Below are positions 1-64,000 of a stretch of DNA of 64,000 nucleotides, piece after piece. Every line of letters begins with the position of its first letter. The first letter of the stretch is position 1. This DNA comes from Aulosira sp. ZfuVER01 (GTDB lineage Bacteria; Cyanobacteriota; Cyanobacteriia; Cyanobacteriales; Nostocaceae): positions 64,001 to 128,000 of the forward strand of contig JAVRCV020000032.1 of NCBI GenBank assembly GCA_034530615.2, given 5' to 3'. Made by a program: the position numbers and the translations under genes. The notes under the pieces are model-generated. The model saw only the letters and a program-made list of their open reading frames with translations, made no database searches and was not told the DNA's origin.

Positions 1-672
1 ACGTTGGAAATTGTACTCAGCCAGCACCTTATCGATTTCGCCTACTTCATCTTGTCTGATAGTAAAAAGAGCATGGTGAAGATTAGCAAAGATTTCTGGT
101 GCGATAGTATCCTGAGTAATAAGCGGATGTTTAGGGCGACAGATGCCGACAAAGTGTTCTGAAAATAATGGCATCTGCATTGTTTGTCTGGGTGGGTTTT
201 GGAAAACACCCAAAGCTAAATCTATCTCTCGTTGTTCTAAGAGTTCTCCCACATCGTCTTTGGCAAAACCAATCAATCGAAAATTAATGTTTGGTGCAAT
301 TCGGTGACAAACTTCCAGAAGCTTAGGCATTACAACAAAGCTAGCGTAATCTGAAGTGCCAATTGTAAAAGTAGTTTTAGAAGTTGTTGAGTCAAATGTT
401 TGACTCACTTCCAATGTCTGCCGAATTTGTTGTAGGGCAGCTTTTATACCTGGAGCAATTGCCATAGCTTTGGCTGTGGGCTGCATTTCTCTGCCCAGCC
501 GGATAAATAACTCATCTTGGAATAGTGTACGTAATCTTCCCAAAGCCGCACTCATAGCTGGTTGCCCTAAATACAATCGTGTTGCGGCATCTGTGACGCT
601 CCTTTCTTCAAAAAGCGCTTCAAAGGCGACAAGAAGATTTAGATCAATAGCAGATAAATCTATTAATCCCAT
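1..672 (-). CDS. LysR-family transcriptional regulator (3' end runs off the window)
   Basis: Hand translation of the minus strand from the ATG at 672: MGLIDLSAIDLNLLVAFEALFEERSVTDAATRLYLGQPAMSAALGRLR..DELFIR, a classic LysR HTH. Divergent from the SDR operon. Not in the ORF track because no stop lies inside the window. Confidence 0.93.
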   Translation of the reverse strand, partial: MGLIDLSAIDLNLLVAFEALFEERSVTDAATRLYLGQPAMSAALGRLRTLFQDELFIRLGREMQPTAKAMAIAPGIKAALQQIRQTLEVSQTFDSTTSKTTFTIGTSDYASFVVMPKLLEVCHRIAPNINFRLIGFAKDDVGELLEQREIDLALGVFQNPPRQTMQMPLFSEHFVGICRPKHPLITQDTIAPEIFANLHHALFTIRQDEVGEIDKVLAEYNFQR

Positions 673-757
673 TGATTAAATGTATTATTCCAATCAATTT
701 GATTAATTTACTACATCTCAGTAAAGTGAAACTAAAAGTTGTTGAAAATTTATCAAA

Positions 758-1504
758 ATGACAACCCTAAGAAAGATTGCTGTAGTTACAGGTAGCAATC
801 GCGGGCTAGGATATGCAATATCGCGTAAATTATCTCAAATTGGCATTCATGTTGTTCTAACAAGCCGGAATGAAACAAATGGTCTTGCTGTCAAGCAGCA
901 ACTATCTAGTGAAGGGCTTGATGTGAACTATCACATACTAGATGTCACTAGTGATACGAGTGTGGCACAGTTTACTCAATGGCTTCAGGAAATCTACGGT
1001 AGGATAGATATTTTAGTGAACAATGCCGGCATTAATCCCACAATCAAGCCGGAAGAATCTAGTTTATTAACTGTTCAACTAGAAACGCTGCGCTCTACAT
1101 TTGACACTAATGTCATAGCGCTCCTGAGAGTTTCTCAAGCATTAATTCCGTTGATGAAGATTCACAATTATGGGCGCATTGTTAATGTTTCAACCGAAAT
1201 GGCATCTCTGGGTACAATTCCTAGTGACTTCTACCCTTTAGCGCCTTCCTATCGACTGTCTAAATTAGGGGTGAACGGGCTAACTGTCCTGCTAGCTAAG
1301 GAACTGCTTGGTGCTAATATTCTCGTTAATGCCTATTCTCCAGGTTGGATGAAAACCGATATGGGAGGTGAGAATGCGCCGTTTACCGCAGAAGAAGGAG
1401 CAAAAACTGCTGTCTATTTAGCAACGCTTCCAGATGGGGGAGCGCAAGGACAATTTTTTGCAGAGATACGGAAGTTTGGCGGGCCGATTCAATTACATTG
1501 GTAG
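758..1504 (+). CDS. Short-chain dehydrogenase/reductase (carbonyl reductase-like)
   Basis: TGSNRGLG Rossmann motif, NNAG, YRLSK catalytic YxxxK, PGWMKTDMGG. Confidence 0.93.
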   Translation: MTTLRKIAVVTGSNRGLGYAISRKLSQIGIHVVLTSRNETNGLAVKQQLSSEGLDVNYHILDVTSDTSVAQFTQWLQEIYGRIDILVNNAGINPTIKPEESSLLTVQLETLRSTFDTNVIALLRVSQALIPLMKIHNYGRIVNVSTEMASLGTIPSDFYPLAPSYRLSKLGVNGLTVLLAKELLGANILVNAYSPGWMKTDMGGENAPFTAEEGAKTAVYLATLPDGGAQGQFFAEIRKFGGPIQLHW

Positions 1505-1510
1505 GTTTTT

Positions 1511-2425
1511 ATGGGAAATTCAGCAATGTTACCTCCGATTTACGCGGATACGCCGATAGAATTGGCTCCTGCCAAAATTATTACCTCGTTTCCAGTCAAT
1601 ACTTTCTTAGAAAATTTGGCGATCGCTCCAGATGGCACAATATTTGTGACTAATCATGAGGTGGGCGAGATTGTACGCATTACTCCAGATGGCAATCAGC
1701 AGATTTATGCCAGTGTTGAAGGTAAAGTCAGCGGTTTGGCTTTCACTAGTAATGGCGATTTAGTGGCAACTGGATGGAATGCTGATTCTATACCAGTAGT
1801 CTCATTAATTACCGCAGATGGCACAGTAGAAACGTTGCTAAAACTGCCAGATGCAACATTTCTCAATGGGATTACGCCACTTTCTCACACTCAGTATTTA
1901 GCCGCAGATTCTTACCGAGGTGTAATTTGGTTAATTGATATTGCCCAACGCCATAGCTCAATTTGGCTAGAACATTCTTTACTGGCTCGTAGCAATCCAG
2001 AAAACGTCATTCCTGCTGCTAATGGTTTGAAGCGTTTTGGTAACTTCCTTTACGTTTCCAACACGGAAAAGATGTTGCTGTTACGGATTCCTCTTAGCCT
2101 GACAAATGAACCCAGTGAGCCAGAAATCTTTTTGGAGCTAACCAATATTGATGACTTTGCATTTGACGTAGAAGGCAACCTTTACGGAGCAACGCACATT
2201 TATAACAGCGTTGTGAAGATTACACCAGATGGCAAAACAACTATTATTGCTCAAGCCGAACAAGGTGTAATTGGCAGTACAGCAGTTGCTTTTGGTCAAA
2301 CTCAAAGCGAACGCACCGCTATCTATGTTGTGATGAATGGGGGAATGTTTTTACCGCCTCCTACAGGTGTAGTTCCTGCTAACGTTGTGCGAATTGAGGT
2401 CGGAAAAGCTGGGTACGTCTTTTAG
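1511..2425 (+). CDS. SMP-30/gluconolactonase-like beta-propeller protein
   Basis: [20 protein letters not shown] and [12 protein letters not shown] blade motifs. Confidence 0.8.
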
Positions 2426-2447
2426 TAGCTTGATGGTGAAATAACCG

Positions 2448-3002
2448 ATGGAAATGGAACAAGAAGATCAAATTGTCACCGTGGTCATTTCACAAATTGT
2501 CAAACCAGGATGCGAAATTGCTTATGAGGCGTGGTTAAAAGAAATTACCAGTGTTTCTAGAACATATCTTGGTCATTTAGGGACAAATGTGATTCGACCA
2601 CAACCAGGTGTGCAACTAGAATATGTAATTATTTTTCGGTTTGACAGCTATGAAAATTTAAAGGCGTGGATGACATCACGCGATCGCGAATATTGGCTCG
2701 CTCAAGGTCAACATTTGGTTCAATCTGACCCTCATGTTCAACAAATTAGTGGATTAGAAGCTTGGTTTTCTCATCCTGGTAAACCATTAAAGACTCCACC
2801 ACGTTATAAAACAGCATTACTAACTTGGGCAGTTGTATATGTCTTAATTAACTTGTTAAATCGGCTTCTAGTACCCCTGCTTGGCAATTTACCTCCTTTA
2901 ATTACTTCATTGATCGTTTCCGTTATTATGGTTGTACTGTTGACCTATGTTGTCATGCCAAAGGTGACTCGTCTGTTTAGCCCTTGGCTATATGGGAAAT
3001 GA
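2448..3002 (+). CDS. Antibiotic-biosynthesis-monooxygenase (ABM)-like domain with C-terminal membrane segments
   Basis: VKPGCEIAYEAW..FRFDSYENLKAWMTS N-domain, then GLEAWF, PPRYK and two hydrophobic helices. Confidence 0.8.
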   Translation: MEMEQEDQIVTVVISQIVKPGCEIAYEAWLKEITSVSRTYLGHLGTNVIRPQPGVQLEYVIIFRFDSYENLKAWMTSRDREYWLAQGQHLVQSDPHVQQISGLEAWFSHPGKPLKTPPRYKTALLTWAVVYVLINLLNRLLVPLLGNLPPLITSLIVSVIMVVLLTYVVMPKVTRLFSPWLYGK

Positions 3003-3039
3003 TGGTAAGTTGCAAAAGTTAAATCAGTTGAAACTAAAC

Positions 3040-3163
3040 TAGTGGACTGACACGGCTAATTTAGTGTATTAGCGAAGAGAAAATAAACCGCCCATGTACG
3101 CCGATAAACACCGATGAAATGGATTTTTGTTATTGCACTATATTGATCTGTGTCAGTCCACTA
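3040..3163. mobile_element. MITE-like element with terminal inverted repeats
   Basis: TAGTGGACTGACAC (3040-3053) and GTGTCAGTCCACTA (3150-3163) form a perfect 14-bp IR that extends imperfectly inward. TA at both ends; no convincing internal gene. Confidence 0.7.
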
Positions 3164-3186
3164 CAATCCTAATTGCAGTGAGGAAT

Positions 3187-4788
3187 TTATTTTTCAGGTG
3201 TCAAATCTACACTGTAAAGAGTTTCCCCTTTCAAGTTAAGCAATGCCACTGTCATCACATTTGTATAACTATTGATTTTGACTGTACCAAAGAATTGCAA
3301 ACCTTCACTTGGGGGTCGATTTGCTTTTGTACCTGCGGGAATACTCACAAATTTCACTTGCGGCCCAAAAGTATTTTCCAATTGGTTCGGCCCGAATGTG
3401 CCTGAATTCAGAGGCCCGGCGACAAATTCCCAAAAGGGCTTGAAGTCAGTACACTGTGCTTTAGCCGGATCGTAATAGTGGGCTGCGGCATAATGCACAT
3501 CAGCAGTTAACCAAACTACATTTTTGATATAGTTGCGTTTAATAAAACGTAGTAAGCCAGCGAGTTCGAGTTCCCTACCTAAAGCTGGGCCATCTCCATT
3601 CGCCCAAGCTTCAAAGTTGGTACTACCATCTCGAATTATCAATCCTAAAGGCATATCACTAGCAATTACTTTCCAGGTAGCTTTTGATTTGAGCAATTGC
3701 TGTTTCAACCAGCGTATTTGTTTGCTACCTAAAAATTCTGTGTCTTGACTTTTTACTGTTTGGCGATTTTCAGTGTTCGGCCCGCGGTAGCTACGCTCAT
3801 CAAGCATAAAAATTTCTAGTAATGGCCCGTAGCTAAAAGAGCGATAAATTTTCGCTTTGTCGGTTTTATCATCTTTATACCGAATGGGCATATATTCTAA
3901 AAATGCTTGCCTTGCTCTTTGGGCTAGCAAAGAAACATCTTTAACTGTATAGCGATCGTCGTTTGAAATAATCTGCCCAGGATACCAATTATTCCTCACT
4001 TCATGATCGTCCCACTGCGCAATTATAGGAACTTCAGCATTAAAGCGCCTGATATTTTCATCAAGTAAATTGTATATATAGTTACCTCTAAATTCTCTAA
4101 GAGTTTCTGCAACTTTTAATTTTTCTGGAGTGGTAATGTTTTTCCAGATAGTGCCGTCGTCCAGCGTTACTTGTGATTGAATAGGCCCATCAGCGTAAAC
4201 ATTGTCGCCGGAATGGATGAAAAAGTCAGGATTAAGTTTGCGGATGGTTTCGTAAATTTTCATCCCACCAAAATCAGGATTAATACCCCAGCCTTGTCCG
4301 GCGGTATCTCCTCCCCAAGCAAAGAAGATATCTCGCCGCTGTTTGGCGGGAGTTCGGAAAGTACCTGTAACAGGAGCGCTGTATATGTTTGGATCGGATA
4401 AATTTTGAAAGATTACCCGATAAAATATTTGCTGACCTGGGGGTAAATTTTCAAGATTCAACCGGGCTGTAAAGTCGCTATCTTCCAAAGCATTTGGCCC
4501 AAAAACACGTTGCACACGCCGGAAAGATTCGTTGGTAGAGTATTCTACAATCATCCGAGCCGGGCGATCGCTCCGACTCCAAATCAGAGCGCTATCATTG
4601 CTGATATCTCCGCAGGCTATGCCATAGGGTATGCTAGGACGCATCTTTTCAGATGTAATGATGGCAGGTGCTTGAGCAAAAACCCTTGATTTTGATAACA
4701 GATTGCTAGCTATGATGCTGCTACTTGTGAGGGCGGAACTTAGCAAAAACTGGCGACGGTTGAATTTAACTGGCGGTTGGGATTGCAT
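3187..4788 (-). CDS. phoD: Alkaline phosphatase D family, Tat-exported
   Basis: NRRQFLL twin-arginine signal; FIHSGDNVYADG, WDDHEV, LDERSYR and TADVHY PhoD motifs. Confidence 0.93.
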   Translation of the reverse strand: MQSQPPVKFNRRQFLLSSALTSSSIIASNLLSKSRVFAQAPAIITSEKMRPSIPYGIACGDISNDSALIWSRSDRPARMIVEYSTNESFRRVQRVFGPNALEDSDFTARLNLENLPPGQQIFYRVIFQNLSDPNIYSAPVTGTFRTPAKQRRDIFFAWGGDTAGQGWGINPDFGGMKIYETIRKLNPDFFIHSGDNVYADGPIQSQVTLDDGTIWKNITTPEKLKVAETLREFRGNYIYNLLDENIRRFNAEVPIIAQWDDHEVRNNWYPGQIISNDDRYTVKDVSLLAQRARQAFLEYMPIRYKDDKTDKAKIYRSFSYGPLLEIFMLDERSYRGPNTENRQTVKSQDTEFLGSKQIRWLKQQLLKSKATWKVIASDMPLGLIIRDGSTNFEAWANGDGPALGRELELAGLLRFIKRNYIKNVVWLTADVHYAAAHYYDPAKAQCTDFKPFWEFVAGPLNSGTFGPNQLENTFGPQVKFVSIPAGTKANRPPSEGLQFFGTVKINSYTNVMTVALLNLKGETLYSVDLTPEK

Positions 4789-5012
4789 AAAGTTGATGAG
4801 TTGGATTGAAGCTACAAAGAATACAAAGAAATTTGCAACTCATGTCTCACAAAAAAAGTTACAAATCTACAAAGCTTTTGTAGAGCAAAGTTAAAACACT
4901 CGCTAGGGTGAAAGTAATAAAAAAACGTAGCAATTACAAAGCAGGAATTTATCATATTCTGGTGAGATTAGTAGTAAATACCCAGTTATCAAAAAGTTAA
5001 GAAATCTTAGGT

Positions 5013-5205
5013 AGTTGGACAAAAATATTTACAGTCATTGCGAGCGAAGCGTTCGCTGAAAGCGTTCTCGTTCGACGAAGTCGTTCCCCAAGGGTAGAGT
5101 AGCAATCCCAATCCTTGCGATTGCTACCCTTCGGGAAGCCGCTTCGCGTCTACATTTCGCTTCGCTTCATTCGCAATGACGTTGTGTAATTAATTCTGTC
5201 AGACT
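5013..5205. repeat. Nested palindromic dispersed-repeat composite
   Basis: Outer imperfect IR 5013-5033/5185-5205 (16/21). Inner perfect IR GTCATTGCGA 5034-5043 / TCGCAATGAC 5171-5180. Central IR GTAGCAATC 5099-5107 / GATTGCTAC 5119-5127. GC-rich inserts lie between these. Confidence 0.75.
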
Positions 5206-5396
5206 GAATGCAAGATGTGAAATTACAGTAGAAAAAATTAGGGGATTCCCCTAGCTTCACTATCCTCCCCTAGCTGCCTAAGCCAGATTTTACAAGCTTT
5301 TCCACTTTTTGACACTGTGTTGGCTTAGGGGAAATTCCCTGGAATATTCTCAAGATATAGATGAAGTAACTAAAAATTAATTATCACTCAGCCAAT

Positions 5397-5765
5397 ATGT
5401 TAAAACTTACCTACACCGAAAACAGCTTTAACTTAGAATATCTCGAAGAATCTTTAGAAGATTGGGTAAATCAAAGAGTCATTCTCACTTTGCATTCTGG
5501 GACTAATATCTACATCGAATCGAGTCAGGCTGCATTTCTTGTGTCGGCTGAATCGTCCCATCTGGCAGATCTAAAGAAACTCAATCAAGCAAATATTTTA
5601 GAAATTTGTCCTTGCGATGCCTCTGCTGTGGAAGTTATTCTTAAAGGTACTTGGATAACATCCAATTCAGAAAGCGCAACAGGTATCTTTGTCACTGTAC
5701 TAAGTAAATCTGCGGAGTTATTACTGGAAACACTCTCGCAAACCGAACAATTTTGTTACGCTTGA
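5397..5765 (+). CDS. Conserved cyanobacterial hypothetical protein (alr0857-like family)
   Basis: MLKLTYTENSFNLEYL..LEDWVNQRVIL N-terminus and VEVILKGTW..GIFV C-terminus, recognised from memory of this family. Confidence 0.7.
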   Translation: MLKLTYTENSFNLEYLEESLEDWVNQRVILTLHSGTNIYIESSQAAFLVSAESSHLADLKKLNQANILEICPCDASAVEVILKGTWITSNSESATGIFVTVLSKSAELLLETLSQTEQFCYA

Positions 5766-5790
5766 GTTACATCTTAAAGTTATTCAGTCT

Positions 5791-5875
5791 TGCTGTTCGC
5801 GGGACTCTGGTGCGACTTCCGAACCCGATCTGTGAAATCGTCCTAGCCAGTCGTGCCGCCTTTCCCCGAACAGCA
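5791..5875 (+). ncRNA. Candidate structured RNA (long GC-rich three-segment hairpin), function unknown
   Basis: Stem TGCTGTTCG(C)GGGA/TCCCCGAACAGCA; second stem TGGTGCGACT/AGTCGTGCCG with three G-U pairs that work only on the + strand; apical CGAT-CTGTGAA-ATCG. No U-tract after it. Confidence 0.5.
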
Positions 5876-6150
5876 TCCCCATAAATCTAGAGACTTAATA
5901 CTAATTGATGAAGTGAAAATTATAAATCATTCTTAGGGTGAATTAACTTTTTAGCTTGAATTAGCCAATTATTGAAGAGTTGGTTTTTCTAAAAGCATGA
6001 TGTGTGTATGAGAGTTTAAAATCAGGGCTAATCGATGGCCATAAGATGCAATCTACAAGTAGCTAAAGATAAAGCAGCAAAATTTTACTCTCAGACTTTA
6101 GGTTCAATCCCGCTAGATTGAATAAAACTTCTTATTGGAGCAAATTAATC

Positions 6151-8574
6151 ATGGATAGATTAAAGCAAATCCAATTAAAATTAAAGTTTTTTTTTGGTTC
6201 ACTTTTCTATGCGAGTTATGCTCCAAAAGCATTCTTATACACTCGTCAGCGAGATAAAATAGAACGCCAGTTTCTGATAACACCAACAGAGGAAGGTTTT
6301 GGCAAACCAGGAAAGTTACTGCGTGCTGAACAAACAGCAAGAGGTGCTAATTTCTATTTCGAGCTTGCAGAATTGGAAGTTTGTTTTCTGGCTGAAGATT
6401 TAGTCCGAATTGACTGGAAACCAGGTATACCGCCTATCCCTTACGCAATTGCTCAAAATGAATGGCAAGATGTAGAAACTAAGTTGGCACAGACAGATAA
6501 TAACTGCTTTGTGTCCAGTAATAGTCTCAAAGTAATTGTTGAAGTGGATGGTAGTTTAAAATTTTGCGATCGCTCTGGTCAAGTCATCCGCGAAGAACTA
6601 CCGCCCCAGAGCAAAAACCAAGGATGGATTCATCAAGCACAACTGCGCCCAGAAGAACGCATTTATGGATTAGGAGAACGGGCTTCTTCACTCAATCTCC
6701 GAGCCGCTAAAGATGAACAGCAACAAAGTAAAACCTATCGGATGTGGAACTATGATGCTGCTGGGATGTATCCTCCAGGTTCAGACCCGATGTATCTCTG
6801 CATTCCTCTCTATTTAGGTTTGCACTCACTTGGCAGTTATTTAATTTTTTATGAAAATTCTTTTGATGCTAATTTTACATTTGCGGAAACTGCCAAAGCT
6901 GACTTTACTGGGGGATCGCTGCGTTATTATTTTACCTCTGGTTCGCCGAGACAATTACTAGAGCGCTACACCGAATTAACTGGACGTGCGCCTCTACCTC
7001 CGCGATGGGCGTTAGGCTATCACCAATCTAAATGGGGGTATCGTACAGAAGATGCGGTGAGGGAGGAAGCGAGAGCTTTTCAATATCACAAGCTACCTTT
7101 AAGCGCTATACATCTAGATATTGACTGTCAAGTTGGATACCGAGCCTTCACTATCGACCCAGAACGCTTTCCGAAATTGGCGAGTTTTACACAAGAACTG
7201 GGCGAACTGGGAGTGCAATTTATTGCCATTCTCAACCCAGGAATTAAATACAGTCGCCACAGTAACTTATTTTTAGAAGGTCAAATATTAGATGGATTTT
7301 GCAAACTCCCCAATGGCAAACTTGTAGTTGCGCCTGTGTGGCCTGGTTGGTGCGTATTTCCAGATTTTACCAATCCTAAGGTTCGCAGTTGGTGGAGTCG
7401 GCAGTATGCATATTTGCTGGATGTGGGTGTGGCAGGTTTTTGGCATGATATGAATGAACCTGCTGCTTTTATTACTTCTGGCGATCGCTCTTTACCAAAA
7501 GTCACTCAACATTATATGGAAGGTAGAGGTGGCGATCACCGCGAAGCTCATAATATTTACGGATTATTGCAAGCAGAAGCAGGCTATGAAAGTTTGCGTC
7601 AATACCGCCAAGAAAAACGACCTTTCATAGTTTCCCGTGCAGGTTGGGCAGGACTTCAGCGCTATGCTTGGACTTGGACAGGTGATGTTGAATGTACTTG
7701 GAGTGCGTTACGCCAAACAATATCAACAATTGTTGGCTTAGGGCTTTCTGGGATTCCCTACAGCGGCCCGGATATCGGTGGTTTCCAGGGTAATCCAAGT
7801 GCAGAACTATACTTACGTTGGTTCCAAATGGCAACGTTCTTCACGTTTTACCGAACTCACTCGTCTAATAACGTGGAACACCGCACGCCCTGGACTTATG
7901 GCGAACCTTACCTGAGTATCATTCGCTCCTTCTTGCAATTGCGCTATCGCCTACTGCCCTATTTTTATACTTTATCCTGGGAAGCAACACAAAAAGGTTA
8001 TCCCCCCGTGCGTCCGCTGTTTTGGGCTGCTGATGATAACACGACACTTTGGGATGTGGAAGACGCTTTCTTGTTAGGTGATGCTTTACTAGTTTGTCCC
8101 ATTGTCGAAGAGGGAGGGCGAGCGCGACAAGTGATTTTACTGCCAGGACGTTGGTATAGTTTTTGGGATGACACAGTATTTGCGGGTGGACAACAGGTAA
8201 ATCTTTCAGCACCGCTAGAAACTATTCCTGTGTTGGTGAAAGCTGGAAGTATTTTGCCTATGGAAGAAAATAAACAACTGACTCTCCACCTTTACCCACC
8301 TGTAGAAGGTGAAAGTTTTACTCAGCTATACAGCGATGCAGGTGATGGTTATGGAGCATCGAGACTGGATAAATTCCATCTGGTGAGATCGGCAAATGGT
8401 TTAGAACTTACTTGGCAAGAACAAGGAGATTATTCTTTCCCTTACACTAGCGTACAGTTGCATGTGCATGGGATGAAACTTCAACAAGCTTGGGTAGATG
8501 ATGCAGAAGTGAATTTTCAGGGACAACAGTTAAAGTGCGATCGCTTTTTAAAGGTTCGCTTGCAAGCAGAGTAA
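6151..8574 (+). CDS. Glycoside hydrolase family 31 alpha-glucosidase
   Basis: GFWHDMNEPA nucleophile motif, WTGDV, GPDIGGF. ATG at 6151 follows GGAG (the ORF track starts at a TTG at 6118). Confidence 0.93.
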   Translation: MDRLKQIQLKLKFFFGSLFYASYAPKAFLYTRQRDKIERQFLITPTEEGFGKPGKLLRAEQTARGANFYFELAELEVCFLAEDLVRIDWKPGIPPIPYAIAQNEWQDVETKLAQTDNNCFVSSNSLKVIVEVDGSLKFCDRSGQVIREELPPQSKNQGWIHQAQLRPEERIYGLGERASSLNLRAAKDEQQQSKTYRMWNYDAAGMYPPGSDPMYLCIPLYLGLHSLGSYLIFYENSFDANFTFAETAKADFTGGSLRYYFTSGSPRQLLERYTELTGRAPLPPRWALGYHQSKWGYRTEDAVREEARAFQYHKLPLSAIHLDIDCQVGYRAFTIDPERFPKLASFTQELGELGVQFIAILNPGIKYSRHSNLFLEGQILDGFCKLPNGKLVVAPVWPGWCVFPDFTNPKVRSWWSRQYAYLLDVGVAGFWHDMNEPAAFITSGDRSLPKVTQHYMEGRGGDHREAHNIYGLLQAEAGYESLRQYRQEKRPFIVSRAGWAGLQRYAWTWTGDVECTWSALRQTISTIVGLGLSGIPYSGPDIGGFQGNPSAELYLRWFQMATFFTFYRTHSSNNVEHRTPWTYGEPYLSIIRSFLQLRYRLLPYFYTLSWEATQKGYPPVRPLFWAADDNTTLWDVEDAFLLGDALLVCPIVEEGGRARQVILLPGRWYSFWDDTVFAGGQQVNLSAPLETIPVLVKAGSILPMEENKQLTLHLYPPVEGESFTQLYSDAGDGYGASRLDKFHLVRSANGLELTWQEQGDYSFPYTSVQLHVHGMKLQQAWVDDAEVNFQGQQLKCDRFLKVRLQAE

Positions 8575-8721
8575 TACTAATTCCAAGACAATAGCGATCG
8601 CACCTTACCCTACCAGTATCTAAATTACCAAGCACTCGGGTTCTGATGGGAGAAGATAGACTTTTTATAGAAGGATTCTTACAGGTTGTATAAAAAGTTT
8701 AATCCAGGTAGGTATCAGGTC

Positions 8722-10653
8722 ATGGTGCGTTTAAAAATTTGGCAGTGGGTTGTCCTAGCAACACCGATCGCTTTCATCATCATTTTCTTACTGATAGCCG
8801 CAGGTTCCCAGATTCATACATGGGGGATTAATTGGATTTGGGCGGTGTTTACGCTGTTATTTGTGGGCTGGCGTTGGTTGCTAGTGAAATGGACTCGACC
8901 AGAGGTAGAACAACTAGAAGCAGCTTTAGCACAAGTCAGCGAAGAATTAGCAGCAACGGCGGACACGGAACAGTTACCCACCGGGAATGGTGCTACCAAT
9001 CAAGCTCAAGCAGTCTTAAATGAAGTTTTGCAAGCAGCACAAAACGATCGCCCGATTTGGGAAGATTGGCCAACTTTCTGGACGCGATGCCAAAATCTTG
9101 TTGTAGCGATCGCGCATATCTACCATCCTGAAGTTAAATATCCCCTGCTGAATATTTACGTTACCCAAGCCTACGGGTTAATACGGGGGACAGTTGATGA
9201 CCTCGATCAATGGATGCAGAAGCTATCACCTGCTTTAAATCAAGTTACAGTTGGGCAAGCTTACCAAGCTTATGAAGTCTACCGCAAGTTAGAACCATCC
9301 GCCCGCAAACTCTTTCAAGCTTGGAACTGGGCACAGTGGCTATTAAATCCAGCCGCAGCTTTAGCGAAAAAAGCCAGTCAAAGCTACACAAGCCAAGCAA
9401 ATCAGCAATTGCTGGTAAATTTAAGCCAAATGCTGCGAGAAGCTGCTTTGCGGAATTTGTGTCGGCAAGCGATCGCTCTTTATAGTGGTAGTACTTTACC
9501 AACTGCTGAGTTTTCTTCCCCAACGCCGACGCTACCTAAAGCTAAAACCCAAACCCTCAAAGAAATACTAGCCCAAGCAGAACCTGCGGAAAGCGTTGCG
9601 CAAAAACCTGTGAATATTCTGCTTGTAGGGCGCACAGGTTCGGGAAAAAGCAGTTTAATTAACACATTATTTCAGTCAGAACTAGCAGCCGTTGATGTGT
9701 TACCTAGTACCGATCAAATTCAGAGTTACCAATGGCAGACTTCCAGTAAAGAAACACTGGAGCTTTGGGATACTCCTGGTTATGAGCAAGTCAACCGTTC
9801 TGATTTTCGGGAATTAGTTTTAGACTATGCCACCAAAGCAGATTTACTATTGTTAGTCACACCCGCCCTCGATCCGGCGCTGCAAATGGATGTAGACTTC
9901 CTCAAAGATATGAAGGCGGAAGTTACAGATTTACCTGTAATTACGATAGTTACCCAAGTAGATCGTCTGCGTCCCATCCGAGAATGGCAACCTCCTTATA
10001 ACTGGGAATGGGGCGATCGCCCGAAGGAAATCTCTATTCGGGAAGCTACACAGTATCGGGTGCAATTGCTGGGGGATTTTTCTAAGTTAGTTTTACCTGT
10101 AGTGACAGGGGACAGCAAAACTAATCGCTCTGCTTGGGGAATAGAAGCTTTATCTTTAGGATTAGTAGATGCGATCGCCCCGGCTAAACAACTGCGCCTA
10201 GCTCGTTTTTTACGCAATCTGGAAGCGCGTACTGTGGCGGCGGCGAAAATTATCGACAACTACACCTTCCAGATGGCGACAACTCAAGGACTGACATCGC
10301 TACTCAAAAGTCCAGTTCTCCAGTTTATTTCTACACTATCAACCGGCTCTCCTACTCTGGCATACTTGCTAGCAGAAAAAATTCCCGTGGAACAGTTACC
10401 GATTGTAATTGGTAAGCTGCAAATGGCTTATGAGCTTTTCTCTTTATTAAATACAGGTGATTCTAGTAAACCCAACTTTGATTTACTAGCTTTGTGGCCG
10501 TTGCTGCTGGAAAATACTGGCACAAGCGATCGCAACGCTTGGGCGTTTGGTCATGCTGTAGTTGAGTACTGGACTCAAAACCTCACAGTTGAACAACTTC
10601 AAGAACGGTTTAATTACTATTTATCTACCAACCCCTTAGGGGGTAGGAAATAG
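8722..10653 (+). CDS. Membrane-anchored GTPase family protein (Era/YeeP-like G domain)
   Basis: Two N-terminal TM helices; GRTGSGKSS (G1), DTPG (G3), TQVD (G4). ATG at 8722. Confidence 0.82.
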   Translation: MVRLKIWQWVVLATPIAFIIIFLLIAAGSQIHTWGINWIWAVFTLLFVGWRWLLVKWTRPEVEQLEAALAQVSEELAATADTEQLPTGNGATNQAQAVLNEVLQAAQNDRPIWEDWPTFWTRCQNLVVAIAHIYHPEVKYPLLNIYVTQAYGLIRGTVDDLDQWMQKLSPALNQVTVGQAYQAYEVYRKLEPSARKLFQAWNWAQWLLNPAAALAKKASQSYTSQANQQLLVNLSQMLREAALRNLCRQAIALYSGSTLPTAEFSSPTPTLPKAKTQTLKEILAQAEPAESVAQKPVNILLVGRTGSGKSSLINTLFQSELAAVDVLPSTDQIQSYQWQTSSKETLELWDTPGYEQVNRSDFRELVLDYATKADLLLLVTPALDPALQMDVDFLKDMKAEVTDLPVITIVTQVDRLRPIREWQPPYNWEWGDRPKEISIREATQYRVQLLGDFSKLVLPVVTGDSKTNRSAWGIEALSLGLVDAIAPAKQLRLARFLRNLEARTVAAAKIIDNYTFQMATTQGLTSLLKSPVLQFISTLSTGSPTLAYLLAEKIPVEQLPIVIGKLQMAYELFSLLNTGDSSKPNFDLLALWPLLLENTGTSDRNAWAFGHAVVEYWTQNLTVEQLQERFNYYLSTNPLGGRK

Positions 10654-10661
10654 GATTTGCT

Positions 10662-11717
10662 TCAAACCAAAGCGAAGCTAGATTCTGTATCTGCTTCTGG
10701 TTCATAACCATGAGCTAATTGTTCAATTGCTCGATCGATCAAATCTAAACCTTGATTCACAGTTTCTACTAAACTGAGTTGTCCGCGCAAATCAGCAGCA
10801 CCGACAAAGCCTTTAGCATACCAAGTCATGTGCTTCCGGGCTTGACGGACACCGCGATCGCCTTTATATTCCCACAAAGCCTGTAAATGTTCTCGCGCGC
10901 ATTCCAAGCGTTGAATTGGTGTTGGTGGCGGTAACAGTTCCCCAGTTTTTAAGAAGTAATCAACTTCTCCCACCAAAAACGGATAACCTAAAGTCCCACG
11001 AGAACACATTACCCCGTCAGCGCCAGTTTGCTCCAAGCATTTCACCGCCGCCTCCACGGAGAAAATATCTCCATTACCAATTACTGGAATCGAAAGTATT
11101 TCTTTGACACGTCCAATCCATTCCCAGCGAGCATTGCCATTGTATCCTTGGGCACGGGTGCGTCCATGCACTGTAATCATTTGTGCCCCTGCATCTTCCA
11201 TGCGCTTGGCAAAATCGAGAATGGTAATTTCTTTATCATTCCAGCCAATCCGGGTTTTTACTGTTACTGGTACATCAACTGCCTTCACCACTTCCCGAAC
11301 AATTGCTTCGGCTACTTCTGGTTGGCGTAACAGCGAAGAACCACCACCATTTTTAGTAATTTTATTTACCGGACAGCCCATATTGATATCAACAGTATCA
11401 GCACCTTCCGCAACTGCTTTTACTGCTGCTTCCGCCAAAAAATCGGGACGACAATCAAATAATTGGATGCTAATTGGTCGTTCATTAGGATCGACCTCCA
11501 TAATTTTGGGTAACTCTTTAACATAGTGCAACCCCGTAGCATTCACCATTTCCGTGTACATCATCGAATCTGGTGCATAGCGACGTACCAAACGGCGAAA
11601 CACCATATCCGTCACCCCAGATAAAGGCGACTGCAAAACCCGGCTGTTAACTTCAAGCGATCCAATTTTCAGGGGTTGGGAGAGTCTAGCTTTGAGGCTA
11701 AGAGAGAGAGTTAGCAT
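10662..11717 (-). CDS. dusB: tRNA-dihydrouridine synthase B
   Basis: SPLSGVTD, DINMGCPV, KTRIGW, HGRTR, GNGDI. Confidence 0.93.
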   Translation of the reverse strand: MLTLSLSLKARLSQPLKIGSLEVNSRVLQSPLSGVTDMVFRRLVRRYAPDSMMYTEMVNATGLHYVKELPKIMEVDPNERPISIQLFDCRPDFLAEAAVKAVAEGADTVDINMGCPVNKITKNGGGSSLLRQPEVAEAIVREVVKAVDVPVTVKTRIGWNDKEITILDFAKRMEDAGAQMITVHGRTRAQGYNGNARWEWIGRVKEILSIPVIGNGDIFSVEAAVKCLEQTGADGVMCSRGTLGYPFLVGEVDYFLKTGELLPPPTPIQRLECAREHLQALWEYKGDRGVRQARKHMTWYAKGFVGAADLRGQLSLVETVNQGLDLIDRAIEQLAHGYEPEADTESSFALV

Positions 11718-11930
11718 ATAAACAATTCAAAATGCAAAATTAATGATATCTCTTAAATCAAGATGCTTGTTGATGGAATTTACTTGTAATTGAAGCGATC
11801 GCCAAACATAACCCAAAATAGACTATTGATTTAATAGTAGCAATAAGCTCTGACGCTCAGGTTGTCACAAGTCAAAAGACAAACGCCAAGAATTCTACGG
11901 CTAGTTTTGACACAGTTTAGATTGGAAACT

Positions 11931-12911
11931 TTACTGTGTCTGAAATATATTTTGCACCATTTTTTTGTCTAAACTATCCGCAGCTCGATCCAGTGCTGCT
12001 ATCTCGCCAGAGTCCAAATGCCAACCTAAAGCACCAATATTCTCTTGTGCTTGTTTCAAAGACTTTGCGCCAGGGATGGGAATAGTTCCTTTACTGCTGC
12101 ACCAGTTAATCGCTACTTGTGACATAGTTTTATTTCTTGACTGAGCGATTTCTCGTAAACAAGCTAAAAGCGGGTCAATACCTGGCAATAACTGCCTAAA
12201 CAATAGACCCCGAATGCCTTTAGGAAGAGGCCCTGTCTTTGAGTATTTTCCTGTTAATAGCCCCAATCCCAAAGGGCTATAGGCAATCAGTTTAATTCCC
12301 ATTTCGTCGCAAACTTCTTTTAGCCCTAGTTGAGTAACAGGATATGTGGATAGTAGAGAGTATTGAACTTGCAAAGTTGCGATCGCCACACCGCGATCGC
12401 TAAATTTTTTATATACTCGTTGCAGACGCTTTGGCCCGTAATTGGATAAGCCTACAGCTTTGACTAATCCTTGCTCATAAAGATCAGCCAGTCCATCCAA
12501 AAGCCTCTCTTCTTGCCAAGGTGCATAGTTTGCTGTAGACCAATGCATTTGCACTAAGTCTACATTTCTGCCTAGGCGTTGGGCAGAAGCTTTACCAGCT
12601 TGTATCATTGATTGTCTCGTCCATCTCCAGGGGTAAGCAGCTAGCTTAGTGGCGATGCAAATTTTTTCGCTGTTGATACCTTGATATGCTCGAGAAAATT
12701 TTCCTAGAAGTATCTCACTGCGTCCCTTCAATTTGCCAGTACCGTAAGAATCTCCCGTGTCAAATAAAGTCACACCATTGCTGACACAAAGGTTAAAGAC
12801 GGCTTGTAACTCCTCATCCATGCTTTGATCGTATCCCCAGAGCAGCTGGTTTCCCCATGCCCAAGTTCCACAGCCCATAGTTGGAAGCGATAGTTCCTGG
12901 CTAATCTGCAT
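11931..12911 (-). CDS. Aldo/keto reductase
   Basis: GCGTWAWG, FDTGDSYG, ATK, QMHW, GLSNY, AYSPLGLGLLTGKY, PIPGAK. Likely ATG at 12911. Confidence 0.9.
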   Translation of the reverse strand: MQISQELSLPTMGCGTWAWGNQLLWGYDQSMDEELQAVFNLCVSNGVTLFDTGDSYGTGKLKGRSEILLGKFSRAYQGINSEKICIATKLAAYPWRWTRQSMIQAGKASAQRLGRNVDLVQMHWSTANYAPWQEERLLDGLADLYEQGLVKAVGLSNYGPKRLQRVYKKFSDRGVAIATLQVQYSLLSTYPVTQLGLKEVCDEMGIKLIAYSPLGLGLLTGKYSKTGPLPKGIRGLLFRQLLPGIDPLLACLREIAQSRNKTMSQVAINWCSSKGTIPIPGAKSLKQAQENIGALGWHLDSGEIAALDRAADSLDKKMVQNIFQTQ

Positions 12912-12991
12912 ATTTATCCCTGAAAACAAAGTTTCTCAAAGTTCATTATCAGATAATTTCTGCGAACTATTGTTAGCAATTGAGAGGAGGG

Positions 12992-13035
12992 TGTAGCTGT
13001 TTGACAATGATGCGTGCTACATTTGTATTACAAAT
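12992..13035. promoter_or_regulatory. Palindromic candidate operator/promoter region of the VWA-ARPP locus
   Basis: TGTAGC-N18-GCTACA (12992-13021) encloses TTGACA (13001-13006). Perfect ATTTGTA-T-TACAAAT at 13021-13035. No canonical -10 at 17-bp spacing. Confidence 0.4.
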
Positions 13036-13041
13036 TCTCCT

Positions 13042-13137
13042 AACCTTGAGATTTAGGTGTTGTCTATCAACCTATTTGCGGCATATTTAAGCGATCGCAG
13101 CAGCATTAAATTCTCAATTTTGTGTAGTACGATGCTC
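13042..13137 (+). ncRNA. Candidate structured ncRNA or 5' leader upstream of the TROVE-like gene
   Basis: 5' TTGAGA-TTTA-G-GTGTTG (13046-13062) can pair with CAGCAT-TAAA-T-TCTCAA (13101-13117), with two single-nt bulges and G-U pairs favouring the + strand. Internal stem TGCG-GC..GC-GAT-CGCA. Confidence 0.4.
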
Positions 13138-13186
13138 CAAGCTCAAAATAAAGATAATTATTCGTATATTTTTTTACTTTCTGTTT

Positions 13187-14617
13187 ATGAATGCTAACTC
13201 TCCCAACCGCGTTGAACAGGTAGCGCGAGAAGATTTAGTTATGTTTATCAATGCTTGTCTCGCTTGCACTGGACAGCGTGAGTTTTATGATGATGCTTAT
13301 GGTCAACGAGTATCAATTGACTTTTTACATGATTATATTCTCGGTAATTACCGCTTGCTTTATGCTCGTTCCTTAGCAGCCGGGATTAACCATTTCAATC
13401 AAGCGCAAATTATTCTCAAGCTATTGGCAACGGGAAAGTATACACTCCCAGAACATAAGCAAGAGGAAGGTGCATTAATTGCCCATGCACTCAATACTTT
13501 ACCTCCACAACGCGCCTGGGCTGTGTTGCAGCAGTTGCGTCACCAAAGAATTAACAATCGCCGCAGCCGGGCGATCGCGCGTGACTACTTACAGCAACGG
13601 CGCGATATGAGTTTTGATGCTGTGAAGTATCGCCCAAAAGTGCGGGCGATCGCAGCTCATGCGCACCTGAAACTGCAAGGTGAATTAGGTACTTTTCTCT
13701 TCCGTAACTGGAAACAAAAGATTTACACAACTGAATTATTTGAGAAATTTCGCCAAGCCCACTACAGTGCAGAAGCGATTTACAATTTGCCTTTCACTGT
13801 AGCGGAAGGTTTAGCAACTAAGCACAATATTAAGCGCGATGTATTTTTAACCCGAATTCAACAGCAAATGACTATCGGTGAAAAGTTGCGTTTGCAAGGT
13901 GCAGCAGAACGTACTGAGAAGGTGGAAATTGACCTAGATTTCGGACGTTTGCCGTTAACTAAATTGGCATTGTATATCCTGTCTTTACCTTTAGAAACTA
14001 GAAAACAGCAACGGGAGATTTTTACTCAAGCTTTAGAGCGATCGGCGCGTTTCGTGCTAAAAAAAGCACCATTAAAACTCGGGAAAGTTGCAGCGGTTTT
14101 AGATTGTAGCTACTCCAGTTCTGGCTCGAGCGAAAAGCGCCGTCGCCCTTTGGGTGTAGCACTAGCTACTCACTACTTATTACAAGCAGCATCAAAAGAA
14201 TATCGTCCTTTTTGGACAATACCTGTAGAAGATGCTTTGCAGGTACGCGCCCACGGACAAACTGACTTAGCAACACCATTATTAGCAGCCTTGGGTTCTG
14301 GTGCAGACTTAGTTGTAATTGTCTCTGATGGTTGCGAAAACTATCCGCCCAAAGGTGCGGCGGAAGTATTGCGGGTATTTCGGAATAAATTAGACCCTTG
14401 GCGACGGACTTCTATTATTCATTGCAATCCCGTGTTTAATTCCGAAGACTTTTCTTTGCGTAACCTCAGCCCATCCATCCCCACAGTGGGATTAAGAGAT
14501 GCGGAAGATTTACCCACAATGTTGGGCTTTGCCCGTTTTGCTGATGGTTCTGCACCCTTATCAGAATTAGAAGCATATTTGGCTGAACGAGTACAACAGA
14601 TGTTAACTGGAACATGA
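13187..14617 (+). CDS. Helical N-domain + C-terminal VWA (MIDAS) protein; divergent Ro60/TROVE-like
   Basis: C-terminal VAAVLDCSYSS (DxSxS), GQTDLA (T) and VVIVSDGCEN (D) make a complete MIDAS. The ~295-aa N-region is basic and looks helical. The TROVE assignment is inferred from architecture. Confidence 0.6.
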   Translation: MNANSPNRVEQVAREDLVMFINACLACTGQREFYDDAYGQRVSIDFLHDYILGNYRLLYARSLAAGINHFNQAQIILKLLATGKYTLPEHKQEEGALIAHALNTLPPQRAWAVLQQLRHQRINNRRSRAIARDYLQQRRDMSFDAVKYRPKVRAIAAHAHLKLQGELGTFLFRNWKQKIYTTELFEKFRQAHYSAEAIYNLPFTVAEGLATKHNIKRDVFLTRIQQQMTIGEKLRLQGAAERTEKVEIDLDFGRLPLTKLALYILSLPLETRKQQREIFTQALERSARFVLKKAPLKLGKVAAVLDCSYSSSGSSEKRRRPLGVALATHYLLQAASKEYRPFWTIPVEDALQVRAHGQTDLATPLLAALGSGADLVVIVSDGCENYPPKGAAEVLRVFRNKLDPWRRTSIIHCNPVFNSEDFSLRNLSPSIPTVGLRDAEDLPTMLGFARFADGSAPLSELEAYLAERVQQMLTGT

Positions 14618-14685
14618 CAGTTGAGCCATTCATACCTTCGTAAACAATTCAATTGAGAAAACTCCGCGTACCTCTGCGCTAACTC

Positions 14686-14796
14686 ATACCATTTCACCAA
14701 AAATTATGATGCAGACGCAAACCCTGGAACCTTTGCTGAGTCTCAATTTCTTAATTTTTAATTTTGAATTTTGAATTTTGAATTTTGAATTGGTAT
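14686..14796. mobile_element. ATACCA..TGGTAT MITE-like element carrying a TTTTGAA heptamer tract, inserted into another short repeat
   Basis: Ends ATACCATTTCA and TGAATTGGTAT; (ATTTTGA)x4 at about 14761-14788. The flanks CTCCGCGTACCTCTGCGCTAACTC and AGCGTCCCTTTGCGTTAAA join into one CTCTGCG-type repeat. Confidence 0.65.
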
Positions 14797-14831
14797 AAGC
14801 GTCCCTTTGCGTTAAAAAACGCTCTTTAAAT

Positions 14832-16010
14832 ATGACAACCAAACAGAAATTACTAACAGATATATCCTTAAAAGGATTAGAAATTGCACCTTCCCAAATT
14901 CGAGGCGCAGTCCGCATTGTACCGCTACTGCGCCGTGAGGTGCGGGGAGATTTACGTTTAGTGCAACGTGGTTATAACGAAGATCTCACCATTGTTTCCT
15001 TGGAAGGGAAAATAACCGAACCAGGGATGAAATATTACTCTTATGTACCTCACGGTTTGGTAATTTCTTGGAGTGAGGATGGTAGCCCCATAGCAGCCTT
15101 TGGCGGACAAATGCTCAAGCCTGACGGTAAACGTTTGGATTGTGGTTGTGCAAGCGTGCGGTTAATGCATCGCATGGCCAAGCGGGAATCCAAGAATCAA
15201 CTCAGATTTCTTCCCTTACACTTGGCAATGGAAGGTTTTCTTTCGCTGTTTTTCTCAGGCCCAAATATTGCTTGGAATGAGTATTCTAAGTATGCTCTTT
15301 CTCAAGGACTGGGTTCACGCTACGAAATGTCTGTCAGTGGGCGTTATATTGCAGGATTAGAAGACGCTTTGCGTGTATTTGAGATTCATCCTAGACAGGT
15401 TGGGGTGTTGGTATTTGTGGCTGAGACTTTAGCCTCGGCTTTTGTGGTTCCGACTCCAGAGGATTACCGCGCTTTGCACACCAGTTTACTAGAGGACTTC
15501 TACGGTGAATTGATTTATGAGTACAGTCTGATGTTTGACACGCCTTTTCCTATGGATTTATCTGTGGATGACTCTAAAATTAATAGTTTGGCAGATTTGC
15601 GAAGTGCGATCGCAAAAATGCGATCTGATTGGGCATCTTTTCAAGGGTTTATGGCAGAAGGACTGTTGCAACGTCAATTACGTTCTCAAAGAGTTTACAC
15701 TGCTGGGCCGTTTGTATTGCAAAGATTTATTACTAACCTGCTTCCTAAAGAAGAAAACCATATCGGGGAAGCAATTGTTCGGGACAATGGAGAACTGGAG
15801 TATCTGAAAACTTATCGCCTCTCAGCCGCCCAAACCCGTCGAGTTTATTTACTTAGTCAACTAGATTTGTATAACTGGAACTTGGATGCTACGGCTAAAG
15901 CACTGGGGAACACCAGTGAAGAATTCGTACTACGGTTAGAAACTGCTGGCTTTGGTTATTTACTCAATCAACAAGTGCGAGATGCTGCTAGGAAAAAGTC
16001 TAAAAAATGA
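14832..16010 (+). CDS. ARPP-2-like domain protein with C-terminal Fis-type HTH-like segment
   Basis: N-terminus LKGLEIAPSQIRGAVRIVPLLR, YVPHGLV, LRFLPLHLAMEGFL, LEDALRVFEIH recalled as the ARPP-2 family. C-terminal LLSQLDLYNWNLDATAKALG resembles a Fis/NtrC HTH. Needs HMM confirmation. Confidence 0.55.
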   Translation: MTTKQKLLTDISLKGLEIAPSQIRGAVRIVPLLRREVRGDLRLVQRGYNEDLTIVSLEGKITEPGMKYYSYVPHGLVISWSEDGSPIAAFGGQMLKPDGKRLDCGCASVRLMHRMAKRESKNQLRFLPLHLAMEGFLSLFFSGPNIAWNEYSKYALSQGLGSRYEMSVSGRYIAGLEDALRVFEIHPRQVGVLVFVAETLASAFVVPTPEDYRALHTSLLEDFYGELIYEYSLMFDTPFPMDLSVDDSKINSLADLRSAIAKMRSDWASFQGFMAEGLLQRQLRSQRVYTAGPFVLQRFITNLLPKEENHIGEAIVRDNGELEYLKTYRLSAAQTRRVYLLSQLDLYNWNLDATAKALGNTSEEFVLRLETAGFGYLLNQQVRDAARKKSKK

Positions 16011-16039
16011 GTCAATGGGTATGGGGAATTGCTGATTTC

Positions 16040-16480
16040 TCAAGCAAATTGCCGAATTTGAGCTACATCCATAACTGCTTTAGCTAACTCATCTAAGTTA
16101 ATCGGCTTGTGCAGAAACTTTTGATAACCAGCTAAATATGCATATTTTCGATCGTCATCCATAACATACGCGCTCAGTGCGATCGCGGGAGTTCTTCTAC
16201 CTTGCGCTGAGTCAAGTTTTTTAACTTTCCGTAGCAGGGAGTAGCCATCTTCATCGGGTAAACAAATATCGCTAATTAAAACATCTGGTTGGAAGCATGA
16301 GATTATTTCTAGAGCTTCACTTGCTGAATTCACTGCCATAACCTCTGCGCCTTCGAGTTCAAACAGGATGGTGAGTAGCTTTCTTGTGTCAAGGTCATCA
16401 TCAACAACAAGTAAGCGTAGACCCTTAAATGAAATGGGTTTGTTAAGCATGATTTCGACCATAGTAAAAGTTTTACACAT
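16040..16480 (-). CDS. Single-domain response regulator (CheY-like receiver)
   Basis: LLVVDDD, PDVLISDICLPDEDGY, IALSA, KP. Confidence 0.92.
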   Translation of the reverse strand: MCKTFTMVEIMLNKPISFKGLRLLVVDDDLDTRKLLTILFELEGAEVMAVNSASEALEIISCFQPDVLISDICLPDEDGYSLLRKVKKLDSAQGRRTPAIALSAYVMDDDRKYAYLAGYQKFLHKPINLDELAKAVMDVAQIRQFA

Positions 16481-16603
16481 GAAGTAGAGATGGCATCAAA
16501 ATGCACGCTCTCCCAATAGCATTAAAATGCACGCTCATATTTAATTTAGCCGTACTCAGTCGTAAAAGTCTGTCCGATTTCGTACATTCAACGGTAAAAG
16601 TAT

Positions 16604-17341
16604 TTATGTATGCTTCCGCACAGACAAATTGCCTAGTAAGCGAGTGAATTCGTCTTTTACTATACGATAACACTCACAAGAAGTTGCTTCCAAAGCTTCT
16701 CTGTCTAAGATGGTAATGTGACCGCGGTGGTATTTGATGATTCCTGATTGGCTGAAAATACCAGCAGCGACAGTAACACCAGAACGTCGTACACCCAGCA
16801 TTTGAGCCATAAATTCTTGAGTCAGAGGAAACTCTTGAGATCCTATACGGTCAGAAACTTTCAAAAGCCAACGGGCAAATCGCTTCTCTAAAGTATGACG
16901 GCTGTTACAAGCTACTCCCTGCGACAGTTCCATGAGTACAGCTTGTACGTAACGTAGCAGCAGGCTTTGCAGATATCCACCACGATCAAACTCAGTTTTG
17001 AGTACATCTGCATTTATTCGCATACCATCACCTGGAACCTGCACAATAGCTTGTATAGATGAAATATTGTCTCCCAATATTACCGGAATACCAGCCATGC
17101 CTTCATCACCAACTAAAGCTATTTCGACTGTTGAACCATCATTCATCATAGTAAGTAGAGAAATTATTGCCCGATTGGGGAAATAAACGTATGCGATCGC
17201 TTCCCCTACTTCGTAAATAACTTGTCGATTTGCAAGTGGAACTAAGTGCAAATGAGGCACAAGACGTTCATATTCTGCACATGGCAACGCAGCAAGCAGC
17301 TTATTTCTTGGATCTATTAACATTTGCTTATTGACTGACAT
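16604..17341 (-). CDS. Crp/Fnr family transcriptional regulator
   Basis: N-terminal cNMP-binding-like domain (YVYFP, VGDEGMAG) and HTH LTQEFMAQMLGVRRSGVT. Confidence 0.92.
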   Translation of the reverse strand: MSVNKQMLIDPRNKLLAALPCAEYERLVPHLHLVPLANRQVIYEVGEAIAYVYFPNRAIISLLTMMNDGSTVEIALVGDEGMAGIPVILGDNISSIQAIVQVPGDGMRINADVLKTEFDRGGYLQSLLLRYVQAVLMELSQGVACNSRHTLEKRFARWLLKVSDRIGSQEFPLTQEFMAQMLGVRRSGVTVAAGIFSQSGIIKYHRGHITILDREALEATSCECYRIVKDEFTRLLGNLSVRKHT

Positions 17342-17637
17342 TAAGAATCTCCATTAAAGGAATAGCCCTTTAGAAAATTTAGCTAAAGGCACAATTAGAA
17401 TAATTAAGAAATTAAGATTCTTTTCTCAATGTCAAAACAATGTGTCTTCTCAAGCAAAATTATCTATAAATGTTGGCTACATAGCAGCCTTCGATGCAGA
17501 GTATATTGCTACTCTACAATTCTATGTTCGACATTTTTTCAAAAAAAGTATATATTTCCTTTTTGATTTGTGGACTTATTTGTAGAGGTAGAAAACAGCT
17601 AAATTAGGTTAAGGTGTACGGCTGTTTATCAACAAAA

Positions 17638-17705
17638 TAAAGAGGATTTATATATAAAGAGTATTTATATATAAAGAGGATTTATATATAAAGAGGATTT
17701 ATATA
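17638..17705. repeat. Tandem repeat, 4 x 17 bp
   Basis: TAAAGAGGATTTATATA at 17638, 17655 (one G>T change), 17672 and 17689; no spacers. Confidence 0.92.
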
Positions 17706-17974
17706 TATTATACCTTAATCATTACTTTATCATCATAAAATATGTAATGTGAAATCCAAAAAATATATAAAAAATCTATTAATGGCTTAGTATTATTTTT
17801 TTAGTTTAATGGTTTACTAATTCAAATTACTATAGTTATTTTAATATTAAAATTATGTGTGTATTAAATAACAATTAATTGTAAATATTGATCTTAAATC
17901 TTAATGAGAAGGCAGAAGTATAGCAATTAGATTTAATTCCTAAAATTACTTGCGTAGGGAGGTAGTAATTTATT

Positions 17975-18040
17975 GTAGGGTGGCACTACCCACCAAGACT
18001 TCAAATATCCATTAGGCTGACGTTGGGCGATGCCTACTGT
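17975..18040. repeat. Degenerate pair of GTAG-type REP-like palindromes
   Basis: GTAGGGTGGCACTACCCACC ... GTTGGGCGATGCCTAC, similar to the intact copy at 52063. Confidence 0.5.
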
Positions 18041-18201
18041 AAATTATGAGGGGTAGTTAGGTTTTTTATAAAAAATTTTACGTATACAAACATACACAAC
18101 TAAATTTGGCAATAAACTGATATAAATTGGAAAAGTCCTTATCAGAAGAGTCAGCGCACCTTCTAGAATCAGCCGCAAGCTAAGTATTGCTTGTAATTTA
18201 T

Positions 18202-19689
18202 ATGACGATAAACCTGTTGAACGATCGCTATCAAGTTATTCGCACATTGGGTGCTGGTGGGTTTGGTGAAACCTTTCTAGCAGAGGATACTTATATGCCC
18301 TCAAAGCGCCGTTGTGTGGTTAAACAGCTAAGACCAATTCAAAACAATCCCCAGATTTACCAACTGGTGCAAGAACGTTTTCAACGGGAAGCGGCTATTT
18401 TAGAAACACTCGGCGGCGCAACTGACCAAATTCCGACTTTGTATGCTTACTTTGAAGCATCTGGGCAATTTTATTTGGTTCAGGAGTGGGTGGAAGGCGA
18501 TACCTTAACGGCGAAGGTGCAACAGCAAGGCTTATTTAGCGAAAGTGCTGTACAAGAATTGTTGCTAAATTTATTACCTGTTCTAGAATACGTCCACGGT
18601 AAGTATATCGTTCACCGCGATATCAAACCGGATAACATTATTGTGCGCTATCGTGACGGCAAACCTGTACTGATTGATTTTGGTGCAGTACGCGAATCTA
18701 TGGGAACGGTGGTAAATTCTCAAGGGAATCCTACCAGCTCAATTGTGATTGGGACACCGGGATTTATGCCCAGCGAACAAGCCGCAGGTAGACCAGTGTA
18801 TTCCAGCGATTTATATAGTGTAGGGATGACGGTAATTTATTTGCTGACTGGCAGACAACCACAGCAAATAGAAACAGATCCCCAAACAGCGGAAGTTATG
18901 TGGCGACAATATGCTAGCCATATTAGCCCGATGATGGCAGAGATAATTGAACGTGCGATCGCCTATCATCCACGCGATCGCTATCCTACAGCTAGAGCCA
19001 TGCTAGATGCTTTGCAGAGCATAGCAAATCCGATTCCGCCGACGCAACCAGTCTATCAACCACCTGTGGTATCTGTACCACCACTGCCAACTATTCCCGT
19101 CACTCCCCAACCTAGTAATGAAGGTAATAATCGTAACGGTTTTGTCATCGGCGGTTTAATAGCTGGTGGGTTAATTGGTGCATCTGTAATTATTAGTCAA
19201 GTATTACCAAAACCTTCGCAACCAATAGCACAGACACCCGCGACACCCACAGAAACCTCATCACCTGTAACATCTCAAATTACAGAAACGCCACCTATTT
19301 CACCATCTCCCATACAACAACCTATTTCAACACCTCAAGCAAGCATAACTCCTACATTGTCATCTTCAGTAAATACATACACAACACCAAATAACAACAC
19401 CACAACAGATAATTATTCTTGGCTTTCTCAAAGACCTGTTAGAGATGCAGATTTGGCAGGTAAAGATGGTTTTGAACTAGATATTATGCGAAATTGGATA
19501 TTTGCCATTCATGGTCGTCAGTTTGATACTCCAGGCTTACAAGATTACTTTAATAATCAACCTTGGTATCAAGGAATATATTCGCCAAAGGAATTTCCTA
19601 ATAAATTGCTATCAAAATTAGAGCAAAAAAATGTTGATTATATTGCCAAATATCAAGACCGTTATAACTTGAGATATTTTAAGAAATAG
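18202..19689 (+). CDS. Hanks-type Ser/Thr protein kinase with TM helix, Pro/Thr linker and C-terminal YARHG domain
   Basis: LGAGGFG, VVK, HRDIKPDN, DFG, GTPGFMPSEQ; C-terminal ELDIMRNWIFAIHGRQF..LQDYFNNQPWY. ATG at 18202. Confidence 0.9.
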   Translation: MTINLLNDRYQVIRTLGAGGFGETFLAEDTYMPSKRRCVVKQLRPIQNNPQIYQLVQERFQREAAILETLGGATDQIPTLYAYFEASGQFYLVQEWVEGDTLTAKVQQQGLFSESAVQELLLNLLPVLEYVHGKYIVHRDIKPDNIIVRYRDGKPVLIDFGAVRESMGTVVNSQGNPTSSIVIGTPGFMPSEQAAGRPVYSSDLYSVGMTVIYLLTGRQPQQIETDPQTAEVMWRQYASHISPMMAEIIERAIAYHPRDRYPTARAMLDALQSIANPIPPTQPVYQPPVVSVPPLPTIPVTPQPSNEGNNRNGFVIGGLIAGGLIGASVIISQVLPKPSQPIAQTPATPTETSSPVTSQITETPPISPSPIQQPISTPQASITPTLSSSVNTYTTPNNNTTTDNYSWLSQRPVRDADLAGKDGFELDIMRNWIFAIHGRQFDTPGLQDYFNNQPWYQGIYSPKEFPNKLLSKLEQKNVDYIAKYQDRYNLRYFKK

Positions 19690-19736
19690 AAATTGACAAT
19701 TTCCCACTTTCCATCACGGTAAATTAAGACTCAATC

Positions 19737-20300
19737 TCACTCCAACAACCAAGCAAACAAATCCTTGACTGTTAGTTGTAACTCACTCGCAAACGATGGT
19801 GTAGGTAAAAGTGCATCTGACCGATCAAATACCTCAGTTTCTTGCTTAGGGCGATAAACAAAAACAGTTTGCTCATCTGGATCAATTAACCAACCCATTT
19901 GAGTTTCATACTTGAGACAATGGAGAATATTTTTGGTAACCTTTGTTTGGCTTTGATCGGGAGATAAAATTTCAATTGTCCAATCGGGAGCGATGGGAAA
20001 TGTGTTAGCAACTTCCCCATTTTCATCACGGGGAATTCTGCTCCAAACAAAAACTGCGATATCAGGTACAATTGAACGCCCACCAAATGTACAACGCAAC
20101 TCAGGAAATGCACGAGCCAGACGCTTGGGCTTGACTACAAAATTGATTGCAGGTACAAGTTCTCCTTGCAGCGCACTATGCTTACCTTGTGGCATTGGTT
20201 TCTGGATAATTTGACCATCAATGTATTCACTGGCAGGTTTTGTTTCTGGTAGTTGCAGAAACTCTTCCAGTGTCAGAGTTTTGGATGCTGCTTTTAGCAT
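19737..20300 (-). CDS. Uma2 (DUF820) family PD-(D/E)xK endonuclease-like protein
   Basis: LTLEEFLQLPETKPASEYIDG, VPDIAVF, APDWTIEILSP. Likely ATG at 20300. Confidence 0.9.
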   Translation of the reverse strand: MLKAASKTLTLEEFLQLPETKPASEYIDGQIIQKPMPQGKHSALQGELVPAINFVVKPKRLARAFPELRCTFGGRSIVPDIAVFVWSRIPRDENGEVANTFPIAPDWTIEILSPDQSQTKVTKNILHCLKYETQMGWLIDPDEQTVFVYRPKQETEVFDRSDALLPTPSFASELQLTVKDLFAWLLE

Positions 20301-20453
20301 TTGGGCATTGCCTCTAGAAATGCCAGAATAACTCAATTTTATATTGTACCTGTTGGTGATTCTAGTAGATGCCGATCGCTTGTTGTGTAGGTGGGGAAAG
20401 AGCGATCGCAAATGTATTAGCAACTTTCTCGATGTAATTTTGTGAGGCTATCA

Positions 20454-20696
20454 TTACTTCCACCAAGCAGGATGCTGAGCGGTCAGGATTTTGCAATTAG
20501 GAACAGTAATATCTCCACCTGCCCAAGCTCTCCTGAGTGTAGCTTGAAAGTCTTTCAGAAGATTTAAAGTCATCCCATGATTAGGAGTGCGATACCTTTT
20601 TGATCTTTTGAAGTAACCCCCAGCTGACATCTCATTACCGTCTGAACTATACCAATTTGATTCCTCTACCCTAAGTTGATATTCATCACTCTCACT
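20454..20696 (-). pseudogene. Possible orphan gene fragment (80 open codons; 58 aa from an internal ATG at 20630)
   Basis: Hand translation SESDEYQLRVEESNWYSSDGNEMSAGGYFKRSKRY..TAQHPAWWK, ending TAA-TGA-TAG; bounded upstream by an in-frame TGA. Confidence 0.3.
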
Positions 20697-20725
20697 TCAA
20701 CATTAAGTACAATCGCTCTTTGCAA

Positions 20726-21106
20726 TTAACGTGTGTATGGTTGTGCCATAACAAGACCAGGAATAACATGGTAATGTTTGACATTAAATGTACAAAGTGT
20801 TGCACCCCTACCAACAGCACAAGCAGCAATTAAAGCATCTAACAACCCTAAACTGTCTGACAAATGGTACGTGGCAAAGTCTGACAAGGCGCGATTTAAA
20901 TCAGCCTTAGTCGGCCAGACTAGAGGTAGTGGTGCAACCAGTCTTAAAGTATTACGCAGCTTTTGCTTGTTTTGAGCATCCTGGATTAATTCCATAACCA
21001 CGAAGCCAGGCACACTAGGTAACTCTGATAGGCTAGCAAACCAAGCGATCGCAGGAGCATGACCTCGTTGAATATCAATCAAAATGTCCGTATCTAGCAA
21101 ATACAT
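20726..21106 (-). CDS. PIN-domain (VapC-like) toxin
   Basis: YLLDTDILID, VMEL, LLDALIAACA, TFNVKHY. Confidence 0.9.
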   Translation of the reverse strand: MYLLDTDILIDIQRGHAPAIAWFASLSELPSVPGFVVMELIQDAQNKQKLRNTLRLVAPLPLVWPTKADLNRALSDFATYHLSDSLGLLDALIAACAVGRGATLCTFNVKHYHVIPGLVMAQPYTR

Positions 21107-21115
21107 GAACTTAAC

Positions 21116-21376
21116 CTATGCTCGCTCACGGGTTTCAGCCTCGTGACGTAAGTTACGAGCATAGGCTTGACTATCTGTAATATCAGGCAGTGAATTGATG
21201 ACGCCTTCACTTTGCCAATAGGCAACAAGTTCTGCCCCTGTCTTTGGTGGATTTGGTAGAATCTGCCTGAGTGTGAGAACACGAAGAATGTATTCAGAAA
21301 GCGTTAAGTTAAGCTGAGAAGCTTCATAAAAAAGCTCTTTTTCTAGCTCTGGTGGCAAATCAAGATGAATACTCAC
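21116..21376 (-). CDS. Putative antitoxin (ribbon-helix-helix-like N-terminus)
   Basis: SIHLDLPPELEKELFYEASQLNLTLSEYILRVL; ends 9 bp upstream of the PIN gene. GTG at 21376 is a likelier start than the track's 21454. Confidence 0.7.
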   Translation of the reverse strand: MSIHLDLPPELEKELFYEASQLNLTLSEYILRVLTLRQILPNPPKTGAELVAYWQSEGVINSLPDITDSQAYARNLRHEAETRERA

Positions 21377-21558
21377 TTTGGTTTTCCTGTTTAGCTTTGA
21401 TTCTAGATTGAGAGAAACTTGGTTGCAAACAACAAGCACTTCTGTAATTTGCAATCTTAGCCAATGGTAAATCCGCCTTCAAGTTGGGAGCAGTAACGGA
21501 TTTACTACAGTATCACGCAGTTGTCTTTTATTGACTCAATTGAAATGCTCCCAATTAC

Positions 21559-24500
21559 TTAAACCATAGCGGCTTCAGGAATTGCCCCCTGCATTCTCCC
21601 TAAAGCATCAATCAAACTTTGCAATTGCTGATCTGCTTTGAGAACTGCTAAACCCCGCACTGTCACCTTACCAGGAGAGTAAACAAAGCGTGTTTTCAGA
21701 TGATCTGGTAAGTTCGCCGCGAGTAAATTCCAAGCTGGTTCTTCCATTGGCGTTTCTAAAATGATGTGCTGTTTGTTTTCTGGTTTAATGCGGCTAAATC
21801 CTAATTTTTTCGCTAACTGTTTGAGTTCGATGACGCGCAATAATTGATTAGCTGGTACTGGAATTGCACCATAGCGATCGCTCCATTCGGCTCCAATCTG
21901 TGTTAGTTCTTCTTTCGATTTAGCCGCCGCTACTGCACGGTAAGCGCTCATCTTTTGATCTAAGTCGGGGATGTAATCGGCGGGAATAAATGCGGTGAGG
22001 TTGAGGTCAATCTGTGTATCGTCAACTTTGGGAATTTCCTGTCCGCGGATTTCGCGAATGGATTCTTCCAACATTTCCATATACAAATCAAAGCCGATCG
22101 CATCCATTTGACCAGATTGTTCTGCACCCAGCAAGTTACCTACACCGCGAATTTCCATATCGCGCATTGCAAGCTGATATCCAGAACCTAGTTGCGTAAA
22201 TTCCTGAATTGCTCGTAATCTCTGCCTTGCAGCATCAGATAATGCCCGTTGCTGGGGGTAAAATAGCCAGGCGTGAGCTTGAATTCCTGCACGTCCGACA
22301 CGACCGCGTAATTGATACAGCTGTGATAAACCAAAGCGGTGAGCATCTTCAATTAAGATGGTGTTAACTCTGGGAATATCTAAACCAGATTCAATAATTG
22401 TCGTACAAACGAGAATTTCTGCTTCACCATTGTTGAAGGTAAGCATAGTTGATTCCAACTGCCCTTCATCCATTTGACCGTGAGCAACGGCAAATCTCGC
22501 TGAGGGGATGATTTCCCGTAATTTGGCTGTTGTCTCTTCAATTCCCTCGACTCGCGGCACTACGTAAAATACCTGGCCGCCTCTGTCTAACTCTTGACGA
22601 ATAGCTGTACGGATACTTTCGTAATTCATCTGGGCGAGATGAGTTTTAATCGGTCGCCGGGAAGGGGGTGGTGTGGTAATTAAACTCATTTCCCGAATCC
22701 CGGACAATGACATATACAAAGTACGGGGAATGGGAGTAGCGGAGAGTGTCAGCACATCCACTTGAGTTTTTAAGCTTTTAATTTTCTCTTTTTGGTTAAC
22801 GCCAAAGCGTTGTTCTTCATCGACTACCAACAGCCCTAAATCGCGGAAGCTGACACCTTTGCCTAAAAGTTGGTGCGTACCAACGACTACATCTAATTCT
22901 CCCGTTGATAAGCGCTTTTGAATTTCACGGCGTTCTTCAGCTGTGCGGAAGCGGTTGAGTAAGCCAACGTTCACGGGGTAAGGGGCAAAGCGTTCTTTAA
23001 GGGTGTGGTAATGTTGCTGGGTGAGGATGGTAGTAGGCGCAAGTAAAGCGACTTGTTTACCTGCGGTGACAGCTTTAAAAATGGCGCGAATTGCTACTTC
23101 TGTTTTCCCAAAACCGACATCACCACAAACTAAGCGATCCATTGGGCGATCGCTTTCCATGTCGCGTTTCACATCTTGCACAGCTTTTAACTGATCGGTT
23201 GTCGGTTGGTAAGGGAAAGAATCTTCCATTTCCTCTTGCCAAGGCATATCTGCTGGGTAGTTAAAGCCTTGTTGTTGCGATCGCGCTGCATACAATTTCA
23301 GCAAGTCCACTGCCAATTTCTTGATGGCTTTGCGGACTTTGTTCTTGGTATTTTCCCAAGCTTTACCCGTCATTTTGTGCAGTTCGGGGGCTTTATCGGC
23401 GGTAGTCCGGAACCGCGATAAAGAACCTACTTGATCGGCTGCAACTCTCAATAAGCCGTCAGCATACTGCACCACAATATAATCACGGGTTTCATCGTTA
23501 ATTGTCAGACTTTCTAGCTTGACAAATTTACCAATCCCGTGGCTTCTGTGAACTACATAATCTCCCTGACGTAGCTTGTTGGGATCGACTTGCTTAGATG
23601 CAGCTTGGCGGCGTTTGCGGATATAACTAGGTGTAGCTAGGGAATGCTGACCGTAAAATTCCCTATCTGTAACTACTACCAAGCGGAAGGTCGGTAAAAT
23701 AAAACCTTCAAGTTCCGCCAAGCCAGAATATTTTAGTGCTACAGGTATATGGTTGATTTGTAGCTTGTCAATTGCTAAGTAATCGCGGGGATTAGGAATA
23801 AACTGAGCCGGACAATCGTGTTCTTGCAGTAAGGATACAGAACGTGAAGGTTGAGCCGAAATTAGCCAAGTAGAAAAATTGCGATCGCGTTCTTGGCGTA
23901 ATGTCTCGGCAAGTTTGGCAAACTGGTGTGGTGTAACTGGAACAGGTCTACAAGCTAGATTAATACCAGTGTTTTCTTCTGCCAGTTCCGATAAATATAA
24001 TTGTTTAAAATTCGCCGCTGCTGCCAAACATTCATCAAAAGACCGATGGATTTTCGGTAATTGTACAGAACCTAGCCCGATTTCCCCAGTTCCTAGCGAC
24101 CATTGCTCCTCAGCATTTTCTACCCAGCGATCGCTATGAGCATGACACTGTTCTGGCTCATCGATAGCAACTAAGGTATTGTCGCTTAAATAGTCCAAAA
24201 GTGATGCAGGTTGCTCAAAAGCTAACCCTAAAAAGCGACGGCTACCTTCAAATTTTTCTGAGTCTTGAATATCGAGTTCTGAGCCAGAATTTATCTCAGC
24301 ACTCAGCACTTGGTACTCAGCACTATCTTTGAGTGCTTCTAGAATAATCGGAGCAAAGCTAGTGGGAGTGAGAATGATTTGGTCAATTTTGTCAAGGGCA
24401 GAACGTTGAGTTGCGGGATCGAATTCTCGTATTTGTTCGATTTCATCGCCAAACCATTCCAACCTTACTGGTAACTCAGAAGCCACAGGAAAGATATCAA

Positions 24501-25068
24501 CAATATCACCACGCCGACTCCATTGCCCTTCTGTTTCCACCAAAGGTACTCGTTCATAGCCTAAAGTAGCAAGTTTAGTACTGAAGGTATTTAAGTCAAA
24601 TTCCATACCCTTCTTTAAAGTCAAAGAAAAAGGGATGAAAGCATTTGGTGGTGGTAAGTGGGGTTGTAGCGCCCCTGTAGTGGCTACAATCGCAATTTTT
24701 GATTGGTTGCCGTTGACCTTTGACTCTTGACTCTTGACCAAGTCAGCCAAAACCTGCATTTGCCCCCAAGTCATTTCCGTTTCGGGATCAAATGGTTCGT
24801 AGGGTGACGCTTCAGAAGTGGGATAAAAATACACATTCTTCCATCCCATTGCTTCTAATTGTGCATAAGCGCGTCCAGCTTCCTCTAAAGTGGCACATAC
24901 TACAAATAAATTCCTTTCAGAATTTTGTGCTAACGCGGAAGCGACTAAACCCTTAGGAAAGCGGGGAACACCATTTAGCCGCAAATCCTGTTGACGATTG
25001 AGTTTGGAAACTAGTTCTGTGGTTAGAGGCGATCGCGCCAAAGCACGCACAATAGAAGAAAAAGCCAT
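21559..25068 (-). CDS. mfd: Transcription-repair coupling factor
   Basis: UvrB-homology region, CarD-like [37 protein letters not shown]-terminus. Confidence 0.97.
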
Positions 25069-25198
25069 AGATTTTAGTATAAATGCAAGTCGTTGTGAGG
25101 CAGCTTATGTCAACCATTTTAAAGACTGTTAACCGCCCCCTGATTGTTTGGGGAATAATTTGGGAATAAGGATGGTGTGGGAGAGGTTTGGGAGAAAT

Positions 25199-25290
25199 GG
25201 GACAAGGGAGACAAGGGAGACAAGGCAGAAATAATCAATGCCCAATGCCCCATGCCCCCTACCCTATACCCAATGCCCCATGCCCTATGA
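25199..25290. repeat. Short tandem repeats (STRR-like)
   Basis: GGACAAGGGAGACAAGGGAGACAAGG and CAATGCC/CCATGCC heptamers. Similar tracts at about 26725-26790, 30113-30226, 31040-31150, 39800-39860, 52915-52960 and 63690-63740. Confidence 0.75.
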
Positions 25291-25389
25291 CTAGGAGTTT
25301 ATGTACAATTAAAGCGTTTATGGATGCACCTTTAATACTAGATACTAAGAGTTAAGCTAAGTTCGCTCTTGACGGCGGCAATTCTAAAC

Positions 25390-26715
25390 ATGTCCTCCAT
25401 GACTTTTGAAATTTTAATCATTTTGGTGCTAATTATTGCCAATGGTGTGTTTGCCATGTCCGAGATGGCGATTGTCTCGGCGCGGAAAGTAAGATTACAA
25501 CAGATGGCTAATCAAGGAGACCTTAAAGCACGGGCAGCATTGAAACTTGCCGAGTCTCCCAATCAATTTTTCTCTACGATTCAGATTGGCATTACCCTGA
25601 TTGGTATTTTGACTGGTGCTTTTGGCGGAGCGACTATTGCTGAAAAATTAGCGGTTTATTTAAAGTTAGTACCCTTTTTAGCAGCTTATAGTCAACCGCT
25701 TTCCTTTGGGTTAGTGGTTTTGGTCATCACCTATTTTTCGCTGGTTGTTGGTGAATTAGTACCGAAGCGTTTAGCATTAAACAATCCAGAAGCCATTGCG
25801 GCGTTTGTGGCAATCCCGATGCGAGCTTTAGCTGCGATCGCTTCTCCAGCCGTTTATCTTTTAAGTGCTTCTACAGAATTGGTACTGCGGGTATTGGGGA
25901 TTAGAGCCTCTACCGAGCCGCAAGTCACGGAAGAAGAAATTAAAATCTTAATTGAGCAAGGTACTGAAGCGGGAACCTTTGAGGAAGCCGAACAGGATAT
26001 GGTAGAGCGAGTCTTTCGCTTAGGCGATCGCCCTGTCAGTGCTTTTATGACACCACGCCCTGATATTGTCTGGCTGGACTTGGACGACACTCCAGAAGAA
26101 AATCGCCAGAAAATGGTTGACAGTGCCTATTCCCGGTATCCCGTTTGTCAAGAAGGACTAGATAATGTGCTGGGTGTGATCCCCGTGACAGACTTATTAG
26201 CTAGAAGTTTTAAAGGTGAATCTCTAGATTTGACAGTGGGATTGCGACAACCTGTATTTGTCCCAGAAAGTACCCGTGGCTTAAAAGTTTTGGAGTTATT
26301 TAAGCAAACAATTACCCACATGGCGCTGGTAGTTGATGAATACGGCGTGATTCAAGGATTAGTAACCCTCAACGATATTATGAGTGAAATTGTGGGTGAT
26401 GTTCCGGCGGAACCTGGACAGGATCAACCGCAAGCCGTGCAAAGAGAAGATGGTTCTTGGCTTTTGGATGGAATGTTACCTGTAGAAGAGTTTTTAGAAA
26501 TCTTCGAGATGGAGGAGTGGGAATCCGAAGAGCGAGGTAGCTATCAAACCTTGGGCGGGTTTGTGATCACTCATTTAGGCCGCATCCCCGCCGCCGCAGA
26601 TCATTTTGAATGGCAAGGGATGCGGATTGAGGTGATGGATATGGATGGCAACCGAGTTGATAAGGTATTAGTAGTGCCAAAGGGTGATAAATCAACAGAT
26701 ACCGAGGAGTCTTAA
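25390..26715 (+). CDS. Hemolysin/CNNM family protein (DUF21 + 2 CBS + CorC/HlyC)
   Basis: NGVFAMSEMAIVS, GELVPKRLA, MTPRPDI, YSRYPV, VVDEYG, YQTLGGF. Confidence 0.92.
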   Translation: MSSMTFEILIILVLIIANGVFAMSEMAIVSARKVRLQQMANQGDLKARAALKLAESPNQFFSTIQIGITLIGILTGAFGGATIAEKLAVYLKLVPFLAAYSQPLSFGLVVLVITYFSLVVGELVPKRLALNNPEAIAAFVAIPMRALAAIASPAVYLLSASTELVLRVLGIRASTEPQVTEEEIKILIEQGTEAGTFEEAEQDMVERVFRLGDRPVSAFMTPRPDIVWLDLDDTPEENRQKMVDSAYSRYPVCQEGLDNVLGVIPVTDLLARSFKGESLDLTVGLRQPVFVPESTRGLKVLELFKQTITHMALVVDEYGVIQGLVTLNDIMSEIVGDVPAEPGQDQPQAVQREDGSWLLDGMLPVEEFLEIFEMEEWESEERGSYQTLGGFVITHLGRIPAAADHFEWQGMRIEVMDMDGNRVDKVLVVPKGDKSTDTEES

Positions 26716-26789
26716 GTCTGAGGCATGGGGCATTGGTTATTTCTCCCTTGTCTCCCCACACTCCCCACCCTCCCCACACTCTCTTCCAT

Positions 26790-27974
26790 CTAACTCTGAG
26801 ATAACCGTCTAACCTCCTCACCCCCCAAAAGCTGATGTGCTTGTGTCAGAATTTGGGGGATTTTATTTGCTTGGGGGCTATGAGCAAGGCATGAGCGCAA
26901 GTCTAGTTCGTCTATTCGGTCGGCTTGTTTGCCAGGAAACCAGTGGCTACCATTACCGAGGAGGTTGTAGCGCATTTTGGCGTAGTCCATCATGTCGTAG
27001 GCGATCGCTAAATTCCACAGCCACAAAATCACTCGCATATTCACTTCGCCTGGTGTTTGTTCAAAGCTGGGTAAGTTCACTTCCCAGGTTTTCACCCAGT
27101 CTTCTCCCAAGGTGGCGATCGCTTCTGCTTCTAATCGTGCCAAAATTGGCGGTAAAATTTCCTCTGCGCTATCTAGCAAGTCTAAAGTTTTTAGGTGTTC
27201 ATCAAAATCTTGGGGTTTGGCTGCTCCCAAACTCAAAGTATGCACCTGTGGATGACTGAGGCAAAATAAATCGTTAAATACCATCGGACTCAAAGGCGCA
27301 CACAAATTGACTAATTTTTGTGGTGGTTCGTACAGCATCCCGCCTTTATTCGATGGGCTAATGATAAATACCCCCATATCATGGCGTGTAGCCGCTTCAA
27401 TTGCTGCCCAATTCCATTGATTAATGTAGTACCAATGCAGGTTAACGTAATCAAATTGATTGGTATTAATTGCTTGCAAAATTAAATCAGTAGACCCGTG
27501 GGTAGAGAAACCGATAAATCTAACTTTACCTTCAGCTTGTAACTGCTGTGCCACTTCTAAACAGCCACCAGGACGAAGGCTGTAATCTAAAGATTCGTCA
27601 TGATTTACACCATGTAACCCCAATAAATCAACGTATTCTAACTGGAGATATTTGAGCGATCGCTCAAATGTCTCGCGGAATTCTTTAGCATCTGCGACTG
27701 GGCCAACTTTAGTCTGAACAATCAATTTTTCGCGGGGAATTTTGGGTAAGATTTGCCCCAATTGCATTTCCGAGGTTCCGTAACCACGAGCCGTCTCAAT
27801 ATGATTAATGCCTAATTCAATCGCCCGCCGAATAGTTGCTTCGAGATTTTCCTGGGTATCTTTAGGAATCTCACTCGGGGAAACATCCTGCCATTTGAAC
27901 TGGTATCTCATACCGCCGCAGGAAAATACCGGCATTTGTAATTCTGTACGTCCAAATCTTCTGTATAGCATCAA
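26790..27974 (-). CDS. Aldo/keto reductase
   Basis: YRRFGRTELQMPVFSCGGMR, IETARGYG, QTK, IGFSTHG. Confidence 0.88.
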   Translation of the reverse strand: MMLYRRFGRTELQMPVFSCGGMRYQFKWQDVSPSEIPKDTQENLEATIRRAIELGINHIETARGYGTSEMQLGQILPKIPREKLIVQTKVGPVADAKEFRETFERSLKYLQLEYVDLLGLHGVNHDESLDYSLRPGGCLEVAQQLQAEGKVRFIGFSTHGSTDLILQAINTNQFDYVNLHWYYINQWNWAAIEAATRHDMGVFIISPSNKGGMLYEPPQKLVNLCAPLSPMVFNDLFCLSHPQVHTLSLGAAKPQDFDEHLKTLDLLDSAEEILPPILARLEAEAIATLGEDWVKTWEVNLPSFEQTPGEVNMRVILWLWNLAIAYDMMDYAKMRYNLLGNGSHWFPGKQADRIDELDLRSCLAHSPQANKIPQILTQAHQLLGGEEVRRLSQS

Positions 27975-28235
27975 TAGATTTTAGATGAATTGCCAAGTTG
28001 AAATCTCAAATTTTTCACAGGCGTAGGTTTTAGGTACTTACCATTTTAGATTTTGGTGCAGCTGCACGCTGGCTCACCTGTCCCGTTTTAAGAAAAAAAC
28101 CAGATTGCAATCAACATAATTTTTGTTGTTCTGAGTGAAGAGTATTTACTCCAGCTAGGAACGAACGATCAACAATCAGCGCGATTGTTCACATTTTTTT
28201 ATACCAGGCTTATTACCATATTTTCGGAGTAATTT

Positions 28236-28436
28236 ATGCGGAGCAATACTAATAATCAAATAGCAACGAACTCTGATTCTGTCGGCTTTATGAGTCATAA
28301 TGATGCATCATTTAACACTGCTGTGGGATTTTCCAGCATTATGATTGCCATTATCTTACTTACAAGTATTAATGCTTATAAAAAATACCGTGCTGCTGTT
28401 CTCCGTAGAGAAATTGCCTCTTTAGAGAAAGTATGA
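28236..28436 (+). CDS. Small membrane protein, possibly 3'-truncated
   Basis: GGAG RBS upstream, one hydrophobic helix, basic tail YKKYRAAVLRREIASLEKV. Confidence 0.55.
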   Translation: MRSNTNNQIATNSDSVGFMSHNDASFNTAVGFSSIMIAIILLTSINAYKKYRAAVLRREIASLEKV

Positions 28437-28484
28437 CATTTAGATATCACAAAGAAGAATGTTTGAAAAACCGGAATTTTGAGA

Positions 28485-30110
28485 ATGAGATACTTAATTT
28501 TAGTTTGGGTGCTTATATTCTCGTTGGTTGTTCCTAGCAACGCTTTAGCTCAAACACTACAGCCCTATACTTTAATTTCTGGGCTGGGAACCCACCAGCA
28601 TCTAGTTTCTACCCAAAATCCGCAAGCGCAACAGTTTTTCGATCAAGGGTTAAATTTGATTTATGCCTTTAACCACGATGAAGCGGCGCGTTCCTTTAAA
28701 TATGCGGCGGAACTCGATCCGCAATTAGCAATGGCATATTGGGGTATTGCGCTGGCGCTTGGGCCTAATATTAACCTGGATGTAGATAGCGATCGCGAAC
28801 AAGCAGCTTATCAAGCAATCCAGCAAGCTGTGGCTTTATCCAACAAAGCATCCCAGCAGGAACAAGACTACATTAACGCCCTCGCAAAGCGCTATTCTAA
28901 CGATTCTCACGCATATCTGTACAAGCTGGCGGTGGATTACAAAAACGCAATGTCAGATTTAGTCAAGCGTTATCCCCAAGACTTAGATGCAAAAACACTA
29001 TACGCTGAAAGTTTAATGGATTTGCACCCTTGGCAACTCTGGACTAAAGATGGCAAACCAGGAGAAGATACTGAAGAGATTGTAGCTGTTTTAGAATCAG
29101 TACTCAAAAGCGAGCCGAACCATCCCGGAGCCAACCACTACTATATTCATACAGTAGAAGCCTCGCTAAACCCAGAACGTGCCCTAGAAAGTGCCAAGCG
29201 GCTAGAAACCTTAGTTCCCTCAGCCGGACACCTGGTACACATGCCTTCCCATATCTATTTCCGTGTAGGAGATTATATAGGGGCGATGCGGTCAAATGCG
29301 CTAGCGATCGCTCAAGATGAAGCTTACATCCAAAAAAATCATGTCGAAGGCTTTTATCCGCTGATGTACTATAGCCACAATGTACATTTCTTGGCAGTAG
29401 CCGCAGCGATGGCAGGGAGGTATCAAGAAGCTATTCAAGCAGCAGATAAATTAGTAACTAATGCTACTCCTTTTGCCGCTAAAGAACCCATGATTGAAGG
29501 CTACCTTGGTACTAAAATCATGGTTCAGGTACGCTTTAGCGACTGGGATAATATACTTAAATCTACTGTTACCAACGATCAATTAGTCACTACTAAAGCA
29601 TTGTGGTATTTTGCGCATGGTATGGCTAATGCTGCCAAAGGTAACATTGAAGATGCCGCCAGCGATCGCGCTGCACTGCTAACTGCTCAACAAACAATTC
29701 CTGAAACCGCAACTATTGGCATGAGTCCTGCTAGTAGTATTTTAAATATTGCCAGCAACCAGCTAGACGCCAAAATTGCCAAAGCCAAGCAGGACTATGA
29801 ATCTGCAATTAAATTACTAGAAACAGCAGTAGCCCAAGAAGACGCCCTCAACTACATGGAACCACCAGACTGGTACATACCTACACGAGAAGCATTAGGT
29901 AGTGTGCTGCTAGCTAAGGGTGATTATGCCGCCGCAGAAAAAGTATTTCGTGCAGATTTGCAAAAATATCCCTTGAATGGGCGTTCGTTATTTGGTTTGC
30001 AAGCTAGTTTGCAAGCACTAGGCAAAGATAAAGACGCTAAAGTTGTGCAAGCTCAATTCGTTAAAGCGTGGAATAATAACAATACACAGCTATTGGTAGA
30101 GAATTTTTAA
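28485..30110 (+). CDS. Exported TPR-repeat protein
   Basis: Signal peptide (..SNALAQ), AQQFFDQGLNLIYAFNHDEA, HPGANHYYIH, GHLVHMPSHIY, EPPDWY. Confidence 0.82.
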   Translation: MRYLILVWVLIFSLVVPSNALAQTLQPYTLISGLGTHQHLVSTQNPQAQQFFDQGLNLIYAFNHDEAARSFKYAAELDPQLAMAYWGIALALGPNINLDVDSDREQAAYQAIQQAVALSNKASQQEQDYINALAKRYSNDSHAYLYKLAVDYKNAMSDLVKRYPQDLDAKTLYAESLMDLHPWQLWTKDGKPGEDTEEIVAVLESVLKSEPNHPGANHYYIHTVEASLNPERALESAKRLETLVPSAGHLVHMPSHIYFRVGDYIGAMRSNALAIAQDEAYIQKNHVEGFYPLMYYSHNVHFLAVAAAMAGRYQEAIQAADKLVTNATPFAAKEPMIEGYLGTKIMVQVRFSDWDNILKSTVTNDQLVTTKALWYFAHGMANAAKGNIEDAASDRAALLTAQQTIPETATIGMSPASSILNIASNQLDAKIAKAKQDYESAIKLLETAVAQEDALNYMEPPDWYIPTREALGSVLLAKGDYAAAEKVFRADLQKYPLNGRSLFGLQASLQALGKDKDAKVVQAQFVKAWNNNNTQLLVENF

Positions 30111-30233
30111 GATTGGGGAATGGGGCATGGAGTATGGGGCAAAAATCAAGAGTCATTGCTCATTTCCCCGCGTCACCGCGTCTCCGCCTCTCCTTGTCAT
30201 CCTTCCCTCATCCCCCAATCCCTAGCCTCTTAT

Positions 30234-30944
30234 CTAAAATTGCCTCACCACTGGTTGACCGTCTTTAACTTCGCCCACTAAAACTAAATTGACGCAATTA
30301 ACGAAAATACCATTTTCTAGAACACCGGGAATGTTATTCAGTGTTTTTTCTAGGTTTACGGGGTCGTCAATAGAGTCAAATCTCACATCTAAAACGAAGT
30401 TACCTTGGTCGGTGATGACTGGGCCAGCTTTTTTAACACCCATACGGAGTTCTGGTTTACCACCAAGTTTCTTGATAGCATCAGTCACCGGAGTTATTGC
30501 CATTGGTATGACTTCTACTGGTACAGCAAAAGTAGAACCCAAACGATCTACTAACTTGCCGCTATCCACCACAACGATGAACTGATTTGCCAAGTAATCA
30601 ACAACTTTTTCACGGGTATGGGCTGCACCACCACCTTTAATCAAATTCTTCTGGGGATCGACTTCATCAGCCCCATCAATAGCAATATCAATGTGGTCAA
30701 TAGCGTCTAAGGTAGTAAGAGGAACACCGTATTGCTTTGCTAGAACTTCTGATTGAAACGAAGTAGGAACACCAACGATATCCTTGAGTTCACCAGACTG
30801 GAGGCGTTCTCCGAGAAACTGAATTGTGTACGCCGTGGTTGAACCCGTACCCAACCCGACAATCGAACCTGATTTGACTAAGGCGGCGGCGGCTTTGCCA
30901 ACTTCTTGCTTCATCAACTTCACGGGGTCTGCTGCTACGGTCAT
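30234..30944 (-). CDS. rpiA: Ribose-5-phosphate isomerase A
   Basis: [29 protein letters not shown] at 30944. Confidence 0.96.
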
Positions 30945-31271
30945 TCCCAAAAATGCTCCATAAAACTTATCTAAAATGAACATAACCCAAAGTTACATAC
31001 ATTTTGCGCTTTACTTGCCGCGTTAACGTGGGATATCGAGGATAAGAGGGACAAGGAAGATAGGGGAGACAAGGAGGACAGGGAGGACAAATAACTATAT
31101 GACTGTTGACTCTTGGCTTTTAACAATTGACAAATGACAAATGACAATATTTACCTACGCAACATTGTTATGTGTAAATTCGTCATGAGATAATCCAGTT
31201 CTACTAAAAGTAGATTTAACAACGGTGACGTTGTTTTTTAATCAAATTTGTGGCTAAAATCGGTTATAATC

Positions 31272-31952
31272 ATGCGTCAGATTATCGGTGTTTTATCCTT
31301 AGTAGCTTTGCTACAAAACTTACCTACAATTCATCTGTTACAAGTAGCAGAAGCAGCTTCTAGCCAGGAGTCTGAAGCAATTCAACAAGTAGTTAATGCT
31401 AAATGGATGACAAACTCTGCCGATGGCAATTTTTATCCAGAAAGGTTAATTAATCGAGCAGAATTAGCTGCGATTATGGTAAAAGTATTTCGACTGGATA
31501 AACGTCAGGCTGTTAGTAAAGAAAATGTAGTAACTCCAGATGTACCCTCTTCTCATTGGGCATTTAATGATATTCAAATAGCCTTAAAGACTGATATTAT
31601 GAAAGGCTATCGGGGTAATTTGTTTTTCCCTAACCAAAAGGTGACAAAAGCAGAAGCCCTAGCAATTTTTGCCCAAGCTTACGGTGTATTTCAGTTTCCT
31701 GATGAAACTGTCAAGGAAATTCTAGCTTCTCATCCAGATGCAACTTCCATCCCATCTTGGGCTAGACAAGCGATCGCTACAGTAATTTCCGAAGGATTTA
31801 TTAATACAGATGCTCAAGGAAATATCTTCCCATTACGTCCCATGACTCGTGGTGATATGGCTTATGTATTGAGTAGATATTTGCAACGGCAACAAAAACA
31901 ACCTGATACACCAGAAGTTCCCAGTGTTCCTGGTAGCCCGCAATCACCATAG
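31272..31952 (+). CDS. S-layer homology (SLH) domain protein
   Basis: FYPERLINRAE, DVPSSHWA..FFPNQKVTKAEA and PLRPMTRGD SLH repeats. Confidence 0.87.
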   Translation: MRQIIGVLSLVALLQNLPTIHLLQVAEAASSQESEAIQQVVNAKWMTNSADGNFYPERLINRAELAAIMVKVFRLDKRQAVSKENVVTPDVPSSHWAFNDIQIALKTDIMKGYRGNLFFPNQKVTKAEALAIFAQAYGVFQFPDETVKEILASHPDATSIPSWARQAIATVISEGFINTDAQGNIFPLRPMTRGDMAYVLSRYLQRQQKQPDTPEVPSVPGSPQSP

Positions 31953-32105
31953 AATTAATTTTGTCTAATGCATTGATTCTGTATCACAGCATTTATACTA
32001 AGTGCGTTTAATTACTAAGAAATACCCAAAAACCTTACCTTGTAATTACCTATATTTTGTAACAGTAGGGTATTTTATGGTGTAGCTTAACGGAAAAATT
32101 GCTGC

Positions 32106-32142
32106 CAAGATCCCCGACTTCGTTAATAAGTCGGGGATCTTG
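32106..32142. repeat. Perfect 15-bp inverted repeat (CCCCGACTT-type dispersed palindrome)
   Basis: CAAGATCCCCGACTT-N7-AAGTCGGGGATCTTG. Related degenerate copy at about 34561-34590. Confidence 0.8.
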
Positions 32143-32581
32143 ATTCAAATATGATTCCCGTATAGATGGGAAAAACTAATCAAATTATTAGTATTTTTTA
32201 CCAAAGTATAGATTGCAAAAGAATTCATCAGTAAAGTTGATTTGATATTGTGCTTTATTGTCAAGTAAATTTGACACTTTTTTAAAGTAATAAAGGCGAG
32301 TAATTTTACGGTGAAGTCAGTTATAAAAGCTATGAATTTTACCAAGATTTTAAACATTTTTTATTACAATTTGTTACATTGATAGAGGTAAGCCAAACCA
32401 AATTCTCTTTGGAAAAGTATTGGCTTATTCATCAATGCAAAAATCAGTAGTAAAACATACCAAATGTCCCAATTTCACCATAAGAGTACAACTTATTTCA
32501 AGTAAAGTACTGTAAGCAACATTACCGTGGGAAAATCAGAGAATATTCAGAAGTAGAGATTAGAGAGGAAAACCCTATAAT

Positions 32582-34489
32582 ATGCATCTGAGCGAAATCA
32601 CCCATCCCAATCAGTTGCACGGTTTATCGATTCGGCAGCTGCAACAAATTGCCCGTCAAATCCGGGATAAGCACCTACAAACGGTAGCGGCAACTGGGGG
32701 ACACCTGGGACCAGGTTTGGGTGTTGTAGAGTTAACTTTAGGGCTTTACCAGACACTGGACTTAGATCGGGATAAAGTTATTTGGGATGTAGGACACCAA
32801 GCTTATCCCCATAAACTAATTACAGGTCGCTACAGCAACTTCCACACCCTCAGGCAAAAAGACGGAATTGCTGGTTATCTCAAGCGCTGTGAAAGCAAAT
32901 TCGATCACTTTGGTGCCGGACACGCTTCCACCAGTATTTCCGCAGCTTTGGGTATGGCTTTAGCCCGCGATTTAAAAGGGGAAAAATTTAAATCCGTTGC
33001 TGTAATTGGTGATGGTGCTTTAACTGGAGGGATGGCTTTAGAAGCTATCAACCATGCAGGACACTTGCCCAAAACTAACCTACTGGTTGTTCTCAACGAC
33101 AACGAGATGTCCATCTCTCCGAATGTAGGCGCAATTCCCCGCTATCTCAACAAAATGCGCCTCAGTCCACCTGTGCAGTTTTTCAAAGATAATTTGGAGG
33201 AACAATTCAAGCACATTCCTTTTGTAGGTGAATCCCTGTCTCCCGAACTCGGACGCATCAAAGAAGGGATGAAGCGTTTAGCGGTTCCCAAAGTTGGTGC
33301 AGTTTTTGAAGAATTGGGCTTTACCTACATAGGTCCAGTAGATGGGCATAATTTAGAAGAATTAATTGCTACTTTCCAACAAGCACATCAAATACCAGGG
33401 CCAGTTTTGGTACACGTAGCAACAGTCAAAGGTAAAGGCTATGAAATTGCCGAACAAGACCAAGTAGGCTACCATGCCCAAAATCCTTTCAATATCTCAA
33501 CTGGCAAAGCTATTCCTTCTAGCAAGCCCAAACCCCCAGCTTATGCCAAAGTCTTTGCCCACACTTTAATCAAACTCGCTGAACAAAACCCTAAAATTGT
33601 TGGGATTACGGCGGCGATGGCAACAGGAACAGGCTTAGATAAACTGCAAGCAAAACTACCCAATCAATATATTGATGTAGGCATTGCCGAACAACACGCT
33701 GTCACCCTAGCAGCTGGACTTGCTAGCGAAGGTATGCGCCCCGTCGCTGCTATCTACTCTACCTTCCTACAACGTGCTTACGACCAAATCGTTCACGATG
33801 TCTGCATTCAAAACCTACCAGTGTTCTTCTGCTTAGATAGGGCGGGAATTGTGGGTGCTGATGGCCCTACCCATCAAGGTATGTATGACATCGCCTATCT
33901 GCGTTGTATTCCGAATATGGTGTTGATGGCACCTAAAGATGAAGCCGAACTACAACGCATGATCGTTACCGGTGTTAACTATACCAAAGGAGCGATCGCT
34001 ATGCGTTTCCCTCGTGGTAATGGTCATGGTGTACCGCTGATGGAAGAAGGCTGGGAACCTTTAGAAATCGGCAAAGGTGAAATTCTTCGCACTGGCGATG
34101 ATGTGTTAATCCTCGGCTATGGCACGATGGTTTACCCAAGTATGCAAGCTGCGGAAATTCTCAGCGAACACGGTATTGAAGCCACTGTCATCAATGCCCG
34201 ATTCGCCAAACCTTTAGATACCGAATTGATTTTACCTTTAGCTAAGAAAATTGGGCGCGTTGTCACTTTAGAAGAAGGCTGTGTCATGGGTGGCTTTGGT
34301 TCTGCTGTAGCCGAAGCCCTACTCGATGCCGATGTTGTCGTCCCTGTGAAGCGCATTGGTGTACCAGATATCTTAGTCGATCATGCGACACCAGATGAAT
34401 CTAAGGCAGCATTAGGTTTAACTAGTCGTCAAATCGCAGAAAGAGTTTTGTCAGCTTTCTTTCAGAAGCAGCTATCTGCTGTTAGCTAA
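32582..34489 (+). CDS. dxs: 1-deoxy-D-xylulose-5-phosphate synthase
   Basis: [51 protein letters not shown]. Confidence 0.98.
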
Positions 34490-34514
34490 CTACTTATTAA
34501 AGGATAATTAATCG

Positions 34515-34554
34515 AAAATACACCCAACAGTTTAACTGTTGGGTGTATTTTTTT
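34515..34554. terminator. Intrinsic (probably bidirectional) terminator after dxs
   Basis: AAAATACACCCAACAGTT-T-AACTGTTGGGTGTATTTT followed by more Ts, between convergent genes. Confidence 0.82.
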
Positions 34555-34610
34555 CATAAAAACCCCGACTTTTTCAAACAATCGGGGTTCTGGATCTGGT
34601 TTAGGAAAAA

Positions 34611-35792
34611 TCAGTAATGAATGCCAGCTTGTTTAAACCTGTGCAAAACTTCACCCAAGCGATCGCAATCTGCAATTAAACTGATCCTGACATAGCCTTC
34701 ACCTGCAACCCCAAAGGCATTACCGGGAGTCACCACAACACCAGTTTGTTGCAAGACATCTAGAGCAAAATCTGTAGAACCAATGCCCACAGGACATTTT
34801 ACCCAGAGATACATTGTGGCTTTGGTTTTGGGAATATCCCAACCCAACTTTCCTAATCCTTCAATCAAGAAATCGCGGCGGGTGCGGTAGCGTTGTTGGA
34901 CTTCATGCAAATAGACATCTGGCAGTTGCAATGCGGTTTCGGCTGCGGTTTGCAAGGCGGCAAAAATGCCATAATCCAAGTTGGTTTTTAAGGTACGCAA
35001 ACCTTGAATTACATGGCGGTTCCCCACCACAAACCCAACGCGCCAACCAGCCATGTTGTAGGTTTTCGATAAGGTGTGAAACTCTACACCAATTTCTTTG
35101 GCACCGGGAATTTCTAATAAGCTAGTTGGTTGATAACCATCAAAAGCTAATTCGGCATAACACAAGTCATGCACTAACAGAATTTCGTATTTGCGGGCAA
35201 AGGCGACGATTTCTTCAAAGAATTCGCGGGGTGCAGTGGCGGCTGTTGGGTTGCTGGGATAGTTGAAATAGAGAATTTTCGCTTTTTCAGCAACCTCATC
35301 GGGAATCGCGGCTAAATCAATTAACCAATCATTCTCTGGCTTCAGAATCAAGCTATAAACTTGCCCCCCAGCGATTACCGGGCCGCGAAAATGGACGGGA
35401 TAGGAAGGAGAGGGTACAAGAACTATATCACCGGGGTTGATGTAGGCGATCGCTAAATGGGCTAATCCTTCTTTAGAACCCATTAGCGGTAAGGCTTCGC
35501 TATCGGGATCGAGGGTGACACCATAGCGGCGATTGTACCAATTAGTTATGGCACGGCGGAAACTAGCAGTCCCTTCAAAGGGTGGATAACCATGATTTGC
35601 CGAATTTTGTAAGGCGTGCATTGCTGCTTCTACCACAGGCTGTGGCGTCGCACCATCAGGGTTTCCCATCCCCAAATCAATCAAATCCAGCCCTTGTTCT
35701 CTTGCCTTGGCCTTTAGTTCATCGAGACGGGCAAATACATAAGGTGGTAGCTTCTGTATACGTTCTGCTGGGACAATCCAATCCAAACTCAT
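34611..35792 (-). CDS. Class I/II PLP aminotransferase (cyanobacterial aspartate/DapL-like)
   Basis: LPPYVF, DLGMGNPD, NYPSNPT, DLCY, TLSKTYNMAGWRVG. Confidence 0.9.
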   Translation of the reverse strand: MSLDWIVPAERIQKLPPYVFARLDELKAKAREQGLDLIDLGMGNPDGATPQPVVEAAMHALQNSANHGYPPFEGTASFRRAITNWYNRRYGVTLDPDSEALPLMGSKEGLAHLAIAYINPGDIVLVPSPSYPVHFRGPVIAGGQVYSLILKPENDWLIDLAAIPDEVAEKAKILYFNYPSNPTAATAPREFFEEIVAFARKYEILLVHDLCYAELAFDGYQPTSLLEIPGAKEIGVEFHTLSKTYNMAGWRVGFVVGNRHVIQGLRTLKTNLDYGIFAALQTAAETALQLPDVYLHEVQQRYRTRRDFLIEGLGKLGWDIPKTKATMYLWVKCPVGIGSTDFALDVLQQTGVVVTPGNAFGVAGEGYVRISLIADCDRLGEVLHRFKQAGIHY

Positions 35793-36979
35793 TCCTCAAC
35801 CTCGTCACTTATTCCCATGACTGAGACGCGATTTACCGTGTCTCGATTATCTACTGGTGCAGTGGTAGAAACCATCGCTGCCATTAACTGTTCCAGCGCC
35901 ACTTTAAACGGTAGTCGATGGATATCTGAAGTTGGAATTAGTGCTACTTCCGCTGCTGTTTGCAGTTCAGCTAAGGTAATTTTGCCTAATCCCAAATCGC
36001 TCAACTTTTGAGGCAATCCAATCTCTGCATAAAACTTCAACAATTGTTGCCGTGCTGCGGCTGCTAGTTGATTGCCCTGTACCATCTCTTCTAAACGCAG
36101 TTGCACTAAAATTCCATAGGCAACTTTCTCACCGTGAATACTGCTATGTCCGGCAATATGAGTTAAACCATTATGCACAGCATGAGCGGCAACGGTACGA
36201 CACTGTGCCCCTCCAATACCGCCAACTACTCCAGCCATTAAAACTGTGGCGTCTACAACTTCTCGCCAAATTTCACTACCTGGTTCTTGTAAGGCGGTGG
36301 CTGATTTTTGCAATAAAATATCGCGTAAAACTCGTGCTTGTTGGACAGCAGCAATAGTTAAAGTTTGTTGTGAGTGTCCGCTACTTACTGAAGCTTCGTA
36401 CCATTTTGCGATCGCATCGCCAATTCCTGCTACTAATGTATGCTGTGGCGCAGTTTGAATCAATTCGTAATCGAGTATGAGTAAATCGGGACAGCGAGAT
36501 AATGCCACATCATAAAGAAACGCCCCTGCTTCAGAATATACATTCGAGAGGGCAGACCAAGCCGCACAGGTAGCTGCTGAGGTGGGAATTGTCACCACTG
36601 GTAATTGCAACTGATGGGCGACTAACTTCGCTGTATCTAAGGCTTTACCACCACCTACACCGATAATTAAATCAGCTTTATGCTCTTTTGCTGCCTTGCG
36701 CAAAGATTTCAAGCTGGCTTCACAGCAATCTGCACCGTAGGAAGCTTGGGCAATATGTAACTGTTGTTGTGCTAAAAATGGTTGCAAACTCTCTTGAGTA
36801 ATAGCAAGAGTGCGATCGCCTGCCACAATTAAGGGACGACTTCCCAAACTGGCAATCTCTGCTGATGCCGATTCTAAGATGCTGCAACCACGAAGTACTT
36901 TTGCTGGCGCGATCGTCAGCGTCAAGAATGAATTAGATGTTTGAGTAGACAAGGTTTGAGTGGAAGATTGATTGGGCAT
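35789..36979 (-). CDS. Iron-containing alcohol dehydrogenase (glycerol dehydrogenase-like)
   Basis: GVGGGKALDTAK, PTSAATCA, GIGDAIAKWYE, AHAVHNGLT, HGEKVAYG. Overlaps the aminotransferase start by 4 bp. Confidence 0.88.
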   Translation of the reverse strand: MPNQSSTQTLSTQTSNSFLTLTIAPAKVLRGCSILESASAEIASLGSRPLIVAGDRTLAITQESLQPFLAQQQLHIAQASYGADCCEASLKSLRKAAKEHKADLIIGVGGGKALDTAKLVAHQLQLPVVTIPTSAATCAAWSALSNVYSEAGAFLYDVALSRCPDLLILDYELIQTAPQHTLVAGIGDAIAKWYEASVSSGHSQQTLTIAAVQQARVLRDILLQKSATALQEPGSEIWREVVDATVLMAGVVGGIGGAQCRTVAAHAVHNGLTHIAGHSSIHGEKVAYGILVQLRLEEMVQGNQLAAAARQQLLKFYAEIGLPQKLSDLGLGKITLAELQTAAEVALIPTSDIHRLPFKVALEQLMAAMVSTTAPVDNRDTVNRVSVMGISDEVEE

Positions 36980-37606
36980 ATTAATAACTAGTTTGCCAAA
37001 ACCTTGATATTTCTTAATCAAATTAAAAATGCAAATAGGGATTATGCCGAATAGTTATAAGTTAAGCTGATTGCCACTATGAGGAATCAATATGACTCTA
37101 TCAAGCCTTTTACAAACTGATTGAGCAGTTTGACAGTATGGCTCAACTCTAGAGTGCCAACTAGCCTGAAATTCCGAACTATTAAAGTTTTGAATAATCG
37201 TATAACTAATTAACAATACCACTCCCAGAGAAGGAAGGAAAAGGCTTTGGTCATTTGGGTTTGGGGCTGAGGAAGAACCAATGATTTTTCCTGCCACCAT
37301 TACCAATTACTTACTAAAGTAATATCTTAATCTAAAAAAAATAATTATTGTATACTGAAATACAAAAAAGATAATGTTTTCCTGATAACAGGCAAGTTAG
37401 ATTATGCTTACAGGAATATACTTACTAAATACGGCAGTATCAATTGTGCAAAAACCTTGCCGCATATAACAAATATTAATTCAATAGCGTTGGAATATAC
37501 TCTTGATGACTGATGCAAACAACACAATTTGTGTAATAACGAAACCCAACATTTTAAGGTTTGTTGAGTTTCGCCTGTCTGCTACATTTGGACTGCTCTC
37601 TCGCTA

Positions 37607-38383
37607 TCAGGGCTTGCGTGCTGCGAACATCAAAAACAGCGGAATACGCTTTCGCCGTTCGTAGATTTGCAGATCTTGAAAGTGTTCGCGTTGCGGACGC
37701 GCTTCACGCAAATCCTCAACAATCAATCCAGCTTCATTCAGGAGATGGAAATAGTCTTCAACTGTGCGGTGATATTTTTGCACCGTGCCGCCGAGCCAAT
37801 GGGTGACTCGCACTCCAGTCTTAAAATAGTTATCGACAACCCAATCTTGGCGGCGCGTCCCAGAAGTCCAGCCTTGGTCACAGGAAGTAATCGTGGGATG
37901 TTCGACCGAAAACACGAACCTTCCCTCAGGTGCGAGTGCATGGAATATCTGGGTGCAAATTGGTGCTAGATCTGCGACATAATGCAGGGAAAGTCTTGCA
38001 ATCACCAGATCAAATGCTGCGTGTGGATACGTCCAGTTCTCAATCGTCTGCTCAACGATCTGACCTGCCGTGTCAGCAAGTGTCTTGGTTGCAACAGTAG
38101 CCATCTTGTGCGAGCCTTCGATACCAGTGTAGCTCGCAGCACCCTGATGAAGGAGTTCTCGCCCAATTGCTGCATCGCCACACCCCAGATCGAGGATACG
38201 TTTGCCAGTAATGCATCGAATAAGATCCATAATCACTGGCTTTTCTAGCGTATCGTTCGCCGTATCTGCACGTTGACGATGGCGCATATAGGTTGCAAAA
38301 ACCGCCTCATCGTCATAAAAGTTTGGGCCTGTCTGCTCCATCGGTGCTATGCCTCCGCAGTAGGCTGATGACATCATCGGCAT
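37607..38383 (-). CDS. Class I SAM-dependent methyltransferase
   Basis: ILDLGCGDA, FDLVIARLSLHY, FVFSVEHP, YHRTVEDY, IPLFL. Confidence 0.88.
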   Translation of the reverse strand: MPMMSSAYCGGIAPMEQTGPNFYDDEAVFATYMRHRQRADTANDTLEKPVIMDLIRCITGKRILDLGCGDAAIGRELLHQGAASYTGIEGSHKMATVATKTLADTAGQIVEQTIENWTYPHAAFDLVIARLSLHYVADLAPICTQIFHALAPEGRFVFSVEHPTITSCDQGWTSGTRRQDWVVDNYFKTGVRVTHWLGGTVQKYHRTVEDYFHLLNEAGLIVEDLREARPQREHFQDLQIYERRKRIPLFLMFAARKP

Positions 38384-38411
38384 ATTAGCAGATCAACAAT
38401 GAGTACAGATT

Positions 38412-38507
38412 ATACCAATTCAAATAATATTTGCGATACATAAATGATTCGTAAGCGTACAATATTGTTCCCTATCCATCTGTCGCACTCTTGTTTTTAA
38501 TTGGTAT
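38412..38507. mobile_element. ATACCAATT..AATTGGTAT MITE-like element
   Basis: Perfect 9-bp terminal IR plus internal TGCGATA/TGTCGCA symmetry; same end motif as 14686-14796. Confidence 0.65.
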
Positions 38508-38803
38508 TAGTACGGGGAGCCATCCAACTATTTAATATTCGATTTGGATTATTTAGTAAAAATGTACTATTTGTTCGTCCCATTAATTTTGATAGTACAG
38601 TATAATCCCCTAATTAAATAATTTCTTGGTGCATTTATAAGGGATAAAACCCATAATTATATTTAGCTCACACTTTAGTGTGATTACTAATTATGTAACG
38701 ATGACTATTATTTACAGCTACAGTATAATGTCCAAGTTAGAATATGATTGTTTATCAGTTTTTAGACTAATTTTTTGACGATAAGCAACTCTAAATTTAG
38801 CGC

Positions 38804-39004
38804 GTGAATTATCCAGTAAATCTACAGATATATGCCCCATCGATTACTTCCCTTGAAGAACGTGACTGGAAGGTAATGACTGAACTGTTTGATCGGGATG
38901 ATAGTGATGAAATTGAAGCCGATATCAACAGCAGTCTAATGTTGATGATACCTGAGCCATGTTGGGGAGACGATCCTTTTGAATTTTTGCGCGAATATCT
39001 TTAA
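38804..39004 (+). CDS. Small acidic hypothetical protein
   Basis: 66-aa ORF filling the gap before the convergent ABC gene; protein-like composition. Confidence 0.5.
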   Translation: MNYPVNLQIYAPSITSLEERDWKVMTELFDRDDSDEIEADINSSLMLMIPEPCWGDDPFEFLREYL

Positions 39005-39033
39005 AAATTGAAGATGCAAAGCTTGGGCAATGT

Positions 39034-39795
39034 TTAAACAGCGTTGAGGCGGCTGAGGAAAGTACGCAGGCGATCGCTTTGGGGATGTGTCAGAACTTCA
39101 TGTGCAGAACCTTGTTCTACCACAAGACCCTGGTCTAGGAATATGACTCGGTGTGCGACTTCCCGTGCAAATTGCATTTCATGGGTAACTACTACCATTG
39201 TCATCCCCTCTGCCGCCAATTGCTGCATAACTTGTAGAACTTCGCCAACCAGTTCTGGATCTAAAGCGCTGGTGGGTTCATCAAATAGCATAATCTGAGG
39301 ATTCATGCATAAACTGCGGGCGATGGCTACCCGTTGTTTTTGTCCCCCAGAAAGTTGTTCTGGATAAGCAGAAGCTTTGTCAAAAAGACCAACTTTTTCT
39401 AGATACAATCCTGCCAATTGGGCACTTTCTTTAGGTGTTTTTCCCAATACTTTACGCGGAGCCAACGTCAGATTTTCTAGCACACTGAGATGGGAAAACA
39501 AATTGAATTGCTGAAAAACCATCCCTACTTGTGTTCTGAGTTGTCGTAACTGACTATAGTTGATATCAGGCTGGGATAAGTCAATTCCATTGACTACTAA
39601 ATGCCCATAATTAATGCTTTCCAAACGATTAAAGCATCGGAGGAGAGTGCTTTTACCACAACCAGAAGAACCAATCACTGCAACCACTTCTCCCCGATTG
39701 ATTTCACCAGTGATTCCTTTAAGAACTTTCAGAGAGCCAAAGCTTTTTTCGATATTTTCAAAAATAATCGCAGGAATAGAATTGTTCATTGCCAT
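39034..39795 (-). CDS. Polar amino-acid ABC transporter ATP-binding protein (GlnQ/BgtA-like), stand-alone
   Basis: [46 protein letters not shown]. Confidence 0.92.
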
Positions 39796-39897
39796 ACCAT
39801 TTTGGATTTTAGATTTTGGATTGGAAAGACAAATGACTAATGACCAATGACAAAGGACAACCCTGATAACTTCAACTCAAATAATTTGCCTGCGGAA

Positions 39898-40923
39898 TTA
39901 TGAAACTTTGCCACTACCGATGAGATACAGCAACGCCATGCGTACAGCTACACCACTGGTAACTTGTGCTTGAATCAGGCTAAATTCTGGGTCATCCATT
40001 AAATCGGAGCTAATTTCTACACCACGATTGACTGGGCCTGGATGCAAAACTTTGACATTAGGCTTGCAAAGTTGCAGTTTAGCGCGTGTAATACCAAATA
40101 ATTGATGATATTCTCGCAAACTGGGCAGTAAATGTGCAGTCATGCGTTCTTTTTGCAAGCGCAAAGTCATGACAAAATCAGCATCGCGCAAAGCCGGTTC
40201 AAGTTGCCAATGTAAAAACAACTGGCGCTGATTAGAAGTAGTGATTTCTGTTTCCTGTGCTGTTTCTTCAGCGAAATACTCAGCAAATAACTTTGGTAAA
40301 AGCGTCGGTGGCGCGGCTAAATGTACTTCTGCACCACTAGCAGTCAAACTCCAAATATTCGATCGCGCTACGCGAGAATGGAGAATATCCCCGACAATGG
40401 CAATCTTTTTACCTTTTAAAAGTTCGATGCGGGGATTAGCTGGATCAATGAGACTACAGATGGTAAATAAGTCTAGCAGTCCTTGAGAAGGATGCTCATG
40501 TTGACCATCGCCAGCATTTAACACACTCACCTTCACACCTAGACGATCCATTTCTTGAGCGATCGCATTTGGTACTCCTGCTTCTCGATGGCGAATCACC
40601 ATGATATCCGTTCCCATAGCCAAATAGGTTTTTGCCGTATCGAGAATTGTTTCTCCCTTAGTCATCGAAGAAGTAGCTGCGGCAAAGTTCAGTGTATCTG
40701 CACTGAGGCGTTTAGCTGCGATTTCAAAACTACTGCGAGTGCGGGTAGAAGGTTCAAAGAATAAATTCGCCACCACCTGTCCCTGCAAAGTCGGTACTTT
40801 CTTCGTCCGTCGTGATAGCACCTCTTGGAAACTAGCAGCAGTCTGCAAAACTGCATCGTATTCAACGTTAGAGAAGTCAGTAAGGGAAAGAATGTGATGT
40901 CGATTCCAGGTGGTACTAGGCAT
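39898..40923 (-). CDS. pyrB: Aspartate carbamoyltransferase catalytic subunit
   Basis: [53 protein letters not shown]. Confidence 0.97.
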
Positions 40924-41155
40924 AAATATTGATCGGTTTTTGATGTAGAGACATGATTGAGTGATTCTCTACAGCTTTTAATTTACATACGCAGAGGCAA
41001 TAATACCACCTGTGTTCTATTTAGATAGCTATTTACGCCAACAAGGAAGAATCAAAATATTAGCTTAACATTCAAGCCCGTCGAGAGGTTTTTAATGATT
41101 GCTACCATTTATTTTTACTCTCAGTTAAATTGAGAATTTGCATTTTGAATTGTTT

Positions 41156-43933
41156 ATGAAGCGACGCTCATATATGCTCATAGGGTTCTTGCTCAGTCTG
41201 CTCCTCAGTACTGTACCCTTTTCTGGCAATTTCACTGAGGCTGCAACGCCAACAGCAGTCGCACCTGTATCTTCTGGGCTTTCGCTCTCTCAAGGGGTGC
41301 AAAAAACGGTGTTGGACAATGGCTTAACGGTACTTACCAAAGAAATACATACGGCTCCAGTAGTCAGTGTGCAGGTATGGTATAAAGTAGGCTCTCGTAA
41401 TGAAGGTAAAGGGGAGAGTGGTATCTCTCACCAATTAGAACATTTGATGTTTAAAGGAACTAAAGATCGTCCAGTGCAGTTTGGGCGGTTATTTAGTGCT
41501 TTAGGTAGTCAGTTCAATGCGTTTACTAGCTACGATGAAACGGTCTACTTTGGCACAGTGCGGCGAGACAAATTAGAAGCACTGCTGACTTTGGAAGCCG
41601 ATCGCATGGTAAATTCCTTAATTGGGCCGGAGCAACTAACAAGTGAAAAACGAGTGGTAATATCCGAGTTGCAAGGGTATGAAAATTCACCCAGCTATCG
41701 TCTGAGTAAGGCAGTAATGCAAGCTGCCTTCCCAAACCGAGCATACGGTTTATCTGTGGGAGGTACAAAGGCCGATGTCGAAAAATTCACGGTTGAACAG
41801 GTACGTAATTATTACCAAAGATACTACAGTCCAGAAAATGCCACTTTGGTAATTACAGGGGATTTTGCTACAGAACCTACACTCAAAGCGGTTAGAGAAA
41901 CTTTTGGCAAAGTACCTCAACGAGAAAAGAAAGATACGGGGATGCAGGGAAGTAAGGACGCGGTGACTTCCGCTGCTACTCAAAAAGCCCCCATTGTTTT
42001 AAAGCAACCAGGAAGTGCAGCACTCCTGCAAGCAGTGTATCCACTGCCAAACATTAACCATCCTGATGTTCCAGCAATTGATGTGATGGATATGATCTTG
42101 ACGGGTGGACGTAGTTCTAGGCTTTACCAAGCTTTGGTAGAATCTGGATTGACTAGCTCAGTCAGTGGTAGCGCCGCAGAACTTTTGGAACCGGGTTGGT
42201 ATGAAATTAACGCGACGGCAGCTCCAGGTAAAGAGTTAGCAAAAATTGACCAAGTACTGCAACAATCTTTGTTGAAACTGCAACAGCAGCCAGTTACTAA
42301 GGAAGAATTAGATCGCGCCAAGACGCAACTACAAGCTAATTTTGTCTTGAGTAACCAGGATATTACCAGTCAGGCACAACAGTTGGGGTATAACCAAACG
42401 ATTACTGGAGATTACCATTTTGTTGAAAAATATCTAGCTGCGATCGCCAAAGTTACTCCACAAGATATACAACGAGTAGCAAAAACTTACCTGAACCCAG
42501 CTAAACAAACCATCGGTTTCTTTGAACCAACTCAACCAGATGGCGAACAAGCCTCTGCTAGTGGTGGTTCTGGTCGCACCGTAGAGAATTTTAGCCCAGG
42601 TAAACCTGTAGATCCAGCAGAATTAGCTAAATACTTACCTCCCGCTACCTCTGCTACTAGTTCGAGCCAACAAGCCCTGCCAGAGCAGTTCACCTTAGCA
42701 AATGGATTGCGGGTGCTGCTGTTACGCGATCGCAGTGTCCCTACTATTAATCTGAGCGGACAAATTGATGCTGGTACTGTGTTTGATGGCAATCAAAAAG
42801 CTGGGCTAGCCAATTTAACTGCTAGCAACTTAATGAATGGCACGCAAACTCAAAACGCTTTGACTTTAGCAAAAACTTTAGAAGACAGGGGAGCTAGCCT
42901 AGACTTTGGTGCTGGCCGTGAAGGAGTAAGTATTAGCGGCCAAGGGCTATCAATGGATCTGCCAATATTAATTCAAACTCTGGCGGACGTAGCACAAAAT
43001 GCCACCTTCCCAACCGACCAATTGGAACTGACTCGTCAACGGGCATTAACCAGTTTGAAAGTACAACTCGATGACCCCCAAACCTTGGGAAGAAGAGCAT
43101 TCCAGCAGGCAATTTACCCAGAAAATCATCCCTTCCACAGCTTTCCTACAGCCGAAAGCTTAAAGAGCATTACTCGTGATGATGTGCTGCGCTTCTACAA
43201 GCAACACTACCGCCCGGATAATACAACGATCGCTTTAGTTGGTGATTTTGAGCCAGCTAAAGTCAAAGCTTTGCTGAATCAGACTTTTGGCAAATGGCAA
43301 GCTCAGGGTAAGCCCCCAATTCTCAACTTACCTAACGTACCTTTACCCCAAACTCTCAAACGCCTCAACAAAGCAATTCCCGGCAAGGCAGAGGCTGTAA
43401 CATACATTGGTTACAATAGCATCTCCCGCAGAGATCCGCGTTTCTATGCAGCGATGGTGCTGAATCAGATTTTGGGTGGCGATACCTTGTCTAGCCGCTT
43501 GGGTACAGAAGTACGCGATCGCCTAGGTTTAACTTATGGTATTTACAGCGCCTTTGCTGCGGGAATCAATCCCGGGCCCTTCTTAATTCAAATGCAGACA
43601 GATCCCAAAGATGCTGAAAAAGCGATCGCCAGCACCCTCGCTTTACTCAAACAGATCCGGGAGCAAGGAGTGACTGAAGCAGAATTGAACACCGCAAAAC
43701 GCTCAATTTCCAACAGCTACCCTGTAGATTTAGCCAATCCTAGCGATGTCGCAAATATTGTTTTGGGTAATGCTGTCTACGGCCTTTCACCGAGGGAAAT
43801 CCGTGACTATCCTCAACAAATTGAGTCTGTAACTATGACTCAAGTGCAACAAGTCATCAAGGAGTTAATTAAACCAGAGAATGTGGTAATTGTAACCGCT
43901 GGATCTGAAGTTACTGCACGCCAGGGCAGCTAA
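41156..43933 (+). CDS. M16 (pitrilysin) family zinc peptidase with signal peptide
   Basis: HQLEH inverted HxxEH, FNAFTSYD, duplicated M16 halves, RDRLGLTYG. Confidence 0.92.
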   Translation: MKRRSYMLIGFLLSLLLSTVPFSGNFTEAATPTAVAPVSSGLSLSQGVQKTVLDNGLTVLTKEIHTAPVVSVQVWYKVGSRNEGKGESGISHQLEHLMFKGTKDRPVQFGRLFSALGSQFNAFTSYDETVYFGTVRRDKLEALLTLEADRMVNSLIGPEQLTSEKRVVISELQGYENSPSYRLSKAVMQAAFPNRAYGLSVGGTKADVEKFTVEQVRNYYQRYYSPENATLVITGDFATEPTLKAVRETFGKVPQREKKDTGMQGSKDAVTSAATQKAPIVLKQPGSAALLQAVYPLPNINHPDVPAIDVMDMILTGGRSSRLYQALVESGLTSSVSGSAAELLEPGWYEINATAAPGKELAKIDQVLQQSLLKLQQQPVTKEELDRAKTQLQANFVLSNQDITSQAQQLGYNQTITGDYHFVEKYLAAIAKVTPQDIQRVAKTYLNPAKQTIGFFEPTQPDGEQASASGGSGRTVENFSPGKPVDPAELAKYLPPATSATSSSQQALPEQFTLANGLRVLLLRDRSVPTINLSGQIDAGTVFDGNQKAGLANLTASNLMNGTQTQNALTLAKTLEDRGASLDFGAGREGVSISGQGLSMDLPILIQTLADVAQNATFPTDQLELTRQRALTSLKVQLDDPQTLGRRAFQQAIYPENHPFHSFPTAESLKSITRDDVLRFYKQHYRPDNTTIALVGDFEPAKVKALLNQTFGKWQAQGKPPILNLPNVPLPQTLKRLNKAIPGKAEAVTYIGYNSISRRDPRFYAAMVLNQILGGDTLSSRLGTEVRDRLGLTYGIYSAFAAGINPGPFLIQMQTDPKDAEKAIASTLALLKQIREQGVTEAELNTAKRSISNSYPVDLANPSDVANIVLGNAVYGLSPREIRDYPQQIESVTMTQVQQVIKELIKPENVVIVTAGSEVTARQGS

Positions 43934-43944
43934 TTGTTTTGGAT

Positions 43945-43997
43945 GTAGAGTGAGCAATACTCACTCTACTGCACAAGCTCATAACGAACTTGTGCAA
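43945..43997. terminator. Two adjacent hairpins between the convergent M16 peptidase and uvrB (first is GTAG REP-like)
   Basis: GTAGAGTGAG-CAATA-CTCACTCTAC (43945-43969) and TGCACAAG..CTTGTGCA. Confidence 0.6.
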
Positions 43998-44011
43998 TTC
44001 TGTAGTGAATA

Positions 44012-46009
44012 CTAATGTCCCAATAATTTATCCCGCAGATGCTTAATGCGATCGCGCAATTTTGCCGCCTCTTCAAATTCTAGTTGTTTCGCCGCTTCTT
44101 TCATCTGTGCTTCGAGTTTCGCAATCAAGTCGGGAATGTCTTCTAAGGGTAATTCATCTATATGTTCATCTACTACTTTTAACTCGGTTGCATTTAACCG
44201 TCGGGAAACTTCTAAAAACGACAAAATCGCATTACTTGATTTTTTCACAATCGGTTGAGGTGTAATTCCATGCATTTTGTTATATGCCATTTGAATTCCC
44301 CGCCGTCTATCTGTTTCTTCAATGGCTTTAATCATGCTATCTGTTAAGTTATCAGCATACATGATTGCTTGTCCTTTGATATGACGTGCGGCTCTCCCAA
44401 TAGTTTGAATTAAGGAACGTTCGGCTCGCAAGAATCCTTCTTTATCTGCATCCATAATTGCTACTAAGGAAACTTCTGGTAAATCTAAACCTTCCCGCAG
44501 CAAGTTGACTCCCACTAACACGTCAAATTTACCTGCACGTAATTCTTGTAAAATTTCAATGCGTTCAATGGAGTTAATTTCTGAATGCAAATAGCGCACG
44601 CGAATGCCATTATCTTCCAGATACTCTGTTAAATCTTCCGCCATACGCTTAGTTAATGTAGTCACTAAAACTCTTTCCTGGCGGTCAACCCTGTCTTTTA
44701 TTTCTCCTAACAAATCATCAATTTGTCCTTCTGTAGGACGCACGAAAATTTCTGGATCGATTACGCCAGTTGGTCGAATTACTTGCTCAACTATCTGACC
44801 TTCAGAAACTTCTAATTCCCAATTTCCTGGGGTTGCAGAAACAAAAATACACTGATTCACTTTCTCCCAGAATTCATCAGCTTTTAAAGGACGGTTATCA
44901 GCAGCACTGGGAAGTCGAAATCCGTGCTCAATTAATACTTTCTTCCTAGCTTGGTCGCCGTTGTACATCCCGCGAATTTGCGGTACGGTAACGTGAGATT
45001 CATCGATAACTAACAGCCAGTCTTTCGGAAAATAATCAATTAAACACTCTGGTGGTTCCCCTGCTAGCCTTCCTGCAAGGTGGCGCGAATAATTTTCTAC
45101 GCCATTACAGTAACCGACTTCGCGCAACATTTCTAAGTCATAGCGGGTACGTTGATCTATGCGTTGCGCTTCTAATAATTTCCCGGCTGCTTCTAAGTCG
45201 GCTTTTTGCTGTTTTAATTCGGCGGCTATATCATCACAAGCTACTTCTAAGCGTTCTTCTGGGGTGACAAAGTGACGTGCTGGGTAAATATTTACAGCTT
45301 GTAGGCTATTAATAATTTCACCTGTTACGGGGTCAATATAGCGAATCGCGTCAATTTCATCGCCAAAAAATTCTACCCGAATAATTCTATCTTCATAGGC
45401 GGGGCCAATTTCTAACACGTCCCCCCGGACGCGAAACCGTCCCCGACCCATTTCGATATCGTTGCGCTTATACTGCACATTTGCTAAATCCCGCAAAATT
45501 TGCCGCTGATTCACTTCCATACCTATCTGTAGAGGGATGGCAGCTTTAAAATATTCTGCTGGCATTCCCAAACCATAAATGCAGCTAATGGAAGCAACGA
45601 CTATGACATCACGGCGTTCAAAAAGCGATCGCGTCGCTGAGTGACGCAACATATCTATTTCATCATTAATCGAAGCTGTTTTCTCAATATAAGTATCGGT
45701 AACGGGAATATACGCTTCTGGCTGATAATAGTCGTAATAACTAACGAAATACTCGACAGCGTTCTTAGGAAAGAACTCCCGCAACTCGTTACAAAGTTGT
45801 GCTGCTAGAGTTTTATTGTGCGCCAGCACCAAAGTAGGCCTACCAACTTTCTCAATTACCGCTGCTACTGAAAATGTCTTACCAGTTCCCGTAGCGCCCA
45901 GTAAAGTTTGGTAACGGTTCCCCGATTGGATACTGCTTACTAGTTGTGCGATCGCTTGAGGTTGATCGCCTGTTGGACTAAAGGGAGCTTGAAGACCAAA
46001 TTCTGTCAT
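44012..46009 (-). CDS. uvrB: Excinuclease ABC subunit B
   Basis: [44 protein letters not shown]-terminal UVR coiled coil. Confidence 0.98.
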
Positions 46010-46258
46010 ACAGTTGTGCCAGAAATACCCTTTCCCATAGTAGCGATCTCACTCTGCACTCGTGGCACTAGATTAGTTAAACGAATAAATAGCAATCTTT
46101 ATTTATAAAATTTTACTTATTGCATTTACTTATGTGTACATTTTGAAGATAATTATACCTATATAAGGTTTTTTAAGGTTAAACTCTCTTATATAGAAAA
46201 AAATTCACATCAGTTTAATTATTGTAAAAACTAGTTAACAAACCGGAGGGATTAAGTT

Positions 46259-46729
46259 ATGAGCATCAGTAGCACTGGCAAAGCAGTCAGTCCTCGGCAA
46301 AGACGAGCCAAGCTTAAAGGAGAAAGTACAGTGGAAGTAGAAAATAATCAGGGTAATAGCTTGAATACAGATAAAGTGGAACAAGGTAAGGATAAGCCAG
46401 TGCAGAATGAGACATCCGGAACACTAGCGATCTCTGGAATTCGTCCCATAGGCGCTAGCGACTTAGAAGTTGCTGAAAAACTCTCAATTGCTGGGGTGCG
46501 TCCTGTTAGCACCAGTAACTTAGAAGTCGTTGAAACTTATAACGCAATGGGTATTCGTCCAATTGGCGCTAATACATTCCAAGTTGTTGAAAGTATCAAT
46601 CTCTCTGGTATTCGCCCAGTTAGCTCAAGTTCATTGGTAATTTCTGAAAGCTATTCAACATTCGGCAACCGACCGATAGCATCAAATGAGATTGACAATT
46701 CTGAAAACCTGATGGGTTTTCTAGATTAG
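46259..46729 (+). CDS. Hypothetical protein with five ~19-aa G(I/V/N)RP(I/V) repeats
   Basis: GGAGG RBS; repeats begin GIRPIGAS, GVRPVSTS, GIRPIGAN, GIRPVSSS, GNRPIASN. Confidence 0.8.
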   Translation: MSISSTGKAVSPRQRRAKLKGESTVEVENNQGNSLNTDKVEQGKDKPVQNETSGTLAISGIRPIGASDLEVAEKLSIAGVRPVSTSNLEVVETYNAMGIRPIGANTFQVVESINLSGIRPVSSSSLVISESYSTFGNRPIASNEIDNSENLMGFLD

Positions 46730-46752
46730 ATAAAAAATATCACCATAACTTT

Positions 46753-46786
46753 AAAAACCCAGTTTTTTTCCAAAACTGGGTTTATT
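46753..46786 (+). terminator. Probable terminator hairpin
   Basis: AAACCCAGTTTT..AAAACTGGGTTT followed by a T-rich tract, just after the 46259 ORF. Confidence 0.55.
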
Positions 46787-47128
46787 TATTGAAAATTCAA
46801 CAATATTGCTGTGAATGAGCAAGTTTTTTTCAAAAATAAATTCATACATAACTCTTATTTAATTTTTAAAAATTACAAATAAATATAGGTAGTAAGTTGA
46901 GCAATGCCCACCCTATAATTAAGCTTCAAATATAAGCAATTTTAAAAAAATCAAATTGAATTCCTAATATACCAGATGTAATCTGTCTCTTAGCAGAGGT
47001 AACTAATATATCTTGTGACAGAAGGCTAAGCAAAAACTTTTAAGCTACTTTGTAAGAGTAATCACAAAAAGGTTCAGAGTTAGAACACAACTTTGACACC
47101 AATTTGTTATTAAATAAAGGAGTAGAAA

Positions 47129-47311
47129 ATGAGCATAGAAGATCGTGCAAAAGCCACAGCTAAAAATATTGAAGGTAAAGCTCAAGAAGCATTAGGTAAC
47201 GTCACTGGCGACCCAGAAGATAAGGCTGAAGGTAAAGCTAAACAAGCCGAAAGTGAAGTCCGCCACGGCATAGAAGATGTAAAAGATAACGTCAAGAAAA
47301 AACTTGACTAG
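47129..47311 (+). CDS. CsbD family general stress protein
   Basis: AAGGAG RBS; IEGKAQEALGNVTGDPEDKAEGKAKQ. Confidence 0.9.
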   Translation: MSIEDRAKATAKNIEGKAQEALGNVTGDPEDKAEGKAKQAESEVRHGIEDVKDNVKKKLD

Positions 47312-47582
47312 AGCTAATATCTTTTTGCTTAAGTTTTAGAAATAGGACATGGGTGCAACCCACTTCTACAAAGAGGATGGCTGTTTTTTAATTACCTTAT
47401 ACCCTTAGTATTCTCTTTATATATAAAGGTGAATATTAGGGGTATTGTAGCCTTTCTTGATCGAGACTTTTTAAATTAAAGTGAAAAGCTTTTTTTAAGA
47501 TAGGCATCTAAAACTATAAATTAAAATAGCGCAACCGGACAAGCTATTTAGTTACTCTTCAATGATTTTTAGGAGGTAAAAA

Positions 47583-48026
47583 ATGATTCTGCTACAGCAG
47601 AGTCGCAAAATCTTGATGACTGGCATCTTGATTTTGGTTCTGACAATAACCACTGCCTGCGGCAGTAGTAATTTGGCGCAAGTTGACCGCCCAACAACCA
47701 GCACGCCAGCAATTGGTCGAGATGTAACCTATACCGAATTAGAGCGAGGTAATAGTCCCGCAGGACAAAATTTTGGTAACTGGGTTGTACAAACATCTAA
47801 GGGATTAGTTAAAGATGCCTATGTACGTGACAATAACAAACTAGGCGTTGTTATTTCCCCACAAGTGCGCCCTCAAGAAGTACGACCATTAGCAAAATCT
47901 TTAGTACAAGGGTTTCGCAAGCAATTTCCCAATCAAGATTTAACAGTTTTGGTCTATGCTCCTGACAAAAAACTGATTTTAACAGCTAAGTACGACACTC
48001 AAACAAGCCAAATTCAGTATAGCTAA
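47583..48026 (+). CDS. Hypothetical lipoprotein
   Basis: AGGAGG RBS, hydrophobic signal ending in a TTAC-G lipobox. Confidence 0.75.
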   Translation: MILLQQSRKILMTGILILVLTITTACGSSNLAQVDRPTTSTPAIGRDVTYTELERGNSPAGQNFGNWVVQTSKGLVKDAYVRDNNKLGVVISPQVRPQEVRPLAKSLVQGFRKQFPNQDLTVLVYAPDKKLILTAKYDTQTSQIQYS

Positions 48027-48109
48027 TTGCTGAGTTGGTTTTGTAGAGAACTAAAATTCCCAGAATTTCAGGTAATTAAAAAATTGACCTGTAAAAGGAG
48101 AGAACCAAA

Positions 48110-48631
48110 GTGACAAGCAGCGAACAATACAAGCGTCAAATAATGAAAGATTTGGCAGAGGGAAATGTCGAATCTTTAGATGATGTGGCTACCGATTCAA
48201 CCACCGAATACGAAAACTTTGACGATTTTGCTCAACGCACTACACCAGATCAGCGTCGTCAGTTGTTTGGTCGGTCTTTACATCCAGAAAAGATTCCCCC
48301 CAGCCAAATGGAGCCGGAATTACAAAAGGCGATCGCTCAAATCAAACCCAACGAACGGGACGATGTAGCACGCGCCTTTTTCAAACATCTGAAGGAAAGA
48401 GGACTAGATGAACGTCATCTAGAGCAACAACTAGGTCTTTCCACTCATCATGCTGGCCGGATGAGTGCTGATGATGTCAGTAAGCTTGCATCCTTCGCCT
48501 ATCACAACCACCCGGATATTTTCCGTGAGGTGTTAGCAGAGCAACCAGGGATTATTAAGTTTCTCAGCAATCCCGTTGTCGCAGGCATTATCGGCATTGC
48601 CGCAGCCAAGTGGCTAGGTAGACATAAGTAA
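48110..48631 (+). CDS. Hypothetical protein with C-terminal hydrophobic anchor
   Basis: AAGGAG RBS before a GTG start, 173 aa; followed by hairpin AGGTGGGCAATGTCCACCT plus T-tract (48662-48688). Confidence 0.75.
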   Translation: MTSSEQYKRQIMKDLAEGNVESLDDVATDSTTEYENFDDFAQRTTPDQRRQLFGRSLHPEKIPPSQMEPELQKAIAQIKPNERDDVARAFFKHLKERGLDERHLEQQLGLSTHHAGRMSADDVSKLASFAYHNHPDIFREVLAEQPGIIKFLSNPVVAGIIGIAAAKWLGRHK

Positions 48632-49345
48632 GTAGTGAACAAGTAAGAAAGTTAGAAACGTAGGTGGGCAATGTCCACCTTTTATTTTGCTCGTTCTGGG
48701 GTGACGCTTAGAAAGTAAAAAATTTTTAATGTCAGCTAAACTATTCTGAACGTATAAATGAGTAAGTAAGAAGCTCACCCAGAAAACTTAAAATTCTAGG
48801 ACAGATGTATCTAAAATTTTCTTACAATAAATAAAATTTATCCAAAATAATACTAGTATAATAAGTAACATTATTTTCCTCTGCTTAGATATAAATTTAT
48901 AGAAATTTTATACAGTATCTAGATTATTAACAGTGGTTTCCCTTGGAAGCAAGATTTAATTGGCAGCTAATGTATTTTGTAAACTGTTTATTATAGTAAA
49001 GATTTCATAAACTACAGCCAAAGTAGTTGAATATATTTACGTACTCTGTAAAACTAATTCGTGTATGCATAGGGTAATTACGCAGTATCACTACTATCTT
49101 GAAGATGATAAGTTAAGGCTGAAAGCTTGAGTCATATTGATGACTACTAGTTGATGCGATACATCTATTTATCTGTTTGGTGCTCAATTGTTCGAGATAC
49201 TGGCAAACCTTAAGCATCTTGCAAAAATAAACTGTACAAATTTAAGTTCACTTTTGCGTAAAAAGTGTTCGATTTGTTTTGGCGATATTTCTGACTATCG
49301 GGTACATCTACCATCAACCTTCACTTCTGAATTGGAATTAATTCA

Positions 49346-50254
49346 ATGAATAGATTTGGTATCCGAAAACAGTTGCGGACAGTTTGTGTCAAAGCAACAT
49401 CTATTGCTTTGAGAAAAGTTGACATAGGGCAGGCAAATGCCAGCCAAAGCAGACTGAAAACCCTTTCAGCTTTCAGCATGGCATCAGTATTATCAATGTC
49501 TGCTTTGGCTTTTCAAGCAACAGCAAACGCAGCTGGTATCAAAAGAATTGACCAATCTGCTTTTACACCAGATGCAGGACTGATCACCTTTAGCGAATTT
49601 GGAGTTGGTACAGTTAACCCAACTTATACTCCATCTCAATACGGTGGTGGTGCTGATGCACCGACTGTACAATTTGGTGGTGCATTCCAAGGCCAGACCG
49701 TAGGTTTAGCACCTATTCCCCCTGGTGCTGCTGCTACTGGAGTAGTTAACGGTACACCCACTGCAACATTGGCTCTAAATCCTAATTCGCCTAATACATT
49801 TATTACTGGTGATGGTGCCAACCCAACAAGTCCAGTTTTGTCAGGCTCACCTATATTTAACGGACCCGTTAGTATTTTGTTTGATAAAGATATAGCTGGA
49901 GTAGGGTTAGACGGTGGCTTTTTCAATGCTATAGGCGGAACTGCGATCAGCGCATTTGCTAGAAACGGTTCATTGCTAGGCTCAGTACTAAATGCAAAAA
50001 CAGGAATTGAATTTCTTGGATTGGTAACTGAAGACGGTCAAAATAGAATTGCTGGCTTGCAGTTCAGCTTAGTTGGTGCAGAACCATTTGGGTTTGCCAT
50101 TGATAATTTACGCTTTGGACGTGCTGGTCAAGTCGTACCCCCTAATGATGTTCCCGAACCTTTGACTATTTTGGGTACATTGACAGCCGCAGGTTTTGGT
50201 GTAACTTTGCGTCGCAAACAAAAGCAGCAACAAAAAGCTACGGCAAAAGCGTAA
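49346..50254 (+). CDS. PEP-CTERM sorting domain protein (cyanobacterial type)
   Basis: C-terminal DVPEPLTILGTLTAAGFGVTLRRKQK; signal-like ..ATANAA; Gly-rich body. Confidence 0.9.
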   Translation: MNRFGIRKQLRTVCVKATSIALRKVDIGQANASQSRLKTLSAFSMASVLSMSALAFQATANAAGIKRIDQSAFTPDAGLITFSEFGVGTVNPTYTPSQYGGGADAPTVQFGGAFQGQTVGLAPIPPGAAATGVVNGTPTATLALNPNSPNTFITGDGANPTSPVLSGSPIFNGPVSILFDKDIAGVGLDGGFFNAIGGTAISAFARNGSLLGSVLNAKTGIEFLGLVTEDGQNRIAGLQFSLVGAEPFGFAIDNLRFGRAGQVVPPNDVPEPLTILGTLTAAGFGVTLRRKQKQQQKATAKA

Positions 50255-50867
50255 GCTAGCTACTGCAAGTAGTAGATAGTTGTGTACAAATAAACCATGT
50301 GTTGGGTGCTTAATAATTGAGTTGTAAAATTTATAACTCAATTATTAACATCCCCCAGTTGTTTAATAAAGGTATGGTACTCACGCTTACTGAATTTGTT
50401 GTGTAAATAAATAGTTATTTTTACAACTTGTAGAATAGATTTACACAAACTTTATACAAAAAGGAACCTACTTTTCTTTGAGAATCCTGATGAAATCTGC
50501 TTTGCGGTATAAAATACAGTAAATTGATAAAACATTAAGAAATCAAAGATTTGATTAAGTTCAGCTAAAATCCTTGATTATAAATACTTAGCAAGTAATG
50601 ATGATTACGGTTTTTTCAGGATAATTACGGAAAAATACCAATACAGTCAAGACGAAACAGAGATGGAATACTTCACTCAGTGTTATCGCTGACTGTATAG
50701 GCAATAAAAAGAATTAATGTTTGTCAGGGCTTTACCAGGGTAAAACTACCATTAGCTTGAATACTTTTCCACTAGTGGCGATCGCAGTGTTGATTTTGGT
50801 GTTATTTTACCTTTCCTGCTACCCCAGTGGAAAATAACCAATTTTAGGATGTAGCTGGGTTTTAAAG

Positions 50868-51083
50868 GTGATGACTCTGTGGAAACAACTGCGAATCATG
50901 GTTTTGGCTATAACCTTCGGTGGTGTCATCTTCGTTTTAGTAAAGGTTTTTCTGACTACAAGTATCAATAAGCCAAAACCAGAACAGTCTCAGCGTGAAT
51001 CTAATACTGTTGCATTGTTTGAAGACCATATTTGCATAAGATCGCGTTTTCATGCAGACTATAATGCTGTTCCTCCTTGTTAA
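50868..51083 (+). pseudogene. Short or truncated cyanoexosortase-A system-associated-like protein
   Basis: MTLWKQLRIMVLAITFGGVIFVLVKVFL resembles that family's N-terminus (from memory). Only 71 aa, and lies directly upstream of the HpsJ-like gene. Confidence 0.45.
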
Positions 51084-51253
51084 GAGGACAACCAGGAAAT
51101 TACTACACAAGGGTTGTATCTAAAAAGGTATCTTGCCAACTTACGTAACTAAAAGGTGTTAACCAACGTCTGGTGTTATTTGAATTAATCACGGCAAAAC
51201 TTTAGATTCTCCTGAACTCAGTCAAATCTCTGTTTTTTTATTGTGCTAGAAAC

Positions 51254-51979
51254 ATGACTAAATCAAGTAGCGATAAATTCATTCCCGGTTTGGTACAAGA
51301 GTTACAAGAATTTGCTTTCAGTCAAGCAGGCTCAACAAAAATTTTGCGAATACTTGGCTATGGACTGCTGCTATTAGCATTGTTCGATGTCGCTGAGATG
51401 CTGTTTCCACCAAGATTTATGAATCCTGTTTGGGAATTTCAGACTTTCGGCGCACTCGTGGAACGAGTACCTGTGCCTTTAATTGGTTTAGCGCTGATAT
51501 TTTATGGAGAATTTCATTCTCGAAGCAAATGGGAATTCCTGAGTGTAAAACTTTTATCTTGGTTAACTTTATTGTTAGCTGTAGTCTTTTTGTTACTAAT
51601 ACCTTTAGGAATTGGTAACACTGTTCGTCTCAGTAAACAAAGTGCTGCGCAGATTACTAATGTATCTAAACAACAACTATCTCAAGCGGAACAGGTAGAA
51701 CAGCGACTTAGTGAAGCTACACCAGAACAAATAAATAATTTATTGAGGTCACAAGGTCGTTCATTGCAAGGTAAAAGTACCCAAGAAGTCAAAACTCAAA
51801 TCTTATCAGAAGTCTCTAAGGCTAAATCACAAATTAAAACCCAAGCACAAGCTACTGAATCTTCTCAGCGTCTAAACTTACTCAAGAATTCTGTTAAATG
51901 GAACCTTGGAGCTTTAGTTTCCGCAGCTTTATTTTTTAGCTTTTGGAAAGCAACTCAATGGGCAAGAATCAGTAGGTGA
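51254..51979 (+). CDS. HpsJ-like membrane protein (cyanoexosortase-associated)
   Basis: GYGLLLLALFD, PPRFMNPVWEFQTFGALVERVPVPLIGL, Gln-rich coiled coil, LLKNSVKWNLGAL. Confidence 0.82.
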   Translation: MTKSSSDKFIPGLVQELQEFAFSQAGSTKILRILGYGLLLLALFDVAEMLFPPRFMNPVWEFQTFGALVERVPVPLIGLALIFYGEFHSRSKWEFLSVKLLSWLTLLLAVVFLLLIPLGIGNTVRLSKQSAAQITNVSKQQLSQAEQVEQRLSEATPEQINNLLRSQGRSLQGKSTQEVKTQILSEVSKAKSQIKTQAQATESSQRLNLLKNSVKWNLGALVSAALFFSFWKATQWARISR

Positions 51980-52062
51980 TAATAATATAAAAACTTTGTC
52001 AACGCCTGAATTTTTGAGAAATTTTCTATCAAAATTCAGATAGCATAAGCCTCTGTAAAAAA

Positions 52063-52086
52063 GTAGGGTGGGCATTGCCCACCCTA
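52063..52086. repeat. GTAG-type REP-like palindrome between convergent genes
   Basis: GTAGGGTGGGCA-T-TGCCCACCCTA; degenerate relatives at 17975, 43945, 46892 and 48660. Confidence 0.78.
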
Positions 52087-52117
52087 TGTTCTTGTATTAT
52101 CGTTAATTCAAAATAGG

Positions 52118-52825
52118 TTACACTTTAGCTAGTTCTGGTGTAGGACGTTTACTGTTGCGAATTGCTGTAATTGCCTCAGCATAATCCGGAGCGTTAAATA
52201 CAGCTGAACCAGCAACGATCGCATTAGCTCCAGCTTCCAAAACCTGCCAAGTATTATTGGCTTTGAGTCCGCCATCGACTTCAATCCAAGGATCGAGTCC
52301 GCGTTCATCACACATCTGACGCAACTGGCGAATTTTGGGCACTACAGCTGGAATAAAGCTTTGTCCCCCAAAACCAGGGTTGACGCTCATAATCAGGATT
52401 AAATCGCAGAGTTCCAGTACATACTCAATAAATTCCAAGGGTGTGGAAGGATTAAGTACAACTCCTGCTTTTTTACCCAGTTCTTTAATTTGTCCGAGAG
52501 TGCGGTGCAGGTGCGGCGAAGCATTATGTTCAGCGTGTACGGAGATAATATCAGCACCTGCTTTGGCGAAGCCTTCTACATACTTTTCTGGCTCCACAAT
52601 CATTAAGTGGACATCCAATGGCTTCGTTGTCACCGGGCGAATCGCCTCCACAACCAGAGGACCTATTGTAATATTAGGTACAAAACGACCGTCCATTACA
52701 TCAACATGAATCCAATCTGCTCCCGCAGCGTCAACAGCGCGAACTTCGTCACCTAAACGGCTAAAATCGGCTGATAGGATAGACGGAGCAATCACAATGG
52801 GCTTTTTAGATAGGTTTTGGGTCAT
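52118..52825 (-). CDS. rpe: Ribulose-phosphate 3-epimerase
   Basis: [44 protein letters not shown] at 52825. Confidence 0.97.
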
Positions 52826-52970
52826 GGTTAGTGGGTTTTCAAGCATCCTCGTCTGTAAGCATTGTAACAAAATATTTAGCAATCGCTCATAAATTTGATC
52901 TTGGTTTTATGAGGGCAAGAGGGATGAGGGGACACGGGGACAAATGACAAATGACAAATAACTATTGACT

Positions 52971-54587
52971 ATGAATAAAAAACTAATTTGGCTATTTTGG
53001 GGACTGAGTGCTTCTTGTTTGAGTGCGCCAGTATTAGCTTCAGCTTTACAATCTTCTTTAGGAACCAACGGTATTGATGCTCTCAGGCTACATCAACCTC
53101 CTTATAATTTAAGCGGTCGCAAGATTGCCATTGGTCAGGTGGAAATTGGGCGTCCGGGAATGTTTGGTTGGGATAAAGCAGTGTCTAAAAATCGTTCTGT
53201 ATCCCTAGCCGGCATTTTCTTACGCAATAGTCCAGCTAAATCAAATAGTGGTGTTGACCCTCATGCTTATAATGTTGCTAGTGTGATGGTTAGTCAAGAT
53301 AAAGCTTTGCCGGGAGTTTCCCCAGAAGCGCGATTGTATTCTTCGGCTGTTGGCTCAACCAAAAACATGGGACAACCAGAAGAGTGTTTATCGGCACAAC
53401 ACATTGCACTTCAAAATTCTGGTGATATTCGTGCCATTAATTTTAGTTTTGGTGAACCTCTAAACCGCGATCCGCGTCCTGAAGCTATTTTAGATGGAAA
53501 TGCTTTACTTACCCTCTGTATTGATTGGTCTAGCCGTGTTCATGATGTCTTGTATGCGATCGCAGGCAACCAGGGGAAAGGCGGTATTCCTATTCCTACA
53601 GATAATTTTAATGGAGTAAACGTGGCTTTTTCATCCCGCCGAGAAGGGATTTTTAATAAAGTTGACGTTTCTAACCTCGCAAGTGCTTACCAGAGAGTAG
53701 GCGGTAGGCTAGCTGGGAAGGAGTTTAATATTGGTGGGCGTGGTGCTATCAGTTTAGTTGCGCCTGGTAATAATATATCTCTGCTCAATCCCGATGGTAA
53801 AGTCAATAAGGTTACGGGTACAAGTTTTGCCGCACCTCACGTTACAGGTACTGTAGCTTTATTACAGGAATTTGGCGATCGCCAGTTGCGCACCCAACAA
53901 CCTCACTGGAGTATCGATTCTCGCCGTCACCAGGTAATGAAAGCTGTATTGCTCAATTCCGCAGACAAGCTTAAAGACAGCGGTGATGGCTTGCGCTTAG
54001 GAATGACCCGAACAATTATTGATAAACAAAATCAAGATTGGCTTGCTTCTAATGCTTATCAAGACCCAAAAATTCCCTTAGATTCCCAAATCGGAGCCGG
54101 CCATTTAAATGCATTTCGCGCTTATCAGCAATTTAGCGCAGGTCAATGGCAACCATCAACTCCTGTACCTGCTATTGGTTGGGATTACCGGATAGTGAAT
54201 ACGCTTGCGCCTGTAGAATATGGGCTAGCAAAACCTTTAAAACAAGGAAGTTTTGTCGCGATTACTTTGACTTGGGACCGATTGGTAGAGCTAGATGATA
54301 AGAATAAAAATGAGCTTTATGATATCGGAGATACATTCCGCGATCGCGGTTTGAATAACCTCGACCTCTATCTGGTAAAAACTGATGCTCAAAATCCAGA
54401 TGCTGGTACTGTTTGTTCGTCAATTAGCCAAGTTGATAGTGTAGAACACATTTTTTGTCCTATTCCTGCTAATGGGAATTACAAAATCCGCGTCCAAATG
54501 CGCCAACAAGTCAACGAAGCCACTCAACCCTACGCTTTAGCTTGGTGGACTGTACCTGTTAGTTCTATTGGGGAATTTAAAAAATAA
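52971..54587 (+). CDS. S8 (subtilase) family serine peptidase
   Basis: Signal peptide, IGQVEIGRP, DPHAYNVA, AGN oxyanion Asn, GTSFAAPHV. Confidence 0.88.
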   Translation: MNKKLIWLFWGLSASCLSAPVLASALQSSLGTNGIDALRLHQPPYNLSGRKIAIGQVEIGRPGMFGWDKAVSKNRSVSLAGIFLRNSPAKSNSGVDPHAYNVASVMVSQDKALPGVSPEARLYSSAVGSTKNMGQPEECLSAQHIALQNSGDIRAINFSFGEPLNRDPRPEAILDGNALLTLCIDWSSRVHDVLYAIAGNQGKGGIPIPTDNFNGVNVAFSSRREGIFNKVDVSNLASAYQRVGGRLAGKEFNIGGRGAISLVAPGNNISLLNPDGKVNKVTGTSFAAPHVTGTVALLQEFGDRQLRTQQPHWSIDSRRHQVMKAVLLNSADKLKDSGDGLRLGMTRTIIDKQNQDWLASNAYQDPKIPLDSQIGAGHLNAFRAYQQFSAGQWQPSTPVPAIGWDYRIVNTLAPVEYGLAKPLKQGSFVAITLTWDRLVELDDKNKNELYDIGDTFRDRGLNNLDLYLVKTDAQNPDAGTVCSSISQVDSVEHIFCPIPANGNYKIRVQMRQQVNEATQPYALAWWTVPVSSIGEFKK

Positions 54588-55246
54588 ATAGGGTTAAGGT
54601 TCGAGGGTCAAGGGTCAATAGGTAATAGTGATTTTTATTTCTCCCTAATCTACCTCATCCTCCTTGTCCCCTGCTCCCTGCTCTGTCTTCCTTGTCTTCA
54701 CAATTTTGTAGTTAGCAATTTAGTACTTTAAAAGATAATGAGGGGTTTTACCCAACATACTGTTATGCTGAACATCTGCTATTGAGTAAATCATTAGGTG
54801 GGTTACTACTTTTTTCAATTCTGCAAACAATTACCAACGCATTTATCCAGGCAAAATTTAGCGATAGGTAAAAAGTATTTATACTTGTTCTAGGATAGCA
54901 AAGTCTCCCTCACACGAGAGAAGCTTTGCATAGAATTCAAAACCAAATTATTAAATTTATTGATTGCTAAAAACCCAAAGCCAAGTAACCATTCTTTTTT
55001 TGTAGTTTAAAATACTTTTATCGAAAAATCAGGAAATAATTAATAATCAATTATGTGTATTGCCTATTCAATTAGCCAAGAGTAGCTTGCACAAGTTCCA
55101 TTGAATTCATGCAAATGATTTGCTGTTACCAAAACTGTAACAGCCCAGTTATTTTGCCGTTTGAAATGCCATAGTTAACAATTGATACGTCATTAGCGTC
55201 AATCTTAAAAGACGGCTAAAAAATCTATGGCGAACGAGGTGGCAGA

Positions 55247-56575
55247 ATGACTCAGCAGAAATTTAGTGGTGTGAAAGACAATTTCTTGCAAAGACGTTAC
55301 GGTGTTCGGTTAGGAAGACGTTATGTGCTGGCGGCTGCTGGCGTTGTACTTTTGGGTGTATTAGGCTGTTCTCATGTCAATGGCGATCCGAGTGCAATGG
55401 CCCAATCTAGTTTGCCTAATTCAGAGTTACCCTTGTCAAAAAAAACTGCTGCCCCCGATCCAAAATTAGTTAATGCTAACAATAAATTTGGCTTCAAACT
55501 ATTTTCGGAAGTTCAAAGAAACGAAAGTAGTGAAAAGAACGTTTTTGTTTCTCCTTCGAGTGTAGCGATCGCTTTGGCTATGACCTACAATGGCGCTAGC
55601 GGCTCTACACAAAAAGCTATGGCGAAAACCCTGGAATTACAGGGTATGAATTTGTCAGAAATTAACTCATCTTACGCAGCATTAAAGCAGCTGTTAGAAA
55701 ATCCTGATGCTAACGTCAAACTGACTATTGCTAACTCGCTTTGGGCTAATAAAGACGCTACATTACAGCCAGATTTTCTCCAGAAAAACCAGGAATTCTA
55801 TAAAGCTCAGGTAACAAATTTAAATTTTCAAGATGCGGGAGCACCCAATACTATCAATAATTGGGTCAAAGATAATACCCAAGGAAAAATCAACAAAATA
55901 GTTGATAGGATTGAGCCAGATCAGATGCTATTTCTAATTAACGCTATATATTTTAAAGGACAATGGAGCAACGAATTTAATAAAAGCAAAACTGCTACAT
56001 TGCCTTTTTATCTAGCATCTGGCAAACAAAAACAACACCCAATGATGTCGCAAGATGGTGACTATAGATACCAAGAAAATGAAAAATTTCAAGCAGTAAG
56101 TTTACCTTATGGCAAAGATGGTAAAGTCAGCTTTTATATCTTTCTGCCTAAACAAAACTCCAACCTACAAGCCTTCTATCAAAACTTGAATGCTGAAAAC
56201 TGGGAAAAATGGATGACTCAATTCCGGCGGCGGGAAGGATCGATTCGTTTACCTCGGTTTAAAACAGACTACGACGTTACCCTCAACGATGCATTAAAAG
56301 CTTTAGGTATGGGGGAAGCTTTTACCAAACAAGCTAATTTCTCTGGTATCGGTAAAAACCTGGCAATTAGCCAGGTGATGCATAAAACCTTTGTGGAAGT
56401 CAACGAAGAGGGCACTGAAGCCGCAGCCGCAACTTCAGTAGGAATAGTGGCAACATCTGCTACTCAAAAACCAGAACCATTCAAAATGATTGTTGACCGT
56501 CCCTTCTTTTGTGCTATTCGGGATAATCAGACAGGTAGCGTGTTGTTTATGGGTTCAATTATGGAACCGCAGTAA
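55247..56575 (+). CDS. Serpin (serine protease inhibitor), predicted lipoprotein
   Basis: VLGC lipobox, NVFVSPSS, NAIYFKGQW, EEGTEAAAAT hinge, DRPFF. Confidence 0.95.
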   Translation: MTQQKFSGVKDNFLQRRYGVRLGRRYVLAAAGVVLLGVLGCSHVNGDPSAMAQSSLPNSELPLSKKTAAPDPKLVNANNKFGFKLFSEVQRNESSEKNVFVSPSSVAIALAMTYNGASGSTQKAMAKTLELQGMNLSEINSSYAALKQLLENPDANVKLTIANSLWANKDATLQPDFLQKNQEFYKAQVTNLNFQDAGAPNTINNWVKDNTQGKINKIVDRIEPDQMLFLINAIYFKGQWSNEFNKSKTATLPFYLASGKQKQHPMMSQDGDYRYQENEKFQAVSLPYGKDGKVSFYIFLPKQNSNLQAFYQNLNAENWEKWMTQFRRREGSIRLPRFKTDYDVTLNDALKALGMGEAFTKQANFSGIGKNLAISQVMHKTFVEVNEEGTEAAAATSVGIVATSATQKPEPFKMIVDRPFFCAIRDNQTGSVLFMGSIMEPQ

Positions 56576-56576
56576 A

Positions 56577-56608
56577 CAATTCAAAATTCAAAATTCAAAA
56601 TTCAAAAT
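56577..56608. repeat. Heptamer tract (AATTCAA)n
   Basis: CAATTCAAAATTCAAAATTCAAAATTCAAAAT; reverse complement of the tract at 14761-14790. Confidence 0.85.
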
Positions 56609-56657
56609 AATTGCTTTTGAATGAACCTTCTACACATCTGACTTCTGCCTTCTTACA

Positions 56658-57836
56658 CTACGGTGAAGTAGCTTCTGATACGCTCAGGGGATTTTTCGCT
56701 TCAGCTTTTGGGGATACTTCTGGTGCAACAGGTGCAGCTATTTCCCCGGAATTGGCATACTCATCATTATCGCCGCTCAGTGCCACAGGACGTATGACAC
56801 TGATAGCGGTTTTAATCACTACAGCAGTGGGTACTGCCACAATTACACCTAGAAGACCCCCAATTCTCGCCCCTGTCAATACTGAAATTACTACCAAAGC
56901 TGGGTTTAAACCTGTAAAGCTCCCTAAAATCCGGGGAGCAATTAAATTTTCTAGAATTTGCTGGACGATAACTGCTGCCATTAAAACTCTTGCCCCCATC
57001 CAGAAATCTTGTAGCGACACCAATAAAGTAGTCAGGGCAATGCCGACAGAACCGCCAAAGGGGACGAGAGCCATGATGCCAATAGTTAAGCCAAATAACA
57101 AGCCAAATGGCACTTTTAACCACAAAAATGTGGGGATGAGAGCTGATGCCATACAGGTAGATAAAATCAGCTGAGTGATAAAGAAATTTTGAAAGCTCAG
57201 GCGTACTGTTTGAGAGAAAGGCTCACGAAATCTCGAGGGTAGCCATTCTACTAAACTTTGCCAGAGTTCACCCCCATGCTGTAAAAGATAGAAAGTCAAA
57301 ATCATTGTCAAGACGAAATCTAGCAAACTAGTGACTGTAACTACAGCTAGATTTAAAACTTGTCCAGCGATCGCTTGCAATTGTCCCTTGACGCGATCGT
57401 TAATTTGCACAACTAGAGCATCAAGATTAATCGGTAAGCCAAAAACTTCTGCTTTCTCGTTTAACAGCATTAACTGGGAACGTCCCGAGTCAATCAACTC
57501 TGGTAAGCGAGCCACTAGTTGCTGTGCTTGAGTAAGGGCTAGCGGAAACAGGGTGACACCCAACGCTAATAAAATTGATAAAGCCAATAAAAAGACTAAA
57601 ATAGCAACCGGCTCTCGCCTAGCACCGTGACGCTCCATCCAGCTAACGGGGTAGTTGAGCAGAAATGCTAGCACTGAGGCTCCGACTAAAATAACTATCA
57701 AGGAATGGAAATAACTAAAAATTGACGAAATTGCCCAACCATTAAGCACTAACAGCGGAATGAATAACGCGATCGCTCCGATCCGCGCTATGGGTGTTAG
57801 TGTTTCCCACCAGTCGAGTAGCTTGCGTGTCTGCAT
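56658..57836 (-). CDS. AI-2E family transporter (PerM/UPF0118)
   Basis: LAFLLNYPVSW, LVPFGG, QQILENLIAPRILG, GGLLGVIVAVP. Confidence 0.9.
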   Translation of the reverse strand: MQTRKLLDWWETLTPIARIGAIALFIPLLVLNGWAISSIFSYFHSLIVILVGASVLAFLLNYPVSWMERHGARREPVAILVFLLALSILLALGVTLFPLALTQAQQLVARLPELIDSGRSQLMLLNEKAEVFGLPINLDALVVQINDRVKGQLQAIAGQVLNLAVVTVTSLLDFVLTMILTFYLLQHGGELWQSLVEWLPSRFREPFSQTVRLSFQNFFITQLILSTCMASALIPTFLWLKVPFGLLFGLTIGIMALVPFGGSVGIALTTLLVSLQDFWMGARVLMAAVIVQQILENLIAPRILGSFTGLNPALVVISVLTGARIGGLLGVIVAVPTAVVIKTAISVIRPVALSGDNDEYANSGEIAAPVAPEVSPKAEAKNPLSVSEATSP

Positions 57837-57945
57837 CTTTAGCCGATTACAGGATAGAACTAAATAAAAATCCTTCTTTACAGCTTATTATCTCTAACTA
57901 CATAACTCTCATTCATCCTCCTAGTTTAGGATTAGACTCAACCAA

Positions 57946-58425
57946 ATGGAAAATTTTCAATCAAATCACAATTCACCTGCATCTGAGTCAAGAGATGGGG
58001 AGACAAGGGGACACGGAGACGCGGTGAAAGGATTCTCCGCGTCTTCATCATCCCAATTCCTCGACCCCGATCAAAACTCAGCCACCCCTAAAACCGAGCT
58101 GCTTATCTATCTGATTCCAGTGATTGGCTTTTTCCCCTCTTTGTGGACTCTCTATCGCCGTCAAGGAAGTCGGGAACAACTAGCTGCTAGCCGCCTGTCT
58201 ATTACTTTGGCATTTACCTGGTTTTTGGGATATCTTTTATTAGCAACCGGGGCTGAGACTTCAGAATTTTTGGGACTGCGACTATTAATCCTCAATACTT
58301 TTCTCACTTCTGGGTACTTTTTAGTGAGTGTTTGGTTGATTTTTCGTCTCATTCAGGGCAAATCTAGCCGTTTGCCAGGGTTTAGTCGGGTTGCCGAGCG
58401 AGTGGTTGGGAAGTATTTATCTTAA
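57946..58425 (+). CDS. Conserved hypothetical membrane protein
   Basis: YLIPVIGFFPSLWTLY and two more TM helices. The N-terminus incorporates a GGACACGGAGACGCGG repeat. Confidence 0.7.
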   Translation: MENFQSNHNSPASESRDGETRGHGDAVKGFSASSSSQFLDPDQNSATPKTELLIYLIPVIGFFPSLWTLYRRQGSREQLAASRLSITLAFTWFLGYLLLATGAETSEFLGLRLLILNTFLTSGYFLVSVWLIFRLIQGKSSRLPGFSRVAERVVGKYLS

Positions 58426-58701
58426 TGTCTAAGTAATAATTAGGTCAGTAGTTTTACTTAATTCTTTCGCAAATTCGAGATTATATCTCAAGGGATCTGG
58501 TCAAAGTCCTTTATTGTTGTCATACTGCAATAACACATCATCCAATTTGTCGAAAAAAAAGAAAAAGACTGCTATAAGTGTTGTGGTTGACACAACAATG
58601 AAAAAGTTAGCACTAATAATTAAGAATTAGCTATTATGGTTTGATTTGTCTGCATATTTATTAGTCTGCAAATGTACCGAATTTGATCAGTAAGTGTGAG
58701 G

Positions 58702-60132
58702 ATGTCTGTGACCACTCAAAGAACTTCGGCGGAAGAGAACCCTTCGGCAAACGTTGCCAAAGATAACAAAAAAAAGCCCCAAAATTCTAAATCAGGACGT
58801 TGGTTGTGGTTTTGGGTAGGTATGAGCGGTATTGCGATGGTTTCAGCTACAGCAGGAGCGCTGTTGGCCGTTTCTTTAACCAGTACGCCTTTACAACAAG
58901 CCCAACTTAGCCCCCAAGAAGAAGCAGTATTCGATGGCGATCGCATTTCTGGCGGTGGGTTGCGATTTTCCGAATTAACTCGCCCTGTAAATATCTTAAT
59001 TATGGGGATGAGCGTACTCCCACCTGATATTCAAAATCCTCCCGCCGACACCAAAAATCTACGTTACCTACCTCAGGTCAACTCTTTTGATGGTCTTGCT
59101 GATGTCATGCTCTTGATCAAATTTGATCCAGAGACAAAAAAAATGACTATGCTTTCTATTCCCAGAGATACCCGCACACAAATAGAAGGGTATGGCGTGA
59201 AAAAAATTAATCATGCCAATATGGAAGGCGGGCCAGCTTTAACTGCCAAAACCGTCAGCAATCTTTTAAATGGAGTAGCAATCGATCGCTATATCCGAAT
59301 TAACGTTTTGGGAGTTGCTAAATTAATTGATGCTTTGGGCGGCGTTACAGCCTACGTCCCCAAAGATATGAAGTATCAAGATGATTCCCAGCATTTGTAC
59401 ATCAATTTGAAAGCAGGCAAACAGCATCTTAATGGCGATCAAGCACTGCAATTATTAAGGTTTCGCCATGATGAACTCGGAGATATTGGGCGGATTCAGC
59501 GGCAACAAATGGTACTCCGTGCTTTGATGGATCAGTCACTTAACTTGGGAACTGTGGCTAAATTGCCAAAAGTGCTTGATGTAGTTAAAGAACACATAGA
59601 TACTAACTTGACTGTCGAAGAGTTGGCAGCATTAGTAGGTTTTGGAGCGCGCACCAATCGCTCAAATATGCAGATGTTAATGGTTCCAGGTCGCTTTAGC
59701 GAGAAAGGTGAATTTGATGCTAGCTATTGGTTGCCAAACAGAAGTGCGATTGCCAAATTAATGGCACAACACTATGGTGTAGAATCAACGCAAGCACAAG
59801 AACAGCAAACTATTGAACCGAGTTCTGTGCGTGTAGCAATTCAAGATAGTACAGGTAGTGATTTCGCTACTCTACGGCCTTTAATCAAATCGTTAGAAAA
59901 AGCTGGATATCGCAATATTTATGTATCTAAGCCTTGGAGTGAACCTCTAGACGTAACTCACATTGTTGCTCAACAAGGTGATGGCAATAGCGCTACATCA
60001 ATTCGCGATATTTTGGGATTTGGCGAAGTACGTGTGGAAAGCACTGGTAATCTCGGTTCTGATATCAGTATTCAAGTGGGTCAGGATTGGTTACAACAAA
60101 AAGCTCTTCTAGAGAAATCTGCTCAACCTTGA
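58702..60132 (+). CDS. LCP (LytR-CpsA-Psr) family protein with C-terminal LytR_C domain
   Basis: TM anchor, DVMLL, LSIPRDT, KINHA, LRFRHDELGDIGRIQRQQ, ISIQVGQDW. Confidence 0.92.
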   Translation: MSVTTQRTSAEENPSANVAKDNKKKPQNSKSGRWLWFWVGMSGIAMVSATAGALLAVSLTSTPLQQAQLSPQEEAVFDGDRISGGGLRFSELTRPVNILIMGMSVLPPDIQNPPADTKNLRYLPQVNSFDGLADVMLLIKFDPETKKMTMLSIPRDTRTQIEGYGVKKINHANMEGGPALTAKTVSNLLNGVAIDRYIRINVLGVAKLIDALGGVTAYVPKDMKYQDDSQHLYINLKAGKQHLNGDQALQLLRFRHDELGDIGRIQRQQMVLRALMDQSLNLGTVAKLPKVLDVVKEHIDTNLTVEELAALVGFGARTNRSNMQMLMVPGRFSEKGEFDASYWLPNRSAIAKLMAQHYGVESTQAQEQQTIEPSSVRVAIQDSTGSDFATLRPLIKSLEKAGYRNIYVSKPWSEPLDVTHIVAQQGDGNSATSIRDILGFGEVRVESTGNLGSDISIQVGQDWLQQKALLEKSAQP

Positions 60133-60293
60133 GCTTGAATCTGACTCTGATGATGCAACAGTGATTAGTCTTTAATTATCAAGCTGCACTACTTAAATTA
60201 AAATTTGATTCTTGTTACGTTTCATGCCAACTTAGGCAAAATTCAAAAATGTTAATTCTCTCAAGGGTTAGACATACTGAATATCAGCATCAT

Positions 60294-60335
60294 TAAACAA
60301 AAAGGCGTGGGGAAAAACCTCACGCCTTTAGTTTA
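60294..60335. terminator. Bidirectional terminator-like hairpin
   Basis: AAAGGCGTGGGG-AAAAA-CCTCACGCCTTT with A/T flanks, between the LCP gene and a convergent small ORF. Confidence 0.7.
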
Positions 60336-60372
60336 TTAATTTCAAAATATCTCCTTGTAACTAATCTATTAT

Positions 60373-60525
60373 TTACCAATAATCTGCCATACCTTTTCTG
60401 TAAGGATCGCCTGTAAATGGTTGAACACCAATCACAGGATAAGCATCATCATTAGGGCCAAAAATTCGCATTGCAGCTTCAGAAATAAACTGGGTTATGC
60501 TAGCGATGATTCTGGAAATAGCCAT
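60373..60525 (-). CDS. Small 50-aa protein missed by the ORF track
   Basis: Hand translation MAISRIIASITQFISEAAMRIFGPNDDAYPVIGVQPFTGDPYRKGMADYW; AAGGGG upstream; terminator downstream. Confidence 0.72.
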   Translation of the reverse strand: MAISRIIASITQFISEAAMRIFGPNDDAYPVIGVQPFTGDPYRKGMADYW

Positions 60526-60897
60526 AATCTTAACCCCTTTTTAGAGTCGCTTTAATTGGTGATGTCTATACTTTAGTCTGATATGAGGTCCTAGCTTAAA
60601 TCCTCAATATATCAACAATCTCTGCAATAATTTTTCAGATATGTTTGCAATACTTAAGCTTATTTGTGAGTTTGACTTCTCTGTTTAATTCTAATTGTAA
60701 ATCAGCTATTTTTTAAACCCTACTCTTACAAAGATGCTGCTAATTTTTACGGGAAACTATCGTTACATTTCATTATACTTCTGGCAAGTAACTTTCTATA
60801 TTATTAGTTATAACTATTAAAAAATATTAAATAAACTATGAAAATTAGATTAATCTGACGCTATATTCCCAATAAATTGGAGAAACTCACCAATGGC

Positions 60898-60931
60898 TTG
60901 ACATTATTTATGGTGAAAGTTACCATAAATA
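60898..60931 (+). promoter_or_regulatory. Sigma70-type promoter overlapped by a palindromic NrtR-type operator
   Basis: TTGACA (60898-60903)-N17-TACCAT (60921-60926); perfect IR TATTTATGGT-N7-ACCATAAATA (60905-60931); nrtR lies in the downstream operon. Confidence 0.8.
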
Positions 60932-60961
60932 TAACAAGCATTCTTGTAAGGACGCTCGGGC

Positions 60962-62377
60962 ATGACTACTTTCCCGGACTTGGAGAGATATACAAACAAT
61001 CAACAACAGCAAAGTTACCTTAACCAGGAACTGAATTTTGCTGCTGAGGATTACAGCCTTTTGACTGACCTTTATCAATTAACGATGGCAGCTTGTTACA
61101 CAGGTGAAGGTGTAGAGCAAAAACAAGCCAGCTTTGAATTATTTGTCAGGAAGTTACCAGAGGGTTTTGGCTATTTAATTGCAATGGGGCTAACGCAAGC
61201 CTTGGAATATTTGCAAAAATTGCGTTTTAGTTCCTCTCAGATAGCAGCCTTACAAGCGACAGGAATTTTTGCCCATGCGAGCGATCGCTTTTGGTCATTG
61301 CTAGCCGCAGGGTGTTTTACTGGAGATGTATGGGCAGTACCCGAAGGAACCGCCGTGTTTGCCAATCAGCCATTGCTGCGGATTGAAGCACCACTTTGGC
61401 AAGCACAACTAGTAGAAACCTATTTATTAAATACGATTAATTATCAAACTTTAATTGCCACCAGAGCAGCAAGAATCAGGGATGTAGCAGGAGAACAAGC
61501 AACACTTTTAGAATTTGGCACAAGAAGGGCATTTAGTCCTCAAGGTTCATTGTGGGCGGCGCGGGCGGCGTTAGCAGGGGGATTAGATTCAACTTCTAAT
61601 GTGTTAGCCGCGCTACAACTCCACCAAAAGCCAAGTGGTACGATGGCTCACGCCTTAGTTATGGCACTATCAGCAATGGAAGGTACTGAAGCACAAGCTT
61701 TTAGCGCATTTCATCGATATTTTCCGGGTGCGCCATTGTTGATTGATACTTACGATACGATCGCTGCTGCCCAAAAGTTAGCTCAAAAAGTAAATTCTGG
61801 TGAAATGCATTTGACTGGAGTGAGGTTAGACTCTGGAGATTTGGTGAGTTTGTCCAAACAAGTGCGATCGCTCCTTCCTAGCGTGACAATTTTTGCTAGT
61901 GGCGATTTGGATGAGTGGGAAATTGCCAGATTAAAAGCAGAGGGTGCGGAAATTGATGGCTATGGATTAGGTACAAAGCTAGTTACGGGTACGCCTGTTA
62001 ATGGTGTTTATAAACTTGTAGACATTGATGGTATCCCCGTCATGAAAGAATCCCGTGACAAAGCTACCTATCCCGGACGCAAGCAAATTTTTCGCTCGTT
62101 TGCCGGAGGGACAATCAAAGTAGATAGATTGGGATTAGCTACGGAAATGCCTTTGGGCGAAGAACCTTTGTTGCAACTGGTGATGAAAGCAGGGAAACAT
62201 CTGCAACCGCCAGAGTCTTTAGCAACAATTCGCCAACGTACCGCAGCCTCGGTTGCTAGTTTACCGCCGGAAACACGACGCTTAGATCGTCCTGTATCGG
62301 TGAATGTGGAAATTTCTGCCGCATTACAAGAGTTGACACAAAAGACTCACAAACGAATCGCAGAGGCACAGAAGTAA
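60962..62377 (+). CDS. pncB: Nicotinate phosphoribosyltransferase
   Basis: LLTDLYQLTM, EFGTRRA, GTMAH, LIDTYDT, GVRLDSGD, GTKL, VYKLV. Confidence 0.95.
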   Translation: MTTFPDLERYTNNQQQQSYLNQELNFAAEDYSLLTDLYQLTMAACYTGEGVEQKQASFELFVRKLPEGFGYLIAMGLTQALEYLQKLRFSSSQIAALQATGIFAHASDRFWSLLAAGCFTGDVWAVPEGTAVFANQPLLRIEAPLWQAQLVETYLLNTINYQTLIATRAARIRDVAGEQATLLEFGTRRAFSPQGSLWAARAALAGGLDSTSNVLAALQLHQKPSGTMAHALVMALSAMEGTEAQAFSAFHRYFPGAPLLIDTYDTIAAAQKLAQKVNSGEMHLTGVRLDSGDLVSLSKQVRSLLPSVTIFASGDLDEWEIARLKAEGAEIDGYGLGTKLVTGTPVNGVYKLVDIDGIPVMKESRDKATYPGRKQIFRSFAGGTIKVDRLGLATEMPLGEEPLLQLVMKAGKHLQPPESLATIRQRTAASVASLPPETRRLDRPVSVNVEISAALQELTQKTHKRIAEAQK

Positions 62378-62378
62378 A

Positions 62379-62981
62379 ATGATGAGAATTGCTTTATTTG
62401 GTACTAGTGCCGATCCACCAACAGCTGGGCATCAGGAGATTCTTAGTTGGTTGTCTGAGCATTATGATTGGGTGGCAGTTTGGGCGGCGGATAATCCTTT
62501 TAAAACCCATCAAACAGCATTGGTACATCGGGCAGCAATGTTGCAATTGTTGATTGCGGATATCCAGACATCACGGCACAATGTTGCGTTAGAACAGGAA
62601 TTAAGTAGTTTCCGAACTCTAGAGACAGTGGCCAAAGCGAAAGTTTGTTGGGGAGAGGATACCGAGTATACCTTGGTGATTGGTTCAGATTTACTGAATC
62701 AGCTACCCCGTTGGTATCAAGTTGAAGATTTGTTGCGGCAAGTGCAATTATTAGTAGTGCCGCGACCGGGATATGCGATAGATGAGTCTAGTTTAGAGGG
62801 AGTGCAAAAGCTAGGCGGGAAAATTGCGATCGCCAGTTTGACTGGACTAGATATTTCCTCCACAGCCTATCGCGAACATGGAGATTCCCAAGCGCTTACC
62901 CCCTCTATCGTCGCTTATATTAATCAAGAGCATTTGTACAAATGCCAGGACGCAACCACAAAAAGTTTCCAACTCCGGTAA
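62379..62981 (+). CDS. nadD: Nicotinate-nucleotide adenylyltransferase
   Basis: FGTSADPPTAGH, NPFK, IGSDL, ISSTAYR. Confidence 0.92.
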   Translation: MMRIALFGTSADPPTAGHQEILSWLSEHYDWVAVWAADNPFKTHQTALVHRAAMLQLLIADIQTSRHNVALEQELSSFRTLETVAKAKVCWGEDTEYTLVIGSDLLNQLPRWYQVEDLLRQVQLLVVPRPGYAIDESSLEGVQKLGGKIAIASLTGLDISSTAYREHGDSQALTPSIVAYINQEHLYKCQDATTKSFQLR

Positions 62982-63688
62982 ATCAACAACCTTTGGCTGA
63001 TTTTAAAGTTGGTGTTGATAATGTAATTTTTTCTGTAGATACTGCCCAAAATCGACTGCTCGTGCTGTTGGTGATGCGACAACAGGAGCCATTTTTAAAT
63101 TCTTGGAGTCTTCCCGGTACTTTGGTGCGTCAAGGCGAATCTTTAGAAGATGCTGCCTATCGGATCATGGCTGAAAAAATCCGCGTGAAGAATCTCTATT
63201 TAGAACAGTTATATACTTTTGGCGGACCGAATCGCGATCCACGGGAAGCCACTGATAGTTATGGTGTGCGTTATCTCTCCGTGAGTTATTTTGCCTTAGT
63301 GCGGTTTGAAGAAGCAGAATTAATTGCTGATGGCGTTACTGGTATAGCTTGGTATCCGGTGAAACAATTGCCACAATTAGCATTTGATCACAATCAAGTT
63401 TTGGCTTACGGACACAGGCGTTTACGCAATAAGTTGGAGTATAGCCCGGTAGCTTTTGAAGTTTTGCCAGAAATGTTTACTTTAAATGATTTATATCAGT
63501 TATACACGACAGTTTTAGGCGAAAACTTCTCCGATTATTCTAATTTTCGCTCTCGTCTACTCAAGTTAGGTTTTTTGTGCGATACCGGAATTAAGGTATC
63601 CCGTGGTGCTGGCCGTCCGGCCAGTTTGTATAAATTTGACGCTGAAGCCTTTGCCCCCTTTAAGGATAAGCCTTTGGTATTTATTTAA
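62942..63688 (+). CDS. nrtR: Nudix-related transcriptional regulator (Nudix + wHTH)
   Basis: WSLPG..GESLEDAAYR, LEQLYTFGGPNRDPR, LAFDH, FTLNDL..NFR..GRPASLY; lies in the NAD operon. Confidence 0.88.
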   Translation: MPGRNHKKFPTPVNQQPLADFKVGVDNVIFSVDTAQNRLLVLLVMRQQEPFLNSWSLPGTLVRQGESLEDAAYRIMAEKIRVKNLYLEQLYTFGGPNRDPREATDSYGVRYLSVSYFALVRFEEAELIADGVTGIAWYPVKQLPQLAFDHNQVLAYGHRRLRNKLEYSPVAFEVLPEMFTLNDLYQLYTTVLGENFSDYSNFRSRLLKLGFLCDTGIKVSRGAGRPASLYKFDAEAFAPFKDKPLVFI

Positions 63689-63744
63689 CTCTAAAGTCAA
63701 GAGTCAACAGGCAATAGACAAATGACCAATGACAAACAACTAAT

Positions 63745-64000
63745 ATGAAAATTGCGATCGCTCAACTTAATCCTAAAATTGGTGATTTAACGGGTAACGC
63801 CCAACAAATTCTGCAAGCAGCGCAAAAAGCAGTAGCATCTGGCGCGCGGTTGTTGTTAACGCCAGAACTTTCTTTGTGCGGCTATCCCCCGAGGGATTTA
63901 TTGCTAAATCCTAGTTTTGTGGCAGCAATGAATACTACTCTGAAAAAATTGGCGAGAGATTTACCGCCAAATTTAGCTGTTTTGGTAGGAACTGTAGAAG
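63745..64000 (+). CDS. nadE: Glutamine-dependent NAD+ synthetase (5' part only)
   Basis: Hand translation MKIAIAQLNPKIGDLTGNAQQI..LLLTPELSLCGYPPRDLL (nitrilase-type domain); operon context. Confidence 0.9.
   Translation, partial: MKIAIAQLNPKIGDLTGNAQQILQAAQKAVASGARLLLTPELSLCGYPPRDLLLNPSFVAAMNTTLKKLARDLPPNLAVLVGTVE

Follow-up and report, generated by a model that had tools for sequence, protein, structure and literature searches.

The 64,000-nt stretch of Aulosira sp. ZfuVER01 DNA analysed here (the window) carries a pair of co-oriented genes that a preliminary description had read as a divergent Ro-like ribonucleoprotein module with its own RNA and a dedicated partner protein. This raises the question of whether the pair specifies an RNA-protein particle, and with which RNA. 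Both genes are real and form a compact unit between unrelated genes, an aldo/keto reductase (11931-12929, minus strand) on one side and a response regulator (16040-16480, minus strand) on the other. The features needed for the argument are:

5397-5765, plus strand: 122-aa ORF without a Pfam match, which marks the ancestral site
5791-5875, plus strand: structured RNA element of ~85 nt, identified by folding z, covariation and model score, without an Rfam family
5890-13186, unstranded: intervening block with a GH31 glycosidase, a GTPase-domain protein, Dus, the aldo/keto reductase and a palindromic intergenic stretch
13187-14617, plus strand: gene 1, 476 aa, predicted divergent Ro60/TROVE-fold protein with a helical domain (~5-293) and a VWA domain (~297-455)
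14832-16010, plus strand: gene 2, 392 aa, with an ARPP-2 domain (11-292) and a C-terminal Fis-type HTH-like segment (~329-375)

When the AF2 model of gene 1 (pLDDT 95.2, pTM 0.92) was searched with Foldseek, the 12 best rows were all Ro60/TROVE structures (best E 8.6e-8, TM 0.59), and VIA matched it over its whole length to the Ro60 structure 1yvp_A, superposing 421 residues at an rmsd of 4.5 (Z 18.6). From these matches, gene 1 is predicted to form a ring of helical repeats that a VWA domain closes, as in Ro60. The basic helical region and the VWA domain with an intact MIDAS, from which a Ro-like protein had first been suspected, are both present and conserved. The MIDAS comprises D306-x-S308-x-S310, T359 and D381, its D/S/S residues being kept in 100, 99 and 100 of 101 aligned homologs, and the conserved basic helical stretch includes R109, N123-R128, K147-R149, H158 and H160, of which K147 and H158, like Y148, are nearly invariant. 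Gene 1 matched no Pfam family at E<=1, including TROVE (PF05731) and vWA_Ro60 (PF25045), and no NCBIfam family, and a PDB sequence search with its profile returned nothing significant. Since both Pfam families are matched by the canonical Rsr that the same genome encodes together with a YrlA-like RNA (G000:C15), gene 1 is no Rsr ortholog by sequence. The Y-RNA-binding helices of Ro60 and Rsr carry a KYxxR...H motif. In an alignment of gene 1 with the canonical Rsr of this genome, which is weak (HH probability 1.9%, E 0.026), the KYR...HxH of gene 1 pairs with the KYQQR...H of Rsr.

The expected ARPP-2 identity of gene 2 was borne out by Pfam (PF22549; E 5e-117, 390 bits against a curated cut-off of 27), with a weak additional match to ARPP-1. 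The ARPP-2 body gave no Foldseek match at E<=0.001 and no VIA match at Z>=5, although it was not folded separately and a new fold is not implied. The C-terminal segment, earlier described as HTH-like, is of the Fis type according to VIA. All five top rows were Fis/NtrC-type (Z 4.4-4.9), the best being the DNA-binding domains of Fis, NtrX and NtrC1 (Z 4.8-4.9), with an rmsd of 1.9 over 46 residues for NtrC1. Across 60 ARPP-2 homologs, L330, Q334 and L344 of this segment are invariant, and W349 and A355 occur in 59. Apart from R368, the presumed recognition helix varies in sequence, and it is acidic, with E/D at 363-364. Because of this helix and of structural Z scores that reach only 4.8-4.9, DNA binding by ARPP-2 is doubtful.

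That the two proteins belong together is indicated by a neighbourhood survey of 80 related loci, in which ARPP-2 lies downstream of gene 1 in 76, a linkage that holds across several phyla. One metagenomic protein (P0140) is a gene 1-ARPP-2 fusion; the search for longer, fused forms, itself weak evidence, was empty, so that the fusion rests on this single protein. In complex prediction the pair scored 0.66 against 0.00 for the best control, with at least 88% of contacts agreeing between runs and a partner pLDDT of at least 69; the mark set for this score, which is reached by 116 of 157 solved pairs and by 2 of 215 mismatched pairs, is roughly applicable here. The predicted interface takes in the invariant residues N385, P387 and Q22 and would dock ARPP-2 onto gene 1 at its VWA domain. 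The proposal of a dedicated partner has thus gained support from both linkage and predicted binding.

The RNA of the module had been sought in a self-complementary, palindromic segment directly before gene 1. Small palindromes do occur there, but 12992-13180 folds no more stably than expected by chance (12930-13190 has a z of -0.49, and three sub-windows have +0.24, -0.77 and -0.92). Among the loci compared, the stretch was found solely here and, at 78-80% identity, in the two genomes most closely related. Two other candidates, the spacer between gene 1 and gene 2 as a structured RNA (z -1.6) and a sigma70-like site at 12980-13008 (one found, 1.2 expected by chance), were also at chance level. 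The idea that the module has its own structured RNA nevertheless held, at a different site: the element lies at 5791-5875, outside the 12992-16010 region and 7.3 kb upstream of gene 1. In relatives it lies directly upstream of the gene. The order in the loci of six relatives is (PhoD)-122-aa ORF-RNA-RNA-gene 1-gene 2-response regulator, with nothing of the 5890-13186 block. This block is no part of the system and parts the RNA from gene 1 in the present lineage. The 122-aa ORF, which neighbours the pair in 26 of 80 loci, all of them cyanobacterial (Nostocales only), is probably not a component either.

The element consists of a terminal stem P1 that carries a single bulged pyrimidine (C5800, replaced by U in several of the held-out matches), a small internal loop, a second stem P2, a conserved unpaired UUCCG and an apical hairpin P3. 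It folds with a z of -5.2, none of 200 shuffles being as good. In the alignment of the element, 94.2% of cells are paired and 18 of 27 pairs show two-sided change, with a covariation of 0.452 compared to 0.215 for shuffled and 0.07-0.14 for slid alignments. The model built from it scores 103 bits at 5791-5875, its sole match in the window and in the genome, where the element is thus single-copy. Among cyanobacterial genomes the RNA was found in the same 21 of 61 that have a close gene 1 homolog and strong ARPP-2 matches, and in none of the other 40; among 41 genomes of an actinobacterial family it was found in just those 7 that encode the protein, six of which had not been used in building the RNA model, and in none of the other 34. 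Because kin are not independent, these counts overstate the number of events. Short repeats are abundant in cyanobacterial intergenic regions near these genes, and the element might be such a DNA repeat, or a chance hairpin, unrelated to the proteins. We consider this scarcely credible: it is largely refuted by the covariation and the co-occurrence, as compensatory changes and G-U pairs fall on one strand and genomes that encode the protein have the element once or twice, the others not at all.

The position of the element bears on whether it acts as a separate RNA. It lies upstream of, and on the same strand as, the gene 1 homolog in 78 of 80 loci, in two copies in 18 of them; among these 78 loci, the nearest copy starts no more than 300 nt from the start of the homolog in 70, and no more than 700 nt from it in 77. 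Between its end and the start codon there are usually just tens of bases, and the actinobacterial matches end about 25-40 nt before the protein match. This close and invariably sense-strand placement would suit a cis-acting 5' leader through which gene 1 or ARPP-2, by binding it, autoregulates the operon, with no free small RNA. Such a leader is improbable given that three genomes (G000, G006 and G008) have kept the element conserved away from the gene. There the RNA has parted from gene 1, with other genes following, and remains identical at 85/86 and 78/86 positions, compared to ~44% for its 3' flank and ~71% for the palindromic intergenic stretch. The tandem copies, a free-standing second copy in G374 and the pairing of the 5' and 3' ends with each other also argue against a leader, as do the sister-clade arrays described below. 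As shown computationally, the element is a conserved, base-paired structure that occurs together with the protein and persists where the two have become separated. We searched it against Rfam, YrlA (RF02553) and tRNA included, at E<=10 and obtained no match, nor was there an ARAGORN gene or a T-loop pattern (0/67 elements); as a control, the canonical Rsr locus did give tRNA and weak YrlA matches. A dedicated structured RNA family, unlisted in Rfam, is thus likely to go with the gene pair.

As in the preliminary description, no RtcB or nuclease gene adjoins the pair; neither recurs in the 80 loci, nor does any conserved third gene across phyla, as judged by eye from the top 40 gene clusters. 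Two clusters of 24-28 loci that emerged as extra genes appear to be shadow ORFs over gene 1 and gene 2. The system is present in cyanobacteria, myxobacteria, actinobacteria and others. Its patchy distribution (21 of 61 and 7 of 41 genomes) would fit a module for anti-phage defence or counter-defence whose substrate is ADP-ribosylated or cleaved RNA, as would the description of ARPP from ARG-centred conflict systems, with ribose as the proposed target (in the accessible part of PMC9503650), and the occurrence of a related pair in viral contigs. ARPP-2 would then be an enzyme with a different active site, for which its invariant polar residues H130, E184, Q189, H216, D222 and E313 are candidates. 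Several observations make us regard this as a rather poor prospect. All 11 ARPP-1 sequences compared have C133 and Q138, whereas the best Cys column in ARPP-2 holds only 17 of 60; on these alignments, in which the region pairs weakly between the two families (probability 34%), the invariant Cys/Gln of ARPP-1 is absent from ARPP-2. PADLOC (2023 library) returned a single weak match, pPIWI_RE_Z (E 0.053), and the pair genes are 80-95% conserved within genera at a stable locus, not a defence island.

In the related pair of the viral contigs, which make up a sister clade, a Ro-like protein is combined with ARPP-1. The scaffold motif of the RNA had 23 matches in 12.6 kb upstream of these genes versus 0 in 193 kb elsewhere, a link that rests on a short pattern designed after both RNA sets were seen. 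The sister-clade RNAs form arrays of 2-5 units with variable inserts, some of them tRNA-like. The motif was absent from cyanobacterial Ro-like + ARPP-1 paralog loci (L023, L144 and L145), as well as from 3 of the 10 viral loci, so that some members of the wider family have no such RNA nearby; the model of the element (R1) found nothing convincing at ARPP-1-clade loci (best 18 bits).

Since a Ro60-like fold, a predicted partner and an unlisted RNA travel together across phyla, an undescribed RNA-protein particle is likely, and with it a second class of Ro/Y-like RNP that coexists with canonical Rsr. Our preferred reading, to which we assign a probability of roughly 0.55, is a three-part particle of Ro60-like ring, 85-nt RNA and ARPP-2 that senses damaged RNA and signals through the HTH of ARPP-2. 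Judging from model and sequence, gene 1 would form the ring with its MIDAS, and this ring is likely, by analogy, to bind the conserved RNA. The conserved basic helices (RxNNRR, KYR and HxH) quite probably grip the constant scaffold of P1, GACU loop, P2 and UUCMG, as Ro60 does with Y RNA, and there is a good chance that ARPP-2 binds the VWA helices beside the MIDAS, as predicted. More tentative, and the weakest step, is that the RNA would gate the central cavity as in Ro60, that a damaged or misfolded RNA end would enter, and that the MIDAS region would relay this to ARPP-2, probably a non-catalytic ARPP, which would switch and act via its Fis-like HTH.

The output may instead lie in RNA handling, with the RNA serving as a decoy or as a RYPER-like tether between the ring and a ribonuclease or repair enzyme that the host encodes at another site, and ARPP-2 acting as adaptor or RNA-end binder. 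Y RNAs tether Ro60 to PNPase, according to the accessible text of PMC4201824, and the Ro60 of Thermus phage phiLo uses host PNPase with no adjacent effector gene, according to that of PMC12135203; the tRNA-like inserts of the sister-clade units and a recognition helix ill-suited to DNA point the same way. We nevertheless consider RNA handling unlikely, as 60 ARPP-2 homologs conserve the Fis-like segment, the apical hairpin of the ARPP-2-clade RNA is short and leaves little room for an effector module, and the genome already carries a canonical Rsr with its YrlA-like RNA.

In a still broader and speculative reading, which we think has a minor chance of being right, Ro-fold, ARPP and scaffold RNA would constitute an undescribed modular RNP superfamily of bacteria and viruses. 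A scaffold read by the ring would display exchangeable inserts that set what the ARPP acts on or responds to, yielding an RNA-gated transcription switch in cells and a programmable tRNA decoy or repair platform in phages. The inserts would be a short hairpin in cells and arrays, tRNA mimics included, in viral contigs.

Bacterial Ro60/Y-RNA biology has so far rested on one orthologous family, Rsr with YrlA/Yrn, found via TROVE annotation. The present system would be a second Ro lineage that the TROVE HMM misses, having a constant protein partner and an RNA family of its own, unlisted in Rfam. It gives a context to Pfam's orphan ARPP-2, makes this protein a candidate ligand of the VWA domain in Ro proteins according to the predicted complex, and draws attention to viral arrays in which tRNA mimics are scaffolded. 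The system is also open to direct testing in Nostoc sp. PCC 7120, where the cluster members are BAB73830.1 and BAB73831.1, presumably tagged alr2131 and alr2132, going by a numbering offset. These tags are not among the searchable part of Supplementary Data 1 of Nostoc R-DeeP (PMC11797042), which is uninformative. The literature searched held no description of the system; a brief earlier mention of ARPP-TROVE is possible in Burroughs/Aravind (rhodanese-phosphatase, RNA repair) or Sim et al. 2020, outside that search.

Among known systems, bacterial Rsr with YrlA, YrlB or Yrn1 is similar in its helical ring and VWA/MIDAS fold. Y RNAs, as characterized in the accessible part of PMC4201824, are 80-130 nt long with a long terminal stem, bulge and internal loop and are encoded on the strand of the Ro gene, upstream and no more than 4 kb away, frequently as two copies; the present element shares this design, and the placement is seen in 78 of 80 related loci, the 7.3 kb distance in this genome being an exception. 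Unlike Rsr, with which it shares 13-16% identity, gene 1 has no TROVE or vWA_Ro60 Pfam match, is partnered by a dedicated ARPP-2 rather than RtcB or PNPase, and coexists with a canonical Rsr and YrlA-like locus. Compared to YrlA, the element lacks tRNA-like D/T arms and an Rfam YrlA match, and the Ro-binding motifs GNCGAAN0-1G and GGUCCGA each occur in 1 of 67 elements. The phiLo Ro60 (PDB 9l5y) matches the fold of gene 1 (Z 17.2, rmsd 4.7 over 406 residues) at 12% identity. As far as the accessible text of PMC12135203 goes, it is accompanied by two upstream stem-bulge-stem RNAs, Yrl1 and Yrl2, with CGAA in the internal bulge, the role of the MIDAS in Ro60 is unclear, and no ARPP partner is named. 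Here, CCGAA is found in the loop of 42 of 67 elements, but the constant sequence is UUCCG (64 of 67), not CGAA, and gene 1 has ARPP-2. For ARPP itself, the contexts given in the accessible part of PMC9503650 are ARG, HIRAN, WYL and deacetylase, with TROVE unmentioned there. Gene 2 differs from ARPP-1 (PF20208) in lacking its Cys/Gln and in having a Fis-like HTH. RtcR is a CARF-AAA-HTH activator that senses damaged tRNA. In a similar manner, gene 1 and ARPP-2 would link RNA damage near an Rsr/Y-type system to a Fis-type HTH output, but with neither CARF nor AAA domain, so that sensing would fall to the Ro RNP itself.

The preliminary description had proposed a co-oriented two-gene unit, and both open reading frames were found where it had placed them, flanked by two genes of the opposite strand, one for an aldo/keto reductase (AKR) and one for a response regulator:

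13187-14617, + strand: gene 1, ORF of 476 aa
14832-16010, + strand: gene 2, ORF of 392 aa, ARPP-2

The nearest homologs belong to Nostocales cyanobacteria (95% identity). Gene 2 is ARPP-2 by Pfam (E 5e-117), and gene 1 matched no Pfam or NCBIfam model. An AlphaFold2 model of gene 1, based on an alignment of 101 homologs, was confident (pLDDT 95.2, pTM 0.92), and the best 12 rows of a Foldseek search with it were all Ro60/TROVE structures (best E 8.6e-8, TM 0.59; identity 11-16%), as had been anticipated. An independent wide structure search was topped by Xenopus Ro (1yvp; Z 18.6, rmsd 4.5, 421 aligned), and also returned phage phiLo Ro60 (Z 17.2) and Deinococcus Rsr (Z 13.3), with VWA-only structures ranking below the Ro60 structures (Z 12.5 and lower). 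Computationally, gene 1 has a Ro fold. The MIDAS of its VWA domain is intact, and the basic helical region that had also been claimed contains a stretch nearly invariant among homologs (R109, N123-R128, K147-R149, H158, H160), which aligns weakly with the KYQQR...H segment of Rsr. The spacer between the genes is highly variable in length and carries short tandem repeats, here a heptamer run (14750-14792) and in L002-L014 (loci of gene-1 relatives) long degenerate 21-nt repeats. At L046, L049, L019 and L093 one or other of the two genes has in-frame stops or is matched in pieces, which suggests occasional decay in a few genomes.

The further claim that the module has its own structured RNA, lying directly 5' of gene 1, held for the existence of a conserved structured element and failed for its position. 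The upstream stretch was rejected, as its folding z was near zero (-0.49 for 12930-13190; +0.24 to -0.92 for three sub-windows) and it occurred, among the loci compared, in no genome other than this one and those of two close relatives (78-80% identity). Within it, a palindromic block (12990-13036) is better kept than the remaining spacer in the two closest relatives, and is possibly a promoter/operator of the divergent AKR/gene 1 pair, post-rearrangement. The conserved element lies elsewhere, next to a small ORF:

5791-5875, + strand: 85-nt RNA element, single copy in this genome, folding z -5.2 (0 of 200 shuffles as good)
5397-5765, + strand: 122-aa ORF, without Pfam match, neighbour of the element at 26 of 80 loci

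Relatives carry one or two copies of this element, whose ends pair, 5' of their gene-1 homologs. We aligned 67 distinct copies, namely 66 of 85 non-duplicate seed-pattern matches plus the window's own copy, leaving out two opposite-strand non-matches and near-identical copies. The alignment gave three helices with 94.2% of cells paired, two-sided changes at 18 of 27 pairs, and a computed covariation of 0.452 (0.215 shuffled, 0.07-0.14 slid). The invariant core G-[C]-GGGA/UCCC-C belonged to the seed pattern and is uninformative by itself; the bulge base is U in held-out matches of the RNA model. Rfam has no family for the element, and one of the 67 copies contains the YrlA motif; we regard it as a new RNA family.

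The RNA model found a same-strand upstream match in 78 of 80 gene-1 loci, which by record titles span cyanobacteria, myxobacteria, Armatimonadota, one actinobacterium and others; of the two exceptions, L133 has an N-terminally truncated gene 1 and L138 also lacks ARPP-2. The element was recovered in 13 more, held-out loci. The same 21 of 61 whole genomes carry the RNA, a strong match to ARPP-2 and a close homolog of gene 1; the other 40 gave no RNA match, three having a distant paralog only. Across 41 genomes of an actinobacterial family, protein and RNA are adjacent in the same 7, with one extra free RNA copy. The surveyed genomes are kin, so these counts are not independent events.

This upstream position would also suit a cis autoregulatory leader. 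Six relatives share the order (PhoD), 122-aa ORF, RNA, RNA, gene 1, gene 2, response regulator. Some relatives (L018, L069) have the 122-aa ORF between RNA and gene 1. The window has the same genes, with a 7.3-kb stretch (GH31, GTPase, Dus, AKR) lying between the first RNA and gene 1 and the second copy absent; the two closest relatives have the RNA on another contig, followed by the GTPase gene. There the detached RNA differs at 1/86 and 8/86 positions, against ~44% identity for the 3' flank, ~71% for the rejected intergenic stretch 5' of gene 1 and 89-91% for gene 1. This retention after loss of cis contact with gene 1 speaks for a trans-acting RNA.

In 76 of 80 loci ARPP-2 is co-oriented with gene 1 and lies 3' of it (one of the four others ends at a contig edge), bearing out the proposed linkage. 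The two are fused in one metagenomic protein; a search of longer proteins turned up no further case. The suspected dedicated partnership is supported by a predicted gene 1-ARPP-2 complex scoring 0.66 (best control 0.00), with contact agreement of at least 88% and partner pLDDT of at least 69. In a calibration that applies roughly here, 116 of 157 solved pairs attained the score mark, as did 2 of 215 mismatched ones. The predicted contact sets ARPP-2 residues 20-23 and 243-267 on the gene 1 VWA domain (358-402), beside the MIDAS. Memory is an unlikely source of the score, because neither fold search found a solved structure similar to ARPP-2. According to PMC9503650, Cys and Gln mark ARPP-1; the ARPP-2 of gene 2 lacks both, which counts against the rival reading of an ADP-ribose or anti-phage enzyme. 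Its assignment as an ARPP-2-like HTH protein stood for the family, and for the HTH only as a resemblance, modest in Z, between the C-terminal ~45 residues and Fis/NtrC HTHs; the recognition helix there is acidic and variable.

We consider a three-part particle of gene 1, RNA and ARPP-2 probable (roughly 0.7-0.75). The basic helices of gene 1 would bind the 85-nt RNA, which would gate the central cavity, and ARPP-2 would signal through its HTH. A transcriptional output seems rather unlikely, and a nuclease tether or decoy is a rival role for the particle. Some homologs are already auto-named 'TROVE domain-containing'; in the Ro60/Y RNA and ARPP literature covered, which included PMC9503650, PMC4201824, PMC7824862, PMC12135203 and PMC11797042, we found no description of the Ro-fold/ARPP pair or the RNA.

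The genome also encodes a canonical protein of this fold:

G000:C15:140431-142035 (contig C15 of this genome): canonical Rsr, 534 aa, TROVE and vWA_Ro60 matches

Since this Rsr is separate, gene 1 is a second lineage and not the Rsr ortholog. The Rsr locus (G000:C15:140431-142500, L154) includes, upstream of the gene, a tRNA-like sequence with a weak YrlA match, well under the Rfam cut-off. Canonical Rsr occurs in 29 of 61 related genomes, some without the gene 1/ARPP-2/RNA system.

Distant gene-1 relatives in viral contigs have an ARPP-1-like gene nearby in 11 of 12 loci (L026 and L027 being near-duplicates). In 7 of 10 examined, 2-5 upstream units carry RGACY-N6-9-RAYTTC[ACT]G, a pattern designed after inspection of the sequences and also present in 64 of 67 copies of the 85-nt RNA; it matched 23 times in 12.6 kb upstream versus 0 in 193 kb elsewhere, and a long-range stem can close in 23/23.

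L026, L028, L030, L032-L035, within 1.3 kb 5' of the Ro-like gene: scaffolded RNA arrays, 2-5 units
L030:2740-3720 and L028:4020-4720: array examples before Ro-like + ARPP-1 pairs
L030:3508-3580, L028:4638-4706 and L035:3733-3802: tRNA-like inserts in arrays (Rfam tRNA matches)

L031:600-3600 has nine tRNA-like ARAGORN calls (relaxed threshold) 5' of a Ro-like + ARPP-1 pair without the scaffold motif. In a third, cyanobacterial type (L144:2928-5260, L145, L023) the basic motif of the Ro-like paralog (451 aa) is changed, and its gene overlaps one for an ARPP-1 that keeps Cys/Gln; scaffold RNA was not found nearby.

YrlA matches were absent from the units of the five viral loci scanned. Their common pattern, with tRNA-like inserts enclosed by several, suggests a constant, putatively protein-binding scaffold with variable cargo, a two-module plan like that of YrlA. 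By sequence tests the gene 1/RNA system falls outside the Rsr/YrlA family, and it would likely work like a Ro60-Y RNP.
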